The notes under the pieces: generated by a model
Database searches by the model: none
The model's input: the letters and a program-made list of their open reading frames with translations, nothing else
Told to the model about the DNA's origin: nothing
From: an uncultured Candidatus Binatia bacterium
GTDB lineage: Bacteria; Desulfobacterota; Binatia; Bin18
Assembly (NCBI GenBank): GCA_965200965.1
Contig: OZ241744.1
Location: forward strand, 1,056,001-1,120,000
Reading direction: 5' to 3'
DNA: 64,000 bases
Shown: in pieces, positions 1 through 64,000 of the stretch
How positions within the stretch are numbered: the stretch's first letter is position 1
Layout: each line of letters opens with the position of its first letter
Made by a program: the position numbers and the translations under genes

Positions 1-2850
1 CCCCCGCTTCGAGCAAAACCGTTACCACAGCCGGGGTCGTGCTGGACGCCGCAGCATCATGCAGGGGAGTTCTGCCGGCCTGATCTTGGGCGTGGATGTC
101 CGCCCCGCCTTCAAGCAAGACCGCTACCACAGCCGGGGTCTCACTGTGCCTCGCCGCAAGATGTAGGGGGGTCCTGCCGAGCCAACCAGCTCGGGCGTTT
201 ACGTCCGCCCCGCCTTCAAGCAAGACCGTTACCACGACCAGGGGCTTGCTGGACTCCACCGCAACATGCAGGGGGGTCCTGCCGGCCTGATCTTGGGCGT
301 TTACATCCGCCCCGCCTTCAAGAAAGGCCGTTACCACGGCCGGGGGCTTGTTGGATTCCACCGCAAGATGCAGGGGGGTCCTGCCGCGGGATGCGTCTTC
401 AAGCCACCGATACACCTCTGTGCCTCTCAGCTTGTAATTCTTCTGGATCAAGTCAAAAGGAGTCTGACCAGATACGGTCTTGGCTGTCGGGTCTGCCCCG
501 CCTTCAAGCAAGGCCGTTACTACGGCCGGAGTCTTGCTGGACCTTGCTGCAAAATGCAGGGGGGTAAAGCCGGCCTCATCTCGGGCGCTTATGTCCGCCC
601 CCGCTTCAAGCAAGACCGTTACCACAGCCGGGAGATTGCTGAACCTCGCCGCATAATGCAGGGGGGTCCGGCCGGACTTAGTTCGGGCCTTTATGTCCGC
701 CCCCGCTTCAAGCAAGACCGTTACCACAGCCGGGAGATTGCTGGACGCCGCAGCAAGATACAAGGGGGTAAGATCGTACTGATCTCGGGCGCTCATGTCC
801 GCCCCCGCTTCAAGCAAGACCGTCACCACAGCCGGGGTCGTGCTGGACGCCGCAGCATCATGCAGGGGAGTTCTGCCGGCCTGACTTTGGGCGCTTATGT
901 CCGCCCCCGCTTCAAGCAAGACCGTCACCACAGCCGGGGTCGTGCTGGACGCCGCAGCATCATGCAGGGGAGTTCCGCCGTCCTGACTTTGGGCGCTTAT
1001 GTCCGCCCCCGCTTCAAGCAAGACCGTCACCACGACCGGAGTCTTGCTGAACGCCGCAGCATCATGCAGGGGAGTTCTGCCGGCCTGACTTTGGGCGCTT
1101 ATGTCCGCCCCCGCTTCAAGCAAGGCCGTTACCACGACCAGGGTCTTGCTGGACATCGCCGCATAATGCAAGGGGGTCCTGCCGTCCTGATCTTGGGCGT
1201 GGATATCCGCCCCCGCTTCGAGCAAGACCGCTACCACGGCCGGAGTCTTGCTGAACGCCGCCGCAACATGCAGGGGGGTCTCGCCGCCCTCCGATCGGGC
1301 GTGGATGTCCGCCCCCGCTTCAAGCAAGACCGTTATGACGGACGGGGTTTCACTGTGCATCGCCGCACCATGCAGGGGGGTCTCGCCGGCCTCCGTTCGG
1401 GCGTTTACGTCCGCCCCGCCTTCAAGCAAGGCCGTTACCACGGCCAGGGGCTTGCTGGACCTTGCCGCATCATGCAGGGGGGTCCTGCCGCCCTTACCTT
1501 GGGCGTTTATGTCCGCCCCCGCTTCGAGCAAAACCGTTACCACAGCCGGGGGCTTGCTGGACCTCGCCGCATAATGCAGAGGGGTCTCGCCGGCCTCCGT
1601 TCGGGCGTTTACGTCCGCCCCCGCTTCAAGCAAGACCGCTACCACAGCCGGGGTCTCACTGTACCTCGCCGCAAGATGCAGGGGGGTCTCGCCGTCCTCA
1701 GCTTGGGCGTTTACGTCCGCCCCGCCTTCAAGCAAAGCCGTTACTACGACCGGGGGCTTGCTGGACATCGCCGCAAGATGCAGGGGGGTCCTGCCGGCCT
1801 CATTTTGGGCGTTTACGTCCGCCCCGCCTTCAAGCAAGACCGTTACCACGGCCGGGGTCTCACTGGACGCCGCCGCATCATGCAGGGGAGTCCTGCCGGT
1901 CTCCGTTCGGGCGTTTACGTCCGCCCCGCCTTCAAGCAAGGCCGTTACCACGACCGGGGTCTCACTGGACGCCGCCGCAACATGCAGGGGAGTCCTGCCG
2001 GTCTCCGTTCGGGCGTTTACGTCCGCCCCGCCTTCAAGCAAGGCCGTTACCACGACCGGGGTCTCACTGGACGCCGCCGCAACATGCAGGGGAGTCCTGC
2101 CGAGCCAACTAGCTCGGGCGTGTATATCCGCCCCGCCTTCAAGCAAGGCCGTTACTACGGCGGCCAGGGTCTTGCTGGACATTGCCGCATCATGCAGGGG
2201 AGTCCTGCCGAGCCAACTAGCTCGGGCGTGTATATCCGCCCCGCCTTCAAGCAAGGCCGTTACCACGGCCGGGGTCTTGCTGTCCTCCGCCGCAAAATGC
2301 AGGGGGGTCTCGCCGGCCTCCGTTCGGGCGTTTACGTCCGCCCCGCCTTCAAGCAAGGCCGTTACCACGACCAGGGTCTTGCTGGACCTTGCCGCATCAT
2401 GCAGGGGGGTCCTGCCGGCCTCCGTTCGGGCGTGGATGTCCGCCCCCGCTTCAAGCAAGACCGTTATGACGGACGGGGTTTCACTGTGCCTCGCCGCATC
2501 ATGCAGGGGGGTCTCGCCGACCTCCGTTCGGGCGTGGATGTCCGCCCCCGCTTCAAGCAAGACCGTTATGACGGACGGGGTTTCACTGTGCCTCGCCGCA
2601 TCATGCAGGGGGGTCTCGCCGACCTCCGTTCGGGCGTGGATGTCCGCCCCCGCTTCAAGCAAGACCGTTATGACGGACGGGGTCTCACTGTGCCTCGCCG
2701 CATCATGCAGGGGAGTCCTGCCGCCCTGATCTTGGGCGTTTATGTCCGCCCCCGCTTCGAGCAAGACCGTTATGACGGCCGGGGTTTCACTGTGCCTCGC
2801 CGCACTATGCAGGGGGGTCCTGCCGTCCTGATCTTGGGCGTTTACGTCCG
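1..2850. repeat. Coding tandem repeat, 102-bp period (some 105/108-bp units): 23 units, a cap-like interruption at about 385-500, then at least 4 more units
   Basis: Recurring cgcccc(c)gc(c)ttcaagcaag and catgcagggg motifs. Several adjacent units are nearly identical (e.g. 2430-2730). Confidence 0.95.
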
Positions 2851-2941
2851 CTCCGCTGGCCAGCACTGCCTTAACGGCTTCCGGGGTAGCGGATTTCCAG
2901 AAGTTTTCATCGAATAATTGCAGTGTGTTCAGGGTAGACAT
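1..2941 (-). CDS. Very long ankyrin-repeat protein (partial, runs off the left edge)
   Basis: Manual minus-strand translation from ATG 2941 (alternative 2950): MSTLNTLQLFDENFWKSATPEAVKAVLASGADVNAQDQDGRTPLHSAA..., followed by repeated GADxxA...GxTPLHxAA...VVxxLLEx units. The His codons I checked stay in one frame down to position 59. It is probably missing from the ORF track because its stop lies outside the window. Confidence 0.93.
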   Translation of the reverse strand, partial: MSTLNTLQLFDENFWKSATPEAVKAVLASGADVNAQDQDGRTPLHSAARHSETPAVITVLLEAGADINAQDQGGRTPLHDAARHSETPSVITVLLEAGADIHARTEVGETPLHDAARHSETPSVITVLLEAGADIHARTEVGETPLHDAARHSETPSVITVLLEAGADIHARTEAGRTPLHDAARSSKTLVVVTALLEGGADVNARTEAGETPLHFAAEDSKTPAVVTALLEGGADIHARASWLGRTPLHDAAMSSKTLAAVVTALLEGGADIHARASWLGRTPLHVAAASSETPVVVTALLEGGADVNARTETGRTPLHVAAASSETPVVVTALLEGGADVNARTETGRTPLHDAAASSETPAVVTVLLEGGADVNAQNEAGRTPLHLAAMSSKPPVVVTALLEGGADVNAQAEDGETPLHLAARYSETPAVVAVLLEAGADVNARTEAGETPLHYAARSSKPPAVVTVLLEAGADINAQGKGGRTPLHDAARSSKPLAVVTALLEGGADVNARTEAGETPLHGAAMHSETPSVITVLLEAGADIHARSEGGETPLHVAAAFSKTPAVVAVLLEAGADIHAQDQDGRTPLHYAAMSSKTLVVVTALLEAGADISAQSQAGRTPLHDAAAFSKTPVVVTVLLEAGADISAQSQDGGTPLHDAAASSTTPAVVTVLLEAGADISAQSQAGRTPLHDAAASSTTPAVVTVLLEAGADMSARDQYDLTPLYLAAASSNLPAVVTVLLEAGADIKARTKSGRTPLHYAARFSNLPAVVTVLLEAGADISARDEAGFTPLHFAARSSKTPAVVTALLEGGADPTAKTVSGQTPFDLIQKNYKLRGTEVYRWLEDASRGRTPLHLAVESNKPPAVVTAFLEGGADVNAQDQAGRTPLHVAVESSKPLVVVTVLLEGGADVNARAGWLGRTPLHLAARHSETPAVVAVLLEGGADIHAQDQAGRTPLHDAAASSTTPAVVTVLLEAG

Positions 2942-2960
2942 TTGTCGCATTGGGCATTCC

Positions 2961-3203
2961 TTAGTCCGTAGCAACGAGCTCATGCCGGACCGTATCCCAG
3001 TATAATACCAGGTCTGAGGGGTCGCGGAGCCCTTGCAGGGCTACCGTCAGGTCGTCAAAGTCCTCCAGGTATCGTTCAACCGCCTGGCGAACGACGGCCG
3101 CACGGCTGCGGTTCAACTCGGTGGCGGCCATGTCCAGGGCTTCAACGAGGGCGTCCGGCAGGCGCGCGGCTATCCGGCGCATACCTGAGACGCTATCCAT
3201 CAC
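2961..3203 (-). CDS. Ribbon-helix-helix (CopG/RelB-like) antitoxin-type protein, no adjacent toxin
   Basis: IAARLPDALVEALDMAATELNRSRAAVVRQAVERYLEDFDDL fits the RHH pattern with an acidic C-terminus. Confidence 0.75.
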   Translation of the reverse strand: MMDSVSGMRRIAARLPDALVEALDMAATELNRSRAAVVRQAVERYLEDFDDLTVALQGLRDPSDLVLYWDTVRHELVATD

Positions 3204-3796
3204 ACATTTTCCAAACTCAACGCGGTATCCAGCTCGGGGTCAAGCTGGACGCCGAGGGTGTTGAGGGCCATTGAGACCAGGTTGTACTGGCCGATGGCAA
3301 ACACGATGTCCATCAACTGCCGGGTGGTGTAGTGGGCACTCAAGCCCTGCCAAGTGGCGTCGCTGATGCAGGCGTCGGCGTGGAGTTCGTCGGTGGCTGT
3401 GAGCAACAGCCGGTCGCGCTCGCTCCAGCCCGGGGCGTCCGGGCCTTGGGCAATGCGGCGCACCTCGTCTTTGCTCATGCCGGCATCAAGGCCGATCTTG
3501 ACATGCTGGGTCCACTCATAATTGGCCCGACACAGATAGCCGATGCGCAGGATGACCAGCTCGCGTTCGCGGGCCGGAACGGTCGATTTGAACAGCACAT
3601 GGTTGGCAAACACCAGCCAGCGGCGGAACAGGTCCGGATGGTGGGCCATGGTCTTGAAGATGTTATACACCGTGCCGGTGCCGACCATTGGCCGGAAAAT
3701 CTCCTGGACCTGTTCGTCCCAGTGGTCTTGTTCCAGGGGCGGGACACGCGGGGTGCCCGGTCGGGTGCTCATGCGGGTACTTGTGCGGGTGCTCAT
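3200..3796 (-). CDS. Carboxymuconolactone decarboxylase/AhpD family protein
   Basis: RERELVILRIGYLCRANYEWTQH motif. Start set at the ATG following an AAGGAGGA RBS. Confidence 0.85.
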   Translation of the reverse strand: MSTRTSTRMSTRPGTPRVPPLEQDHWDEQVQEIFRPMVGTGTVYNIFKTMAHHPDLFRRWLVFANHVLFKSTVPARERELVILRIGYLCRANYEWTQHVKIGLDAGMSKDEVRRIAQGPDAPGWSERDRLLLTATDELHADACISDATWQGLSAHYTTRQLMDIVFAIGQYNLVSMALNTLGVQLDPELDTALSLENV

Positions 3797-3821
3797 GGGG
3801 TCCTCCTTGTGGGTGGCCGGC

Positions 3822-4697
3822 TCAGATGCGCGGCGTGCCTTCCGGCTCCGGAATGACCGGGTTTTCAAGCTGGCCGATTTTGTCAATCGTAATCCTGACC
3901 GTATCGCCCGGCCGCAGCATCCGGGGGGGCTTCATGGCAAAGCCGACCCCGCTCGGCGTGCCGGTTGAAATTACGTCGCCCGGCTCCAGGGTGAACACGG
4001 TTGACAGGTGCTCAACCAGCGCAAAGCAGTCGAACAGCAACTCGCGCGTGTTGGAGTCCTGGCGCAACTCGCCGTTGACCCAGGTCTTGATAGCCAGGCC
4101 GTGGGGGTCGCCTATCTCATCCGCGGTGACAATACACGGTCCGAGCGGGCAGTGGGTGTCCCAGGACTTGCCCATTGTGAAGGTCGGTACCCGCAACTGC
4201 CAGTCACGGACGCTGACATCGTTGGCAATCGTATAGCCGGCAATCACCTCAGCCGCCCGGCTTTTGGGCACATGGCGGCAGAAGCGGCCGATGACGACCG
4301 CCAGCTCACACTCATAGTCCACCTGGTCTGAGGCACGCGGAATATGGATCGGGTCGCTCGGGCCGGTAACTGCGGTTGACTGCTTGTTGAAGATCATCGG
4401 CACTGTGGGCGTTTTCATGCCGGCCTCGGCAATGTGATCTGTATAGTTCAGGCCAACGGCCAGAATCTTGGGCGGACGCAGGATGGGCGCTTCAATTTTG
4501 AGCTCGTCCAGCCCAAGGCGGCCCGCGCCCGTGTGGGTGGCCTGCTGGGCCGCGGCCAGGGCCGGGCTGCCGGCCTCAAGCAAGGCGCACATTTCGCGCG
4601 GGAGCTCGGGGGCCGCGGCCGACAGGTCTATCACTGCCCCGTTCTCCAGGACACCGATACGGGTTGCGCCAACGTGGGTGAATGTGACCAGTTTCAT
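3822..4697 (-). CDS. Fumarylacetoacetate hydrolase family protein
   Basis: KILAVGLNY, DYECELAVVIG, NDVSVRDWQ, GKSWDT and TGTPSGVG motifs. Confidence 0.93.
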   Translation of the reverse strand: MKLVTFTHVGATRIGVLENGAVIDLSAAAPELPREMCALLEAGSPALAAAQQATHTGAGRLGLDELKIEAPILRPPKILAVGLNYTDHIAEAGMKTPTVPMIFNKQSTAVTGPSDPIHIPRASDQVDYECELAVVIGRFCRHVPKSRAAEVIAGYTIANDVSVRDWQLRVPTFTMGKSWDTHCPLGPCIVTADEIGDPHGLAIKTWVNGELRQDSNTRELLFDCFALVEHLSTVFTLEPGDVISTGTPSGVGFAMKPPRMLRPGDTVRITIDKIGQLENPVIPEPEGTPRI

Positions 4698-4789
4698 ACG
4701 CTCTCCTCCTGTACGCGCCGGTCTTGCCGACTTGCTCCCGGAGCCTAGCAGATTCCGTGGGCTGGGAGTATACGCGGGCGGGCCGCCCC

Positions 4790-7693
4790 TCAGCCCAGGC
4801 TCGCCAGGACTGCTCTGGCGTCTTGGGCGTCTGGGGTGTCAAGCCCTTCGCTGAACCAGCCGTACACCGAGGCGAGAGCCTGTTGGGCCTGTTGCATCTT
4901 GCCCTGTCGCTGCCACAGACGGCTGAGGCTGAGGGCGGCGCGCAATTCCCAGGACTTTGCGCTCTGACGGCGGGCAATTTTCATGGCCAGCAACAAACAG
5001 TCTTCGGCCTCTGAAGAGGCGGCGTGAGGTCCCCCGTTCTCCCCGGCCAGCAGCAACTCGCCCCGCAGCCGGTACAGCTCGGGTTCGCAGAAGCGTTCGT
5101 CTGTGCTCCGAATGATGCCCAGCGCGTCGCCCAGGACGCGCACGCCCTCCTCAGTCCGGCCGGCCAGGCCGCAGGCGTCGGCCAGCAGGCCGAGCAAATA
5201 GGGTCTGCCCCAGCCAACCCCGCTCTTCTGGGCGCGGGTCAGCCCCCGGTGGCTCTGCTTAACGCCATCTTCGGCCTGTCCTTGCCTGGCCAGCGCCCAG
5301 CCCTGGAGGACAGTGGCCACGGCAGACGGGAAAGACAGGCCGTGTTCGGTGGCCAGGCTCAGCCCCCGGCTGGCCTGCTCGTGGACCAGCTGCCACTCCC
5401 CGCGGTGCTGGTGGAGCCAAGCCGAGCACAGGACCGCCCAGACCAACTCAAGCGGAGAAGTCGCCTCGTGGGCCATACGCTGGGCCTGTTCGTTGAGGCT
5501 CAGCGCCTGCTCGGGGTAGCCGAGATACCAGACAGTCCAGGCCGCCACAGAACAGGCCGTCGTTTTCGGGTTGGTCCCGTAGCGAAGCGCCAGGCTGCGG
5601 TGTTTGTTGGCCTGGTAGAGGGCGATCGACTGCTCAAAATGCTCACGCGCTGCCGTGTACTCGCCCAGCCACAAACACACCATTCCGAGGCCGACCTGCG
5701 CGCTCAGACGCAGAGCGCGTTCTCCGGCCTGTTCGGCCAGGCTGAGCTGTCGTTGGGCCACCTCACGCGCGGTCCGGTACTCGGCCCGAGCCGCATAAAA
5801 CTGGCCGACGCTATACAGCAGGGGAGAGAGCCTGCGGTCATCCGCCAAGCGTGAGGACAACTCGTGCGCCCGTCCATACGCCTGCTCGACCTCAGGCGTG
5901 CTCAAGCTGTGTTCGGCCGCCAACACCCGGCCCAGCCACGCCTGGAACGCAAACTCGAGCTGGTCGCGCGCCGCGGCATCGGGCAGCTTCGGCAGCGCGG
6001 CCAAGCCGTGCCGAAGCTGCCCGGCCGCCTCGCGGTAGGCCGCTTGGTGGTAGGCCCGTTGTCCGGCCTGGAGCCAATAGGCCAGGGCCGGTTTGATCGT
6101 CTCGGCCCTGGCATAGTGACGCGCCACCCACTCGGGTTGGGTCTGGGCAAGCCCGGAGCAGCGCTGGGTCAGGAAGGTTGCGTAGCCGTGGTGATATTTC
6201 CGGCGTGTGGTGGGTGGTATGGACGTGTAGGCGGCCTGGTGGATCGCGTCATGGGCAAAACGATAGTGCGCCTGAGGAACCGGGCCGTGCTGGACAAGCA
6301 GCCCGGAGCGGACTAACTGGGTGCATCGCTCCTGGAGGCAGCTCTCGTCCGTAGACAACAAGTGCCGCAACGTTTCATATGAAAAGGCGGGACCGAGCAC
6401 CGCCCCAAGTTGGACGACCTCCCGGGCCTGGGACAGCTTCTCCAGCCGGGCCGCCAGCGCCTCGGCCAAGGTCGTCGGCAGCAGTTCGGCGGGTGGAGCG
6501 TGGAGGCCGTCGCCCGTGGGCAGGGCTGAGTCAAGAGCGAGTGCGGTAAGCGCTTCGGCAAACAGCGGAAGGCCGGCACTGGTGGTGGTAATGGCGTGGA
6601 GCAACTCGTCAGGGAGGGCCGTCCCGTCGGCCAGACGCCTGACCAGCGCCTCGGTGGCCGGCGCTTCCAGGGGGTCAAGCGAGAGCGGAGTCAGGGAGGA
6701 ACGGTTTGACCAGGGCACGACAAACTCCGGTCGAAAGGTGCAAACGGTGAGCATTCGGAGTTGGGGCGTCTGCTCGATCAGCCGGCCGAGAAGCTCCAGG
6801 GTAGACGGGTCGGCCCAGTGCAGGTCCTCCCAGCACAGAAAGACGGGGGAGTGTTGGGCTTCGTGGAGCAACCAGGCGGTCAGCCCGGCGTACACGCCCC
6901 GACGGTCCAGGTGCGGAGACACCGGCTGCGGTCCGCCGCGGTCGTCAAGCGGGACCGACAGCAGACGGGCAAAGATCGGCAGCATCTCATCCGCCGCCAG
7001 ATCATGCGTCCGCAAGAAGGTCTCCAGCCGATCAAGCCGTTTGTCGGTCGTCTGCCACTCCAGGCGATGCTGTAAATGGTCAACAACAGGCCGCAGCGCG
7101 GACAACTGGCGGTCGGACTGGCAGTGAAAGCTGAGACACCGCGCCCCGTCTTGCCGCGCGACGTGAGAGAGCCAGTCCACCAGCCGGGATTTCCCAATCC
7201 CTGCCGCGCCACTCACCAGGACGACTTGGCCAAAGCCCTCCTTGCTCTGCTCCCGACGGAGTTCACACAGGCCGACTTCCACATCGCGGCCAAACAGAAC
7301 CGGCGGATGCTGGTCCTGTCCGGCTCCAGGCGTGGCGTCTTGGCTCGGGTCGGGCTCATCTGCCGCGGGGCCGCTTGGGGTTTCCTGGGCCGGAGGGACG
7401 GACGGCGGCGAGCCGTTCCCGTCAGGCGGGCCGGCTGGGGCGGGCCGGGGAGCGGGCGGCTCAGCCACGGGCCGGTCCTGCCCGGTCCAGACCAGGCCTT
7501 TCCCGTCTTCGTCTGTCGCCAGCCGCTTGAAGACCAGCTCAGTACGCACATCCTCCAGCAGCGCCTCATCGCAGCCCAGACCACGTTTCAGAGCGTGGTA
7601 GCTGCACCGCCCTTCCTGCCGGAGACGGGCGATCACGACCGGCAGCACCTCCCACAGATCGGACGCATCAAACCCACACCGAGCGCAGCGCAT
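4790..7693 (-). CDS. STAND/AAA ATPase with C-terminal TPR-like repeats (adenylate-cyclase-family architecture lacking a recognisable cyclase domain)
   Basis: Walker A GAAGIGKS, Walker B WEDLHWAD, YRFAHDAI, and the C-terminal AKSWELRAALSLSRLW...YGWFSEGLDTPD typical of this family. Confidence 0.85.
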   Translation of the reverse strand: MRCARCGFDASDLWEVLPVVIARLRQEGRCSYHALKRGLGCDEALLEDVRTELVFKRLATDEDGKGLVWTGQDRPVAEPPAPRPAPAGPPDGNGSPPSVPPAQETPSGPAADEPDPSQDATPGAGQDQHPPVLFGRDVEVGLCELRREQSKEGFGQVVLVSGAAGIGKSRLVDWLSHVARQDGARCLSFHCQSDRQLSALRPVVDHLQHRLEWQTTDKRLDRLETFLRTHDLAADEMLPIFARLLSVPLDDRGGPQPVSPHLDRRGVYAGLTAWLLHEAQHSPVFLCWEDLHWADPSTLELLGRLIEQTPQLRMLTVCTFRPEFVVPWSNRSSLTPLSLDPLEAPATEALVRRLADGTALPDELLHAITTTSAGLPLFAEALTALALDSALPTGDGLHAPPAELLPTTLAEALAARLEKLSQAREVVQLGAVLGPAFSYETLRHLLSTDESCLQERCTQLVRSGLLVQHGPVPQAHYRFAHDAIHQAAYTSIPPTTRRKYHHGYATFLTQRCSGLAQTQPEWVARHYARAETIKPALAYWLQAGQRAYHQAAYREAAGQLRHGLAALPKLPDAAARDQLEFAFQAWLGRVLAAEHSLSTPEVEQAYGRAHELSSRLADDRRLSPLLYSVGQFYAARAEYRTAREVAQRQLSLAEQAGERALRLSAQVGLGMVCLWLGEYTAAREHFEQSIALYQANKHRSLALRYGTNPKTTACSVAAWTVWYLGYPEQALSLNEQAQRMAHEATSPLELVWAVLCSAWLHQHRGEWQLVHEQASRGLSLATEHGLSFPSAVATVLQGWALARQGQAEDGVKQSHRGLTRAQKSGVGWGRPYLLGLLADACGLAGRTEEGVRVLGDALGIIRSTDERFCEPELYRLRGELLLAGENGGPHAASSEAEDCLLLAMKIARRQSAKSWELRAALSLSRLWQRQGKMQQAQQALASVYGWFSEGLDTPDAQDARAVLASLG

Positions 7694-7850
7694 GTCCCTC
7701 CCTTCGGCCCGTCAGGAACGAGTCATGTATAAGGTTCCGGCCGGTAGCTCAAGCGGCCCGCCTGAGCCGGCCTGTCCGGCCCACCCTCCCCTCGCCCCCA
7801 GGGAGCAGCCATGCTAGCCTGCTCCCCACAAAAACACGAGAGTGTGGCCT

Positions 7851-8507
7851 ATGGGTCCAGACCAACTGCTGACATTCTGGTTTGCCGATGCCGCCACAGA
7901 CCCGCCGGCGGCCAACAAGCGCTACTCCTTCTGGTTCGAGGCGAACCCGGATGTTGACGACCAGATTCGGGGCCGGTTCTCCGGGCTGTACGCCCAAGCC
8001 GGCAGCCGCGGGCTGGACGGCTGGCAGACCGCGGCCCGCTCCTGCCTGGCCCTTGTCATCACCCTGGATCAGCTGCCGCGCAACCTGTTTCGGGGTACAC
8101 CCGCGGCGTTTGGCACAGACCCGCCGGCCCAGCGTGTCTGTCAGCATGGTCTGGAAAAAAATTATCTGGCCCAGCTCACACCCGCCGAGCAAGCCTTCTT
8201 CCTCATGCCGCTCCAGCACGCCGAGGATATCGCCCTCCAGGAAGAGTCGGTCCGACGCTGCCAGGCCCTCCTGGCCCAAGCCCCGCCCGACTGGCGCGCG
8301 TTTCTCAACTCATGGCTCGGCTTCGCCCGCAAACACCTGACCATCATTCAGCGTTTCGGCCGCTTTCCGCACCGCAATGTCATCCTCGGACGCCGGTCCA
8401 CACCAGACGAGCAGGCGTTCCTGGATTCGGGCAGCGGGTCGTTTGGCCAAGCTCCGGCAGGCGAGCCAGACCGGCGGCCCCGACCCGTCTCAAGCGACAC
8501 GCCCTAG
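7851..8507 (+). CDS. DUF924 family protein
   Basis: LLTFWF, LDQLPRNLFRG, MPLQHAE and RFGRFPHRNVILGR motifs. Confidence 0.9.
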   Translation: MGPDQLLTFWFADAATDPPAANKRYSFWFEANPDVDDQIRGRFSGLYAQAGSRGLDGWQTAARSCLALVITLDQLPRNLFRGTPAAFGTDPPAQRVCQHGLEKNYLAQLTPAEQAFFLMPLQHAEDIALQEESVRRCQALLAQAPPDWRAFLNSWLGFARKHLTIIQRFGRFPHRNVILGRRSTPDEQAFLDSGSGSFGQAPAGEPDRRPRPVSSDTP

Positions 8508-8580
8508 CCGCACACGCTCTCGAACTTCCGCCACGAAAATGCTGCGCGTGAAAGCCGAGGCGGCGGCCCCGGCCCGGCGG

Positions 8581-9033
8581 CTACGCCTGCGCCTCTTTGC
8601 CCACGACCAAGACCGGGCACGGGGCGTGACGGACCACCCGCTCAGCCACACTGCCGAGCAGGACATGGCTCAGGCCTGTCCTGCCATGTGAGCCCATCAC
8701 AATCAGGGTGCTCTTGGCCTGTTCGGCGATGGTACAGATATCGTGAAACGGTGAGCCAAGCACGACCGTGGTCTTGATCGCGCCCCCCGGCTTGTCAGCC
8801 CGGTCGGCCAGTGCCGCGATCTGCTTCCCAGCCTCATCCTTCAGGCTGCTCTCATAGTCGGCCGGATTAAACCCGCCCTCCCCGATCATCATCGGCGGGT
8901 AGGTCGGGGTGGGGACGACGTGCAGCAGTTCAAGCCTGGCCTGCCACTTGTCGGCCAACTCGAGCGCCCAGGCAAAAGCCCGGTCCGAATACCCGGAGAA
9001 ATCGGTCGGCACGAGAATGGAGTTGATTTTCAT
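8581..9033 (-). CDS. Universal stress protein
   Basis: ILVPTDFS...IVMGSHGRTGLSHVLLGSVAERVVRHAPCPVLVV. Confidence 0.93.
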   Translation of the reverse strand: MKINSILVPTDFSGYSDRAFAWALELADKWQARLELLHVVPTPTYPPMMIGEGGFNPADYESSLKDEAGKQIAALADRADKPGGAIKTTVVLGSPFHDICTIAEQAKSTLIVMGSHGRTGLSHVLLGSVAERVVRHAPCPVLVVGKEAQA

Positions 9034-9058
9034 CACGAATGCCTTTCTGGTGTGACAG

Positions 9059-9403
9059 TCACTTCGGAGGGGACAACAGGCCGGTGAGGCGTTGTATGAA
9101 TTGCCCGCTCCACTCACCGCCCCGATGTTTGGACAGCGCTTCCAGCTCACCCTTATCGAGCCAGATGCCCTGACACTCCGGACACTCGTCAATCGTGACC
9201 TCGTGGACTTCCCGCTGTCCGAGCCGCGCCCCACACCGCGGACAACGCAGATGGACACGTTCACGAAAGAGTTGCTCCTCTTCGTCGGCCTTTTTTTGTC
9301 TGAGCTGTTCAAGCAGCTCCCGGTCGCGCTCGGCAAAAAACCGGTTCTCCTCGGCGCGCTCTTTTTTGTCCAGGAATTGGCCGAGTCGATCTTTTTCGTC
9401 CAT
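9059..9403 (-). CDS. zf-TFIIB-type zinc-ribbon protein
   Basis: CPRCG...IDECPECQGIWLDKGEL. Confidence 0.85.
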   Translation of the reverse strand: MDEKDRLGQFLDKKERAEENRFFAERDRELLEQLRQKKADEEEQLFRERVHLRCPRCGARLGQREVHEVTIDECPECQGIWLDKGELEALSKHRGGEWSGQFIQRLTGLLSPPK

Positions 9404-9433
9404 TGCTCTTCCTCCTTGGCGGCTCAGCCGTGC

Positions 9434-9841
9434 CTAGTCCATCTCCGTCACCAGTTGCAGCATGTCGGTCTCGGTCACAATCCCGACGAGTTCATCCTTG
9501 TCGAGGACCGGCAGACAGCCAATTTTCTCCTTCAGCATCAGCCGGGCGGCTTCCTGGACCGAGGCCTGGGGAGCAATCGTAACAGGGGGATAGTTCATAA
9601 CTTCTTTGACCGCGATGGTGTCCAGGAACTCCCGTTGGGCCTTCTCGCCATACTTCATGACCGACCCCAGCGAGGCCTTATACAAGTCGCGCTGGCTCAT
9701 CACCCCTGCCAACTCGCCATCCTCAAGGACCGGGAAATGACGTACGCGGCCCAGGGTCATAATGTCCTGAGCGAGCTGCAAGCTATCGTTGCGACCCAAG
9801 GTCGTCACCTCAGTCTTCATGATCTCCCTGACCGTTTTCAT
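9434..9841 (-). CDS. CBS-domain protein
   Basis: Tandem CBS pair (VRHFPV; IGCLPV...GIVTETD). AAGGAGG RBS upstream of ATG 9841. Confidence 0.9.
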   Translation of the reverse strand: MKTVREIMKTEVTTLGRNDSLQLAQDIMTLGRVRHFPVLEDGELAGVMSQRDLYKASLGSVMKYGEKAQREFLDTIAVKEVMNYPPVTIAPQASVQEAARLMLKEKIGCLPVLDKDELVGIVTETDMLQLVTEMD

Positions 9842-10008
9842 ACCAACCTCCTTCGTGTCACAGCGGTCGGGCAGCCGGTCTATCGCCCAGCGCGCTTCTG
9901 GCATCGCCCAGATTGACTTTTGGCGCACACTGCCCTTTATATGAGTAACATATCTGTTCCCTTTTTTCCAGCAGAGGCACCGGCGCATACGCGAAGGAGG
10001 ACATCCCT

Positions 10009-10923
10009 ATGCCCGAAGTATTTCGCAAAATCCTGAGTCCGGTCTATTTTGATGAAACCTCGCAAGAGGCGCTCGAGTACGCCCGCCATTTTGCCCGGCA
10101 GAACAACGGCAGCGTCTCTTTGCTCCACATTGTCCCGACCGACGAATTCCACCTCTTACGGCGGGTGTATGAGCCTGAGAAGGGCGGTGGGGCCGACCCG
10201 GACTGGGCAGAGAAAATCTCCCGTGAAAAACTGCACACCCTGGCCCAAGAACACCTGAAGGACACCCAGTATGAAATCCTGACCCGTCTCAACAGCGACC
10301 CCGCGGCCGGTATCCTTGAGGCCCAGAAGGACACCGCCGCGGACTTGGTGGTGATGGCGACCCACGGCAGGACGGGCCTGGCCCACCTGATTCTGGGCAG
10401 CGTGGCCGAGAAGGTGGTCCGGGAAACCAGCGGCCCGGTCTTTATCTCCCGGCACGGCGAGCGTCTGTCCGAGCCCCGGTCCTTTGAGAAAATTCTGGTG
10501 CCGGTCGATATTACCGAGCAGTCAGGCACAGCCCTGAGCCATGCCCGGCAGATTGCCGAGCAGTACGCGGCAACCGTCTATCCCTTGCATGTTGTCCCGG
10601 CGGCGGACAGCGATTTGCTGCTGCGGGACGTGTACCGCGCGAGTCCCGAGGCACCGGCCGACCATGTGTATGCCGAAAAAATCGCCCAGCAAAAGCTCGA
10701 CGAATTGGCCCGGACCTATCTGGCTGGGGTCCAGACCCGGACCGAACTGCATGTGAGCGATGATCCGGGGCGGACCATCATCGAAACGGAGAAGTCTATC
10801 GGGGCGGACCTGTTGGTGATGGCAACCCACGGGCTGAGTGGTATGTTCCACCTGCTGCTGCGCAGCCTCACCGAAAAGATGATGCGCGAGGCCGGCTGCC
10901 CGGTGTTGGCCCTGCACCAGTAG
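10009..10923 (+). CDS. Tandem-domain universal stress protein
   Basis: Two USP domains (VMATHGRTG...GSVAEKVVR; VMATHG...EAGCPVL). AAGGAGG RBS. Confidence 0.9.
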   Translation: MPEVFRKILSPVYFDETSQEALEYARHFARQNNGSVSLLHIVPTDEFHLLRRVYEPEKGGGADPDWAEKISREKLHTLAQEHLKDTQYEILTRLNSDPAAGILEAQKDTAADLVVMATHGRTGLAHLILGSVAEKVVRETSGPVFISRHGERLSEPRSFEKILVPVDITEQSGTALSHARQIAEQYAATVYPLHVVPAADSDLLLRDVYRASPEAPADHVYAEKIAQQKLDELARTYLAGVQTRTELHVSDDPGRTIIETEKSIGADLLVMATHGLSGMFHLLLRSLTEKMMREAGCPVLALHQ

Positions 10924-10935
10924 GCCGGCCGACAT

Positions 10936-11184
10936 CTAGCGCGGATCTTTTTTGTCCACCGGCCCGGACTCCGGGGCAGCCGACCACAGGGCATCCTGGC
11001 CCAGAGCGCCCGCGGCCAGATGGCTCAGGGCGTCATATTCGGTCCAGACTGCATCCAGGACTTCCTGCTGACTCCCAACGCCCAGCCACAGGCGGGCTTC
11101 TGCCAGCGGCAGATCGAAAAACAGGGTCCGGTAGGCGGTGGCCAAGTCTTCAAGAGGGGAAGAGGTGTCTGTGCGTTTATCCAT
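10936..11184 (-). CDS. Hypothetical protein
   Basis: Short ORF co-directional with the upstream CBS gene and filling the gap. No motif recognised. Confidence 0.5.
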   Translation of the reverse strand: MDKRTDTSSPLEDLATAYRTLFFDLPLAEARLWLGVGSQQEVLDAVWTEYDALSHLAAGALGQDALWSAAPESGPVDKKDPR

Positions 11185-11208
11185 TGGTGTTGGTGTGGCG
11201 GTCCCTTT

Positions 11209-11649
11209 CTAGTCGGCCGGCTCTTGGTCGGCCTGACCCGCCGGCAGCAGGCTTTGCAGGTATGCCAGGAGGTCGGTGTCGGTCAGAATGCCGACCAGTT
11301 TCTTGTGCTCAACAACCGGCAGACAGCCAAACTTTTCGCTCAGCAGCAGGTGCAGGGCCTCTGCAATATCCGTTTCCGCTTCGACTGCCACCACGCGCTT
11401 GGACATGACCTCCCGGACCGCGATCGTGCCGAGCCACTGCTGTCGCTTATGGGCCGACATCTTCAAAAATGACGAGACCGAGGCCCGCAGCAGGTCCCGC
11501 TGTGAGACCATGCCGACCAGCCGCATATCGGCGTGGACAACCGGCAGATGCCGAAAGCGGCCCATGCCCATGATGTCTTCGGCAACGTCGAGCGTATCGT
11601 TGGTTCGGAGGGTGACGAGGTCGGTCTGCATCAGGTCTTTGACTTTCAC
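11209..11649 (-). CDS. CBS-domain protein (paralog of 9434-9841)
   Basis: FRHLPVV...SQRDLL; FGCLPVV...GILTDTD. Confidence 0.9.
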   Translation of the reverse strand: MKVKDLMQTDLVTLRTNDTLDVAEDIMGMGRFRHLPVVHADMRLVGMVSQRDLLRASVSSFLKMSAHKRQQWLGTIAVREVMSKRVVAVEAETDIAEALHLLLSEKFGCLPVVEHKKLVGILTDTDLLAYLQSLLPAGQADQEPAD

Positions 11650-11918
11650 GCCGTGTCCTTTCCGCCGAGCATCAGCGTTTGCTCTGCAAACACCGCCGGC
11701 TCATGCGTGGCCTGCTGGCCGTCCAACCGTCGGGGCAGGGAAAAATCTCCTTCACCACAGCAACAGGCAATGCGCAGACCCCTGTCGTGGCCGTACTCAT
11801 CTTTATCTGTGTACAATACAGGAATCCGCTCTCTTTTGACAAGGCTGCCGGCCTGGTGTAGTCAACAGGACGTGACGGTTTTCACCCGAGCCACGAACCC
11901 GGAAAGAGGGGATGATCC

Positions 11919-12374
11919 ATGACAAGCGTTCCTGCTGCCGAGACACTGCTGTATCCCTTTGATGACCGCAATATGCGGTGGTACACCTTGGGAGATTTCG
12001 AGCATTTTGTGTTTGCCATGCTTGATGTTGATACCGAAAAGCTCATTGTCGATTTCATTCTCAAATTCCCGCCCCACCGGCAAATCTTTCTGCATAGACA
12101 CCTGGCCCTCACCAACACCTTCGTCGTGCAGGGCGAGCACCGGCTGTATGAGCCTGACGGTTCGCTCAGGGAGATTCGCCCGGTGGGCAGCTACACTTCA
12201 AGCCCACCGGGTGAGCCGCACCGGGAAGGGGCCGGCGACGGCGGGGGCGTCGTGTTGTACAGCGTCCGGGGCAAGGATGGCGTTCTCTTTGAAGGGCTTG
12301 ATGAAGACCTCAAGGTCAATGTAACGCTCAGCCTCGAGGATTTTGTCGGCGCGTACAAGGAACAGACGAAATGA
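11919..12374 (+). CDS. ChrR-like cupin domain protein
   Basis: LHRHLALTNTFVVQGEH...SPPGEPHRE cupin metal-binding motifs. Confidence 0.75.
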   Translation: MTSVPAAETLLYPFDDRNMRWYTLGDFEHFVFAMLDVDTEKLIVDFILKFPPHRQIFLHRHLALTNTFVVQGEHRLYEPDGSLREIRPVGSYTSSPPGEPHREGAGDGGGVVLYSVRGKDGVLFEGLDEDLKVNVTLSLEDFVGAYKEQTK

Positions 12375-12466
12375 GCCGGCTTGCTCACGCTTACCCCACG
12401 CTCATCCCTTGAGCCCTGACAGGCTGCAAGAGGGCGGCGGGCCATGCTTTTCATCGGAGGATGGAA

Positions 12467-14146
12467 TCAGCGCACATAATGTCTGGCGTGGACAGGACGG
12501 ACGAGCAGGTTGGCAAGAAGCCCTACGGCCAGCAGGGCCGCCATAGCGTACATGGTTGTATTGTAGAGGGTGGCCGAGGGGTCAAGGACCCCGGGCGGAG
12601 CGATGTCGAGCAGGGCTGGAATCGTGACCGTCCGGGTCTCAACCAGTTCGGCCAGGGCAGCTTTCCCCGTTCCAAAGGCTCGGACGAAAGCGTTCTCTGG
12701 AATACTGGCGGCCAGCGTCTCAATGGCAGTCCGGCGCGAAGACTCCCGCAACTGGGTAATAGCCACCGGGCCGGCCACCCCGGCCACGCTCCAGGCGGTC
12801 AGCAGCCGGCCATAGATGGCCCCGATATGACGGGTGCCGAAGATGTCGGCCAGATAGGCCGGAATGGTCGCAAAGCCGCCACCGTACATGGTGAAGATGA
12901 TCAGGGTTGCGCTGTAGAACACCACCAGCCACACCACCGTCGGCCGCAGGTTGGCCGCCACCGCGCTGTAAGGTACGCTGAGGTAGAGCACGATGCCGAG
13001 GCTGAAGAAGATGCCATAGGTCGTCCGGCGGCCGATCTTGTCCGACAGGCCGGCCCAGAACACCCGACCCAGCATGTTGAACAGACCGATCATCAGCACA
13101 TAGTTGGCGGCAAAGGCCGCGGTCACGATGGACGGAAACAGGGTGCCAAAAATATCGCTCAGCATCGTTCTGGCCACGCCAAGCACGCCGATGCCGGCCG
13201 TGACGTTACAAAACAGGACCAGCCACAGCAGGTAGAATTGGGGGGTTTGCAGGGCATGATTGCTCTCGACATCGTGGCGCGTCATCATGCCGGCCGACTT
13301 GGCCGGTTCCTGCCAGCCGGCCGGCCGCCAGCCGGTCGCGGGAATCCTGTACAGGAAAGACGCGCCCAGCATAACCGTGAAGTACAGCAGGCCGAGGGTG
13401 AAGAAGGCCGCCGCCACCCCGGTTGAACCGCTGCCCACCACATACACCCCCGCGGCCACATTGCGCTGAGCCGCCTCGCCCGGACCCAGCAGCACCACTT
13501 CGCGCAACAGACCGGCCGAGGTTTCGGCGTAGCGCACCCCGTCACGCGTCAGCAACGACAGGCTGTCCGCGCTGCCCAGATACTCCGGTGTGAGTGCAAA
13601 GCTCGCCAGCAGCCCTTCAATCAGCGGCGTACCCAGCACCGCGCCCCCGCCAAAGCCCATGATCGCCATTCCGGCCGCCAGCCCCCGCCGGTCGGGAAAC
13701 CAGCGCAGCAGGGTGGTGACCGGCGATACATAGCCGAGGCCCAGGCCACACCCGCCGATGATGCCATAGCCCACATACAGCAGGACGAGCTGATGGGTCA
13801 GGATGCCGAGCCCGCCGATGAGAAACCCGCCTCCCCAGCAGACCGCAGCCACGACCCCGACCAGACGGGGGCCGGCCTCTTCCAGCCACTCGCCGGCAAA
13901 GGCCGCGGTCAGCCCCAGACACACAATGGCTACTGAGAAAATCCATACCACCGCCGGCAAGGACCAGTCGCCGGCCGCCGGGGCAACAACGCCCAGGGTC
14001 TTGGTCAGGGGCGGGTTGAACAGGCTCCAGGCGTAGATTGAACCGATGCACAGATGGATGGCGATGGAGGCCGGTGGCACCAGCCAGCGGTTGAAGTCAG
14101 GGGCGGCGATAATGTACCGCTTGTGCAAGCGTAGACGGTCCAGCAT
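12467..14146 (-). CDS. OFA (oxalate:formate antiporter-like) MFS transporter
   Basis: HLCIGSIYAWS, WFPDRRGLAAGMAIMGFGGG and MYGGGFATIPAYLADIFG motifs; many TM segments. Confidence 0.92.
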   Translation of the reverse strand: MLDRLRLHKRYIIAAPDFNRWLVPPASIAIHLCIGSIYAWSLFNPPLTKTLGVVAPAAGDWSLPAVVWIFSVAIVCLGLTAAFAGEWLEEAGPRLVGVVAAVCWGGGFLIGGLGILTHQLVLLYVGYGIIGGCGLGLGYVSPVTTLLRWFPDRRGLAAGMAIMGFGGGAVLGTPLIEGLLASFALTPEYLGSADSLSLLTRDGVRYAETSAGLLREVVLLGPGEAAQRNVAAGVYVVGSGSTGVAAAFFTLGLLYFTVMLGASFLYRIPATGWRPAGWQEPAKSAGMMTRHDVESNHALQTPQFYLLWLVLFCNVTAGIGVLGVARTMLSDIFGTLFPSIVTAAFAANYVLMIGLFNMLGRVFWAGLSDKIGRRTTYGIFFSLGIVLYLSVPYSAVAANLRPTVVWLVVFYSATLIIFTMYGGGFATIPAYLADIFGTRHIGAIYGRLLTAWSVAGVAGPVAITQLRESSRRTAIETLAASIPENAFVRAFGTGKAALAELVETRTVTIPALLDIAPPGVLDPSATLYNTTMYAMAALLAVGLLANLLVRPVHARHYVR

Positions 14147-14266
14147 AGGGGGCCTTTGTCATAGAGGGATGGGGGAAGGCCACACGCGGCCACGCGCTGT
14201 GGCCCGGCTTTTCTGCCGCTCGGAGATGGAGGAACTCATCTCTGGCGGAGGCGGCCATGTCGTGAC

Positions 14267-14304
14267 AAAAAGAGGGTGGGCACAGGTCCTGCCGCCCACC
14301 CTCT
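14267..14304 (-). terminator. Intrinsic terminator downstream of the LLM gene
   Basis: 11-bp stem AGAGGGTGGGC/GCCCACCCTCT followed by a T-run on the minus strand. Confidence 0.7.
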
Positions 14305-14322
14305 GTCAGCGGAAGAAGGGGG

Positions 14323-15450
14323 CTAGGCCGAGGCGGCCAGTTCGGTATAGCCGTTCTGCTCCTTGGGCAGTTTGAAGGCGGCGTCGTGCTGCAACACCGG
14401 CAGAATCCTCTCGGCAAACAACTGATAGCTGCGGCGCAGTTTATCAATCGGCAGACCACCAAAGCCGAAGGTGTTCACCACATGCTCAAGGGCGACGGTC
14501 GAATGGATGTAGCGGAACTTTTCCAGCACTTGGTCGGCTGTGCCGGCCGCGTGCAGGCTGCGGTAGAAGGCCACCGCCTTGGCTTTGGCCTCTGCATCGG
14601 CGTTCAGCTTGGCGTAGGTTTTTGCCATCTTGCCGTAGAACTCATAGCCCTTGACCTCGTTCAAACGGCCCGAGGAGAAGCGATAGTGGTTTTCGATGGA
14701 GTCGAACATGGCCCCCATGTGAATCTGGGCCAGGTCCTCGGCCTCTTGGGCGTCGTCTGACACCAGGACATTGAACAGGCCGATCGGCGGACGCGGCTGA
14801 AAGCCGCTGGCCTGTGCGTTCTCGACATAGCGCTGGTAATCCGCGGCCGTATCTTCCCAGCTCCGCTGGGCAATAATCAGTACACCCAGCCCCAGCTTGG
14901 CCATGATCTCGGCCGACTCAGGGCTGACCGAAGAGGCGTAAAAGCGCTGCTCCGGACGGGAGATCGGCCGCGGCCGGATCTGGATTTCGGGAATCTGGTA
15001 GTACTTGCCGTCGTAGGAGAAGCTATCCTGGGTCAGACCCTTGCGGACAATCTCGGCGCACTCGACAAAGCGCTCACGCGACTCGTGCATTGGAATGCGG
15101 TAGCCCTCATACTCGACCGTGGCCGCCCCGCGGCCAAAGCCGATAATGGTCCGGCCGTTTGACAGCACGTCGAGCAGGGCAATGTTCTCGGCCACCTCAA
15201 CCGGGTCGTGCCACGGCAGCACAATCACCGCCGTGCCAAGCTGGACCCGCTTTGTGCGGCCGGCAAAATAGCTCAGCATCTGGGTCGGGTCCGGCGACAT
15301 GGTATAGCCGGTGAAATGGTGGTCCAGGGCCCAGATCGAGTCAAAACCCATGTCTTCGGCCATATCGGCCAGCGCCAGTTCCTCCTGATAGGTCTGGAAA
15401 TCAGGTTTGCTGCTAAAACTCGTCAATTGGGGGATCATGCCAACTTTCAT
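14323..15450 (-). CDS. LLM-class (luciferase-like) flavin-dependent oxidoreductase
   Basis: GFDSIWALDHHF, LGTAVIVLPWHDP and LDVLSNGR motifs. Confidence 0.92.
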   Translation of the reverse strand: MKVGMIPQLTSFSSKPDFQTYQEELALADMAEDMGFDSIWALDHHFTGYTMSPDPTQMLSYFAGRTKRVQLGTAVIVLPWHDPVEVAENIALLDVLSNGRTIIGFGRGAATVEYEGYRIPMHESRERFVECAEIVRKGLTQDSFSYDGKYYQIPEIQIRPRPISRPEQRFYASSVSPESAEIMAKLGLGVLIIAQRSWEDTAADYQRYVENAQASGFQPRPPIGLFNVLVSDDAQEAEDLAQIHMGAMFDSIENHYRFSSGRLNEVKGYEFYGKMAKTYAKLNADAEAKAKAVAFYRSLHAAGTADQVLEKFRYIHSTVALEHVVNTFGFGGLPIDKLRRSYQLFAERILPVLQHDAAFKLPKEQNGYTELAASA

Positions 15451-15617
15451 ACCGTCCTCCTTGTTTTTTCATCGTGATAGCCGGGGCTGTCCTGGATAGT
15501 ACCACCTTATACAAACGGAAAAAAGATGCAAGCAGACATCACGCCCGGCTGCCTGTCTGGGACGGTCGGTTGTCTGAAATGCTTGCCAGACACGGCAATC
15601 CCAGGCATGGTCTTGGG

Positions 15618-16160
15618 GTGAGCGATTTCCGATCTTTCAGTTGGACGACCGGTCATGCTGAGCTTGACCGTCTGCTCCGGCGGGCGGTGGCGGGCTGGGA
15701 GCGGCTGGCGCTTCAGACCGACCTGACGGCCTCGGATCAGCTCAACGCCCTCCCCCCAGGGCTGCTCGGGCCTGATGCCGGTGTTCCCCCCAACTGGGCC
15801 GCGACCTACTATATGATGCCCCCCGCCGATCAAGTCCTGCTCGCCTTTGCCTGGCTCCACTGGTGGCAGCAATCATCGGCCCAGGAACCCGGCTTTGCCG
15901 GCTGGTTAGTCCGGGGGCCCGGCTTGTCCCTCAACCATGCCGCACTGTTGAAGGTCCTGACCCAGCAGAGCGACGGCGTGCTAGGAGTCTTGCACGGCTT
16001 TTTAGACACGATCGTTGAGCAAGCCGGCGACTGGGACGGAGACCGGACCGAGCGGCCGGACCTTGTCCGCCTGCTCACCGGCCTTGACGCCGAGTATCGA
16101 TATACTATCCACGACCGTGAGTTGTGGCCGGCGGTCCTGGACTTGGCCCAGACCGACTGA
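15618..16160 (+). CDS. Hypothetical protein
   Basis: ORF 15474-16160, probable GTG start at 15618. Host-like codon usage; no family recognised. Confidence 0.6.
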   Translation: MSDFRSFSWTTGHAELDRLLRRAVAGWERLALQTDLTASDQLNALPPGLLGPDAGVPPNWAATYYMMPPADQVLLAFAWLHWWQQSSAQEPGFAGWLVRGPGLSLNHAALLKVLTQQSDGVLGVLHGFLDTIVEQAGDWDGDRTERPDLVRLLTGLDAEYRYTIHDRELWPAVLDLAQTD

Positions 16161-16225
16161 ACCGACACATCGGCCCGTGGAGACAAGAGCTTGGAACCGG
16201 GTGTTGAAGGTTCACTGGAGGACCC

Positions 16226-16825
16226 ATGCCCAGAAGAAGAAAAAAATCCGCACGACAACCATCGTCGAAAAACTCGGGGAAAATTCAAATCAGAACTGGA
16301 CGAGCCCGAGACCACGGAGAACTCGCAAACGAGCTTGTCCACATCTTTGTGGATGACCAGAACTTGTTTTGGGGAATTGTAAACGATCGCTATGGACCAC
16401 AGTTCAGAATCAATTTTGGAAGGCTCCTCATTGAATCTGCCAAGGTTTCCGATGGACACCCACGAGGAGTCGCTAGTGCTTATATTGCGGGTGTAATCCC
16501 GGACAACGATTCGTTTTGGGAAACTGCGAAAAATCAAGGGTTTGAGGTACGTCGAGGATTTTTGGGTTCGAAAAACAGATCGAAACAAGATGATACTTAT
16601 CTGGTTAGAGATTTGACACAAACGATTTGTGAAAAAGAAGGTCCGTCAACGATCGTCCTTGTTGCTGGAGATGCTGATTATGTACCTCCTCTGGAACTCG
16701 CCCTGGAAAGGGGATGGCGAGTCGAAGTTGCATTCACGGGCCGAGGAGTGTCAGGTTCTTTGGAGCCTGTTACTCACGAATTCAGGATCATATCACCATC
16801 AGCGATTGAGCGTATCGCATACTGA
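16226..16825 (+). CDS. NYN/LabA (PIN-like) ribonuclease domain protein
   Basis: IFVDDQN, KQDD and LVAGDADY acidic motifs. GGAGG RBS. Visibly AT-richer than the flanks. Confidence 0.85.
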   Translation: MPRRRKKSARQPSSKNSGKIQIRTGRARDHGELANELVHIFVDDQNLFWGIVNDRYGPQFRINFGRLLIESAKVSDGHPRGVASAYIAGVIPDNDSFWETAKNQGFEVRRGFLGSKNRSKQDDTYLVRDLTQTICEKEGPSTIVLVAGDADYVPPLELALERGWRVEVAFTGRGVSGSLEPVTHEFRIISPSAIERIAY

Positions 16826-16900
16826 CCACCGAAGAAACCCTCCGGCAATGACGAGGACAAGAGCCGTCAAGACATCCACAACTATCTCACCCCACGCCGC

Positions 16901-18049
16901 TTACTCGTCCTCATAGCCGAGTTGCTCGTTGAGACGCGCAAGGGCTTCGACATAGCCGCTGGCCATATCCCGGACCACGTCGCGCGCCGAACGCAGCGTA
17001 TTGTGTCCGCCAATGCCCTGGCCGGTCGGATAGGTGTATAGCTGGTAGGCCCCGGAGTCGGCAGTCACTCCCGGCGCTTTCATGCCGCGATCAATCCGGC
17101 GCAGGTAGTTATAGGCCAGGATGCTCTGGAGCGGGGTTGTCAGCGGTTCCGGCGTGTCGGGGCGCTCCCACTCGTCGGTCCACTTGGAGCGCAGAAAGCG
17201 GGCCGGCTTGCCGGTCAGAGATGTCGTGCGGACCGTGCTGCTTGAGTCAGCCGCCAGCAGCTTGTCTTTGGCCATCCGCTCCAGCTCGGACTCGGTCGTG
17301 GTCAGCCACACCGTTCCGCACCACACCCCTTGAGCGCCGAGCGCCATAGCCGCGGCCATCTGGCGGCCGTTGCCAATACCGCCCGCCCCCAAGACCGGCG
17401 TTGGCGCAACCGCGTCCACAATCTCTGGGATCAACACCATCCCGCCGATGTCTCCGGTATGGCCGCCGGCCTCGTAGGACTGGGCAATGATGACATCAAC
17501 CTCGGCTTCTTTATGCCGCAGGGCATGACGCGTTCTGCCGGCCAGCGCGCCAACAAAAATGCCTTTTTTATGCGCGGCTTCAACCACATGGGCGGGCGGG
17601 GTACCGAGCGCGCTGACCAGAAACCTGGCCCGATGCTCCAGGGCGATGTCAATAATCCCCCTGGCCTCTTTCTGCGAGTAACGCAGCCCGCGCCCCTTGG
17701 CCGACGGCGCGTCGGGTGGCAGCCCGGGCACCCCCGCCCGTTCCAAAAGGTCGTCCAGGAATTTTTTATGGGCTTCAGGAATACGCTGCGCGAGCGTGTC
17801 ATGTGCCAGCCCGCCTTTCTCGGCCCCGACATAGTTGGCCGGCATCATCAGATCGACACCGTAGGGAATATCTCCCAGCTGCTCCTCTATCCACCTCAGG
17901 TCAATCTCCAGCCGCTCGTCGGTATGAATCGCCGCCCCGAGCACGCCGAGTCCGCCGGCTTTACTGACCGCGACGACCACATCCCGGCAGTGGGTGAAGG
18001 CAAAAACAGGCAGCGCAATTCCGAACATTTCGGTCAGTGGGGTTGGCAT
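16901..18049 (-). CDS. Nitronate monooxygenase family flavoprotein
   Basis: AVSKAGGLGVL, EAGGHTG and GAGGIGNGRQMAAAMALGAQGVWCGT motifs. Confidence 0.9.
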   Translation of the reverse strand: MPTPLTEMFGIALPVFAFTHCRDVVVAVSKAGGLGVLGAAIHTDERLEIDLRWIEEQLGDIPYGVDLMMPANYVGAEKGGLAHDTLAQRIPEAHKKFLDDLLERAGVPGLPPDAPSAKGRGLRYSQKEARGIIDIALEHRARFLVSALGTPPAHVVEAAHKKGIFVGALAGRTRHALRHKEAEVDVIIAQSYEAGGHTGDIGGMVLIPEIVDAVAPTPVLGAGGIGNGRQMAAAMALGAQGVWCGTVWLTTTESELERMAKDKLLAADSSSTVRTTSLTGKPARFLRSKWTDEWERPDTPEPLTTPLQSILAYNYLRRIDRGMKAPGVTADSGAYQLYTYPTGQGIGGHNTLRSARDVVRDMASGYVEALARLNEQLGYEDE

Positions 18050-19182
18050 GTCGTGCTCCGTGCCGAGCGTCCTTGCGGTCCCGCCTCATCCACCGGCGGG
18101 AGCCATTTGAGGTCTTGAAAGCGTCTAATCCACTTGCGGAAACAGTCTTCGGTGTCCATGCAGTCCGGGAAGCCGGCCTGGCGGAGTTTGATGGTACTGA
18201 CCAGCATGGGCGGCGGCGACTGGTCTTTGGCCCCAAAACCAAACGAAAAATCGGCCAGGATGAACGACTGGCCGACATACGCTTGGAGGCTTTTCGGGGC
18301 GTGCAGCCCGTACTTGTCCACAATCGCCGCCCATTCGGCCTCCCGCCCGGGCATTGTTTCGGCCAGCGAGCACGGCTCCGGCGGCCCGACCTCCATGCCG
18401 AACGCCTCGGCGATGACCGGCCAGACATGCTGCCACACGAACACATCGCCGTTGGTGATATTGAATATCTCGTTCTGGGCGGCTGGCGCACTGGCCGCCC
18501 ACTCAAACGCCCGGGCGTGGACATCGGTATCAATGGCTTCAAGCACAAACGGCGGCCCGCCGGGAAAAGACAGTGGCAGCCCGGCTTCTTTTCGCAGCGC
18601 GGCATACACCCCGAGGGCGGGAAACACGTTCATCTGGCTGCCCAGCGACTCGCCAAGAATCAGCTGTGGGCGCCACACCGTCCAATGCCACTGCTTGCCG
18701 AGCTGGCGGTCGCGCAAATAGTCCTGCTGCAACCAGTAGAAGTTCTGGTGCTTATGCCGTGGCCAGCGTTCACGGGCCGGAACCGGAAACGGCTCGATAT
18801 GCACGCCATAGGCCTTGGTGCCCTGCAACAGCGAGACCTGCTGCAAATCTGTGGCCGCAGCCTCAAGCGGGTCAAACAGATTATCCAGCATAGCCAAGTT
18901 GGTCTGCATCTGGTCCTGCTCAAACCAGCCCTGGACCAGCCCCGGCTTCTCGTACAGCGCGGCATAGACCACATGGGTCACATCCGACATCCGGCCAAAG
19001 ACCTCGGCACAGCGGGCCTTGTCCTGGAGATCGACCGAAATAACCTCCGCTCCCTCCAGGCCGTCAGGAATCCGCCGTGACACGCCCACCACATCCCAGT
19101 CCTCAAGCCGGGCAAAATGCCTGACCGCGGCAAAGCCGACCAGCCCGGACGCGCCGGCAACCAGCATCTTTTTCTTTGGCAT
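18034..19182 (-). CDS. Atypical SDR, progesterone 5-beta-reductase/PRISE-like
   Basis: LVAGASGLVG, LLQGTKAYG, NFYWLQQD and FNITNGDVFVW motifs. Confidence 0.82.
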   Translation of the reverse strand: MPKKKMLVAGASGLVGFAAVRHFARLEDWDVVGVSRRIPDGLEGAEVISVDLQDKARCAEVFGRMSDVTHVVYAALYEKPGLVQGWFEQDQMQTNLAMLDNLFDPLEAAATDLQQVSLLQGTKAYGVHIEPFPVPARERWPRHKHQNFYWLQQDYLRDRQLGKQWHWTVWRPQLILGESLGSQMNVFPALGVYAALRKEAGLPLSFPGGPPFVLEAIDTDVHARAFEWAASAPAAQNEIFNITNGDVFVWQHVWPVIAEAFGMEVGPPEPCSLAETMPGREAEWAAIVDKYGLHAPKSLQAYVGQSFILADFSFGFGAKDQSPPPMLVSTIKLRQAGFPDCMDTEDCFRKWIRRFQDLKWLPPVDEAGPQGRSARSTTCQPH

Positions 19183-19208
19183 GGAACACCTCGCTTGATC
19201 GTACAGCT

Positions 19209-19427
19209 CTAGTAGCGGTCAATCCACTCCCGGCTCTCCAGCCGGGCAAAGTCATCGGCCTCGTTCTGGCTCATGAAGCGCCGGCCGCATTCGCTGAACG
19301 GACAATACTCATGCACTGCGCCATCCAGCAACCGGAACACCCGCGCCCCAGGCTGCCATTCTCCACTGTCAAGCCGTTTTGAGCGTGGTTCGATGATGAA
19401 TCCTCCATGCAACTCGGCTGCCCCCAT
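19209..19427 (-). CDS. Small hypothetical protein
   Basis: ORF with a GGAGG RBS, co-directional with the downstream SDR. Confidence 0.55.
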   Translation of the reverse strand: MGAAELHGGFIIEPRSKRLDSGEWQPGARVFRLLDGAVHEYCPFSECGRRFMSQNEADDFARLESREWIDRY

Positions 19428-19561
19428 GATACCGACCTCCTGCCCGTTTCTTCCCATCCGTCATACCATCTCAAGGCAGGTTCGCCTATCAAGACAGGCC
19501 GTTTTTCCGGCCGGGACAACAGGGTTTGCTCTCAAACAGGAGTATGATACACTGGTTTGAA

Positions 19562-20204
19562 ATGAGCCTGAGCGAAAAAAGCAAAGCTGCCCGCCAGAAG
19601 CTGTCAGCGGTCGTAACCGAGGTCTTTGTCAACAAAGGCTTTCAGGCGGCCGGCGTCCGTGAAATCTGCACCACCGCGGGAGCGAATCCAGCCGGCTGTC
19701 AACTATCATTCTGGCGGCAAAATGGAACTCTACAGGGCGTTTTATCCCGCGCCTTTGAAAACTGTCAGCCACCCCGGCGCAGGAGCAGATGCGGGCTGGG
19801 TCATCTGGAACGCTGAGCGCATGCTCGGTGCCGCAGGCCATGCCGTCTATGCCTTGATCGTCAAAGAACTGCACGAGCCGACCCTGGCCTTTGACGAGTT
19901 TTTTGAGCGCTCCATGCAGCCCATCTATGCAGCCGGCGAGGAGTTGATTGCCGCCGTTTTCGGCGTCAGCCAGGACCAGCTGTTCGTGCAGCCGTGCTGC
20001 ACCAGTGTGTTCGGCCAATGCCTGATCTCCCGCTATTCACGGCCGATCATTGAACGCTTTCAGCGCCACGCCAGCCCGGCCCAGCTCGAACGCATTCGAA
20101 GTTTCCTGCGCCACGACCCGGATGTCATCTCCGGCCTTGCCAACTATATTGCCGACTTTTCGCTGGCCGGCATCACCGCTCAGGCCCAGCGTATGGGGAA
20201 ATAG
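19562..20204 (+). pseudogene. TetR/CecR-like regulator, multiply frameshifted
   Basis: The HTH (FVNKGFQAAGVREICTTAGAN) continues as AVNYHSGGKMELY in another frame after about 19694. Further shifts at about 19740 and 19770-19800 precede a CecR-like C-terminus (SVFGQC...IADFSLAGI). Confidence 0.8.
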
Positions 20205-20212
20205 CAGCGACC

Positions 20213-21733
20213 ATGCCGCCTCTTCAGCACCCAGCTTCACGCCCCCGCTATCAGTCGCCCGGGCTGCTTCAGCCCTGGGGCGTGACCCTCCTCATCCTGG
20301 TCTGGGTAGCTGCCGGCTGTAGCCCGTATCAGGTGCGGACCCTGAACCGGCCCCAAGTCCCGGTGCCGGAAACCTACCATCACCGCCTGGCCGGCGAGCG
20401 CGTGATCGGCGAATGGTGGCAGGAGTTCAACAACCCGGCGCTTAGCGCGATGGTGGAACGGGCCCTGGAGAACAGCCTGGACATCAGACAGTTGTGGAGC
20501 CGGCTCACCCAGGCCTATGCCCAGGCTCGGATTGAGGGTGCCGAGATATTCCCGCGGGTGGGTCTGAACGGCGGCGTGGCCCGGACCCATCAGCTTGACC
20601 GGGACGCCCAGGCCCCGTTTGGCGGCCAAGCCGGGCCGTCCACCCGGATTACCCACACCGACCGCTATTTTGTGTCCACCGGCCTGTCATACGAAATTGA
20701 TGTGTGGCAGCGGATTGCCGCCCGCCGCCGCGCGGCCACCCTTGAGTATCAGGCCAGCCGTCAGGATGTCGAAGCCAGCGCCCTGCTTATCACCGGCTCG
20801 GTCGTAGACGCCTGGTTCATTCTCCAGGAACAGAAGGCGCTGCTGGCCCTGCTGGAAGAGCAGATCGAGATCAGCCAATCCTTGCTCGATCTGACCGAGG
20901 TGCGCTTCGGAGTCGGAACCGGCTCTGCGGTTGATGTATTGCAGCAGCGCCAGCAGTTGGCCGCTACCCGGTCCGAAGTTCCGCGTGTCCGCGCAACCCT
21001 CAATACCGCCTCTAACCGGCTGGCGGTCTTGCTCGGGGCCGCCCCAGGCGCGCTCGATAGCAGCGTCCCGGACGAAGCCCTGCCCGACCTGCCCCCGTTT
21101 CCCGAGTTGGGTGATCCGGCCGAGTTGCTGATGGCTCGCCCAGACCTGCGCTCCGCCCAACTCCGCCTCCAGGCCGCAGACTTTCGGGTCGCCACCGCGG
21201 TGGCCGAACGGCTGCCACGACTGGCCCTTGACCTGTCGTACGAGTTCAGCGCCCGCAGTTTTTCGACCGTCTTCCGCCAAGAGACCGGCTCCCTGGTCGG
21301 CAACTTGGTCACGCCGGTTATTGACGGCGGTCAGCGTCGCAACCAGGTCTTGCGCCACAAGGCCGTCGTTCAGGAGCGGCTCGACCGCTTTGGCCAGCAG
21401 TATCTCCAGGCCCTGCTCGAAATCGAAGACGCCCTGACCCGGGAGCGTTTTCAGGTCGAGTTGATCGACAATCTGGAAAGCCGGATTGGACTGGCCGAGG
21501 CAACCCTGCAAGAGTCGCAGTCACGCTATATGCACGGCCTGGTCAACTATGTGACCGTCCTGATCGCGGTCCAATCCCTCCAGGGCCTCGAGCGCCGGCT
21601 GATCGGCGAAAAACGCCGCCTGCTGAGCAATCGCGCTGGCCTGTATCGGGCGCTGGGCGGACGCTGGACGGGGAGGCTCGCCGCCCCTCCCAGCCTTCAG
21701 TTTGTGCGCACCACAGCCGTCAGGACACACTGA
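20213..21733 (+). CDS. RND efflux outer-membrane lipoprotein (TolC/OprM family)
   Basis: Lipobox AAGC, WWQEF, SYEIDVW, RPDLRSA and LYRALGG motifs. Confidence 0.92.
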   Translation: MPPLQHPASRPRYQSPGLLQPWGVTLLILVWVAAGCSPYQVRTLNRPQVPVPETYHHRLAGERVIGEWWQEFNNPALSAMVERALENSLDIRQLWSRLTQAYAQARIEGAEIFPRVGLNGGVARTHQLDRDAQAPFGGQAGPSTRITHTDRYFVSTGLSYEIDVWQRIAARRRAATLEYQASRQDVEASALLITGSVVDAWFILQEQKALLALLEEQIEISQSLLDLTEVRFGVGTGSAVDVLQQRQQLAATRSEVPRVRATLNTASNRLAVLLGAAPGALDSSVPDEALPDLPPFPELGDPAELLMARPDLRSAQLRLQAADFRVATAVAERLPRLALDLSYEFSARSFSTVFRQETGSLVGNLVTPVIDGGQRRNQVLRHKAVVQERLDRFGQQYLQALLEIEDALTRERFQVELIDNLESRIGLAEATLQESQSRYMHGLVNYVTVLIAVQSLQGLERRLIGEKRRLLSNRAGLYRALGGRWTGRLAAPPSLQFVRTTAVRTH

Positions 21734-22974
21734 TGACACACCGCATAAAACGCCTCCTTCAAGCCCTGCTCCCGGTCCTTATTCTGGGCGGCGGGGTGAT
21801 AGGTGCCCGGGCGTTGATCGCCAGCCGGCCGGCGGCCCAGAAAGCGGCTCCGCGGGCAGCCGCGACCGTTGTCGAAGTCCTTACCGTTCACTCCGAAGAT
21901 ATCCGCGCGGTGATTTCAGCCTTTGGCACAGTCCGGGCCCACCAGGAACTCAGCGTTCATCCCCAGGTCGGCGGCTATGTGACCCAGCAACACGCCAACC
22001 TGATCAAAGGCGGCCTGTTGCAGGCCGGCGAGGTGTTGTTGCGGATTGACCCCCGCGACTACGTCTACGCGCTTGAGATCCAGCAGGGGGCGCTGGCCAA
22101 AGCCGAGTTTGAACTCCAGCTTGAGCTTGGCAGGCAGGTCATTGCCCAGCGCGAGTGGGAGCTGCTTGAGCCGTCGATCGAGACCAGCGAAATGGGCAAA
22201 CAGCTGGCCCTGCGCAAACCCCATCTGCACGAAAAACAGGCAGCGGTCGCCGCGGCCAAAAGCCGCCTGGCCAAGGCCCAACTGGACCTCCAGCGAACCA
22301 CCCTGACCGCCCCGTGCAACGCTCTGGTCCTGGAGGAGTCGGTCGAGGTCGGCCAACTCGTCATGTCCCAGACTCCCCTGGCCCGCTTGGTGTGTACCGA
22401 CGCCTTTCGGGTCGAGGTCAGCATCCCCATGCACGATCTGGCCTGGGTCAACATCCCCGGTCCGACGCGGGCCAACGGCTCACAGGTGCGGGTGGTTCGG
22501 GACCTGGGGAATGACAGGACCGCCGTGCGCCAGGGAGCGGTCGCCGGCCTGCTCGGCGATGTGTCACAAAACGGTCGCATGGCCCGCCTGCTGGTCCTGG
22601 TTGACGATCCCCTGAGCCGCAAGCAATCCCAGAACCGGCGGCTGCCACTGTTGCTCGGAGAGTATGTGCGGGTCGAAATTGACGGCCCGCAGTTGACCGA
22701 TGTGTTTGTCCTGCCCCGCGGCGCGCTCCGGGAAGGCAGCCGGATATGGGTCAAAAACGCCGACAACCAACTGGAGATCCGCCAGGCCGAAGTCGCCCTG
22801 GGCAGACCCGACTCGCTGCTGATTCAGCGCGGCCTGCGGGACGGCGACCGGGTGATTACCAGCCCCCTGCCCGTCGCCCTGCCCGGCATGGCCCTGCAAA
22901 GCGCGCCCGATCCCTCGCCCCCGACCTCCCCGGCCGAGACGCGCCCCCTCACGCTTGACGCAGACCCGGTCTGA
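21733..22974 (+). CDS. RND efflux periplasmic adaptor (MFP)
   Basis: N-terminal TM, GEVLLRIDPRDY, LQRTTLTAP; located between the OMF and the permease. Confidence 0.92.
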   Translation: MTHRIKRLLQALLPVLILGGGVIGARALIASRPAAQKAAPRAAATVVEVLTVHSEDIRAVISAFGTVRAHQELSVHPQVGGYVTQQHANLIKGGLLQAGEVLLRIDPRDYVYALEIQQGALAKAEFELQLELGRQVIAQREWELLEPSIETSEMGKQLALRKPHLHEKQAAVAAAKSRLAKAQLDLQRTTLTAPCNALVLEESVEVGQLVMSQTPLARLVCTDAFRVEVSIPMHDLAWVNIPGPTRANGSQVRVVRDLGNDRTAVRQGAVAGLLGDVSQNGRMARLLVLVDDPLSRKQSQNRRLPLLLGEYVRVEIDGPQLTDVFVLPRGALREGSRIWVKNADNQLEIRQAEVALGRPDSLLIQRGLRDGDRVITSPLPVALPGMALQSAPDPSPPTSPAETRPLTLDADPV

Positions 22975-22978
22975 ACCC

Positions 22979-25900
22979 ATGCAACGCCCCGCCCTCAATT
23001 CGCCAGCCTCGCCCAGCGGTCCGATCGCCTGGATGGCCCGCAACCACGTTGCCGCCAACCTGATCATGCTGGTCATCGTCGTCGGCGGCTTCATCGCCAG
23101 CACCCAGGTGAAACAAGAGGTATTTCCCGAGTTTGCCATTGATATCATCGTGGCCAGCGTGCCCTACCCCGGGGCCAGCCCGGCTGAGGTTGAGCAGGGG
23201 GTCGTCCTGTCAATTGAGGACCGGGTACGCGGCATTGACGGGGTCAAAAAGGTCACCGCCACGGCCCGCGAGGGCCACGGCTCGGTGGTGGTCGAATTGC
23301 TCACCGGCACAGACCCGGACAAGGCCCTCCAGGATGTCAAAAACGCGGTTGACAGCATCCTGTCTTTTCCCGAAGAAGCCGAAAAGCCGATCGTCAGCCT
23401 GGTGGAACTCCGCAACCAGGTCCTGACCCTGATGGTCTACGGCGACCAGGACGAACACACGCTGCGCGACTTGGCCGAGCAGATCCGCGACGAGCTGATC
23501 CAGCGTCCCGACATTACCCTGGTGGGACTCGGGGCGGTCCGTCCACTCGAAATCGCCATCGAGGTGCCCCAACGTAACCTGCGCGCCCATAATCTCACCC
23601 TGGGCCAGATTGCGCGCGAGATACGCCAGGCCGCAGTCGAATTGCCGGCCGGCGGGCTTAAGGCCGCCGGCGGAGAAATCCTGCTGCGCACTCAGGAACG
23701 CCGCGACTACGCCAGCCAATACGCCGATATTGCGCTGACCTCGGCCCCGGACGGCTCCCGCATCACCGTCGGCGATATTGCGGTGATTACCGACGGCTTT
23801 GAAGACTGGGACTTTGAGGCGTTCTACAACGGGCAGCGCGCCGTCCAGGTCCAGGTCTACCGGGTCGCCAGGGAAACCCCGCAGTCGGTATCAGCCAGCG
23901 TCCACGCCTATCTTGACGACATCCGCCCCCGGCTGCCCGAAGGCGTCGGCCTGACGGTCTGGGGCGACTATTCCGAGATTTACCGCGACCGGATGCGCCT
24001 GCTGCTCAAAAACGCCTTCCTCGGCCTGTGCCTCGTCCTGCTGCTGCTCGGCCTGTTTCTCGACCCCAAGCTCGCCTTCTGGGTCACCCTGGGCATCCCC
24101 ATCTCGATCATGGGCGCTTTTCTGTTCATGCCCCTGAGCGGCGCGTCGATCAACATGATTTCGCTCTTCGCCTTCATTATCACGCTGGGCATCATCGTCG
24201 ATGACGCGGTCGTCATGGGCGAGAACATCTATGAGAAACGCCAAGCCGGCCGGCCCCTGCTGGCGGCGGCCATTGAGGGCGCACAAGAGATTGCCGGGCC
24301 GATTATTTTTGCTGTGCTGACCAATATCGTCGCCTTTCTGCCGCTTGTGTTCGTACCCGGCCCGGCCGGCAAGTTCTTCATCAATATCCCCGCGGTGACA
24401 ATCGCCGTGTTCACCGTTTCGCTGATTGAGTCGCTGTTCATCCTCCCGGCCCACCTGTCGCGGCAGAATGAACCGGGCCGCCTGTGGCGGGCCCTCAACC
24501 GGCCCCGGCTGGTCTTCGGGCGTGCGCTCCAGGCATTTGTCGGGCGTGTCTACCAGCCGCTGCTGCGGACGGCCATCGCCCACCGCTACGCCACCCTGAC
24601 GACTGGCATTGCCGCCCTGCTGCTGGCCCTCGGCACGGTCGGGGGCGGCCACCTCCAGTTCAGCTTCATGCCCCGCATTGACTCCGACCTGATCACCGCC
24701 CAGGCCACCCTGCCGTTCGGCACCCCGATCGACACCTCACGACGGGTGCGCCGGCAACTGCTCGACGCCATGCAGGTGGCCATTGACACCCACGGCGGGC
24801 CGGCTGTCGTTCGCGGGACATATACCCAGATCGGGGCGGTCCTGCGCGGCATGGGGCCCGACGACGGGCCGCCAAAGCTGAGCGGCGGCCATCTGGCCGG
24901 GGTCCAGATTGCCCTTGTTCCGTCCGACCAGCGCGAGGTCAACAGCGTGGAGTTCGCCAACACCTGGCGCCGGGCGGCCAGTCACATTGCCGGCCTGGAA
25001 GCACTGACCTTTCAGGCCGAATCCGGCTTCAGCAGCGAAGCCGCCCTGGATATTCAGCTCACCCATCGCTCGCGTCAGGTGCTTGAAGCTGCCGCGGCCG
25101 AGCTGGCCGGCCTGCTGGCCGGCTACGCCGGCGTCACCGATATTGACGACGGCGTCTCACACGGCAAACCCCAACTCAGCCTGACCGTCAAACCCGAAGC
25201 CCGCAGCCTGGGGATCAACGCGACCGACTTGGCCCGCCAGCTGCGCGGCTCATTCTACGGGGCCGAGGCCCTCCGCCAGCAGCGCGGCCGCAACGAGGTC
25301 AAGGTCATGGTCCGCCTGCCCGAACACGAACGGCGGACCGCCCACACCATTGAGCAGATGGTGATTCGGACGCCCCAGGGCGGGGAAATCCCCCTCATTC
25401 AGGCCGCGGTTGTAGACTATGGCCGGGCCTACACCGAGATCCGCCGCCGCGAAGGCCGCCGCATCATGGCGGTGACGGCCGACGTTGACGAAAACGTCAC
25501 CAACGCCAACACAATTGTGGCCGGCCTGGAGCAGAACGAACTTCCCTCCCTGATGCAGAAATACCCCGGCCTGAACTATACCCTGGAGGGCGAACAGGAA
25601 TGGCAACAAGAGGCGCTGGCGGCAATTGGTCTCGGTTTTGTCTTCGCCCTGCTGGCCATCTATGCCCTGCTGGCCATTCCCTTCAAGAGCTACATCCAGC
25701 CGGTGATTGTGATGCTGGCCATCCCCTTCGGCCTCATCGGCGCGATCATCGGCCACATTCTGCTGGGCTATGCGCTCAGCATGATCAGCCTGTTCGGCAT
25801 CATCGCCCTGGCCGGGGTGGTGATTAACGACGCGCTCGTTCTGGTTGTCACCGCCAACCAGTTTCGCGACACCGAACAGACCACCCCCCTGGAGGCTGTC

Positions 25901-26188
25901 TGCCGGGCCGGTATGCGCCGCTTCCGGCCTATCCTGCTGACCTCGCTGACCACCTTCTTCGGCCTGATGCCGATGATCTTTGAGACCTCAATGCAGGCCC
26001 GTTTTCTGATCCCAATGGCTATCTCAATTGGCTTCGGCATCCTGTTTGCGACTGCAATCATCCTGCTGATCGTCCCGGCCGGCTATATGATTCTGGAGGA
26101 CTTGCGCGGCCTCCCGCGTCTGCTCCTGACCGGAGTGCTGCGGCCTACAGACGCCGCCGGGGCGGGCAGCGTCCCCCAGCCCGACTAG
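22979..26188 (+). CDS. RND efflux permease (AcrB family)
   Basis: GIIVDDAVVMGEN, GVVINDALV and RFRPILLTSLTT motifs; about 1070 aa. Confidence 0.95.
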   Translation: MQRPALNSPASPSGPIAWMARNHVAANLIMLVIVVGGFIASTQVKQEVFPEFAIDIIVASVPYPGASPAEVEQGVVLSIEDRVRGIDGVKKVTATAREGHGSVVVELLTGTDPDKALQDVKNAVDSILSFPEEAEKPIVSLVELRNQVLTLMVYGDQDEHTLRDLAEQIRDELIQRPDITLVGLGAVRPLEIAIEVPQRNLRAHNLTLGQIAREIRQAAVELPAGGLKAAGGEILLRTQERRDYASQYADIALTSAPDGSRITVGDIAVITDGFEDWDFEAFYNGQRAVQVQVYRVARETPQSVSASVHAYLDDIRPRLPEGVGLTVWGDYSEIYRDRMRLLLKNAFLGLCLVLLLLGLFLDPKLAFWVTLGIPISIMGAFLFMPLSGASINMISLFAFIITLGIIVDDAVVMGENIYEKRQAGRPLLAAAIEGAQEIAGPIIFAVLTNIVAFLPLVFVPGPAGKFFINIPAVTIAVFTVSLIESLFILPAHLSRQNEPGRLWRALNRPRLVFGRALQAFVGRVYQPLLRTAIAHRYATLTTGIAALLLALGTVGGGHLQFSFMPRIDSDLITAQATLPFGTPIDTSRRVRRQLLDAMQVAIDTHGGPAVVRGTYTQIGAVLRGMGPDDGPPKLSGGHLAGVQIALVPSDQREVNSVEFANTWRRAASHIAGLEALTFQAESGFSSEAALDIQLTHRSRQVLEAAAAELAGLLAGYAGVTDIDDGVSHGKPQLSLTVKPEARSLGINATDLARQLRGSFYGAEALRQQRGRNEVKVMVRLPEHERRTAHTIEQMVIRTPQGGEIPLIQAAVVDYGRAYTEIRRREGRRIMAVTADVDENVTNANTIVAGLEQNELPSLMQKYPGLNYTLEGEQEWQQEALAAIGLGFVFALLAIYALLAIPFKSYIQPVIVMLAIPFGLIGAIIGHILLGYALSMISLFGIIALAGVVINDALVLVVTANQFRDTEQTTPLEAVCRAGMRRFRPILLTSLTTFFGLMPMIFETSMQARFLIPMAISIGFGILFATAIILLIVPAGYMILEDLRGLPRLLLTGVLRPTDAAGAGSVPQPD

Positions 26189-26311
26189 GCGGCCCTCAGC
26201 CCAGGGCCGCGGCCCGGAACGGCCGGCGAGTGCGCGACTTCAAGGGGGACGCCAAGGTCCTAGCCGAACGGCAGGGGCATCCACCGCCGGCGGCCAGCTC
26301 GGCTCGCCGGC

Positions 26312-27406
26312 TCAGTGTCTCGCATAGCGTTCAACGGCCTCCTCGTTCCAGGCCAGCCCATTTCCTGGAGCGTCAGACACCACCGCCCAGCCGTCGGTGA
26401 CGGTCAGCGGCCGGTCCAGGATGGCGTTGGCCCAGTCCATGTATTCAAGCCAGTGGGCGGTCGGGGTCACTGCCAGCAGATGGGCGCTCACCTCAGGATA
26501 GAGATGGCTCGAGAGCAGCATGCCCCTTGGCTCGGCTAAGGCAATTGCCCGCAGCCAGCCGCTGACGCCGCCAATTTTGACCACATCGGGCATGAAAAAA
26601 TCGCACGCCTCGGCCGCGAGGGCCTTGGCCATGTCGTTCGGACCCCAGCAGTTCTCGCCGAGCTGGATCGCGGTGGCGGCCGTGGTCCGAATCCGGGCAT
26701 GGCCGGCGTAGTCATCGGCCCGGGTCGGTTCTTCAATCCAGTACAGCCCCTCATCGTCCAGCCGGCGCGCCCGCTGCTGAGCTTCGGGCACAGAGAGGGC
26801 CTGGTTGTAGTCGGACATGATGCGTGTCTCGTCGCCGACCGCCTGACGAACCGCCCGAACCGCGGCCACATCAGCCCCGCTGTCAGGATAGCCCAGGCGA
26901 ATCTTGACCGCTCCAAAGCCGGACTCAATAAAGTCCCGGGCTTCGGCGGCCAGATGTTGGCCGTTGCTCATGCCCAGACCACAGCTGTTGTAGGCCGGTA
27001 TGGGCCGCTCCTGCCCACCGAGCAGGCGGACCAGCGGCAGGCCGGCAGCCTTGGCCAGTACATCCCAGGCGGCAATATCAATGCCGGCCAGCGCCATACC
27101 GACCAGGCCCTGCGCTCCGAGCAACCGAAAACGCCGCTGGAACATGTCGGCTAGCGTCAGGGGTGAGACAGGCTGGCCAAGGAGCAGGGTCTCGGCTTCC
27201 TTGAGGAAGGCGACCAGGGGTTTCAAGGTGAGCGGGGTATAGCCGAAGACATAGCTCCGGCCGGTGATGCCCTGATGTGTTTCGAGGTCAAGCAGAACGA
27301 GCGGGGCGCTGCTGACCCGTCCGCCACCGGTCAGCAGCGGACGCGGCATCGGAACTTCGACCGCCCTGGCCCGCAGGCCACGAAGGGTGCATATGTCAGC
27401 CTCCAT
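26312..27406 (-). CDS. Mandelate racemase/enolase superfamily enzyme
   Basis: VKIRLG, DYNQ, WIEEP, GEN, MPDVVKIGG, SSH and HWLEY motifs. Confidence 0.9.
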   Translation of the reverse strand: MEADICTLRGLRARAVEVPMPRPLLTGGGRVSSAPLVLLDLETHQGITGRSYVFGYTPLTLKPLVAFLKEAETLLLGQPVSPLTLADMFQRRFRLLGAQGLVGMALAGIDIAAWDVLAKAAGLPLVRLLGGQERPIPAYNSCGLGMSNGQHLAAEARDFIESGFGAVKIRLGYPDSGADVAAVRAVRQAVGDETRIMSDYNQALSVPEAQQRARRLDDEGLYWIEEPTRADDYAGHARIRTTAATAIQLGENCWGPNDMAKALAAEACDFFMPDVVKIGGVSGWLRAIALAEPRGMLLSSHLYPEVSAHLLAVTPTAHWLEYMDWANAILDRPLTVTDGWAVVSDAPGNGLAWNEEAVERYARH

Positions 27407-27443
27407 GATCCCTCTCCTTATGTGGCCGGCGCGAGCCACCCCC

Positions 27444-27848
27444 TCAGTCTTCCTCTACCGGCCGCTCAATCCACCTGGGATTGCTGACGGTCAGTTTTTC
27501 ATACACCGTTTGCTTGAGGTGGGCGACGAGTTGCTCGCGGTACGGCCCGCTATCGGCCTCTCCGTTGCGTATCCGTGTACACAGATCTTCTGTGCGCTGC
27601 CAGATGGCCTCCCGCGCCTCAGCCTGCCTAGCCGGCTTTTCGGTCGCCGACAGCAGCCCGTTGAGACGCTGCCACTCTGCCACGGCGTGGTCTTCGGCGT
27701 ATTCCAGCTCGCGGCTGACTATGCGCAGCACATTGGCCGCCACCCGGCCATAGAACCGGCGCGAGCCCGACAGGCTGGGCACGACTTCCCGGTCAAGCAG
27801 GTGGATAACGGCGCTCAGCAGTTCAGGAATCGTTGGGCGATCGTGCAT
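27444..27848 (-). CDS. DUF6285-like protein
   Basis: MHDRPTIPELL...RVAANVL...KLTVSNP; translationally coupled to the phosphotransferase, as is usual for this family. Confidence 0.75.
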   Translation of the reverse strand: MHDRPTIPELLSAVIHLLDREVVPSLSGSRRFYGRVAANVLRIVSRELEYAEDHAVAEWQRLNGLLSATEKPARQAEAREAIWQRTEDLCTRIRNGEADSGPYREQLVAHLKQTVYEKLTVSNPRWIERPVEED

Positions 27849-28906
27849 CAGTCCTCCATCAGGTGGAGCAACTCCCACTCGGTTTCCGCGGTCCGCCGGC
27901 CAATCGCCGCCAACTCCACGCTGGGGCTTATGCCGTCCAGATACGGCTGGGTCATGTTCAGGCAGATCACGCCCCAACGCAGGTTGCCGAAAATCTCCCA
28001 GAACCTGAGCCGCTGCTGGTCAAGCCGGCAGCCGCCGGCCTGTTCATAGGCGTGCTGAAAAGCGCGCCGCGTCCCCACCCCGCCGACCGGCAGACGGTCA
28101 TTGCCAAAACGCCACGAGCGCACGCACATCCAGCTCAGGTCTTCCATTGGGTCGCCGATGTGAGCCAACTCCCAGTCCAGAATTGAGCGGACGCCGTCCG
28201 GGCCGAACATGATGTTGCCCATCCGGTAGTCGCCATGCACAAAGACCCGCTCGCGTTCCTGGGGCAGGTGGTGGGCCAGCCAGCGAAAAGCCAACTCAAA
28301 AACCGGGTGGGGATCCCGGGCCATACGCCGGTACTTCTCCATATAGCGGGCAAGTTCTGCCTCAGCCGCGGTGTCGCCTCCCCGCGGGGCCGGCAGCTCG
28401 TGCAAGCCGTGCTTGTCAATTGACACCCGATGAATACGCGCCAGTATTGTGCCGAGCTCGGCCGCCATGACCTCGCGGGCGCGGGCGTACTGGGCGTCGC
28501 GGAACAGTCGCCGCGGCAGGGTTTCTCCGCTCATCCGTTCCATGATGAAAAAGGGCATACCGAGGCTGCCGTCGCCCACAAAATAGGGCCGGGGCGCTAA
28601 AACCCCCTCGGCGTGGGCGGCGGCAATCACCCGATATTCCATGCTGCGCTCCATAAATCCCTGCGGCCCCTGCTGGGCGTCGCCGCGGAGAATCAGCGGC
28701 AGGCTCTCGGTCCGGCCCTGTGCGGTTTCATACCACACGTCAAACGCCCAGCTCTGGCGTGAGGCACCGCCGGTCAGCAGCCGCAGGTCTCTGACCTCAA
28801 GGTGGTTGACCGTGCGGTGCTGCTGCTCTGGAAAGGCCCGGAGCAGAAACCCGGTCAGCACCGGGGCGAGTTCTCGGGGGGTCGGATAGCTTGGGCCACG
28901 ACTCAT
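27848..28906 (-). CDS. Phosphotransferase (APH/ACAD10-like kinase) family protein
   Basis: GGASR, VHGDYRMGN and LDWELAHIGDPMEDL motifs. Confidence 0.9.
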   Translation of the reverse strand: MSRGPSYPTPRELAPVLTGFLLRAFPEQQHRTVNHLEVRDLRLLTGGASRQSWAFDVWYETAQGRTESLPLILRGDAQQGPQGFMERSMEYRVIAAAHAEGVLAPRPYFVGDGSLGMPFFIMERMSGETLPRRLFRDAQYARAREVMAAELGTILARIHRVSIDKHGLHELPAPRGGDTAAEAELARYMEKYRRMARDPHPVFELAFRWLAHHLPQERERVFVHGDYRMGNIMFGPDGVRSILDWELAHIGDPMEDLSWMCVRSWRFGNDRLPVGGVGTRRAFQHAYEQAGGCRLDQQRLRFWEIFGNLRWGVICLNMTQPYLDGISPSVELAAIGRRTAETEWELLHLMED

Positions 28907-29043
28907 GACAGGTGCCTCAGATTTCTTTGTCTGCCTCTTCACTAAATCGGACCGCCGGGGTCCGTCAAGACAGCCCCTCCCAATGTGAGAAGGAATCTGC
29001 TATCAGAGGGGCATATCCCATATCCCGAAAAGGAGCGGCGTGT

Positions 29044-30378
29044 ATGAACTTTGGATATTTTACTGAGCGGCCATATCGCTGGGTTGACGAGGACGAAGTG
29101 CTGGAGCATGAGGGCTTTTTTGCCATCCCGAATGCACGTTTTGACCGGGAGAAGGCGGCAGATGACTACAACCACTTCCTGGACGAGTACTGCTACGCCG
29201 AGGAAATGGGCTTTGATTCGCTGATGCTCAACGAGCACCACGGCAACCCCTTCTGCATGGGCAGCGTGATGAACGTCGAGGCGTCCATCCTGGCCCGGAT
29301 CACCAACACGGCCAAAATTGTGCTGATCGGCAACCCCCTGCCGGTCATCAAACACCCGCTGCGCATGGCCGAGGAGTTGGCCGAAATTGACCTCATCTCA
29401 CGCGGCCGGCTGGTCACCGGCTGGGTGCGGGGGGCTGGCAGCGAGCAGTTTTTCAACAACGCCAACCCGAGCTATAACCGGGAGATGTTCAACGAGGCCC
29501 ATGACTTTATTATTCAGGCCTGGACCAGACCCGGCCCGTGGCGCTACGAGGGCAAGCATTTTCACTACCGCCACGTCAACCCGTGGGCCCTGCCCTACCA
29601 GAAACCCCACCCCCAGATGTGGATTCCGGGGGTGTTGAGTCCTGAAACCGTCAGATGGGCGGCCGAACACAACTATCCCTACCTGGCCCTGGTCACGGCG
29701 CTCAGCCCGACCTGTGATCTGCTGGACTTTTACGCCGATATCGCCGCGGAGAACGGCTATCAGGCCGGGCCGGAAAACTTCGGCTACCTCATTGGCGTGT
29801 TCTGCGCCGAGACCGATGAAAAAGCCCAAGAGCTGGGCAAAGGCTTTGTGTTCGGCGGCGGGGCCAGCGCCTTTTCGCGGCCAGAACATACCCTGCCACC
29901 GGGCTACAACTCCAAGAACGCCATTCGGCTGCTGGCCAAACGCCCCAGCGGCGGTTGGGTCGGGGTGGATTCCGACCGGCTCAAAGAGGCCCAGCACGGC
30001 AAGCGCAAGTCCAAAGACCTGGACGAGGTCCGCCAAAAACTGCTCCGCTCGTACAAACGGGCCCAGGACGACTACCTGATGATCATCGGCTCGCCCAAGA
30101 CGGTGATCGAAAAGGTCAAGACCATGATGCGCGTGTTGCGGCCGGGCGCGTTCTCGTGCTTCAACGTCCAGGGGCCGGTCAGCAACGAAGACCGGCTGAC
30201 CAGCGTCCGGCTGCTGGCCCGGGAGGTCAAGCCGGTCCTTCAGGAGTACGCCAGGGAAATCGGTCTGGTTGACCCCTTCACCCGCCGGCCGGGCTCGGTC
30301 AAGCTCAATCCGGGCACCAAGCGCCTGCCGGTCGTGGACCGCACGCCGCTGAAAGACCTCGACATGCTGCCGAACTAG
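29044..30378 (+). CDS. LLM-class flavin-dependent oxidoreductase
   Basis: GFDSLMLNEHH, PLRMAEELAEIDLISRGR and PYQKPHP motifs. AAGGAG RBS. Confidence 0.92.
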   Translation: MNFGYFTERPYRWVDEDEVLEHEGFFAIPNARFDREKAADDYNHFLDEYCYAEEMGFDSLMLNEHHGNPFCMGSVMNVEASILARITNTAKIVLIGNPLPVIKHPLRMAEELAEIDLISRGRLVTGWVRGAGSEQFFNNANPSYNREMFNEAHDFIIQAWTRPGPWRYEGKHFHYRHVNPWALPYQKPHPQMWIPGVLSPETVRWAAEHNYPYLALVTALSPTCDLLDFYADIAAENGYQAGPENFGYLIGVFCAETDEKAQELGKGFVFGGGASAFSRPEHTLPPGYNSKNAIRLLAKRPSGGWVGVDSDRLKEAQHGKRKSKDLDEVRQKLLRSYKRAQDDYLMIIGSPKTVIEKVKTMMRVLRPGAFSCFNVQGPVSNEDRLTSVRLLAREVKPVLQEYAREIGLVDPFTRRPGSVKLNPGTKRLPVVDRTPLKDLDMLPN

Positions 30379-30395
30379 CGGCTGAGACGGGCAGC

Positions 30396-30434
30396 GTGGT
30401 TCATCCTTCTGCTCCAACGCTCAGGATGAACCAC
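30396..30434. terminator. 12-bp perfect inverted repeat between convergent genes (terminator or REP-like) at the RM island edge
   Basis: GTGGTTCATCCT-N15-AGGATGAACCAC. Confidence 0.55.
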
Positions 30435-30452
30435 CTTCGAGAGCGTGAGCGC

Positions 30453-31936
30453 TTATCGGGGAAGCCGCGCCGCGATGGTGGTGAACTGCTCCAGGGCGGC
30501 TTCGAGCTCGGTGGCGATTTCGGCGGCTATGCGCCCGGGCGACGGCAGGGACTCGCTGTCGGTCAGGCTGTTGTCCTTGATCCAGAACAGGTCAAGGCTC
30601 AGCTTGTCGCGGGTGAGCAGCTCGGCATAGTCGTAGCAACGCCAGCGGCCGTCCGGGCTGGCCTCGCTCCAGGTAGGGGTGCGCTGGTGGGTTCGGCCGG
30701 GCTTGTAGCAGGCCACGAAGTCGTCAAAGTCCCGGCGTTGGAGCGGTTTCTGCTTGAGCGTAAAATGGCAGTTGGTGCGTAGATCGTAGACCCACAGCCG
30801 GTCGGTCCAGGCTTGGGCCCGGCCCTCTCCCTTGTCAAAAAAGAGCACATTGGCCTTGACCCCCGGCGAGTACCAGATGCCGGTCGGCAGGCGCAGCAGC
30901 GTATGGACACGGCATTGCTCCAGCAGGCTGCGGCGCACCTTCTCGCCGGCCCCGCCCTCGAACAGCACATTGTCAGGGACGACAACCGCGGCCCGGCCAT
31001 CAATTTTCAGCAGGGTATAGATGTGCTGGACAAAGTTGAGTTGCTTGTTGCTGGTTGAGGTCCAGAAATCTTCACGGACGACCACCTGCTCTTCTTTCTC
31101 GGTGTCGCCCTCTTCGTTGACGAACAGCAGACTTTGTTTCTTGCCAAAGGGCGGGTTGCCAGGACCATTGCATACTCGCGCTTCCAGGCCGCGGCCAAGC
31201 TGTCGTGTCCGGTGTGAACGACCACCTTATCGCCGCCGATGTTGTGCAGATGGACATTCATCGCGCACATGCGGCCTACCTTGGGGGACAGCTCCATGCC
31301 CTCAACGAGGTCTTCTTGCAGGCCGCGGAGTTCATCCCGGTCCAACTCGCTTCCGTGGCGATCGAGCACATACTGATAGGCGTGGCACAGAAAGCCGCCG
31401 GTTCCGGCCGCGGGGTCGCAGATGGTGTCTTCGGGCGTCGGCTGCATGACCTCGCATATGGCCTGGATCACGGGCCGGGGGGTGAAATACTGCCCTGCCC
31501 CGCGCGATGACTCCTGGGCTGAGCGCGCCAGGAGTTCCTCATAGATCGTGCCTTTCACATCGACCGGCAGGGACAGCCAGTCCACCCGGTCCAGCAGATT
31601 AAGGATGAGCTGTTTGAGCAGCGCGGGGTTGTGGATCTCGCACCGTGACCCCTTGAAGACCACGCCGAGCATGCCCGGTTTGCTCCCCAGCTTTTCCAGG
31701 TTGGCACGGTACTGCGCTTCGAGGGCCGCCCCATCGAGCGGCAGGAGCACCTTCCAGCCCAACTCCGGCGGCACGATGGGAGCGCGCGCATAGGGCGGCT
31801 CGGTCAGCTGGTCAGCCATTTTGAGGAACAGCAGCAGGGTCAGTTGCTCAACATACTCGAAGCACGACAGCCCGGCGTCCCGCAAGACGCCGGCGTAACT
31901 CCAGGCCCGTTTGCCGATGTGCGAAGCGTCCATCAT
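30453..31936 (-). pseudogene. hsdM: Type I RM methyltransferase subunit, 1-nt frameshift at the catalytic motif
   Basis: The N-terminal part has GAGQYFTPR and DPAAGTGGF. At about 31158, CTG GC AAC CCG CCC TTT GGC AAG lacks one base before NPPFGK. The C-terminal half (NKQLNF, VVPDNVLFEGG) is in a different frame. Confidence 0.9.
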
Positions 31937-32054
31937 CTGTTGAGTTCCATGACCGTCTTCCTGCTGCGTAGTCGGTTTCGTTACCATGCGCCCTCTCGCG
32001 TCCACCCGCAAGGCTCTAGCCTGCTTGCCTGTCAAGCTGAGCCTCTGCCACACT

Positions 32055-32083
32055 TTGACACCGAGAGCGTAGAGGTCTATATC
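32055..32083 (+). promoter_or_regulatory. Sigma70-type promoter for the NYN gene
   Basis: TTGACA (32055-32060), 17-nt spacer, TATATC (32078-32083). Confidence 0.65.
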
Positions 32084-32093
32084 TTCTGCTGGT

Positions 32094-32147
32094 GCCCGTG
32101 CGCCGCTGTTTATGCTCCCCAGCGTTCGTTCTGGATGCCGGGCTTTT
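32094..32147 (+). ncRNA. Putative structured leader/small RNA upstream of the NYN gene
   Basis: Outer stem GCCCG/CGGGC, inner stem CGCTG/CAGCG, ending in TTTT; lies between the promoter and the GGAGG RBS. Confidence 0.35.
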
Positions 32148-32163
32148 CATGGGGAGGTCGCTA

Positions 32164-32772
32164 GTGGACAGGTCAGTTGTCTTTCTTGATGGTGGATATA
32201 TTGATGCTCTCCTCAAAGAGCACTTCAATGGGCAAAGAATTAATTATGAGGATTTCGTCTCGAAAATAGCGGCGGGTTCGAGCGTTGTGCGCACTTACTA
32301 CTACCATTGTCCCCCCTACCAGAGTGACCAGCCTACCGAGGAGGAGCGAGAAATGTTGTCACGAAAGAAGAAATTTTTCGATGTCCTCTCTGAATTCAGC
32401 CGCTTCCAACTGCGTCTGGGAAAGCTGGAGAAGCGGGATGAAAAGGCAGATGACAGTCCCGTCTTTGTTCAGAAGCGGGTTGACATTATGCTGGCAATTG
32501 ACATGGTGCGGCTTGCGATGACCCGTCAGATTCAGCGAGCCATTCTCGTAACTGGAGACAGCGACCTGCTGCCAGCGGTTGAAGCAACGAAACAGCTTGG
32601 CGTTGTGGTTTCACTTTGGCACGGTCCTCGTGGAGGCCAAGCCAACACTGTCCATAGAGATCTCTGGGATGCGTGCGATGATCGGGAGGAAATCAAACAG
32701 AGCTTGATCGACTCGGTGCGCCTCCAAACGGACATCCACGCCGATAGACGGACATCCGCGCCGATAGCCTGA
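32164..32772 (+). CDS. NYN/LabA ribonuclease domain protein inserted antisense in the hsd operon
   Basis: VFLDGGY, QKRVDIMLAID and LVTGDSDL motifs. GGAGG RBS then GTG at 32164. Confidence 0.9.
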   Translation: MDRSVVFLDGGYIDALLKEHFNGQRINYEDFVSKIAAGSSVVRTYYYHCPPYQSDQPTEEEREMLSRKKKFFDVLSEFSRFQLRLGKLEKRDEKADDSPVFVQKRVDIMLAIDMVRLAMTRQIQRAILVTGDSDLLPAVEATKQLGVVVSLWHGPRGGQANTVHRDLWDACDDREEIKQSLIDSVRLQTDIHADRRTSAPIA

Positions 32773-32789
32773 GTTCGTTGCATCACAGT

Positions 32790-34274
32790 TCAGACACGCC
32801 GGCGGGCTTTCCGCTCCGCGGCAATGCGCTTCAGCAGTGCCGACGCCGGCTCGTCATGCGGGTCGTGGGTGACAAGTTTGCCGCTGAAGGCGTGGCGCAG
32901 GATTGACTGGCGCAGGTGCTGCGCCGCCTTCAGCTTGGCGTCAATATCGGCCTCTAGCCGCTCCACAACCGAAAGCTGCTCTTCGACAATGGCTACTTGG
33001 GCTACTTGTTCGCTCATCGAAGGAAGTGACAGCGGCAGCCTTTTAATTTTGCTTATACTGAGCGTGTAAAGACCGCTCGTAGAACTCGCCACATTTTGAA
33101 TGGCGAGCTGTCCTGTAGGCGAGTTCAGAAAGTATCCACCATACTTCGGAATCAGGCCGTCGGCTGGGCGAACCCGAATAATGTGGTTCTGATGAATACA
33201 GTCCGGGACTTCGCCCAGCCACAATGCGCATCTGCCAATCTCAGTCCGGCTCCCATTGCCCTCCACGATAAGAATATCACCCGGATCGAGCCGAAGTTTC
33301 TCCAACTCATCCGGTGTCAACTCGAAGCGGTGTAAATTCGAGAGATCGAGCGATCCTCGATGAACGTTAGCAACTCGAAGGTAAGGATAATGATTCCTCC
33401 TAGGCGCACGAGCAGGAGATTTCTGGAGCCCTCCTTGTATGTCCCCAAGCTGATCTACCGTCGCCCAGCACTGCCCCGCCGGCAGCGGGGGCAGGCTTGC
33501 CGTATCCGGGGCCACCGGCTCTTTGTACTTGGCCTGCCAGTACTTGGGCGGCGTTTTGCCTTTTTCCGCAAATGTACGGAGCTGGTCTTGCTCCCAGCGA
33601 CGGCGGCGTTCAATGAGGGTGCGCTTGAGCAGTGCGCTGGCCGGCTCGGCGTCTGGGTGCTGCTCGCGCCAGTCCGCGGTGAGCGCGCCTTCGACCGCGG
33701 CCTTGAGCACCGAAGCGCGATAGCGTGTGAGCTTGTCGCGCGCGCGTTCCAGGGCGGCAACGCCGGTGTTGAGGCCAGCAAAGAGTTCGTCCAGGGTGTC
33801 GGCTATGCGGCGTTGTTCTGATTTTGGTGGCAGAGAAAAAGCAAACTGGCTGATCTGACTGAAATCCACACGCGGGCGATCACCTCTGCTGAGGCGGCTT
33901 GCAAAATGAACAAAATCGCTGGCATTGAGACGATACTTCAAGAACTTTCCAGATACAGCGCTCGTCTCGGGCATCACGATGAACTCACCGGAACATAACC
34001 CTCCGAAATCAGGCTGATAGACTTTGTTCAGATATGATCCAAGACGACCATAGAGCACATCTCCAACTCGGAAAACATTGGCGCTACTCTTCATCAAACC
34101 CGCTGGAGTCGTTCCAAGCAGTTTCGTGGTGTGCGCTTCAATGTGTTGCAATCCGATAAACTTGGCGCTTGGCGTAGCATGGGGGTCAGCCTTTCCTGTT
34201 CTCGGTTTGACAATTTCCCCAAGCGTCGTTTCCACCCATCCGGCCGGCAGGCGTTGTTGGTCTAGGTCGTTCAC
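32790..34274 (-). CDS. hsdS: Type I RM specificity subunit
   Basis: LPAGW...TLGEI, LPPKSEQRRI, a second TRD, and LRQSILRHAFSGKL...DEPASALL conserved regions. Confidence 0.92.
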   Translation of the reverse strand: MNDLDQQRLPAGWVETTLGEIVKPRTGKADPHATPSAKFIGLQHIEAHTTKLLGTTPAGLMKSSANVFRVGDVLYGRLGSYLNKVYQPDFGGLCSGEFIVMPETSAVSGKFLKYRLNASDFVHFASRLSRGDRPRVDFSQISQFAFSLPPKSEQRRIADTLDELFAGLNTGVAALERARDKLTRYRASVLKAAVEGALTADWREQHPDAEPASALLKRTLIERRRRWEQDQLRTFAEKGKTPPKYWQAKYKEPVAPDTASLPPLPAGQCWATVDQLGDIQGGLQKSPARAPRRNHYPYLRVANVHRGSLDLSNLHRFELTPDELEKLRLDPGDILIVEGNGSRTEIGRCALWLGEVPDCIHQNHIIRVRPADGLIPKYGGYFLNSPTGQLAIQNVASSTSGLYTLSISKIKRLPLSLPSMSEQVAQVAIVEEQLSVVERLEADIDAKLKAAQHLRQSILRHAFSGKLVTHDPHDEPASALLKRIAAERKARRRV

Positions 34275-34299
34275 GCTGCCAGCCTCTCAGTCCATTCCG

Positions 34300-34419
34300 C
34301 TAGGAGCGGTTGGGGAATACATCAATGTCACGGCATTGCAGGAGCCGGGTGTCTGCTGTCACCAGCGTGAGGCCGAAGACCTTGGCGCTCGCGGCAATAA
34401 ATCGGTCCGCCGGGTAGTG
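34300..34419 (-). pseudogene. C-terminal remnant of a VapC/PIN toxin
   Basis: Manual translation HYPADRFIAASAKVFGLTLVTADTRLL...PNRS*; the N-terminal portion is deleted. Confidence 0.75.
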
Positions 34420-34649
34420 AGCGCTTCCCAGTCGGCAGGGTCGGTGACGGGAGCGATGAGGTCGCCGTGGAGCTTGGCAGAGTCCTTCATGGCGTCGAGC
34501 CAGATCCCCGTCGGACTCGGCGGTGGAGGAAGGATGCGGGCGACCGGTTTGGCAAACCGGGTCACCGGTACCGGCTTGCGCGTTTTTGCTACTTGGTCAA
34601 GAACAGACAGGCAGGTCGCCTTGAACTTGGCTATCTGAATTTCTTGCAT
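34359..34649 (-). CDS. Phd/YefM family antitoxin (stop lost, reads into the toxin remnant)
   Basis: MQEIQIAKFKATCLSVLDQVAKTRKPVPVTRFAKPVARILP. Confidence 0.8.
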   Translation of the reverse strand: MQEIQIAKFKATCLSVLDQVAKTRKPVPVTRFAKPVARILPPPPSPTGIWLDAMKDSAKLHGDLIAPVTDPADWEALTTRRTDLLPRAPRSSASRW

Positions 34650-34771
34650 ACAGGCAATGTACCACGGCCTGAGACGATAGGCCACGATGTTGATACCTCC
34701 GTTACGCTCGCTCAGTTCCCCCCGAAGGTCGTCGTCCGCCATGACTTGGCAGTGTGCGCCAGCCGCCTTAC

Positions 34772-37612
34772 TTACGCTGCCAGCCTCTCATTGAGTTCGG
34801 CCAGGAGCGGCGTGAGGGTGTCGCCGAACAGGGCGTGGGCACGGCCCAGGCTGCCCTGTTGGCCAAACCAGCCGGTCTCAAAGTCGGCCGGCTCTATAGC
34901 CAGGCTGCTGGCGATGTGCTCGGCTATGCGGTCGAGCCAGGCGTGCTGCTCGGGGCTGAAGGCGGTGGCGGCCTCGCGCTCGGCGAGCCAGGCGCGGTAG
35001 CGCTCCCGCAGCTCATCACGGTAGGGCACAAGCGTCAGGGTCGGAAGCAGGGCGTGGCGCACCAGGCTTACCAGGTCGGCCAGTTGATCGCCGCCCCTGC
35101 CCTTGACCGCGCCCGGCTCTGCGGTCTCAAAGGCGTGCCAGAGTTGGGCCGGGGTAGCGGACAGGGGTGGGCGGGCCAGGGCGTCCCGGAGCTGGCGCAG
35201 GTCTTTGAGGGATAGCCCGAGCGGGCGGCTGCCGGCGCACAGGGCTTGCAGGGCGGTGAGTTCGTCCTTGTGCCCGTCAATCCAGGCGCGGAAGTCCTGC
35301 ACCTTGGTGCGCGCTTTTTCCACAGCGGCGGCGTCAAAGCCGGCCGACAGCACGGCGTCGATGGTGTGGCGGTCAATGGTCTGCTCGTTGTGCTGCTGGA
35401 TTTCCAGCAGGCGGCGGCGGAAGGCCGGCTTGAGAAACGGCGTGACCGCGGCACGCGCGAGTTGGCTGGCCGCCTGGTCAATCTGCTGTTGTCGTGGTTC
35501 ATCAAGCGTGAACTGCGCTTTGGCGGCCGCAATCTGCGCGTCAGGGTCGCAGGCGTTCAGCAGCTCACGCGCCAGCGTGGGCAGGGATGTACCGGCGGCG
35601 AGCGTCTGGAGTTCGGCCAGTTGGTCCGGGCTGAACTGATGCTGGAGGCGGGCCAGCCGGCCGGCCAGGGTGATGAGGGCGTCCGGGTTTGTGCCGCCCC
35701 GGGCGATATAGTCAAGAAGCTGCTTCAGGCTCCTGCTATGCCGGCGGTTGAGCGGGCGGGATTCATTCCGATCCTGCTCGCACACGCCCACCGCATCCAC
35801 GATGATAAAGCGATCCTTGACCCGGGCACTGGGACTGACGGCCCGCAGCTTGTCGGGCGAGATGACGCGCACCCCACGGCCCTTCATCTGCTCAAAGAAG
35901 CCCGCGGACCTGACGTTGCGCATGAAGAACACGCACTCAATCGGCTTGACATCGGTGCCGGTCGAGATCATGTCTACGGTAACGGCAATACGCGGATGAA
36001 AAGTGTTGCGGAAGTTGGCCAGGATTTCGTCTGGGCTGAGTTCGGAGGTGCGTTTCCATTCCAGGACTTCGGACTGGGTGCCGTCGTCATGTTGCACCGT
36101 CGAGACGATCTTGGTGAAGCCGGTGCGGTAGGTGATCTTGCGGCAAAAGGCGTTGCCCTCGGCAAAGACCTCGCGGACTATCCGCACAATGTCGTCGGCA
36201 TGGGAGTCGTCTTTGGCAAAAATCAGGGTTTTGGGCACTTCCCGACGGTCGGGGAAGGCCTCGGGCAGCACGGCATCACGGAACTGCTGCAATACGGTGC
36301 GGAGTTGACTTTCTGAGACCACGTCGCGGTCGAGCTGCTTGGCGGTATAGGTCAGGTCGTCGCTAAGCCATTCCAGCCGCTCTTTACGCGTCAGCTTGTC
36401 GCGTTTGTCCACATACACGCCGGTGTCGTCCGCAGCGACAGTCGCCCCCTGCTCTGTCACCCTGGTGCGGATGCGGTATACGTCAAAGTCCACGTTCACC
36501 CCGTCAATCACGGCCTCGTCATGGCCGTAGTGCATGACCAGATTCTGCTTGAAGAAACCGATGGTCCGGCTGGCCGGTGTGGCCGTCAGGCCAACCAGAA
36601 AAGCGTCAAAGTACAGCAGCACTTGGCTCCACAGTTCGTAGATGGAGCGGTGACACTCGTCCACAATAATACAGTCAAAGAACTCGGGCGGGAGGGCGGC
36701 GTTATACTGCACATCGGGCGGCTCCTGCCGCCAAGCCGGCCCGGCCTCAAACGCCGAGCCTTCTTCATTGTCGGCGGCGTACTCGGCCTCACCCTTGAGC
36801 ATAGAGTAGAGCCGCTGGATGGTGGTAATGACCACCTTGGCCGCGGGGTTGACTGCGTTGGTCGTCAGCCGCTGGACGGTGTACAGTTCTGGGAATGTGC
36901 GGGCGTCGTCCGGCGGCTGGAAGTTGGCGAACTCGTCGTAGGTCTGGCGGCCCAGGTTGCTGCGGTCCACCAGGAACAGCACCCGCTTTGCCCCGGCGTA
37001 TGTCAGCAGCCGGTAGACGACATTGACCGCGGTATAGGTCTTGCCCGAGCCGGTCGCCATCTGGATCAGGGCACGCGGGGCGGCGGCGGCAAAGGACTGT
37101 TCAAGATTGCGGATAGCGCGGGCCTGGACCGGCCACAGCCTGGAGTCGTCCAGTGCCGGCAGCTCTCGGAGCCGCTCCCGGAGCTGGATGGGATGGGCGA
37201 GGAGCTCGGCCAGGGTTTCGGGCCGGGGGAAGTTGAAAACCTCACGGCTGCGCGGAGCCGGATCAAGCCCGTTGGTGAAGTACGTCACCGCGCCGTTGGA
37301 CTCGAACAGGAAGGGCAAGGGCCGGCTGTAGCTCGGCAGGTCTTCATGGACACCGACGGCATACTTCTCGGATTGGGCCTCTACGCCGCTCAGCGTCCCG
37401 GTGGCCTTGGCTTCAACCGCCCCGGCGGCTTGGCAGTCGAGATAGAGCAGGTAGTCTGCCGTGCCAAAGCCCGGCTTCATGGGAAACTCGCGCACAGCAA
37501 TGCCGCGGCCGGCACTCGGGTCAAGGGCGTCTATGTCCTGCACCAGCCAGCCGGCGTCCCGCAGCGCGGCGTCAATATCACGTCGCACCTGTTGTTCGGG
37601 TATCTGGCTCAC
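34772..37612 (-). CDS. hsdR: Type I RM restriction subunit (EcoEI-like C-terminus)
   Basis: ADYLL...VEAK nuclease motif, MATGSGKT, DECHR, GLTATP, TGTDV and QMKGRG helicase motifs. Confidence 0.93.
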   Translation of the reverse strand: MSQIPEQQVRRDIDAALRDAGWLVQDIDALDPSAGRGIAVREFPMKPGFGTADYLLYLDCQAAGAVEAKATGTLSGVEAQSEKYAVGVHEDLPSYSRPLPFLFESNGAVTYFTNGLDPAPRSREVFNFPRPETLAELLAHPIQLRERLRELPALDDSRLWPVQARAIRNLEQSFAAAAPRALIQMATGSGKTYTAVNVVYRLLTYAGAKRVLFLVDRSNLGRQTYDEFANFQPPDDARTFPELYTVQRLTTNAVNPAAKVVITTIQRLYSMLKGEAEYAADNEEGSAFEAGPAWRQEPPDVQYNAALPPEFFDCIIVDECHRSIYELWSQVLLYFDAFLVGLTATPASRTIGFFKQNLVMHYGHDEAVIDGVNVDFDVYRIRTRVTEQGATVAADDTGVYVDKRDKLTRKERLEWLSDDLTYTAKQLDRDVVSESQLRTVLQQFRDAVLPEAFPDRREVPKTLIFAKDDSHADDIVRIVREVFAEGNAFCRKITYRTGFTKIVSTVQHDDGTQSEVLEWKRTSELSPDEILANFRNTFHPRIAVTVDMISTGTDVKPIECVFFMRNVRSAGFFEQMKGRGVRVISPDKLRAVSPSARVKDRFIIVDAVGVCEQDRNESRPLNRRHSRSLKQLLDYIARGGTNPDALITLAGRLARLQHQFSPDQLAELQTLAAGTSLPTLARELLNACDPDAQIAAAKAQFTLDEPRQQQIDQAASQLARAAVTPFLKPAFRRRLLEIQQHNEQTIDRHTIDAVLSAGFDAAAVEKARTKVQDFRAWIDGHKDELTALQALCAGSRPLGLSLKDLRQLRDALARPPLSATPAQLWHAFETAEPGAVKGRGGDQLADLVSLVRHALLPTLTLVPYRDELRERYRAWLAEREAATAFSPEQHAWLDRIAEHIASSLAIEPADFETGWFGQQGSLGRAHALFGDTLTPLLAELNERLAA

Positions 37613-38442
37613 CGAGGAGTGGATGTGTCGCCCTCCTCTCGACCGGATGACACATTCACTCCTTCGAGAAAATCGGCCACCGCCTCCACAAAGGCCTCCG
37701 GTTGTTCATACGGCAGCATATGGCCGGCGGCCTCAATACACATCTTTTGGGCGTGGGGGATGTGGGCCTGAAAGCGGTCGGCGTACACCGGCGGGATCAG
37801 GCGGTCGCCCGTCCCCCAGACGATCAGCGTTGGCGCACGCAGCCGGTACAGCCGCTTGGACAGCCGACGGTTGGGGATCGGGAACAGCAGCTTGCTGGCC
37901 GTGCCCATCCGCCGGGTGTTGCCGATGTAGAACTCTTTGAGCGCCTCGGGGTCGCTGAGGTCAAGCCCGCCGGTCAGCATGGCCTCGCCGGCCGCCCGGT
38001 CGTGAAACAAATACCGGGCGTACTCGTGGGGCAGGAAGGAGAACAGGTCGGGAATCGGGTACTCAGCGATCCACAGGCCGGCCGCAGCCACCAGGATCAG
38101 TTTGTCCAGGTCGTTCGGTGCCACACAGGCCATCTCGGCGGCGATCATACCGCCCATTGAGTGGCCGAGCAGGTGGGGCCGGGACAAGTCCAGCGCACCC
38201 ACCACGTCCCAGCTGTGCAGGGCAAAGTCTTGCATATCCTCCAGTGCCTCTTCGCCACTCGACTCGCCAAAGCCGGGCAGCTCGGGGGCAAAGACCTGAT
38301 AGCGCTCGGCCAGGCGGTCCAGGAAAGGCTCTTGGCCGAACAGGCCGCCAGCCCCGTGCAAAAAGACCAGCGGTGCGCCTCGGCCGGCCTCAAAGACCCG
38401 CACCCTGACCCCGGGCCGGGTCTCAATCATCCGGCTGTTCAC
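37609..38442 (-). CDS. Alpha/beta hydrolase
   Basis: FLHGAGG, GHSMGG and AGHM motifs; coupled to the upstream LLM gene. Confidence 0.9.
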   Translation of the reverse strand: MNSRMIETRPGVRVRVFEAGRGAPLVFLHGAGGLFGQEPFLDRLAERYQVFAPELPGFGESSGEEALEDMQDFALHSWDVVGALDLSRPHLLGHSMGGMIAAEMACVAPNDLDKLILVAAAGLWIAEYPIPDLFSFLPHEYARYLFHDRAAGEAMLTGGLDLSDPEALKEFYIGNTRRMGTASKLLFPIPNRRLSKRLYRLRAPTLIVWGTGDRLIPPVYADRFQAHIPHAQKMCIEAAGHMLPYEQPEAFVEAVADFLEGVNVSSGREEGDTSTPR

Positions 38443-39701
38443 AGCGGAATCCTCCCGTTTTCGCGCGCTTTTTCAACAGTGGTCTCAGGCTCCAGGCGCT
38501 CAACCATTGGTTTGCACCACCAGCGCGTGTCATCCTTCCAGTCCGGCCACAGTTCGCGCAGATGGGGCATGACCTGCTCGGCAAAGAGTTGTGTGGAATA
38601 GCGCGTCTTCCAGTCCGGCATATTGCCAATGTGGATCAGACAGAACACATGGCCGACATGCAAGCCCTTGATCATCGCTTCCATGCGCTCGCGCACCGTG
38701 GCCGGGCTGCCGGCAATGACATAGCCCTCGTCAAGCAACTGCTTCCAGGTCAGGGTCGGAAAGGTCTTCTGCATGTCCTCGCTCAGGGCGTTCAGCACAT
38801 TGGCCTTGATGGTCTTCACCGTCCGATAGCCCGGGGCGTCGGCAAAGCCGTTGTAGACATGCAGGCAACGGTTGTAGAAATAGCTGACATGCTCGGCGTA
38901 CAGCTTTTCGGCCTCCCGATCGGTGTCGGCCACACACACAGTCTGGGCAAACGCCCCGCGGTAGGGCGACTCGTCTTTGCCGCGCGCCGCCACCCGATCC
39001 CAATAGCCGTCCATCAGCTGCTTGCCGCGCAAATAGCCGGTGAATGACAGGTAGGAGTAGTTGTAGTCGTTGTCCAGACAGAAGTCCCAGGTTTCGACCG
39101 AGCCGCCGCCGGGGATGTAGATCGGCGGGTGGGGCTGCTGGACCGGCTTGGGCCAGCAGTTGACCCAGCGCAGCTGGTTGTATTTGCCGTCAAAGGCGAA
39201 CGGCTCGTCTTCGGCCCAGGCACGCATGATGAGTTCGTGGGCCTCGGCATATTTGTCGCGGGTCAGGGACGGAATCTGGCCGTAGCAGTAGTTGGTGTCC
39301 ATTGAGGTGCCGACCGGAAAGCCGGCCAGCAGCCGGCCGCCTGAAAGTACATCCAGCATGGCGAACTCTTCGGCCACCCGGATCGGCGGGTTATAGAGGG
39401 CAATGGAATTGCCGATGACGGCCAGCGCAGCCTGCGAAGTCCGCCGGGCCAGGCCGGCGGCAATGATATTCGGCGAGGGCATCAGGCCATAGCCGTTCTG
39501 GTGGTGCTCATTGACGCCAATGCCGTCAAAGCCCAGCGAGTCGGCGTATTCGAGCTGGTCCATATACTCGTGATAGACAAAATGACCTTTCTTGGGGTCG
39601 TAGAGCGAGTTGGGCAGATCCACCCACACCGAGCGGTAGTCCTCGCGGAAATTATCGGGCAGATACGGCCACGGCATCAGATTGAACCAGGTGAACTTCA
39701 T
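38439..39701 (-). CDS. LLM-class flavin-dependent oxidoreductase
   Basis: GFDGIGVNEHH and PIRVAEEFAMLDVLSGGR motifs. AGGAGG RBS. Confidence 0.92.
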   Translation of the reverse strand: MKFTWFNLMPWPYLPDNFREDYRSVWVDLPNSLYDPKKGHFVYHEYMDQLEYADSLGFDGIGVNEHHQNGYGLMPSPNIIAAGLARRTSQAALAVIGNSIALYNPPIRVAEEFAMLDVLSGGRLLAGFPVGTSMDTNYCYGQIPSLTRDKYAEAHELIMRAWAEDEPFAFDGKYNQLRWVNCWPKPVQQPHPPIYIPGGGSVETWDFCLDNDYNYSYLSFTGYLRGKQLMDGYWDRVAARGKDESPYRGAFAQTVCVADTDREAEKLYAEHVSYFYNRCLHVYNGFADAPGYRTVKTIKANVLNALSEDMQKTFPTLTWKQLLDEGYVIAGSPATVRERMEAMIKGLHVGHVFCLIHIGNMPDWKTRYSTQLFAEQVMPHLRELWPDWKDDTRWWCKPMVERLEPETTVEKARENGRIPL

Positions 39702-39912
39702 AACCGACCTCCTCACGTTCATTACATTCATTGCACCCTGCTCCCCACCTTAGACGACCGTGACGCCCGTGAAAAGTCACCGGCCTCCCTGCCCGCCGGT
39801 TCATCAGTCACCGACTCCATATGAAGCCCACCGGCTTGCATCTCTGGCCACGGCCAGGCATATTTGTCACCCGGGGTGCTCAGGCACCGCGACCCGCGAC
39901 AAGGAGGGAAGC

Positions 39913-40404
39913 ATGGCACTACCGCAAGACATTACCCCGTTCAACAGCGAGATCATGGACTCGCTGGCCCGGACCGCAGACATGGACTGGATTCCCAATG
40001 AGGCCGACCCCGAACGCGCCTTTATGAAGGTGTTGTGGACCGGCTCGGAGTCGGGCAGCTGGGCGGTGCTGTTCCGCTGGCTCAAGGGCTATGCCGCGCC
40101 GCCGCATAAACACCTGAGCGCCTCCCACACCTTCATTCTGAAGGGCAAACTCCAGGTCCGCGATGGCGTCCTGAACGCCGGCGATTATGTGTACGAGCCC
40201 AACGGCATGATCCACGGGGCGACCACCGCTCTGGAAGACACCGAGTACCTGTTCATCTGCAACGGTCCGGTGCTGTTCTTTGGCGAGGACCAGTTCGAGG
40301 GCTATATCAGCTGGGAAGAACTCAAACGCGCCCAGGACACATTTGAGGCGTCCAAGCGACGCACCAAGCGGACCAAAAAAGTCCAGCGCAAAAGAGCGGC
40401 CTAG
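39913..40404 (+). CDS. ChrR/DAD-like cupin protein
   Basis: PPHKH...HTFILKG...YVYEPNGMIH. AAGGAGG RBS. Confidence 0.8.
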   Translation: MALPQDITPFNSEIMDSLARTADMDWIPNEADPERAFMKVLWTGSESGSWAVLFRWLKGYAAPPHKHLSASHTFILKGKLQVRDGVLNAGDYVYEPNGMIHGATTALEDTEYLFICNGPVLFFGEDQFEGYISWEELKRAQDTFEASKRRTKRTKKVQRKRAA

Positions 40405-40551
40405 CCGGCCGAGAGGCGATCCAACGGTCGCCTCTCCAGTATTCCGCGGTCTGCCGGGCCGCATGGCCGCGGCTCCATGCAGAGGCCGCCTCAGGAACCG
40501 GCCCGCTCTGACACGCCCGATAGCTGGCGTGAAGCCACCCCCTGGTGCGGC

Positions 40552-41289
40552 CTAGGACAGGCCCATCCCGCCGTCCACCAGCAGCATTTGGCCGGTCATG
40601 TATGAGGCCAGCGGCGAGGCCAGAAACAGGGCGATGCCGCCCATCTCTTCCGGCGTGCCCCAGCGGCGGAGCGGAATCTCGTTCAGGGAGTCTTCATAGC
40701 GACGCGGATGATTCCAGGTCACTTTGGTGATTCTGGTGGCGATCAGGCCCGGGGCGAGGCCGTTGACCCGAATGCCGTCACGCGCCCAGGCTTCGCCGAG
40801 TGTCATGGTCAGGGTCCGCAGCGCGCCCTTGCTGGCGCTATAGGCCGGATTGCCAAAGACGGCAAAAAAGCTCGCCCCCGAGCCGAGAATGATCACGCTG
40901 CCCCTGGTCTCCTTCAGCATGGGGTGAAACCTCATACAGCAGTTCATGACGCTCATAAGGTTCACGTCCAGGACTTTGCGGAAGTTCGGCATTGCAAACT
41001 CGGCCTGTTTGTACATCACCGTGCCCTGTGAGGCGACGAGCACGTCGAGCCGGTCAAACGGTGGCTGGAAAGCCTGGACCGTGTCGTCTTCCGACACGTC
41101 CAACTGGCAATAGTGCAAGCCGCTCAACTCTGAGCCGTCTTCGTCTTTATAGGCGTCGGCAGACGGCCGGGTGCCACACACATACACCTCCGCCCGGTGG
41201 TCTCGGAACTGCCGGGCAATCCCGTTGCCAATCCCGCTCGAACCGCCGATGACCAGAACCGTCTTGCCGCTGAAATCAAGCTCGTTCAT
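40552..41289 (-). CDS. SDR family oxidoreductase
   Basis: GGSSGIG, YSASK and IRVNGLAPG motifs. Confidence 0.92.
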   Translation of the reverse strand: MNELDFSGKTVLVIGGSSGIGNGIARQFRDHRAEVYVCGTRPSADAYKDEDGSELSGLHYCQLDVSEDDTVQAFQPPFDRLDVLVASQGTVMYKQAEFAMPNFRKVLDVNLMSVMNCCMRFHPMLKETRGSVIILGSGASFFAVFGNPAYSASKGALRTLTMTLGEAWARDGIRVNGLAPGLIATRITKVTWNHPRRYEDSLNEIPLRRWGTPEEMGGIALFLASPLASYMTGQMLLVDGGMGLS

Positions 41290-41410
41290 GTTGTCGCTAC
41301 CCATCTGTCAGTATATTTCAACCCTGCTTGGCTGAGGATGCTTTGTAGCATCAATGCTGGTATACACCAACACGGTCGAAAGCGCCGGACAAACGAGGAG
41401 GAACACACAC

Positions 41411-42322
41411 ATGCGTATCGGTATGATGATTGGTGAAGGCGCGGGGGAGAGCCCGCATCTGGACGAGGTGATCCAACGGGCGCAGCGGGCGGAGGCGGCC
41501 GGCCTGCACTCGGCCTGGCTGGCCCATGCTGTGTCGCACGATGCGATAGGCATGCTGGGGATCGTTGGACGCGAGACAAGCCGGATCGAATTAGGTACAG
41601 CCGTAGTGCCCACCTACCCGCGTCACCCGGTGGTCATGGCGCAACAGGCGCTGACCACCCAGGCGGCCAGCCAGGGACGCTTTACCCTGGGTATCGGCCT
41701 GTCCCATAAACTCGTGATCGAAGACATGTATGGCCTGAGCTACACCCGCCACCTCAGCCATATGCGCGAATACCTGGCGGTCATGAAGCCGATCCTGCGG
41801 GGTGAAGCCGTAAAGCACGAAGGCCAGGAGTACCGGGCCAAGGTGCATCTCAGCGTCCACGGGGCAAGCCCGGTGCCGGTCGTGCTGGCCGCCTTAGGTC
41901 CCAAGATGCTCGACTTTGCCGGTCGCGAGTCAGACGGCACGGTGACCTGGATGGCCGCTCAGAAAGCGCTGCGTGAACATGTCGTTCCGCGTATCACCAG
42001 CGCCGCCAAAGACGCCGGCAGACCGGCCCCCCGCGTGATTGCCGGAATGCCGCTGGCCATTACCGACGACCCCGCCAAGGCCCTGGAGGTGGCGGCCAGG
42101 GTGTTCGCCATCTATGGCGAGTTGCCGGCGTATCGGACGATGCTGGATCGCGGCGGCCTTGAGCGGCCGACCGAAGTTGCTCTGCTGGGTGAGGCGGCAA
42201 CAATCGCAGGAGAACTCAAGCGCCTCGAAGATATCGGCGTGACCGATCTGTGCGCCTTTGTCTTTCAGGCCGATGAGGGGGCGTTCGATCGCACGGTCGA
42301 TTTTCTGAGTTCGCTGTGCTGA
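41411..42322 (+). CDS. LLM-class oxidoreductase, probable F420-dependent (TIGR03564-like)
   Basis: ELGTAVVPTYPRHP, GRFTLGIGLSH and LAALGPKML motifs. Confidence 0.85.
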   Translation: MRIGMMIGEGAGESPHLDEVIQRAQRAEAAGLHSAWLAHAVSHDAIGMLGIVGRETSRIELGTAVVPTYPRHPVVMAQQALTTQAASQGRFTLGIGLSHKLVIEDMYGLSYTRHLSHMREYLAVMKPILRGEAVKHEGQEYRAKVHLSVHGASPVPVVLAALGPKMLDFAGRESDGTVTWMAAQKALREHVVPRITSAAKDAGRPAPRVIAGMPLAITDDPAKALEVAARVFAIYGELPAYRTMLDRGGLERPTEVALLGEAATIAGELKRLEDIGVTDLCAFVFQADEGAFDRTVDFLSSLC

Positions 42323-42382
42323 GCGCGTGAGACGCCCCGGGGGCAGACAGGTGGGTCGGCCCTCTGACCACCCTGCGCCAGC

Positions 42383-43237
42383 TTACACCGCGCCCTCGGG
42401 GGCCGGCCCGCTGCCCTGCACAATCCCCTCCATGCGCAGCCGTACCGCCCGCGTGGTCCACTCAGGATCGGCCATGATATAAAACCGGTCTTGTCGAATG
42501 CCCTGGACCGTAATCTCGGCCACCTGTTGGGGCGTCATGCCGGTTTCCTGCAGACGCTCGTGGCGGGTCTGACGCCGGTGAATCAGGGCAGCCTGGGCCT
42601 CTTCGTCGCGCGGCACCAGCATCTCATGGGGGCGGTTGCGGTCGGCGTACAGAATATTTGTCGCGGTTGCCCCGGGCACTAACAGGGCGGCTCTGAGTTG
42701 CGAGCCCGCCGCCCGCAGGTCGTAGTGCAGGCCCTCGGTCATGCGAGTCACCGCGTGTTTGGTGACGCCGTACACCGAGCTGGTACCGGTCGTCAGGCCC
42801 ACCACCGAGCTCGTATTGAGAATCAGGCCCTCCTCATCCCGATCGATCATGCGCGGCACAAAGGCCTGCATCGCGTACAGCACGCCGTACAGATTGACCG
42901 CCATGATCCACTCCCAGTCCTGGGCGGGGACTTCCCAGATAGGGCCTAGCCCGCCAGACACACCGGCGTTGTTACACACGAGATGCACTTGGCCAAAAGC
43001 CTCAAAGGCCCGGTCGGCCAGGGCAAAGACGGACTCCCGGTGTGAGACATCGGTCTTGACCGCCGTCACCGGCGTGCCGGCCTGCCGCAGCTCCTTCTCC
43101 ACCTCCAGCAAGGCCGCCTCTTCGATATCGGCCAGCACCAGCTTCATGCCCTCCTGAGCAAATCGTCGGGCCAAACCCTGGCCAATGCCGCTCGCCGCTC
43201 CGGTAATAACCGCCACCTTGTCTGCGAAGTCCTGCAT
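42383..43237 (-). CDS. SDR family oxidoreductase
   Basis: TGAASGIG, NNAGV and YGVTK motifs. Confidence 0.92.
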   Translation of the reverse strand: MQDFADKVAVITGAASGIGQGLARRFAQEGMKLVLADIEEAALLEVEKELRQAGTPVTAVKTDVSHRESVFALADRAFEAFGQVHLVCNNAGVSGGLGPIWEVPAQDWEWIMAVNLYGVLYAMQAFVPRMIDRDEEGLILNTSSVVGLTTGTSSVYGVTKHAVTRMTEGLHYDLRAAGSQLRAALLVPGATATNILYADRNRPHEMLVPRDEEAQAALIHRRQTRHERLQETGMTPQQVAEITVQGIRQDRFYIMADPEWTTRAVRLRMEGIVQGSGPAPEGAV

Positions 43238-43271
43238 GTCGCGCGCTCCTGTTCAGCAATTGCCGCTATCC

Positions 43272-44033
43272 TCAGGCCCAGAGCTGGTCAAGAAAGGTGC
43301 CGAACTCGCGATTGAAGACCGCCGCCCGCTCGATATTGGCCGCGTGTCCCGCGTTGGCCAGGGTCAGTTTTTTTGCGTGGGGAATTTTCGCCGCCATATA
43401 CTCGGTCGCGGCCAGGAAGGGCGTGTCGCGGTCGCCGCTCATCACCAACGTTGGGACCTCCACCGACCCGAGCGCATTCATGACCCGGGCGTCGTGCTGG
43501 GTCAGGATGCCACGGGCGGCATGGGCCAAGCCCTGGGCCGAGCGGTGCGCACCGGCCCGGACCTCGGGACTCCGCCCGAGCGCCCCAAGTCCCCTCTCCT
43601 CAAACGCGTCGGCAAAAGACCGTGCGTGCTGATTCCACGCCTCACGCGCCACGTCTTTGCGAAAGCCGGGCCCCGTGCCGAGCAGCATCAGGCCCTTCAC
43701 CCGCTCTGGATGGGCGCAATAGAACGCGAGCGACAGATAGCCGCCGAGGGAGTGCCCGCCCAGCACCGCCCGCTCAACGCCCCCGGCGTCCAGCACGGCG
43801 AGCATATCAGCCACCGACAGGGCCTCAGAATACGCTGCCGGCTCAGCCGGGCTGTCCGACTGACCGTGCCCCCGCAGGTCCCAGGTGATGAGTTGATAGC
43901 ACTCGGACAGGGCTTCGAGCTGCGGCTTCCAGGCGGCGGTCGTGGCACTGAAGCCGTGCGTCAGCAGCACGGCCGGTCCTGAGCCGTGCGTTTCGTAATA
44001 AATATGGACTCCATCACGATCGAGAGTTGGCAT
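43272..44033 (-). CDS. Alpha/beta hydrolase
   Basis: LTHGF, WDLRGHG, GHSLGG and AGH motifs. Confidence 0.9.
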   Translation of the reverse strand: MPTLDRDGVHIYYETHGSGPAVLLTHGFSATTAAWKPQLEALSECYQLITWDLRGHGQSDSPAEPAAYSEALSVADMLAVLDAGGVERAVLGGHSLGGYLSLAFYCAHPERVKGLMLLGTGPGFRKDVAREAWNQHARSFADAFEERGLGALGRSPEVRAGAHRSAQGLAHAARGILTQHDARVMNALGSVEVPTLVMSGDRDTPFLAATEYMAAKIPHAKKLTLANAGHAANIERAAVFNREFGTFLDQLWA

Positions 44034-44197
44034 GACACGCCTCCGTTCAGAACAGGCCGCAATATGCTGGTCCCGGCATTGCATCACATTTGACCGACCA
44101 GGGAAACCGCTGAAGCCGAGGTGCCAGGGTCTGAGTTCTTCCGTCCAGCTACCAATCCCAGCCGGACTGTGGTATCAAAAACGTATCAGGAGGGACC

Positions 44198-44650
44198 ATG
44201 ATCGAGGTGAATGGGATGGCTCACGTCATTTTGACGGTGAGTGAGTGGGACCGTTGCCGGAGCTTCTACGAGGCATTGCTGCCCTTTCCGGGTCTCAAGC
44301 CAGCCTTCAGCGGCAAAGATATGATCTATTATGCAGGCGGTCGGACAGTGCTTGGAGTTGGCCGCTGTGCCGAGCCTTACGCCAAGGATCGATTTGTCCA
44401 GAACAGCGTCGGCCTGCACCATCTGAGCTTCCGGGCGCGGAGCCGGGCGGATGTGGATCAGGTGTACGCCTTCCTCCAGGACCAACACGCCACTATCGTC
44501 CATCCACCCGAAGAAGGTCCGTGGGCACCGGGCTATTACTCGGTGTTGTTTGAAGACCCGGTCGGCACCCGCCTTGAGGTGAACTCTGTTCCGGGCAAAG
44601 GGATTTTTGCCGCCGGAGCCGGTTTCAATCCGGCCGGGGAGTACCACTAG
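44198..44650 (+). CDS. VOC/glyoxalase family protein
   Basis: AHVILTV, GLHHLSFRA and YYSVLFEDPVGTRLE motifs. Confidence 0.88.
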   Translation: MIEVNGMAHVILTVSEWDRCRSFYEALLPFPGLKPAFSGKDMIYYAGGRTVLGVGRCAEPYAKDRFVQNSVGLHHLSFRARSRADVDQVYAFLQDQHATIVHPPEEGPWAPGYYSVLFEDPVGTRLEVNSVPGKGIFAAGAGFNPAGEYH

Positions 44651-44685
44651 GAGGAGAATCCCTGGCAGCCGACAGGGGTACTGAT

Positions 44686-45357
44686 ATGGAGGAGCAGGCG
44701 CGCTCAAGGCCGGCCATGCCATGCATCTCGGTCATCCTGCCAACCTTCGAGCGGGCCCACCTGCTGCCGCGCAGCATCGGCTCGGTCCTGGCCCAGACCT
44801 TGACCGACTGGGAGTTGCTGGTCATTGACGACGGCAGTACCGACAATACGGCCCGGCTCGTCCGGGGCTGGAGCCGCAAAACGGCTCGGATGCGCTATCT
44901 GCACCAGGCCAATCGGGGGGTCGGCGCAGCCCGTAATCTTGGTATTCAGCGCGCCCGCGGGCGCTATATCGCCTGTCTGGATAGCGATGATGAGTACTTC
45001 CCCAAGCACCTGGAAACGCGGCTCAGCCTGTTACGCCGCCACAATCTCGACCTGGTACAGGGCGGCGTCCGCGTCCTGGGGAAAGACTGGACGGTCGATT
45101 TTTTTGACCCCCAGCGGCTGGTCCGGCTGTCCGAGTGTGTGATTGGCGGGACCCTGTTTGGCAAACGGGAGGTGTTTGTGGCCCTGGGCGGGTTTGGCGA
45201 TCTCAGCTACGGAGAAGACCTTGACTTGTGGCTCAGAGCCCGGCGACGCTTCAAGGTAGCGACGTTTCCGAACCCAAGCACCTACTGTCTGCACGAAACG
45301 CCCGACAGCCTGCGGCTCACGCGCTACAAGGAATGGGCCGACCGGCAGGACGCCTGA
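44686..45357 (+). CDS. Glycosyltransferase family 2
   Basis: ISVILPT, DDGSTD, ARNLG, LDSDD and GED motifs. Confidence 0.9.
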   Translation: MEEQARSRPAMPCISVILPTFERAHLLPRSIGSVLAQTLTDWELLVIDDGSTDNTARLVRGWSRKTARMRYLHQANRGVGAARNLGIQRARGRYIACLDSDDEYFPKHLETRLSLLRRHNLDLVQGGVRVLGKDWTVDFFDPQRLVRLSECVIGGTLFGKREVFVALGGFGDLSYGEDLDLWLRARRRFKVATFPNPSTYCLHETPDSLRLTRYKEWADRQDA

Positions 45358-45366
45358 GATCCGCTC

Positions 45367-46065
45367 CTAGCCAAGGCTGGGGAGTCGGTCGCGCAGCGCG
45401 TAGACGCCGAGGTAAAACAGCGGCGTATCCAACACGGCAAAGACACATTTGAACGCGTAGGACGACAAGACCAGCGGGAGCAGCTTGGCGACCGAGTCAA
45501 TCTCTGGGCCAAGCCCGCCCGAGGCGTACAACACCGCCGAAATCAGGACGGTATCGACAAGCTGGCTCAGCAGCGTTGAGCCGTTGTTGCGCAGCCACAG
45601 ATATCGCCCCCGGGTCAGCGTCTTCCAGAAGTGAAAGAGTTGCACGTCAACCGACTGGGCCACTAGATAGGCGATCATCGACGCCGCCACATTCGGCTTC
45701 ATAAATGCGTAGACCTGCTCAAACGTTGCCGTGGCACCCGACACCCCGGCAGCGTCCGGCAGCGCATGGCCACCCCACATCAGGAAGAGCATGAAGAGAT
45801 TCATGCAGAAGCCGACCCACACCAACGCTTGGGCGCGCCGGCGGCCATACAGCTCGCTGATCAGGTCGGTGGCCAGAAAGGTAAACGGATAGGCTAACAG
45901 GCCGACCGGAATCACAAACCAGCCCAGATCAACAAACTTGGTGATGCCAACGATATTGCCCAGGGTCAGCGAGGTGAGAAAAACACCGGCCAGGAAGGAA
46001 TAGAAGACGTGGCTGGAATGGACCGACCAGGTCGAGGCGGTGGTCTCAAGCGGAGAGTCCGGCAT
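45367..46065 (-). CDS. yhhQ: Queuosine precursor transporter (YhhQ/VUT family)
   Basis: YPFTFLATDLISELYG, ASMIAYLVAQ, LWLRNNGST and SQLVDT motifs. Confidence 0.88.
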   Translation of the reverse strand: MPDSPLETTASTWSVHSSHVFYSFLAGVFLTSLTLGNIVGITKFVDLGWFVIPVGLLAYPFTFLATDLISELYGRRRAQALVWVGFCMNLFMLFLMWGGHALPDAAGVSGATATFEQVYAFMKPNVAASMIAYLVAQSVDVQLFHFWKTLTRGRYLWLRNNGSTLLSQLVDTVLISAVLYASGGLGPEIDSVAKLLPLVLSSYAFKCVFAVLDTPLFYLGVYALRDRLPSLG

Positions 46066-46151
46066 ACAAGCGGGACACACACAGACAAGCGGCAGTAGTT
46101 TGGCAAGCCGCCCGGACACAGGGTCCGGGCACGGCTCAGAGGCGCGGCTGG

Positions 46152-47288
46152 CTATTTGGCCGCAGCCTGCTGCTCGGCAAAGCGGACATCAATGTCAGTC
46201 GCAATTTTCTGGTGCGGGTTGTACCGGGGGACGAGGTGTTCCCCGATACGCCGAATGGAGCGCATAATGTACTGGTGCGGAATCCGGCCGGCCTGTTTGA
46301 AGAAGATGACCTGATCGAGCCCGCCCTGCTCAAATTTTTCGAGCTTGCGAGCGACCTCGTCCGGGTTGCCGACCGTAACCATCGGATGGTCTTTGATCTG
46401 CTGATCGTTCAGGTCGTTGGCGTCCGCGCCCAGATCAAACAACTGGCGCAGGTATTCGTAGGAGTACAGATTGTTCTTGGCCATCAGCGGCTCAAACAGC
46501 TTGGCGACATGGTGCAGGAACCAGCGCGCACCCTCAATCCCGGCCTGCTCTTCGTCCTTGCTCTCGGCCACATGACAGATGGCCACCCCGGCAAAACGGT
46601 CGTTGATGACCTTGCTGACCACATCGTTGCGGTCCTGGCAGGCGGTCCGGTAGATATCCACCGTCTTCTGGACCTGCTCCCAGTTGAAATTGAAGCTGAG
46701 CACGCCAAGCCCACGGTTGGCGGCCATCTCGTAGCTGTCCGGGGCCACACAGGCCATCCACATCGGCGGGTGCGGCTCCTGTATCGGCTTGGGCACGACC
46801 ATCCGGGGCGGAACGCTGATCGTCTCGCCCTCGTATTCGAGAATCTCGTCGGTCCAGGCTTTGACAATCACATCAAGCGCTTCCCGGACTTCGAGGCGGG
46901 TGCGCTCATAATCTACCCCGAAGCCGTCCAACTCCTGGGCGGTAGTCGAGCGACCGGTACCGAGGTCCATGCGGCCGTTGCTCAGAATATCGAGCACTGC
47001 GGCCTGCTCAGCCACCTTGATCGGATGGTTGAAACGATGGGGCAGCAGGCGCACACCGTGGGCGATGCGGATATTCTTGGTCCGCTGCGAGACGGCCCCG
47101 TAGAACACCTCGGGCGCTGGGCTGTGGGAGTATTCTTCCAGAAAATGGTGCTCAACCTCCCACACATAGTCAAAACCGACTCTGTCGGCCAACTCAACCT
47201 GGGCCAGGGCCTCGTGGTACACATTATAGCTGCTGTGTTTGTTCCACGGCCGGGGGGTTTCCATTTCGTACAAAAGACCAAATTGCAT
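46152..47288 (-). CDS. LLM-class flavin-dependent oxidoreductase
   Basis: GFDYVWEVEHHFLEEYSH and LDILSNGR motifs. AAGGAGG RBS. Confidence 0.92.
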   Translation of the reverse strand: MQFGLLYEMETPRPWNKHSSYNVYHEALAQVELADRVGFDYVWEVEHHFLEEYSHSPAPEVFYGAVSQRTKNIRIAHGVRLLPHRFNHPIKVAEQAAVLDILSNGRMDLGTGRSTTAQELDGFGVDYERTRLEVREALDVIVKAWTDEILEYEGETISVPPRMVVPKPIQEPHPPMWMACVAPDSYEMAANRGLGVLSFNFNWEQVQKTVDIYRTACQDRNDVVSKVINDRFAGVAICHVAESKDEEQAGIEGARWFLHHVAKLFEPLMAKNNLYSYEYLRQLFDLGADANDLNDQQIKDHPMVTVGNPDEVARKLEKFEQGGLDQVIFFKQAGRIPHQYIMRSIRRIGEHLVPRYNPHQKIATDIDVRFAEQQAAAK

Positions 47289-47444
47289 GTGAACCTCCTT
47301 ATATGTTGCAGATACGGCTTTTGGCTCGGGCTGTAGTTTGCCTGGATCAGACGCACATATCCAGCCCTCTTTCTCCACCGACGCCTGCGGTGGCAGAGTG
47401 CAGGGGCAAGAGATGAGGAGGGCGAGATGGAGAGAGCGAAGCCC

Positions 47445-49260
47445 ATGCAGACGGTGGTGTTGCTGGCGGCCCTGGTTGTCGGCATCCGGCTTGCCGCCGC
47501 GGCCCAAGCCTTGCCTTCCCTGCCACGGCCTGCCGCCTATGGCGACTACGCCGTAGGCGTAGCCACCGGCTTCGCCGCTGACAACCGGCAGCGCTTTGAT
47601 CCCTGGAACAGTGCCTATGGCCGGCCCGCATACCGCGCCCTGCTGCGCCGGGTAGAGGCTGCCGGGCAGACCCGCACGGTCGTGTTTCAGCTATGGTATC
47701 CGGCACCGGCAGACACGGCCCGGGGACGGCTGGCCGGGCCGCGCTCGCCCTTCCCGGCGCTCAGCGGCCGGCGCGCAAACTACTTTGACTTCTATTTTCA
47801 GGACGGCGACATGGCCCGGCAACTCGGCACCGCGGCGCAGGTCGTGCCGCCCGAGTTCATCCACCTGCGCGGCGACGACATTCTGGCCGAGGCCGACGCC
47901 ACAACCCGGCGGGCGGCCCTTGACGACATCGCCCAGCGAATTCTCAATACGCCGCGCGGTGCCTACCAGGACGCCCGGGCCGCGCAGGGCAAGTTCCCGC
48001 TGGTCCTCCTCGCCCACGGGCTGGGCGGCAACCACGGCATGTGGAGTTCGCTGGGCGAGTTTCTGGCCTCGCACGGCTATGTGGTGGCGGCCCCCACCTT
48101 TATTTCTGACGGCAGCCTGCCGGTGGTGTTTCACGACGAAGACTCCCCGTTTGCCAAACAGGTCTCACCAGAGGAGCTGCAACAGGCCTATGAACTGCTC
48201 CTGGGCGAGGTCAAGGTCGTCCCCTATTTTTACCGCCTCCTGTTCGGACAGCAGGGCGAGGGGTTTACGCCGCCGGAGGGCTTTGACCCGGCCACGGCGA
48301 CACTTGTCCCCCGCGGCGTGGAGCGGACCACCACCATGATGCGCAACCTGTTCCGCCAGCGGGTGGCCGATGTGGGGCTGGTGCTGTCCACCGTGCGCCT
48401 GCTCGGCGCGGACAAGGACACCTGCCGGACCGCTTTGGCCGTCATGGGCGCGACGAGCGCCGCCCGGAACCTGTGTGGGCTGCTGGCGGGGCGCGTTGAC
48501 GGCGGGGCGGTGGGCGTGGCCGGCCACTCCTTGGGCTCCATGACGGCGCAGCTAGCGGCCAACCACCTGCCTGGCGTCAGCGCGGCCCTGGGGCTGAACA
48601 ACGCCCCGCCCTTCTCCTGGACGCCCGAGGAAATGTTCGGCGCTGGCACGACGCGGGACGGCCTGCCGATTGGCAGCCATGCGCCTCTGCTACTGCTGGT
48701 TGGCGACGAGGATGACTTTGTCCAGGGGATATTCATCGGTCTGTTTCAGTCGGCGGTGGCCCGGGCCGGGGGCGACCCCTCCCTGGCCTTTCCTCTGGCC
48801 GCGGAGCGCGTCGCCCCGGATCGGCTGGAAAACCCGCAGCCGGTCGCGCTGAGCGCCTGGCAGCGCGCCACCTCTGAGCGCATGCTGGTGATTGTCCGCA
48901 ATACCGACCACGGCACCCTGGCCGAGGACTTTGCCCGGCTCTTCCCCTGGCCGCAATTCCAGGAGGGAGAGCTGCCCTTTGGCCAGACCCCGGAGCGTAC
49001 CCGCAAGCCCACGGGCGAGCAGGCCTTCGGCCAGCCGGGAGAGGTCGGAGAATCGTACACCCAGCTGGGTTGGGCCACAGTTGGTAAGGCCGGCCAAGTC
49101 TATCTGCCCCACCTGATCCGGGACTGGTATGTGCTGACATGGTTTGACTGGCACCTCAGGAAAGACCTCGAGGCCGGCCGCCGGCCGCGCGGCAAGGACC
49201 CGTTCAGAGCCATGACCGCGGTGCGCCGCCAGTACGCCAGGGAGTGTGTTGAGGCCGGTT
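47445..49260 (+). CDS. Secreted alpha/beta hydrolase (PAF-acetylhydrolase/dienelactone hydrolase-like); stop apparently lost, end approximate
   Basis: Signal-peptide-like N-terminus, FQLWYPA, FPLVLLAHGLGG, LASHGYVVAAP and GHSLG. The frame stays open to 50732, antisense to the P450. Confidence 0.7.
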
Positions 49261-49313
49261 TTGCCCCGTCCGCTACCGTCCACGGTGACAGGGGTGCGCC
49301 GGTGTCCACGGCC

Positions 49314-50561
49314 TCAGAAGACGACCGGCAGGTGCCGCAGCCCGCGCAGCGTTATCATTTCGCGCCATTCAACCCGGTCTGTTGCCAACCGCAGCCGCGG
49401 CATCCGCCGCAGCAGGGTCGTGATCGCCAACTGGGCTTCAACCCGTGCCAGGGGCGCGCCCAGACAGTGGTGGATACCGTGGCCGAAGGTGATATGCGGG
49501 TTGTCCTGACGGGTGATATCGAGCCGGTCGGGTGCGGCAAACTGCGCCGGGTCATGGTTGGCCGCGCCGAGCACAATCAAGACCTGCTGGTTTTGCTGAA
49601 TACGCTTGCCGCCAATTTCGATCTCGCCAAGCGCAACCCGGGCCGTCATCTGCACCGACCCGTCGTATCGCAGGAACTCCTCAACCGCGGTCCGAATCAG
49701 GCCGGGGGCGGCCCCGAGTCTGGCCAACTGCTCGGGATGCCGCAACAGGGCCAGCAGCCCGTTGCCAATCAGATTCATCGTCGTCTCATGGCCAGCCGCA
49801 AACAGGAGGATGATGTTGGACAGCAACTCGTCTTCGCTCAGCCGGTCGCCGGCCTCTTCAGCCGCGATCAGGCTACTGAGCATATCCTGCCGCGGCCGAG
49901 CCCGCCGCTCAGCGATCAGGCGGATAAAATAGGCCACAAAGGACTCGGTCGCGCTGTTAGCGGCCTCGATGATTTCGGGCGTAACAACCGGGTCAAGCGA
50001 GCGGGCCAGCGTCCCGGTCCAGTCTTTGAACTGCTCCCGGTCTTCAAGCGGCACGCCAATCAGTTCGGCAATCACAATGACCGGCAGCGGAAAAGCCAGC
50101 TCACCAATAATGTCGCAGCCGCCCCTGGCTGCTACCCGGTCCAGCAACTCGTCAACAATCGTCTGGATATGGGGCCGCATGGCCTCTACCACTCGCGGGG
50201 TAAACGCCTTGGTCACCAGTTTGCGCAGCCGGGTGTGATCGGGCGGGTTTCTGAACAGCATCCATTGCTGCTCCATATCCGCGGCCGGCCCCTGCCCGCC
50301 GAGGGCTTCGACATAATCGTTATAGCGCTCCCAGTCACGCGGATTAGCGCTGGCCTTGGAATGGCGCAACACACGCACACAGTCGGCATAGCGGGTCAAT
50401 ACCCAGAAGTTGAAGGTGTCGCTCCAGTGTACCGGGTCAGCCTGGCGCAACTGCCGATACAAGCGGTAGGGATTGTCCCGGAACTCGGGCACAAAAGGAT
50501 TGAACTCAACCGGGCTGGCCGGGGGTCGTGCTTCGTCGGTCGGGGGCTGCGCATCGGTCAT
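49314..50561 (-). CDS. Cytochrome P450
   Basis: PPDHTRLR, AGHETT, EEFLR and the FGHGIHHCLG heme-thiolate motif. Confidence 0.95.
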   Translation of the reverse strand: MTDAQPPTDEARPPASPVEFNPFVPEFRDNPYRLYRQLRQADPVHWSDTFNFWVLTRYADCVRVLRHSKASANPRDWERYNDYVEALGGQGPAADMEQQWMLFRNPPDHTRLRKLVTKAFTPRVVEAMRPHIQTIVDELLDRVAARGGCDIIGELAFPLPVIVIAELIGVPLEDREQFKDWTGTLARSLDPVVTPEIIEAANSATESFVAYFIRLIAERRARPRQDMLSSLIAAEEAGDRLSEDELLSNIILLFAAGHETTMNLIGNGLLALLRHPEQLARLGAAPGLIRTAVEEFLRYDGSVQMTARVALGEIEIGGKRIQQNQQVLIVLGAANHDPAQFAAPDRLDITRQDNPHITFGHGIHHCLGAPLARVEAQLAITTLLRRMPRLRLATDRVEWREMITLRGLRHLPVVF

Positions 50562-50721
50562 GGGACACTCCCTCCTTCGGGCACGACTGTAGAATACCGC
50601 CGGCCCTGGATCAAGGCAGATAGCGGCTTGCCTTTTGGGGCGGAATTTTATAGGTGGGGCAAAGACGGCACCTGCACAGGAGCAAGGCCGGACCAGGGCC
50701 GGAGCCGCAAGGAGGAAAACC

Positions 50722-52434
50722 ATGCACTATGACTTACTGATTCGCAATGGCAGCGTTGTCGACGGGTCGGGAATGCCGCGCTTTCGGGCCGAGGTCGGGA
50801 TTGTGGCCGGAAAAATCGCGGCAATCGGCAAACTGCGCGACAGCGCCAGGCAGGTCATTGACGCCGAGGGCCATGTGGTCGCCCCGGGCTTTATCGACGG
50901 CCACACCCATATGGACGCCCAGGTCTTCTGGGACCCGCTCGGCACCTGCTCGTGCTGGCACGGCATTACCAGCGTGGTCATGGGCAACTGCGGCTTCTCG
51001 CTGGCCCCGTGCAGCGAAGACAAGAAACTCATGGTCATGCGCAACCTGGAGCGGGCCGAAGACATCTCGCCCGAAGCGATGGAAGCCGGCATCCGCTGGA
51101 GTTGGACGACCTTCCCCGAATATCTCAACACGGTTGACCGCCTGCCCAAGGGCATCAACTACGCCGCTTACATGGGCCACTCTGCGCTACGCACCCACAT
51201 CATGGGTGAGCGCGCCTTCACCGACGAGGCCAGCGACACCGAGCTGCACGCCATGAAAAACGAACTCCGGGCCGCGCTGCGGGCCGGCGCTATCGGCTTT
51301 ACCACCTCGCGGACGCGCAACCATCAGACCCCCGACGGCCAGCCGGTCGCCAGCCGCCTGGCCAGTTGGGAAGAAGTCCGGCAGCTCGTCGGCACAATGG
51401 GCGAGATGGGCAGCGGCGTGTTTGAGATTGCCGGCGAGGACACCGGCCTCAACCCCAAGCGCATCCAGGAGTACCTGGACCGGCTCAAAGCCCTGGCCGT
51501 CGAGAGCGGCGTTCCCGTCACCTACGGGATGTTCAGCACCCCAAAAGCGCCCGACTACTGGCGGCCGTTCTTTGCCCTGGCCGACGAGGCAGCCGAGGCT
51601 GGCGGCCGTATCTTTGTCCAGGTCCACAGCCGTTCCATCAGCGTACTGCAATCGTTTGAGACAACGACCTCGTTCGACAAACTGCCGGTGTGGCGCGACC
51701 TCCGCAGCCGCCCGCTGGCCGAACAAGAATCCGCCCTGCGCAGCCCAGACCTGCGCCGCCGGCTGATCGAAGCGGCCAACACTCCGCCCCAGGACCGCAG
51801 CCGAGCGGTAGGGGCCGAGGCCCGGGCCGCCAACTTCAAATGGCTCTTCCCGATCATGGACCGGGCGGTCCCTCCCTACCAGTCGGTTCAGGATATCGCC
51901 CAGGACCGCGTCCAGGACCCGGTTGAGGTCTACATTGACCTGGCCCTGGAAAAAGGCTTGAAGCGCTTCTTCATGCAGCCTCTGACCAACACCAACAACG
52001 ACCATGTTCTGGAGATGATGCGCCACCCCCGCTCGGTCATTACCTTCTCCGACTCGGGTGCCCATGTCTCGCAGATCATGGATTCATCGCTGCAAACCCA
52101 CCTGCTGAGCTACTGGGTCCGGGACCGGGAGGCGATGAGCCTGGAAGAGGCGGTGCGGCAGCTGAGCTTCGTGCCGGCCTCACACTGGGGCCTGAGCGGC
52201 CGCGGCCTGCTGCGTGAGGGCTGGCAGGCCGACATGGTAATCTTCGATCCCGACACGGTCGCCCCCCAAGTGCCGACCCTGAACTACGACCTGCCGGCCG
52301 GTGCCCGGCGGCTCAAGCAAAAAGCCGACGGCTTCCTGGCCACCATCGTCAACGGCGAGGTCGTGCTGCGCAACAACGAACACACCGGTGCCCTGCCCGG
52401 CCAACTCCTACGCGGCCCGCTGGCCGGCCGTTAG
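50722..52434 (+). CDS. N-acyl-D-amino-acid deacylase-like amidohydrolase
   Basis: APGFIDGHTHMD, GNCGF and SDSGAH motifs. AAGGAGG RBS. Confidence 0.9.
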   Translation: MHYDLLIRNGSVVDGSGMPRFRAEVGIVAGKIAAIGKLRDSARQVIDAEGHVVAPGFIDGHTHMDAQVFWDPLGTCSCWHGITSVVMGNCGFSLAPCSEDKKLMVMRNLERAEDISPEAMEAGIRWSWTTFPEYLNTVDRLPKGINYAAYMGHSALRTHIMGERAFTDEASDTELHAMKNELRAALRAGAIGFTTSRTRNHQTPDGQPVASRLASWEEVRQLVGTMGEMGSGVFEIAGEDTGLNPKRIQEYLDRLKALAVESGVPVTYGMFSTPKAPDYWRPFFALADEAAEAGGRIFVQVHSRSISVLQSFETTTSFDKLPVWRDLRSRPLAEQESALRSPDLRRRLIEAANTPPQDRSRAVGAEARAANFKWLFPIMDRAVPPYQSVQDIAQDRVQDPVEVYIDLALEKGLKRFFMQPLTNTNNDHVLEMMRHPRSVITFSDSGAHVSQIMDSSLQTHLLSYWVRDREAMSLEEAVRQLSFVPASHWGLSGRGLLREGWQADMVIFDPDTVAPQVPTLNYDLPAGARRLKQKADGFLATIVNGEVVLRNNEHTGALPGQLLRGPLAGR

Positions 52435-52654
52435 CACCACTCCACCTTGGTCTTAGCGGGTCTGCATTCCCTGCCGGCCTGCCTTTTCCACTCGTCCAGG
52501 TGCCCATCTTTTACCCAGGAAGAGCGGCCCTTCCCCGGCCAGGGACATGTGTCTCCAGCCTCAACCACGCGCCAAGCAGGACTGGCCCCGGCTTCTTTTC
52601 TCGTGCGCCGCTTCCGGCTACAATCCTTGCACCAGACAAAAGGAGGGACAACAG

Positions 52655-53854
52655 ATGCCAGCAGCACATTTTTTTGCCGAAAGTCTTGAGGAAGTCGGCC
52701 TTGACCCGGACAAGGTCCAGGCCCTGTTTGACCGGGCCGAACGCGAGGTCAAAGCAGGTCTCCTGCCGGCCAGCCAAGTCGCCATTGCTCGCAACGGCAA
52801 AATCGGCGCGATGCAGACCTTTGGCACAGCGGTCCAGAGCGGTGCCGAGAAGCCGGCGACCAACGACACCCATTTTGTCATCATGTCTTCAACCAAGGCG
52901 CTGACCGCGGCCGCGGCTTGGCTTATGGTGCAGGAAGGCAAGCTGCGCCTTGACGACCGTATCGCCGCGTATATCCCGGAGTTTGGCACCAATGGCAAAG
53001 ACGCGGTCACGGTTGAGCACTGCCTGGTCCACACCTCGGGCATGCCCTACGCCCCGCACTGGCAAAAAGAATGGGCCGACCCCCAGCGTCGCCTGGACCG
53101 CTTTGCCCAATGGCGGCTCAGCCATAGGCCGGGCGAAAAATTTGAGTACCACATCTCGTCCAACTTCTGGGCGGTCGCCGCGGTCATCGAAAAACAGACC
53201 GACCAGAGCCTGAGCGACTTTGTCCGGACGCGGATCGCCGAGCCTCTGGGCCTGCCAGAACTCCGGCTCGGCCTGCCGGCCTCGGGCAACGCGCAGGTTG
53301 CCGACGGGGTATGGGTCGGCCACGCCCTCAGCCCCGCAGAGTACGAAAAAATGGGGCTCACAGGCTTTGGCAAGACGACGAGCGCGATTAGTGAGGACGG
53401 CGTACTCGAACTCAACGAGACCATCACCCGTCAGGCCGGCTCGCCGTCGGCCGGATGTATCACCACCGCCGGTGATATCGCCCTGTTCTATCAGGCCCTG
53501 CTCAACGAGGGTCGGGCGCACAACGGCACGCCGGTGTGGCAGCCCGAGATGCTCACCGAGGCACGCCGGCCGCGCACCGGCGACCTCAGAGACCCCTTTC
53601 TGGGCCACCGCGCCCTGCGCGCCTTGGGCATCGCCATAGCCGGCGGGGACGGCAAGGCCAACCTGCGGGCCTTTGGCAAAACCAACTCGGCCGAAGCCTT
53701 TGGCCATCCGGGCTTTGGCGGCCAGAGCGGCTGGGCCGACCCGGAGACGGGCATCTCGTTCGGCTATCTGACCAACGGGTTTGACCGCAACGCCCTGCGT
53801 GAGGGCCGCCGTCGGGTCGCCCTGTCGAGCCTGGCGGCTTCGTGCGCGGCCTGA
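52655..53854 (+). CDS. Serine hydrolase (beta-lactamase/class C-like)
   Basis: SSTK (SxxK), LVHTSG, FEYH and FGHPG motifs. Confidence 0.9.
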   Translation: MPAAHFFAESLEEVGLDPDKVQALFDRAEREVKAGLLPASQVAIARNGKIGAMQTFGTAVQSGAEKPATNDTHFVIMSSTKALTAAAAWLMVQEGKLRLDDRIAAYIPEFGTNGKDAVTVEHCLVHTSGMPYAPHWQKEWADPQRRLDRFAQWRLSHRPGEKFEYHISSNFWAVAAVIEKQTDQSLSDFVRTRIAEPLGLPELRLGLPASGNAQVADGVWVGHALSPAEYEKMGLTGFGKTTSAISEDGVLELNETITRQAGSPSAGCITTAGDIALFYQALLNEGRAHNGTPVWQPEMLTEARRPRTGDLRDPFLGHRALRALGIAIAGGDGKANLRAFGKTNSAEAFGHPGFGGQSGWADPETGISFGYLTNGFDRNALREGRRRVALSSLAASCAA

Positions 53855-53904
53855 GAAACCGGTGAGCTGCCTTTTCAGGAGTTTCCTTGAAAAACTTCCG
53901 AAAT

Positions 53905-53990
53905 TCCCAATACACGGTCAGGGTTATCTCTTCGGTAATCGCCGCAATCCAGTTGCGGATGACTTTGACTGAAACAGGGTCAAACGCCCG
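53905..53990 (-). pseudogene. Possible N-terminal fragment of hydantoinase B/oxoprolinase
   Basis: FDPVSVKVIRNWIAAITEEITLTV resembles the DPVTLEVIxNxLxAIxEEM start of that family; no continuation follows. Confidence 0.35.
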
Positions 53991-54047
53991 GGCCCTACTG
54001 CCTCCCACACCGCTGGTGACACCAGCGTACTCTCGAGAGGGCCGGGC

Positions 54048-54482
54048 TTAGCCCTCGTTCTCGGGACCAAAGGAGTCGGTGGTGATCCGGCGCGACTTGA
54101 ACTTCCACTCACCGTCAACCTTGGCGTATACATCGTCATACCAGCCCCGCATCTCCCACTTCTTGCCGTCACGCTTCATATGCACCTCGACGTAACACGT
54201 CCCGGTCGCCGAGTCCGGCCCGGTCAGCTCAATCACATGGTTATGAATGAACGGGCGGGGCTGCATGTCGTCCAAGCCGTTGGCGATCATGTTGCGCAGA
54301 TTGTCCCGCCCCTGGGCACCCGGCAGGTCGGGGTTATCAACCGAGAACGAGCCGTCTTCGGTGAACAGCTTGGCGTAGCCGTCCAAGTCCTTTTGCCATA
54401 CACAGTGACAGTACTGGAGCGGCAGGTTGCGGATCGCTTCCCGGTCAATCACGGCCTGCATTTGGGTCTCTAGGTCTGCCAT
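54048..54482 (-). CDS. NTF2/SnoaL-like protein
   Basis: DREAIRNL..QY, LFTEDG, HNHVI and YDDVYAKVDGEWKFKSR motifs. Confidence 0.88.
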   Translation of the reverse strand: MADLETQMQAVIDREAIRNLPLQYCHCVWQKDLDGYAKLFTEDGSFSVDNPDLPGAQGRDNLRNMIANGLDDMQPRPFIHNHVIELTGPDSATGTCYVEVHMKRDGKKWEMRGWYDDVYAKVDGEWKFKSRRITTDSFGPENEG

Positions 54483-54562
54483 AGCTCCCTCCTTGCGGCG
54501 TATTTCGTGCCCGAGCATAGTCCGACCGAGGCCGGCGCGCAACGGTTTTGCCGCGCCCCGGC

Positions 54563-55354
54563 TCAACCCTCGGTCAGAAACGACGGGCTACCCGTTTTGG
54601 CCGTCTGTCCGCCGTCGGCCACAAACGCCGAGCCGGTCACAAACGAGGCCAGATCGGAGGCCAGAAAGAGCACTACATTGGCGATCTCTTCCGGCTCACC
54701 CAGACGGCCGAGCGGAATGGCGGCGTCGAACTGGTCCTGAAAGCCGGCGATCTCCAGGGCCGGCGCGATCAGCGGCGTGTTAATCGCCCCCGGACACACA
54801 CAGTTGGCCCGAATCCCGTTGCGCGCATACTCAACCGCTACCACCCGGGTCAGGTTGATCACCCCGGCCTTGGCCGCATTATAGGCGGCAATGCCGTAGT
54901 CGGCGTACAGACCCGAGATTGAGGCGGTATTGACAATCGCCCCGCCGCCGTTTTTGCGCATCTCAGGAATGGCGCGCTTCATGGCCTGAAAGACCGCGGT
55001 CAGCCCCAGGTCAAGGGTTTTGTCCCAGACCTCGTCATCAAGCTCGCCGGTCCGGGCGGCCCAGCGGTCGCCCGGCAGACCAAAGGCGTTATTGTGCAGA
55101 AAGTCGAGGCGGCCAAACTTGCCAACGGTCTGCGAAATAATGGCATCAATATCGGCCTGCTGGGTCACGTCGGCAACCAACGCCAAGGCCCGGCCGCCGG
55201 CGGCGCGAATCTCGGCTTCCACCTGCTCGGCCTTCTCCCGGTTGATATCGACGACGGCAACCGCGCCCCCACGTCTGGCAAATCCAAGCGCGGTGGCGCG
55301 TCCAATGCCCGAAGCCGCTCCTGTCACCAGACCGACTTTTGTGTCAAACTTCAT
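54563..55354 (-). CDS. SDR family oxidoreductase
   Basis: TGAASGIG, NNA, YNAAK and CPG motifs. Confidence 0.92.
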   Translation of the reverse strand: MKFDTKVGLVTGAASGIGRATALGFARRGGAVAVVDINREKAEQVEAEIRAAGGRALALVADVTQQADIDAIISQTVGKFGRLDFLHNNAFGLPGDRWAARTGELDDEVWDKTLDLGLTAVFQAMKRAIPEMRKNGGGAIVNTASISGLYADYGIAAYNAAKAGVINLTRVVAVEYARNGIRANCVCPGAINTPLIAPALEIAGFQDQFDAAIPLGRLGEPEEIANVVLFLASDLASFVTGSAFVADGGQTAKTGSPSFLTEG

Positions 55355-55425
55355 GCTGCTCTCCTGTTGAAAAAACGCCGGCACCTGACCGGCACCAGCG
55401 TGATGGGGGGCGAGCGCCGGCCGGC

Positions 55426-56544
55426 TCAGCCCAGATTGAAGACCCGTGCCGCATTATCCCATAACAGTTTACGCTTGGAGACCTCTGGAATCGGCTGATC
55501 GAGCATGGCCTGTACGCCCCACGGGTAGGTTCCGTCGGGATGCGGGTAGTCAGAGTCCCAGGTGAAGTTGTCGTCGCCGACCAGCTCCACCGCGGCTTTC
55601 ATAGTCGGCTCGTCGCCCCGGAAGGCCACGCACACATTTGTTCTGAAGTATTCGGTTGGACGCCGGGTCAGGTATTCGTGCTCGGCGTTACCGCTGAAGT
55701 TCCAGTGCTGTTCCATGCGTTGCAGCCAGTACGGCGTCCAGCCGCCGTCTCCCTCAACATGGATCACTTTCAGCTTGGGAAACTTCTCAAAAATACCGAA
55801 CCAGATCAGCCCGGCCATTGCCGCCATCGCCTCAAACGGGTGCGACAGAATATGCCCGCTGGTATGGGTGTCCATCCGGTCGCCAAACGACGGCACAGAG
55901 GCCGAGGCCGAGTCATGGGTGGAGAGGGGCTTGCCGATCTTCTCGATCGCGGCCCACAGCGGGTCATAGTCGGTGTGCCACAGGGTCCGGCCGCGGACCG
56001 GATTGGGGCGCATGTAGTAGCTGACGCAGCCAGCCTCCGCGGCCCGGCAGGCTTCGGCGATTGCTTCTTCGACATCCTGCATCGGCAGGGCTGCGGCCCA
56101 GCGCATGCGTTCCGGGGCCAGCGAGGTATAGTCGGCGGCCCAGTTGTTATAGGCCCGCACGCAGGCGGCCAGCAGTTTGGTATCGCGGAACTCGCGGCCC
56201 AACATCTGTCCGGTATAGGTCGGGTACAGAATCTGGACATCAACCCCGTGCTCGTTCATATCGTCGAGCCGGCTCTGGGGGCTGAACTCGGTGCGGCGGG
56301 CCTTGTCAAAGCGGTCCATGGCCTTGGCCGCGGCCTTAAGAAACGCCTTGGCCGCCATAGGGTACTTGCCCTTCTCGCGGGTGAACGACTCCCCCTCCAC
56401 CAGGAAGGTCCGCCGTCCCGAGCCCGGTGCCTCGCCCATCCGGGGGGCCTGCGACCGGTAGGCGTCCTCCATATGCCGCTCCCACAGCCATTCCGGCTCC
56501 ATCATGTGAGAGTCAGTATCCACAATTTTGAATCCATCGCGCAT
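55426..56544 (-). CDS. Amidohydrolase_2 family protein
   Basis: DTDSHMME, IFEKFPKL and SDYPHPD motifs. Confidence 0.9.
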   Translation of the reverse strand: MRDGFKIVDTDSHMMEPEWLWERHMEDAYRSQAPRMGEAPGSGRRTFLVEGESFTREKGKYPMAAKAFLKAAAKAMDRFDKARRTEFSPQSRLDDMNEHGVDVQILYPTYTGQMLGREFRDTKLLAACVRAYNNWAADYTSLAPERMRWAAALPMQDVEEAIAEACRAAEAGCVSYYMRPNPVRGRTLWHTDYDPLWAAIEKIGKPLSTHDSASASVPSFGDRMDTHTSGHILSHPFEAMAAMAGLIWFGIFEKFPKLKVIHVEGDGGWTPYWLQRMEQHWNFSGNAEHEYLTRRPTEYFRTNVCVAFRGDEPTMKAAVELVGDDNFTWDSDYPHPDGTYPWGVQAMLDQPIPEVSKRKLLWDNAARVFNLG

Positions 56545-56597
56545 TGTCGTGTTCCTCCATTCTGGCTGGACGCTCACGGTCTGAAGCGTCATCAGCG

Positions 56598-57785
56598 TCA
56601 GCCCTTGGGCAGGCCGAGCACCCGTTCGCCAATGATGTTATGCTGAATTTCGTTGGTTCCGGCCGCAATCGTGCCGCGCCGGGCGGCCAGCATCCGGTGC
56701 GACCATTTCCCCCGGTCGAGGGCCACCTCGGCCCGATATGCAAATTGACTGTAGGGCCCCAGCAGTTCCATCGCAAACTCCTGGATACGGTGGTTCAGGG
56801 TGCTGGTGCCGAGCTTCATTATTGAACCCTCGGGCCCGGGCGGAACCCCCTGGAGTTGCCGGGTCAGCTGCCGAAAGCTGGTATACTTGAGGGCCGACGC
56901 CTCGCAGGCGAAACCGGCCACCCGTTGGCGCACATAGCTATCCTGCCAAGCCGGCCGGCCGTTGCATTCAAGCTGCCTAGCCAAGTCCATGAGTTGCCGA
57001 ACCTCAACCATCATGTCAGTCCGCCCGCCATGAATTGTACGCTCAAACATCATGTTCGTCATGGCCACCATCCAGCCCCGGTTTTTCTCGCCCACCAGGT
57101 TGGCCAGCGGGACTTGGACATCTTCAAAAAACACCTGGTTGAAACCGCGCTCGCCGGTCATCTGGATCAGCGGGCGGACGGTGATGCCCGGGCTTTTCAT
57201 ATCCACCAGCAGATAGCTGAGACCCTTATGTTTGGGGGCTTCGGAGTCGGTTCGGCACAGCAGCGTTGTATAGTCGGCGTGGTGGGCGTTCGAGGTCCAG
57301 ACCTTGGAGCCGTTGACCAGGAAATGGTCGCCCTGGTCAATCGCCCGGGTCTCTACCGCGGCCAAGTCAGAGCCGTGGTTGGGTTCGGACAAGCCCTGAC
57401 ACCAGATCTCTTCGGCCGGCGGAATCTTGGGGATAAAGCGCTGCTTCTGCTCGGGCGTCCCCCACTGCATCAGCGTCGGCCCGACCCGGGCAATGCCCTG
57501 GAAATTGACCGTAGGGGGGGCTTTGGCCCGGTCAAGTTCTTCGTGGTAGATGACCTGCTGGATCAGGCTGGCCCCGCGCCCGCCGTACTCTTCGGGCCAG
57601 TGGATGCACATCCAGCCGCCGTCGTACAGCTTGCGGTGCCAAGCCCGGCGGCGCTCAAACTCCTCTGCGGAGTCGGGATCGTGCAACTCGCCGTCGTCCC
57701 GCCAATCACGGGGGATGTTGGCGGCCAGCCAACTCCGAAACTCCCGACGAAAGGCTTCCTCTTCTGGGCTGAAACTGAAATCCAT
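56598..57785 (-). CDS. Acyl-CoA dehydrogenase
   Basis: WCQGLSEPNHGSDL, NGSKVWTS and IAAGTNEIQHNII motifs. Confidence 0.93.
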   Translation of the reverse strand: MDFSFSPEEEAFRREFRSWLAANIPRDWRDDGELHDPDSAEEFERRRAWHRKLYDGGWMCIHWPEEYGGRGASLIQQVIYHEELDRAKAPPTVNFQGIARVGPTLMQWGTPEQKQRFIPKIPPAEEIWCQGLSEPNHGSDLAAVETRAIDQGDHFLVNGSKVWTSNAHHADYTTLLCRTDSEAPKHKGLSYLLVDMKSPGITVRPLIQMTGERGFNQVFFEDVQVPLANLVGEKNRGWMVAMTNMMFERTIHGGRTDMMVEVRQLMDLARQLECNGRPAWQDSYVRQRVAGFACEASALKYTSFRQLTRQLQGVPPGPEGSIMKLGTSTLNHRIQEFAMELLGPYSQFAYRAEVALDRGKWSHRMLAARRGTIAAGTNEIQHNIIGERVLGLPKG

Positions 57786-57879
57786 AGCCGTGCCCTTTCT
57801 TCAGAACTGAGGATGAATCGGTATGGACACTGCCAGCCGCGTCATAACAGACTCCATCCTTTTTCTCTGGCCATAGCAT

Positions 57880-58020
57880 TTTGGACCGCGCCGGCCAAGG
57901 GACTGGACCGAGAGCGCCTGCGTCCAGCCGACGCAAGTGGTGGCGCTTCGCCATCGCCTCGAGCTTGAGCAAGTGCGCAAAAACTGTAGTATTGTGCGTC
58001 ATGATCCTGGAGTTCCTCCG
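57880..58020 (-). mobile_element. Degenerate IS4-family (DUF4372-type) transposase N-terminal remnant
   Basis: MTHNTTVFAHLLKL-EAMAKRHH resembles the MxHxNTVFxQLLKL...FExLAxxHH start of these transposases, with an internal deletion. It sits at the border of the glycan island. Confidence 0.5.
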
Positions 58021-58040
58021 TTCATCAGGAACGCATACAA

Positions 58041-58949
58041 ATGTCCAATACCCCGCCCCTGTCGTTGCCCCCGGTTTCCAGCCTCGTGGCCTCGGATCGT
58101 CCATCGTATGACTACCTCCTTGGCGTCGGCCCCGGCCGCTCGGGCACGACATTTCTCCACAAAATCCTCACCAGTCACACGGCTTTCCACGCGCCGGAGA
58201 TCCAGGATGCGTACTACTACCGTTCGTTCCGGCGCTTCAACAGGGTGCTGCGACACATCCGCACCAGCGTTCCGTCCGCCATGCTTGTTGACGTGGCAAA
58301 CCACGCCTACCGCGACCCGTCGCTTGCCGCCGGCCTTGAGGGTCTGGGAAAACATGGGCACAGAACCTTGCTCGTCGTGCTCTTTCGGGAGCATCGGGCC
58401 AGGGCCGTCTCCATGATGAGATTCCGCAAGAGCCGGGGACACCCTTCGGCGCTCTTTGGCGCAAAGGTGCTGGAACGCGCCGTCGTTCGGCACAGCCTCA
58501 CCCCCGCGGATCTGTTGAGGCTCTACGGACTCCCCGTGGATGTCCTGACCGTGGACTTCTCCACGCTCGTCGAAAACACCGAGCGACTGCTCAAGGTACT
58601 AACCGATATCTGCCGGACCCCCGCCTTCGGAGCCGTCCCCCACCACCCCCTCAACAAGTCGGTGCACGCCAGGAACCTGCTCCTGGCCGTGGCCGGCAAA
58701 CTGGCCGCGGTCGTGCTGCGGAGGGCGGGGTTTCGCAAAACCTTGCACGGTCTCAAAGAACACCCCCGGATACAGCGCGCCTTCTTTGCCCCCCTCGGCG
58801 AGAGCCCGGACGAAGTCCGCTTCAGCGAGCAGGCTGAACGCCTCTTGCAGAGCTGCCACGAAGCCTGCCGCGGCGTCATTCACACTTCAGGCACGCGCCT
58901 CGCCGAGGGTATCTGGCTGAAGCGCGCCGGGCCGAACTCGACGGCCTGA
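58041..58949 (+). CDS. Sulfotransferase-like P-loop protein
   Basis: LGVGPGRSGTTFLHKILTSH resembles the 5'-PSB loop; located in a polysaccharide gene context. Confidence 0.65.
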   Translation: MSNTPPLSLPPVSSLVASDRPSYDYLLGVGPGRSGTTFLHKILTSHTAFHAPEIQDAYYYRSFRRFNRVLRHIRTSVPSAMLVDVANHAYRDPSLAAGLEGLGKHGHRTLLVVLFREHRARAVSMMRFRKSRGHPSALFGAKVLERAVVRHSLTPADLLRLYGLPVDVLTVDFSTLVENTERLLKVLTDICRTPAFGAVPHHPLNKSVHARNLLLAVAGKLAAVVLRRAGFRKTLHGLKEHPRIQRAFFAPLGESPDEVRFSEQAERLLQSCHEACRGVIHTSGTRLAEGIWLKRAGPNSTA

Positions 58950-58972
58950 ATCTGCGACCGGGAGGGCATGGC

Positions 58973-60250
58973 ATGGCAGGCAGCAGGAAGCAGCGTTGGC
59001 TGGTGCTGACACAGTACTACCCACCCGAGATTGGAGCGGCTTCGATTCGGCTGCGTCACCTCGTCGGGCAACTGGTGGCGAACGGCAAGGAGGTGCGCGT
59101 GGTGACCGCGCTGCCCAACTATCCGACGGGCCTCATCTTTCCCGCATACAGGGGAAAACTCTACCACAGGGAGGTGATCGATGGCGTGGAGGTCAGGCGG
59201 ACCTGGGTGTACGCTGCGACGGGCCGCTCGCCAATCGTCCGTCTGGTGAACTACTTCAGCTTCACCGTTTCGGCCACCCTGGCCGTCCTGTTCGGCCCCA
59301 GACCCGACATCCTGTTCGTTGAATCGCGGCCGTCACTGGGGTTGGCCGCGATCCTGATGAAATTGTTGCGAAGAGTCCCTTACATCTACAATGTAGCGGA
59401 TTTACATCTTGGCTTGGCGATCGGCACCGGAATTTTCAGCAACACCGTAGTACGTTCACCAGCCCTGAAGCTGGAAGACTTCTTCTTGCGCCATGCCTGG
59501 AGGGTCTCCACCGTCACGCGGGAATTTGCCGAACATATCGCTGACCGCGGAATTCCCAGAAATCGAATTACCTTCCTGCCGAATGGTGCCGACACATCCT
59601 TCCTCAAGCCACAGCCTCCTGAGCCCGAACTCCAGGAGCGGTGGAAACTGAGCGACAGAAAAGTCTTCCTGTACGCCGGAACCTATGCGTATTATCACGG
59701 CCTGGAGACGCTCATCGAAGCGGCCACCTTATTGAAGGAGCGGCCGGACCTCGTCTTTGTACTGTGCGGCGATGGCCCGGAGCGTCATCGAATCGAACAA
59801 CTGGCTTTGAACTATCGAGGGTCCAACCTCATATTCGATCAGCTTCCATACGAGGAAATCAATCGCCTGTATTCGATTGCCTACGCATCCATCGCTATGC
59901 TGAAAAACATGCAGGTGTCGAAAGGCATGCGTCTCGCCAAGATTTTTCCCTCGCTCAGCTGCGGCGTGCCGGTCATTTATGCCGGTCATGGAGAAGGAGC
60001 TGACCTGCTCGAGGAACATGAGTGTGGCTTGATGACCGCCCCGGAAGACCCCGAACAATTGGCCGCCGCCATCTGCAATTTGGCCGATAATCCAGACTTG
60101 AGAAACCGTATGGGACGGGCTGGCCGAAGTCTGATTGAAAGAGAGTACGATTGGACGTCGATTGTTGCAAGGTGGCTGGACGAGCTTTCCGGCACCCGGC
60201 CCCTTCATGGGTGTGGACGGGGTTTGGCCTCTTCGTGCTGGCCCGGATGA
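58973..60250 (+). CDS. Glycosyltransferase family 4 (WcaI-like)
   Basis: LTQYYPPEIGAA, LPNYPTG, LPNGAD, YAGT and SCGVPVI motifs. Confidence 0.92.
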   Translation: MAGSRKQRWLVLTQYYPPEIGAASIRLRHLVGQLVANGKEVRVVTALPNYPTGLIFPAYRGKLYHREVIDGVEVRRTWVYAATGRSPIVRLVNYFSFTVSATLAVLFGPRPDILFVESRPSLGLAAILMKLLRRVPYIYNVADLHLGLAIGTGIFSNTVVRSPALKLEDFFLRHAWRVSTVTREFAEHIADRGIPRNRITFLPNGADTSFLKPQPPEPELQERWKLSDRKVFLYAGTYAYYHGLETLIEAATLLKERPDLVFVLCGDGPERHRIEQLALNYRGSNLIFDQLPYEEINRLYSIAYASIAMLKNMQVSKGMRLAKIFPSLSCGVPVIYAGHGEGADLLEEHECGLMTAPEDPEQLAAAICNLADNPDLRNRMGRAGRSLIEREYDWTSIVARWLDELSGTRPLHGCGRGLASSCWPG

Positions 60251-61245
60251 GGAAGACCACCGGCAAATCCTTTCGATGAGCCATTGGGCTGGGCGCGGGC
60301 TGATCTCCTGCGGCCGGGCAGTGCGACGAAGATGGCTCTCGTCGTTGCAAGGTCCGTCGCTTCCAGACCACGGAATTGTTCTGCCAACTCCAATTCCCCT
60401 GATTCGATAAGATTGAGGGCAGACATGTCCACTTCGGAATCCCAGTCCAGAACATCGAATCCACAATTCTCGAAAATGCGGCGGTATTGGGACCCACGCA
60501 GCCGGTTCATGTACATAAACGCACTGCTGTGGGAGTCCCACGCTTCCTGGTCAAACCTCAGGAAGTTGACGGAAGAGATTGCTGGATCGGAAGCAGCAAA
60601 GTGGTCGCTGAGGTCGATCGTATGTACGCAGAGACCGCCCGGCTTGAGCAATCGGCGGGCAGTGCCCAACAGGCGATAAAGCGACTTCGGTGGAACATGT
60701 TCCAACACGTTGTTGGAACAATGAATATCAATACTTCGGGCAGGCAGGTCGATATCGCCGGCATCCGCCGGAGCAAGGTACGAGATGTTGCAAAGAGCGA
60801 GTACCCTCTGGACCAGCCTCTTCGGCGACTTCTCGGCCAATGCCAGAAGCTTGTCAAGCCGATGGACGGATGTTCCCTTCCCCCGCATCGCTTCAACCAG
60901 CCATGTCCTGTGCGCCCGGTAGAAATCCAGCTGGGAGCGCACGCGCGTGGGCGTAATATTGCGTTGCAAATCAAGGCATATGATCCTCTCGGCCCCAAGG
61001 ACCCACAATAAGATGGGGATGTTCAGGCTTTGACCTGTTCCGACCTCCATGGCCGCGGCACCCTGCAAGCTCCCGCAGGTTCGGATCGCGTCCGCCAGGG
61101 CGAGTGCGCTGCGGATCTTTTCCTCCGGCGGTCGCGGCTGCCAACGGTAGTGAAGCCATTGAATCCGGCGATAGAGGAGCCGGCCCAAGGGGTGGGGCAT
61201 TACTGATAACAGCCTCTGCAATTTCGTCTTGGTCGTCCACCTCAT
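60205..61245 (-). CDS. Class I SAM-dependent methyltransferase
   Basis: MEVGTG, SNNVLEHV and LLKPGG...IDLSDH motifs. Confidence 0.85.
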   Translation of the reverse strand: MRWTTKTKLQRLLSVMPHPLGRLLYRRIQWLHYRWQPRPPEEKIRSALALADAIRTCGSLQGAAAMEVGTGQSLNIPILLWVLGAERIICLDLQRNITPTRVRSQLDFYRAHRTWLVEAMRGKGTSVHRLDKLLALAEKSPKRLVQRVLALCNISYLAPADAGDIDLPARSIDIHCSNNVLEHVPPKSLYRLLGTARRLLKPGGLCVHTIDLSDHFAASDPAISSVNFLRFDQEAWDSHSSAFMYMNRLRGSQYRRIFENCGFDVLDWDSEVDMSALNLIESGELELAEQFRGLEATDLATTRAIFVALPGRRRSARAQPNGSSKGFAGGLPHPGQHEEAKPRPHP

Positions 61246-61260
61246 GATGCAGTCCTTTGG

Positions 61261-62481
61261 CTACCCCCTCCCGGTACCGGCACAGACCTCCGGGTGCTGC
61301 TTCAGCCATTCGAGCAAGGTCTCCGCGGCCCAGCGGTGGCCAGTGACATTCCAGTGAGGGTCGTGACGCCACTCCGCATCTCTGAGTGTGGCCCCCTGGC
61401 GGAGGATATAGTCAGCCTGATCAATCACGGGAATGCCAAGCGCCGAGGCCAAGGCCTGCGTCCGGTCAAATACGCCAGTTCCCGAGAACTTCATCTTCAT
61501 GCGGTGGGACGCCAGAATGACCAGCCTGGCCCCGTCACGGGCGGCGCGCGCCTTGAACTGCTCAAGCGCAAAGGCCGTGTAATCCAGGGCCTCCTCAATC
61601 ACTGGCGGCAGGTCACCTTGCGGGAACATCAGCATCATGCTGCCCATGCTGGCCGGTTGCCATCCTTCAAGCATCGTGGCATAGCCAGGCAGTTGCCGCA
61701 ACGCGTCCATTCTCCTTTTGAGCCGGTAATAGTGGTACCCGCGGCGGAAGCTATTCCCCGACTTGGCATTCAACCAGTTGACGAACCAGGACATCTTGTT
61801 CGCTTCTTCTATGACGCGAACGCTCCAGGATTGGGGGGGGGGGTCAGAAAGGCTGGGCAACTTGACATAATCGGGATGGGGGGGACGTAATGTCAGCGTC
61901 CCATCCGGGTGCCTTGCCACGCTAGGCTCCGGAAGGTGTGCTGGATCGTATCCCGTCCCCAGTGCCCGCAGAATTGGAGCGTTGTTCTTAAAATCGTTCG
62001 GCACGAACACCAGGACCACCAGCTTGGGACGGAGAACCCGGACATAGGCATCGTAGAACGCGAGTTGCCAGACTTGGCCGGTGTCCTCAAGCCCAAAGGC
62101 CGAGGTGGTGATGTGCAGGTGGGGCAGGTCACGGGCAGCGAGTGCCTCAAGCCGGATGTGGAACTTGTCGGCGATGGGGACCTGCCTCGCCTCCACATAG
62201 GAGTCGCCGATCATGGCAAGGTGGCAGCTTGCCGCGGCGCGCGCAGGACTCAGGGGCTCCCGGTCAAGGAAGCCCAGGCGGTTGGCGCGGGAGACGGTCC
62301 AGTAGTCAAGCCGGTTCGTAGAGTGTACCTCGCTATGGGGCTTCCGCAGGAATCCAACCCCAGGGATGAAGTGGGCGGAGCTACGCTGAGTCATAAACGG
62401 CGTCGTCAGCCGGAAGTACGCCTCTCCGCCGAGCACGATCAGGCTCAGACCCCCGAGGAGCAGGAGCACATTCCAGCCCAT
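61261..62481 (-). CDS. Membrane-anchored SGNH/GDSL hydrolase-like protein (copy 1)
   Basis: N-terminal TM, IGDSYVE, FVPNDF and DPHWN..GH. The 5' end is altered by a duplication. Confidence 0.8.
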   Translation of the reverse strand: MGWNVLLLLGGLSLIVLGGEAYFRLTTPFMTQRSSAHFIPGVGFLRKPHSEVHSTNRLDYWTVSRANRLGFLDREPLSPARAAASCHLAMIGDSYVEARQVPIADKFHIRLEALAARDLPHLHITTSAFGLEDTGQVWQLAFYDAYVRVLRPKLVVLVFVPNDFKNNAPILRALGTGYDPAHLPEPSVARHPDGTLTLRPPHPDYVKLPSLSDPPPQSWSVRVIEEANKMSWFVNWLNAKSGNSFRRGYHYYRLKRRMDALRQLPGYATMLEGWQPASMGSMMLMFPQGDLPPVIEEALDYTAFALEQFKARAARDGARLVILASHRMKMKFSGTGVFDRTQALASALGIPVIDQADYILRQGATLRDAEWRHDPHWNVTGHRWAAETLLEWLKQHPEVCAGTGRG

Positions 62482-62557
62482 CACACGCACGGCGCTCAGC
62501 CACCCGCACCCGCAACTCCCCCGAGGAGCAGGAGCACATTCCAGCCCATCACACGCA
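62450..62557. repeat. 40-bp direct repeat (68-bp offset) at the 5' end of SGNH copy 1
   Basis: CCCCCGAGGAGCAGGAGCACATTCCAGCCCATCACACGCA at 62450-62489 and 62518-62557. Confidence 0.9.
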
Positions 62558-62784
62558 AAGCACGGCAAAGTTTCATGCTTTCCTCAAAAAAGCACTGGCG
62601 GTGGCCTCGTTCTTGCCACACCGCAGCACACTGCCCGGCTGATGTCGCCCGCGCCCGCGCCTATGATAGGCCGCCATATCCACCGGCAGGAGCACACGGT
62701 GTTGGACCACCTCCCTTGTAGAGGAGGCGATCCAGAGGGACTGGGTGCGCGTACTTGGCGAGCAGCGGCACACCCCGCAGACTT

Positions 62785-64000
62785 TCAGGGTGCGCCCTTG
62801 GCTGCCGCACCGGCACAGACCTCCGGATGCTGCTTCAGCCACTCGAGCAAGGCCTCCGCGGCCCAGCGGTGGCCGGTCACATTCCAGTGAGCGTCGTGAC
62901 GCCACTGCGCATCTCTGAGCGTGGCCCCCTGGCGGAGTATATAATCAGCCTGATCAATCACGGGAATGCCAAGCGCCGCAGCCAGGGCCTGCAGCCGGTC
63001 AAATATGCCAGTTCCCCAGAACCTCATCTTCGTGCGGTGGGACGCCAGAATAACCAGCCTGGCCCCGTCACGGGCGGCGCGCGCCTTGAACTGCTCGAGT
63101 GCAAAGGCCGTGTAATCCACGGCATCCGCGAACACAGGCGGCAACGCAGCTTGCGCGAACATCCCGACCATACTGCCCGTAATCGGCTGCCACCCCTCCA
63201 ACACTGTGGCATAGCGCGGACGTTGGCCCAGCAACTCTACTCGCCCGCTGATCCGCTGCGACCAGTCGAGGGCCCGGCGGAAAGGAATCCAGCGCTTGGT
63301 GTTCGGCTTGGCAGCCAGCCACTTCGCAAACCAGGACAACTGGATCGCTTTCTGTGCAGCGTGAAAGCGCCAGGGTTGAGGAGAGGGGGGGGGGAAGGGA
63401 GGCAACCAGCCAGGATTGGGAGAGGGGGGACGGAGTGCCAGCGTCCCATCCGGGTGCCTTATCGCGCTCGGCGATGGGAGGCGGTCCGGGTCTTCGCCCA
63501 TGTCCAATGCCCAGAGAATGGGAGCGTTGTTCAGAAAATCGTTCGGCACGAACACCAGGACTACCAGCTTGGGACGGAGAACCCGGACATAGGCGTCGTA
63601 GAGCGCGAGTTGCCAGACTTGGCCGCTATTGTTCCGTCCAAAGGCCGAGGTGGTGATCTGCAGGTGGGGCAGGTGGCGGGCAGCGAGTGCCTCAAGGCGG
63701 ACGTGAAACTTGTCGGCGATGGGGACCTGCGTCGCCGCCACGAGGGAGTCGCCGATCATGGTGAGGTGGCAGCTTGCCGCGGCGCGTGCGGGACTCGGGG
63801 GATCCCGGTCAAGGAAGCCCAGGCGGTTGGTGCGGGAGATGGTCCAGTAGTCGAGCCGGTTCGTAGAGCGCACCTCGCTATAGGGCTTCCACAGGCGTCC
63901 AACCCCAGGGATGAAGTGGGAGGGGCCGCGCGAGGTCATGAACGGCGTCGTCAGCCGGAAGTACGCCTCTCCGCCGAGCGCAATCAGGGCTAAGCCCCCG
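62785..64000 (-). CDS. SGNH/GDSL hydrolase-like protein (copy 2, 5' end outside the window)
   Basis: Close paralog of 61261-62481: IGDSLV, FVPNDF and DAHWNVTGH. Confidence 0.8.
   Translation of the reverse strand, partial: GGLALIALGGEAYFRLTTPFMTSRGPSHFIPGVGRLWKPYSEVRSTNRLDYWTISRTNRLGFLDRDPPSPARAAASCHLTMIGDSLVAATQVPIADKFHVRLEALAARHLPHLQITTSAFGRNNSGQVWQLALYDAYVRVLRPKLVVLVFVPNDFLNNAPILWALDMGEDPDRLPSPSAIRHPDGTLALRPPSPNPGWLPPFPPPSPQPWRFHAAQKAIQLSWFAKWLAAKPNTKRWIPFRRALDWSQRISGRVELLGQRPRYATVLEGWQPITGSMVGMFAQAALPPVFADAVDYTAFALEQFKARAARDGARLVILASHRTKMRFWGTGIFDRLQALAAALGIPVIDQADYILRQGATLRDAQWRHDAHWNVTGHRWAAEALLEWLKQHPEVCAGAAAKGAP

Follow-up and report, generated by a model that had tools for sequence, protein, structure and literature searches.

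The locus described here raises the question of what a structured RNA is doing beside a small nuclease gene. In the window, by which we mean the whole 64,000-nucleotide stretch of DNA that was analysed, from an uncultured Candidatus Binatia bacterium, an AT-richer NYN gene lies antisense between hsdS and hsdM of a restriction-modification (RM) system. This arrangement, noted in the original prediction, agrees with the open reading frame (ORF), the strands and the GC content, which is 0.516 over 32000-32499 versus about 0.58-0.70 in most flanking bins. The original prediction further proposed that a 55-nt leader fold in front of the gene might serve as an RNA antitoxin in a type III-like toxin-antitoxin (TA) module. 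The features of the locus, read against the sister genome G007 (same genus, about 92% identical here), are as follows.

30453 to 31936, minus strand: hsdM, context; compared with G007, a 1-bp deletion near 31157 splits the gene
32055 to 32083, plus strand: probable sigma70-type promoter TTGACA-N17-TATATC (-35 box 32055-60, -10 box 32078-83), from the sequence and the sister locus
32088 to 32107, plus strand: possible collapsed first repeat, a 6-bp mini-hairpin (uncertain)
32111 to 32142, plus strand: conserved RNA unit, UAU-GCU-C plus hairpin, from weight matrix, covariance model (CM) and covariation
32143 to 32150, plus strand: CTTTT linker, then CAU, with which a partial further repeat begins; candidate site of processing
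32151 to 32157, plus strand: Shine-Dalgarno (SD) sequence GGGGAGG; in the full leader its predicted pairing partner is CUCCCCA (32116-32122) of the 5' arm
32164 to 32772, plus strand: NYN/LabA (COG1432-type) PIN-fold nuclease gene, GTG start, 202 aa, PF01936
32728 to 32767, plus strand: 20-bp tandem duplication in the 3' end of the NYN gene, from the sequence
32790 to 34274, minus strand: hsdS (PF01420), context
34303 to 34649, minus strand: decayed insertion of vapBC genes, lying between hsdR and hsdS and outside the NYN module (a Phd-like ORF and a 38-aa C-terminal PIN fragment)
34772 to 37612, minus strand: hsdR, context

The protein encoded by the gene belongs to the NYN/LabA family (PF01936) by its profile match, PIN-like fold and conserved aspartates. 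The Pfam profile search gave 63.8 bits (E=3e-17) against a cut-off of 24.2. The AlphaFold model (pLDDT 92.5) matched the fold of 2qip best, with a TM score of 0.62, followed by the MARF1 NYN (5yaa/6fdl), and a sequence search of the PDB returned no match. Aspartates D9, D107, D132 and D134 are invariant or nearly so among the homologs, and the catalytic D9, D107 and D132 are present in 155/155 translatable NYNs, a count favoured by the pattern search, which partly selects for these residues. Since three equivalent aspartates form the active site of a CRISPR-associated NYN RNase (10.1101/2024.04.08.588522), the window NYN would by analogy also be an RNase.

The homologs are stand-alone proteins of about 185-200 aa, and the 202 aa of the window NYN compare with 188 aa in relatives of 76-77% identity. 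The subfamily comprises 358 clusters at 50% identity (E<=1e-30), with neither an OST-HTH nor any other fused domain; nine longer homologs matched PF01936 alone with no intein, which is weak evidence by the tool's own note. Its distribution is patchy, with members in 4 of 55 genomes of the host family and in none of the seven other genomes of the genus. No close relative was found in the plasmid and phage collections at E 1e-15 and 1e-8, and one viral contig encodes an RNA-less homolog. The host genome itself carries a second NYN module (G000:C1:1045919-1046730, loci L015/L213), whose NYN is 43% identical to that of the window. About 5 kb from this paralog, at G000:C1:1040261-1041149, we observed two small ORFs, one of them with a repeated 'LRTELTAVKADVT' coiled-coil unit.

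The RM operon had been regarded as a meaningful setting for the gene, a view that the neighbourhoods of the homologs did not bear out. Specifically, we examined 101 neighbour ORFs, two of them second-nearest ones and the others picked from 150 crude calls, for the most part at RNA-bearing loci; 49 had a Pfam family, mostly metabolic with a few transposases, and 52 had no Pfam match. Among the 49 annotated neighbours there was no hsd family, no protein antitoxin family and no defence enrichment. Linkage of the NYN family to RM or defence genes was therefore rejected, and the RM setting is incidental. A linkage to tRNAs was rejected as well, with 4 tRNAs in 60 loci and none abutting NYN.

The absence of an adjacent, co-transcribed protein antitoxin means that the NYN gene is not part of a type II VapBC system. 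The original statement that there is no protein antitoxin thus stands for NYN itself, but an orphan Phd-like gene lies 1.6 kb off beside a VapC fragment. We considered this Phd-like ORF as the NYN antitoxin and rejected it, since it is 1.6 kb away, stands beside its own VapC fragment and is absent in G007. The ORF matched PF02604 with E=5.8e-6, below the cut-off, and the PIN fragment matched PF01850 with E=7e-4. The insertion region (34270-34780), absent in G007, is bounded by a 37-bp stretch that imperfectly repeats the 3' end of hsdR. As for the RM genes, the deletion splits hsdM at its NPPF motif and hsdR looks intact; short-read contigs agree, with 0 differences over window 30939-35000, and may come from the source sample. 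The window RM system may be inactive or phase-variable.

The hsdS-hsdM junction serves as an insertion slot for accessory genes, including TA modules: two relatives hold a Phd+PIN pair immediately upstream of hsdM instead of NYN and a contig of another organism carries a 4.9-kb insert at this position. In the two relatives (L225:2614-7326 and L226:4873-9295) several further genes accompany the pair, among them what look like a PIN-like ORF and, next to it, one that contains an HTH.

Upstream of the NYN gene, the promoter described earlier as near-consensus is present and its position is supported, but the final T of the -10 box is missing and the likeness to the consensus was overstated. Owing to this missing T, a promoter scanner reported 0 promoters at the window locus. 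Its position is nevertheless probably right, since the sister locus reads TTGACA-N17-TATGGT at the corresponding site and TTGACA-N17-TATA occurs 6 times in the whole genome. The claimed GGAGG followed by GTG was confirmed, at 32153-57 and at the start codon at 32164. The mini-hairpin at 32088..32107 is not conserved on the plus strand in the sister genome.

The 55-nt leader fold was rejected as a real element, since it is lost in the sister genome and in longer sequence context. Its stability was noticeable only when the sequence was trimmed to the fold itself (z=-2.4) and vanished in an 81-nt context (z=+0.6). The inner helix CGCTG/CAGCG had a pair probability of 0.00 in all four contexts that contain it. 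The outer helix reached 0.81 only for a transcript ending at 32150, fell to 0.00-0.14 in longer transcripts, and has two of its five pairs broken without compensation in G007. The TTTT tail is most likely an inter-repeat linker, not a terminator.

The real element was found in the upstream regions of NYN homologs, which share NAU-NNN-C-CCYGGYGUUC-loop-GGAYGYCRGG. The conserved and covarying structure that had been expected beside the homologs exists as a 32-nt unit (NAU-NNN-C plus a 10-bp hairpin), shorter than and different from the 55-nt fold. The comparison covered the 80 top-ranking loci out of 523 from genomes and likewise the top 80 out of 456 from metagenomes, together with the window, its paralog and one viral locus. 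In the window copy, the stem pairs 32118-32127 with 32133-32142 around a 5-nt loop, with one A.C mismatch; from the stem to the start codon there are 21 nt, and no separate terminator. Its weight-matrix score of 34.8 is the top of its own genome and its CM score of 35.1 bits is the only CM match there, the window copy having belonged to the training sets of both models.

Covariation confirmed the hairpin. In a set of 103 distinct copies, all five of the column pairs with the strongest covariation fell in one hairpin register, and one of these pairs comprised 55 U-A and 48 C-G with zero exceptions. In the 85 copies that were aligned, 18 long-loop or divergent ones being left out, 94.4% of cells were paired, and double changes numbered 120 compared with 36 after shuffling and at most 30 after sliding. 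On a tree of 94 NYN proteins, pair-preserving double changes numbered 12, 10 and 8 against expected values of 0.8, 1.6 and 3.2, and the best non-helix pair had 3 double changes in the same test. One pair switched 12 times on the tree, both sides together each time. G.U wobbles are common and A.C pairs rare, and therefore the RNA strand is the strand behind the promoter.

The unit is also closely tied to the NYN gene. A two-block weight matrix without pairing information (threshold score >=18) found it upstream in 101/160 NYN loci with enough upstream sequence, compared with 6/816 control windows. Of the 163 loci, 8 had starts that were truncated or mis-called and were set aside; among the remaining 155 translatable NYNs, 126 had an adjacent copy, as did 77/88 clusters at 70% identity, a count that takes in 10 weak and 3 by-eye calls; in 108 of the 155 the unit lies upstream. 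Distant NYN-like matches lacked it altogether (0/14 loci). A further 29/155 NYNs (11/88 clusters) keep the active site with no detected adjacent RNA, and in ten genomes of such RNA-less NYNs the CM found no match anywhere in nine and two weak ones in the tenth, under a model that misses long-loop variants, including the genome's paralog and three family relatives. No residues convincingly distinguished RNA-linked from RNA-less NYNs. No Rfam family matched the unit: searches with window positions 30000-38000 and with 8 additional loci gave no significant match, and those with 18 homolog loci gave a tRNA and nothing else. Literature searches, with the Cell 2025 AbiF paper outside their scope, returned no description of the hairpin RNA or of the NYN-RNA pairing, and the main text of PMC5737381 (its 224-motif supplement being outside scope) does not contain DUF88, NYN, LabA or COG1432. 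Apparently, this is an uncatalogued structured RNA dedicated to one NYN subfamily.

Typically, a promoter is followed after 9-12 nt by the unit, then by a short linker that contains a second AU, and then by a terminator, the SD sequence and NYN. A promoter-like site (>=9/12) was found within 40 nt in 59/100 loci, 44 of them 9-12 nt before the unit. The AU at +5..+8 past the stem occurs in 84/97 distinct sequences, compared with 30.6 after shuffling, at the same offset as between tandem copies. A separate terminator was present in 71/97 distinct sequences, whereas 13 short ones had none (the window included) and in 13 long ones none was called. The predicted pairing that occludes the SD sequence in the window, with a probability of about 0.85-0.95 for a transcript from 32090 and 0.24 from 32080, is not a general feature, since the mean stem probability stays >=0.75 in 9 of 12 other short-leader loci, where anti-SD pairing does not displace the stem.

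Loci carry one to four copies, usually one unit plus a partial repeat, and two tandem copies are often seen in close homologs. In the 14 adjacent-copy pairs, the period was 35-39 nt in 12. The longest array, upstream of the NYN at L125, has four tandem copies with a 39-nt period, three of them identical. Apical loops range from 4 to about 80 nt, most having 4-8 nt. The RNA of the paralog keeps the conserved stem, carries a structured loop insertion of ~75 nt and ends in a strong terminator, and this insertion is common to three family relatives (L210-L212). Two further arrangements were also observed. At L036:3896-4900 two NYN modules apparently stand back to back, the second of which has the RNA in two copies, then a terminator and an NYN-like start (both by eye). 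In one clade (L093, L137, L138, L140, L143, L147, L148, L152, L160 and L177), with one member named Longimicrobium, the NYNs have C-terminal tails, and the hairpin is shortened and runs straight into a U-tract; this is possibly a domesticated form.

The unit does not always precede the gene. At 17 further loci it lies downstream of NYN, on the same strand in 9 (2 by eye) and on the opposite strand in 8. The 15 downstream copies displayed in full all have TTGACA-like and TATAAT-like boxes and a terminator hairpin (by eye). They are scattered over separate parts of a quick NYN tree, used only to describe clades, and represent perhaps three events rather than 17. The near-palindromic 'divergent' copy at L159 has no clear promoter and was left out of this argument.

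Starting from the RNA instead of the protein, we searched two sets of 151 genomes and five single genomes and examined 24 further loci. Seven had NYN directly behind the RNA (5 new), one was a strong orphan (L184), and the remaining 16 were weak matches (22-28 bits) with no NYN and no evident promoter plus terminator, which we treated as chance. NYN was the only partner detected for matches with promoter-like or U-tract context, in searches some of which scored only 43 candidates per genome and were insensitive for that reason. The L184 orphan (L184:1440-1600) has a promoter and a terminator with no NYN within 1.5 kb, and lies between ORFs that we take to be cmk-like and dacA-like; its genome holds a full NYN-RNA module on another contig.

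The sister genome shows the same order of loss at the junction of interest. In G007 the NYN gene is deleted from the same hsdS-hsdM junction, and what is left there is the promoter TTGACA-17-TATGGT, the hairpin with all of its pairs intact and a terminator-like hairpin of 7 bp; no NYN family member was found in this genome (97% complete). Two close homologs have mis-called N-terminal extensions that contain the same linker followed by a longer stretch compatible with a terminator, as judged from the protein only. Given the terminator-like hairpin of G007 and the longer stretch implied by these extensions, it is probable that the terminator was lost from the window copy; what the sister lost is the nuclease. 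The window copy is thus probably eroded, with a deleted terminator, a weakened -10 box and one stem mismatch.

What, then, is the RNA doing? We consider it reasonably probable that NYN and the adjacent hairpin RNA form a type III-like TA module, in which the short RNA would hold the NYN RNase inactive. The strong association with NYN and the strong covariation support this reading, and the downstream and antisense copies point to an action independent of position. The frequent terminator, the second AU and the tandem copies give the module a type III-like anatomy, the RNA outlives NYN in G007 and L184, and in two relatives a Phd+PIN pair takes the place of NYN at the junction. Support also comes from the annotated neighbours, which hold no protein antitoxin, and from a precedent in layout, AbiF/RCd22, which has a promoter, two hairpins, a terminator and the toxin and acts in cis and in trans (10.1101/2025.04.15.648962). 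The reading is weakened by the active-site-intact NYNs with no detected RNA, and by the window copy, which has apparently lost its terminator yet keeps NYN, a state more easily explained if NYN is non-lethal. It is further weakened by the mostly metabolic neighbours, by the lack of a close plasmid or phage relative and by the distantly related HEC-09, which gave no protection against the phages tested (10.1101/2024.01.29.577857). The type III-like claim of the original prediction accordingly holds in that a conserved, covarying RNA accompanies NYN, often with its own promoter and terminator, but the hairpin is another one and the window lacks the terminator.

In such a module, the unit would be transcribed as a small RNA of ~70-90 nt, in excess over the NYN mRNA, which in the common layout would arise from terminator read-through. 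NYN would recognise the invariant stem positions of the RNA and might cut at the flanking NAU sites to release a ~35-nt unit, as ToxN does with ToxI; in the window, such cleavage would fall in the linker at 32143..32150. NAU-specific cutting is a guess, because the CRISPR-associated NYN has relaxed sequence specificity (10.1101/2024.04.08.588522). The short RNA in excess would then bind and inhibit NYN, and its loss, for example through phage transcription shut-off or loss of the locus, would free a growth-inhibiting RNase. In the window copy, the predicted occlusion of the SD sequence may keep NYN output low.

The same observations can be read without toxicity. NYN might bind the RNA in a feedback loop and be a mild enzyme of RNA turnover, tuned by an RNA that titrates it or is its own substrate, with neither addiction nor an abortive role. 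Such a loop would fit the RNA-less NYNs whose active sites are intact, the lack of a defence neighbourhood and the negative result with HEC-09, as well as section 22 of PMC5499597, which presents LabA as a clock regulator and records no nuclease study of bacterial COG1432 proteins as of 2017. An orphan RNA after NYN deletion, the patchiness within the host family (4/55 genomes) and the slot shared with a VapBC pair fit a TA module better, and we regard the feedback loop as unlikely, if worth keeping in mind. A purely cis-acting leader before NYN, either an attenuator or an SD-occluding switch and possibly also serving unrelated genes, would account for the prevailing upstream position and the predicted anti-SD pairing in the window. 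It is argued against by the downstream copies, 8 of them on the opposite strand, which have their own promoter and terminator; moreover, the anti-SD pairing is not general and NYN was the sole partner detected in the RNA-first searches (promoter-like or U-tract context), which makes the leader reading quite improbable.

It is improbable, too, that the RNA is an activating cofactor or guide, with NYN and RNA together forming the working enzyme and the variable apical loop giving specificity. Most loops have 4-8 nt, which is too short for guiding, three of the four L125 copies are identical with no spacers, and RNA-less NYNs persist. What speaks for a guide is the hypervariable loop, the structured ~75-nt insertion in the paralog and three relatives, the occurrence of tandem copies and the description of AbiF RNAs as Cas13 guide ancestors (PMC12737573). 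Finally, the sporadic insertion between unrelated genes and the 20-bp duplication at the gene end would suit a mobile, selfish cassette whose NYN cuts DNA in the manner of a homing endonuclease and whose hairpin is a DNA-level mobility signal. We judge this very improbable, since the hairpin lies behind promoter-like sequence on its own strand wherever displayed and there is no recurring target gene; the nine longer homologs without an intein add weak evidence in the same direction.

If the module is type III-like, it stands apart from the families already described. In the literature consulted, the toxins of RNA-antitoxin systems are ToxN-type, HEPN (AbiF) or a deaminase (AvcD), and PIN-domain toxins have been described with protein antitoxins. 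One close likeness is to AbiF/RCd22 (AbiFr), where a promoter, one or two hairpin motifs of ~35 nt and a terminator precede an RNase gene expressed by read-through and the antitoxin is a simple stem-loop with no pseudoknot (10.1101/2025.04.15.648962; PMC12737573). However, the module does not belong to AbiF/AbiFr, which combines a HEPN toxin with the abiF RNA motif: the toxin here is predicted to be of the PIN/NYN fold, the RNA matches neither the abiF motif RF03085 nor any other Rfam family, and it can be a separate downstream or antisense unit.

With ToxIN/CptIN/TenpIN the module shares a repeat of 35-39 nt, a fractional last repeat, in most loci a terminator between RNA and putative toxin, and a sporadic chromosomal spread (PMC3401426); one toxIN locus in that survey also has its repeats downstream. 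It is not a member of ToxIN/CptIN/TenpIN/AbiQ, defined by the ToxN fold and a pseudoknot antitoxin. The arrays there hold 1.9-5.6 repeats (PMC3401426), whereas the present module has the NYN fold and a simple hairpin, mostly as a single unit followed by a partial repeat. The features by which Blower 2012 (PMC3401426) recognised type III loci are present in part. A promoter directly before the RNA is found (59/100 loci), the window site lying ~28 nt before the unit and being imperfect. In place of tandem repeats upstream there is usually one unit and part of another, with one clear unit in the window, and the terminator between RNA and toxin occurs in 71/97 family loci, is absent in the window and is terminator-like in G007.

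Among the NYN proteins, the LabA-like group (PF01936, NYN.COG1432; 2qip; MARF1 NYN 5yaa/6fdl) shares the fold, at TM 0.62 to 2qip, and the acidic active-site residues, but section 22 of PMC5499597 describes no associated RNA. HEC-09 (PADLOC, Hma-embedded NYN) resembles the window gene as a single NYN gene inside a defence operon and by a weak profile match (E=2e-8); it differs in a weak N-terminal HTH similarity, and its account in 10.1101/2024.01.29.577857 mentions no RNA.

If confirmed, a small hairpin RNA that restrains a PIN/NYN enzyme would bring a new fold into the type III systems and give part of the large, little-studied LabA/COG1432 group a testable function; the structured hairpin itself matches no Rfam family. 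Because AbiF RNA antitoxins have been linked to the origin of Cas13 (PMC12737573), a second RNase fold with a bound, loop-tolerant and sometimes arrayed RNA would be of evolutionary and engineering interest. In its fullest form, the proposal is that this is the first PIN/NYN-fold RNase family with its own RNA antitoxin, that is, a type III TA system independent of ToxN and AbiF. It would occur in at least ten phyla, its minimal hairpin of 32 nt would be excised by the nuclease itself, could move to a separate gene on either strand and would accept loop inserts of ~75 nt, and it would offer a scaffold in which an RNA-guided PIN nuclease could be found or built. We hold this fuller claim to be evenly balanced between right and wrong. 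The named isolate genome of Caulobacter vibrioides OR37 (L054) carries the NYN-RNA module, which makes native testing possible.
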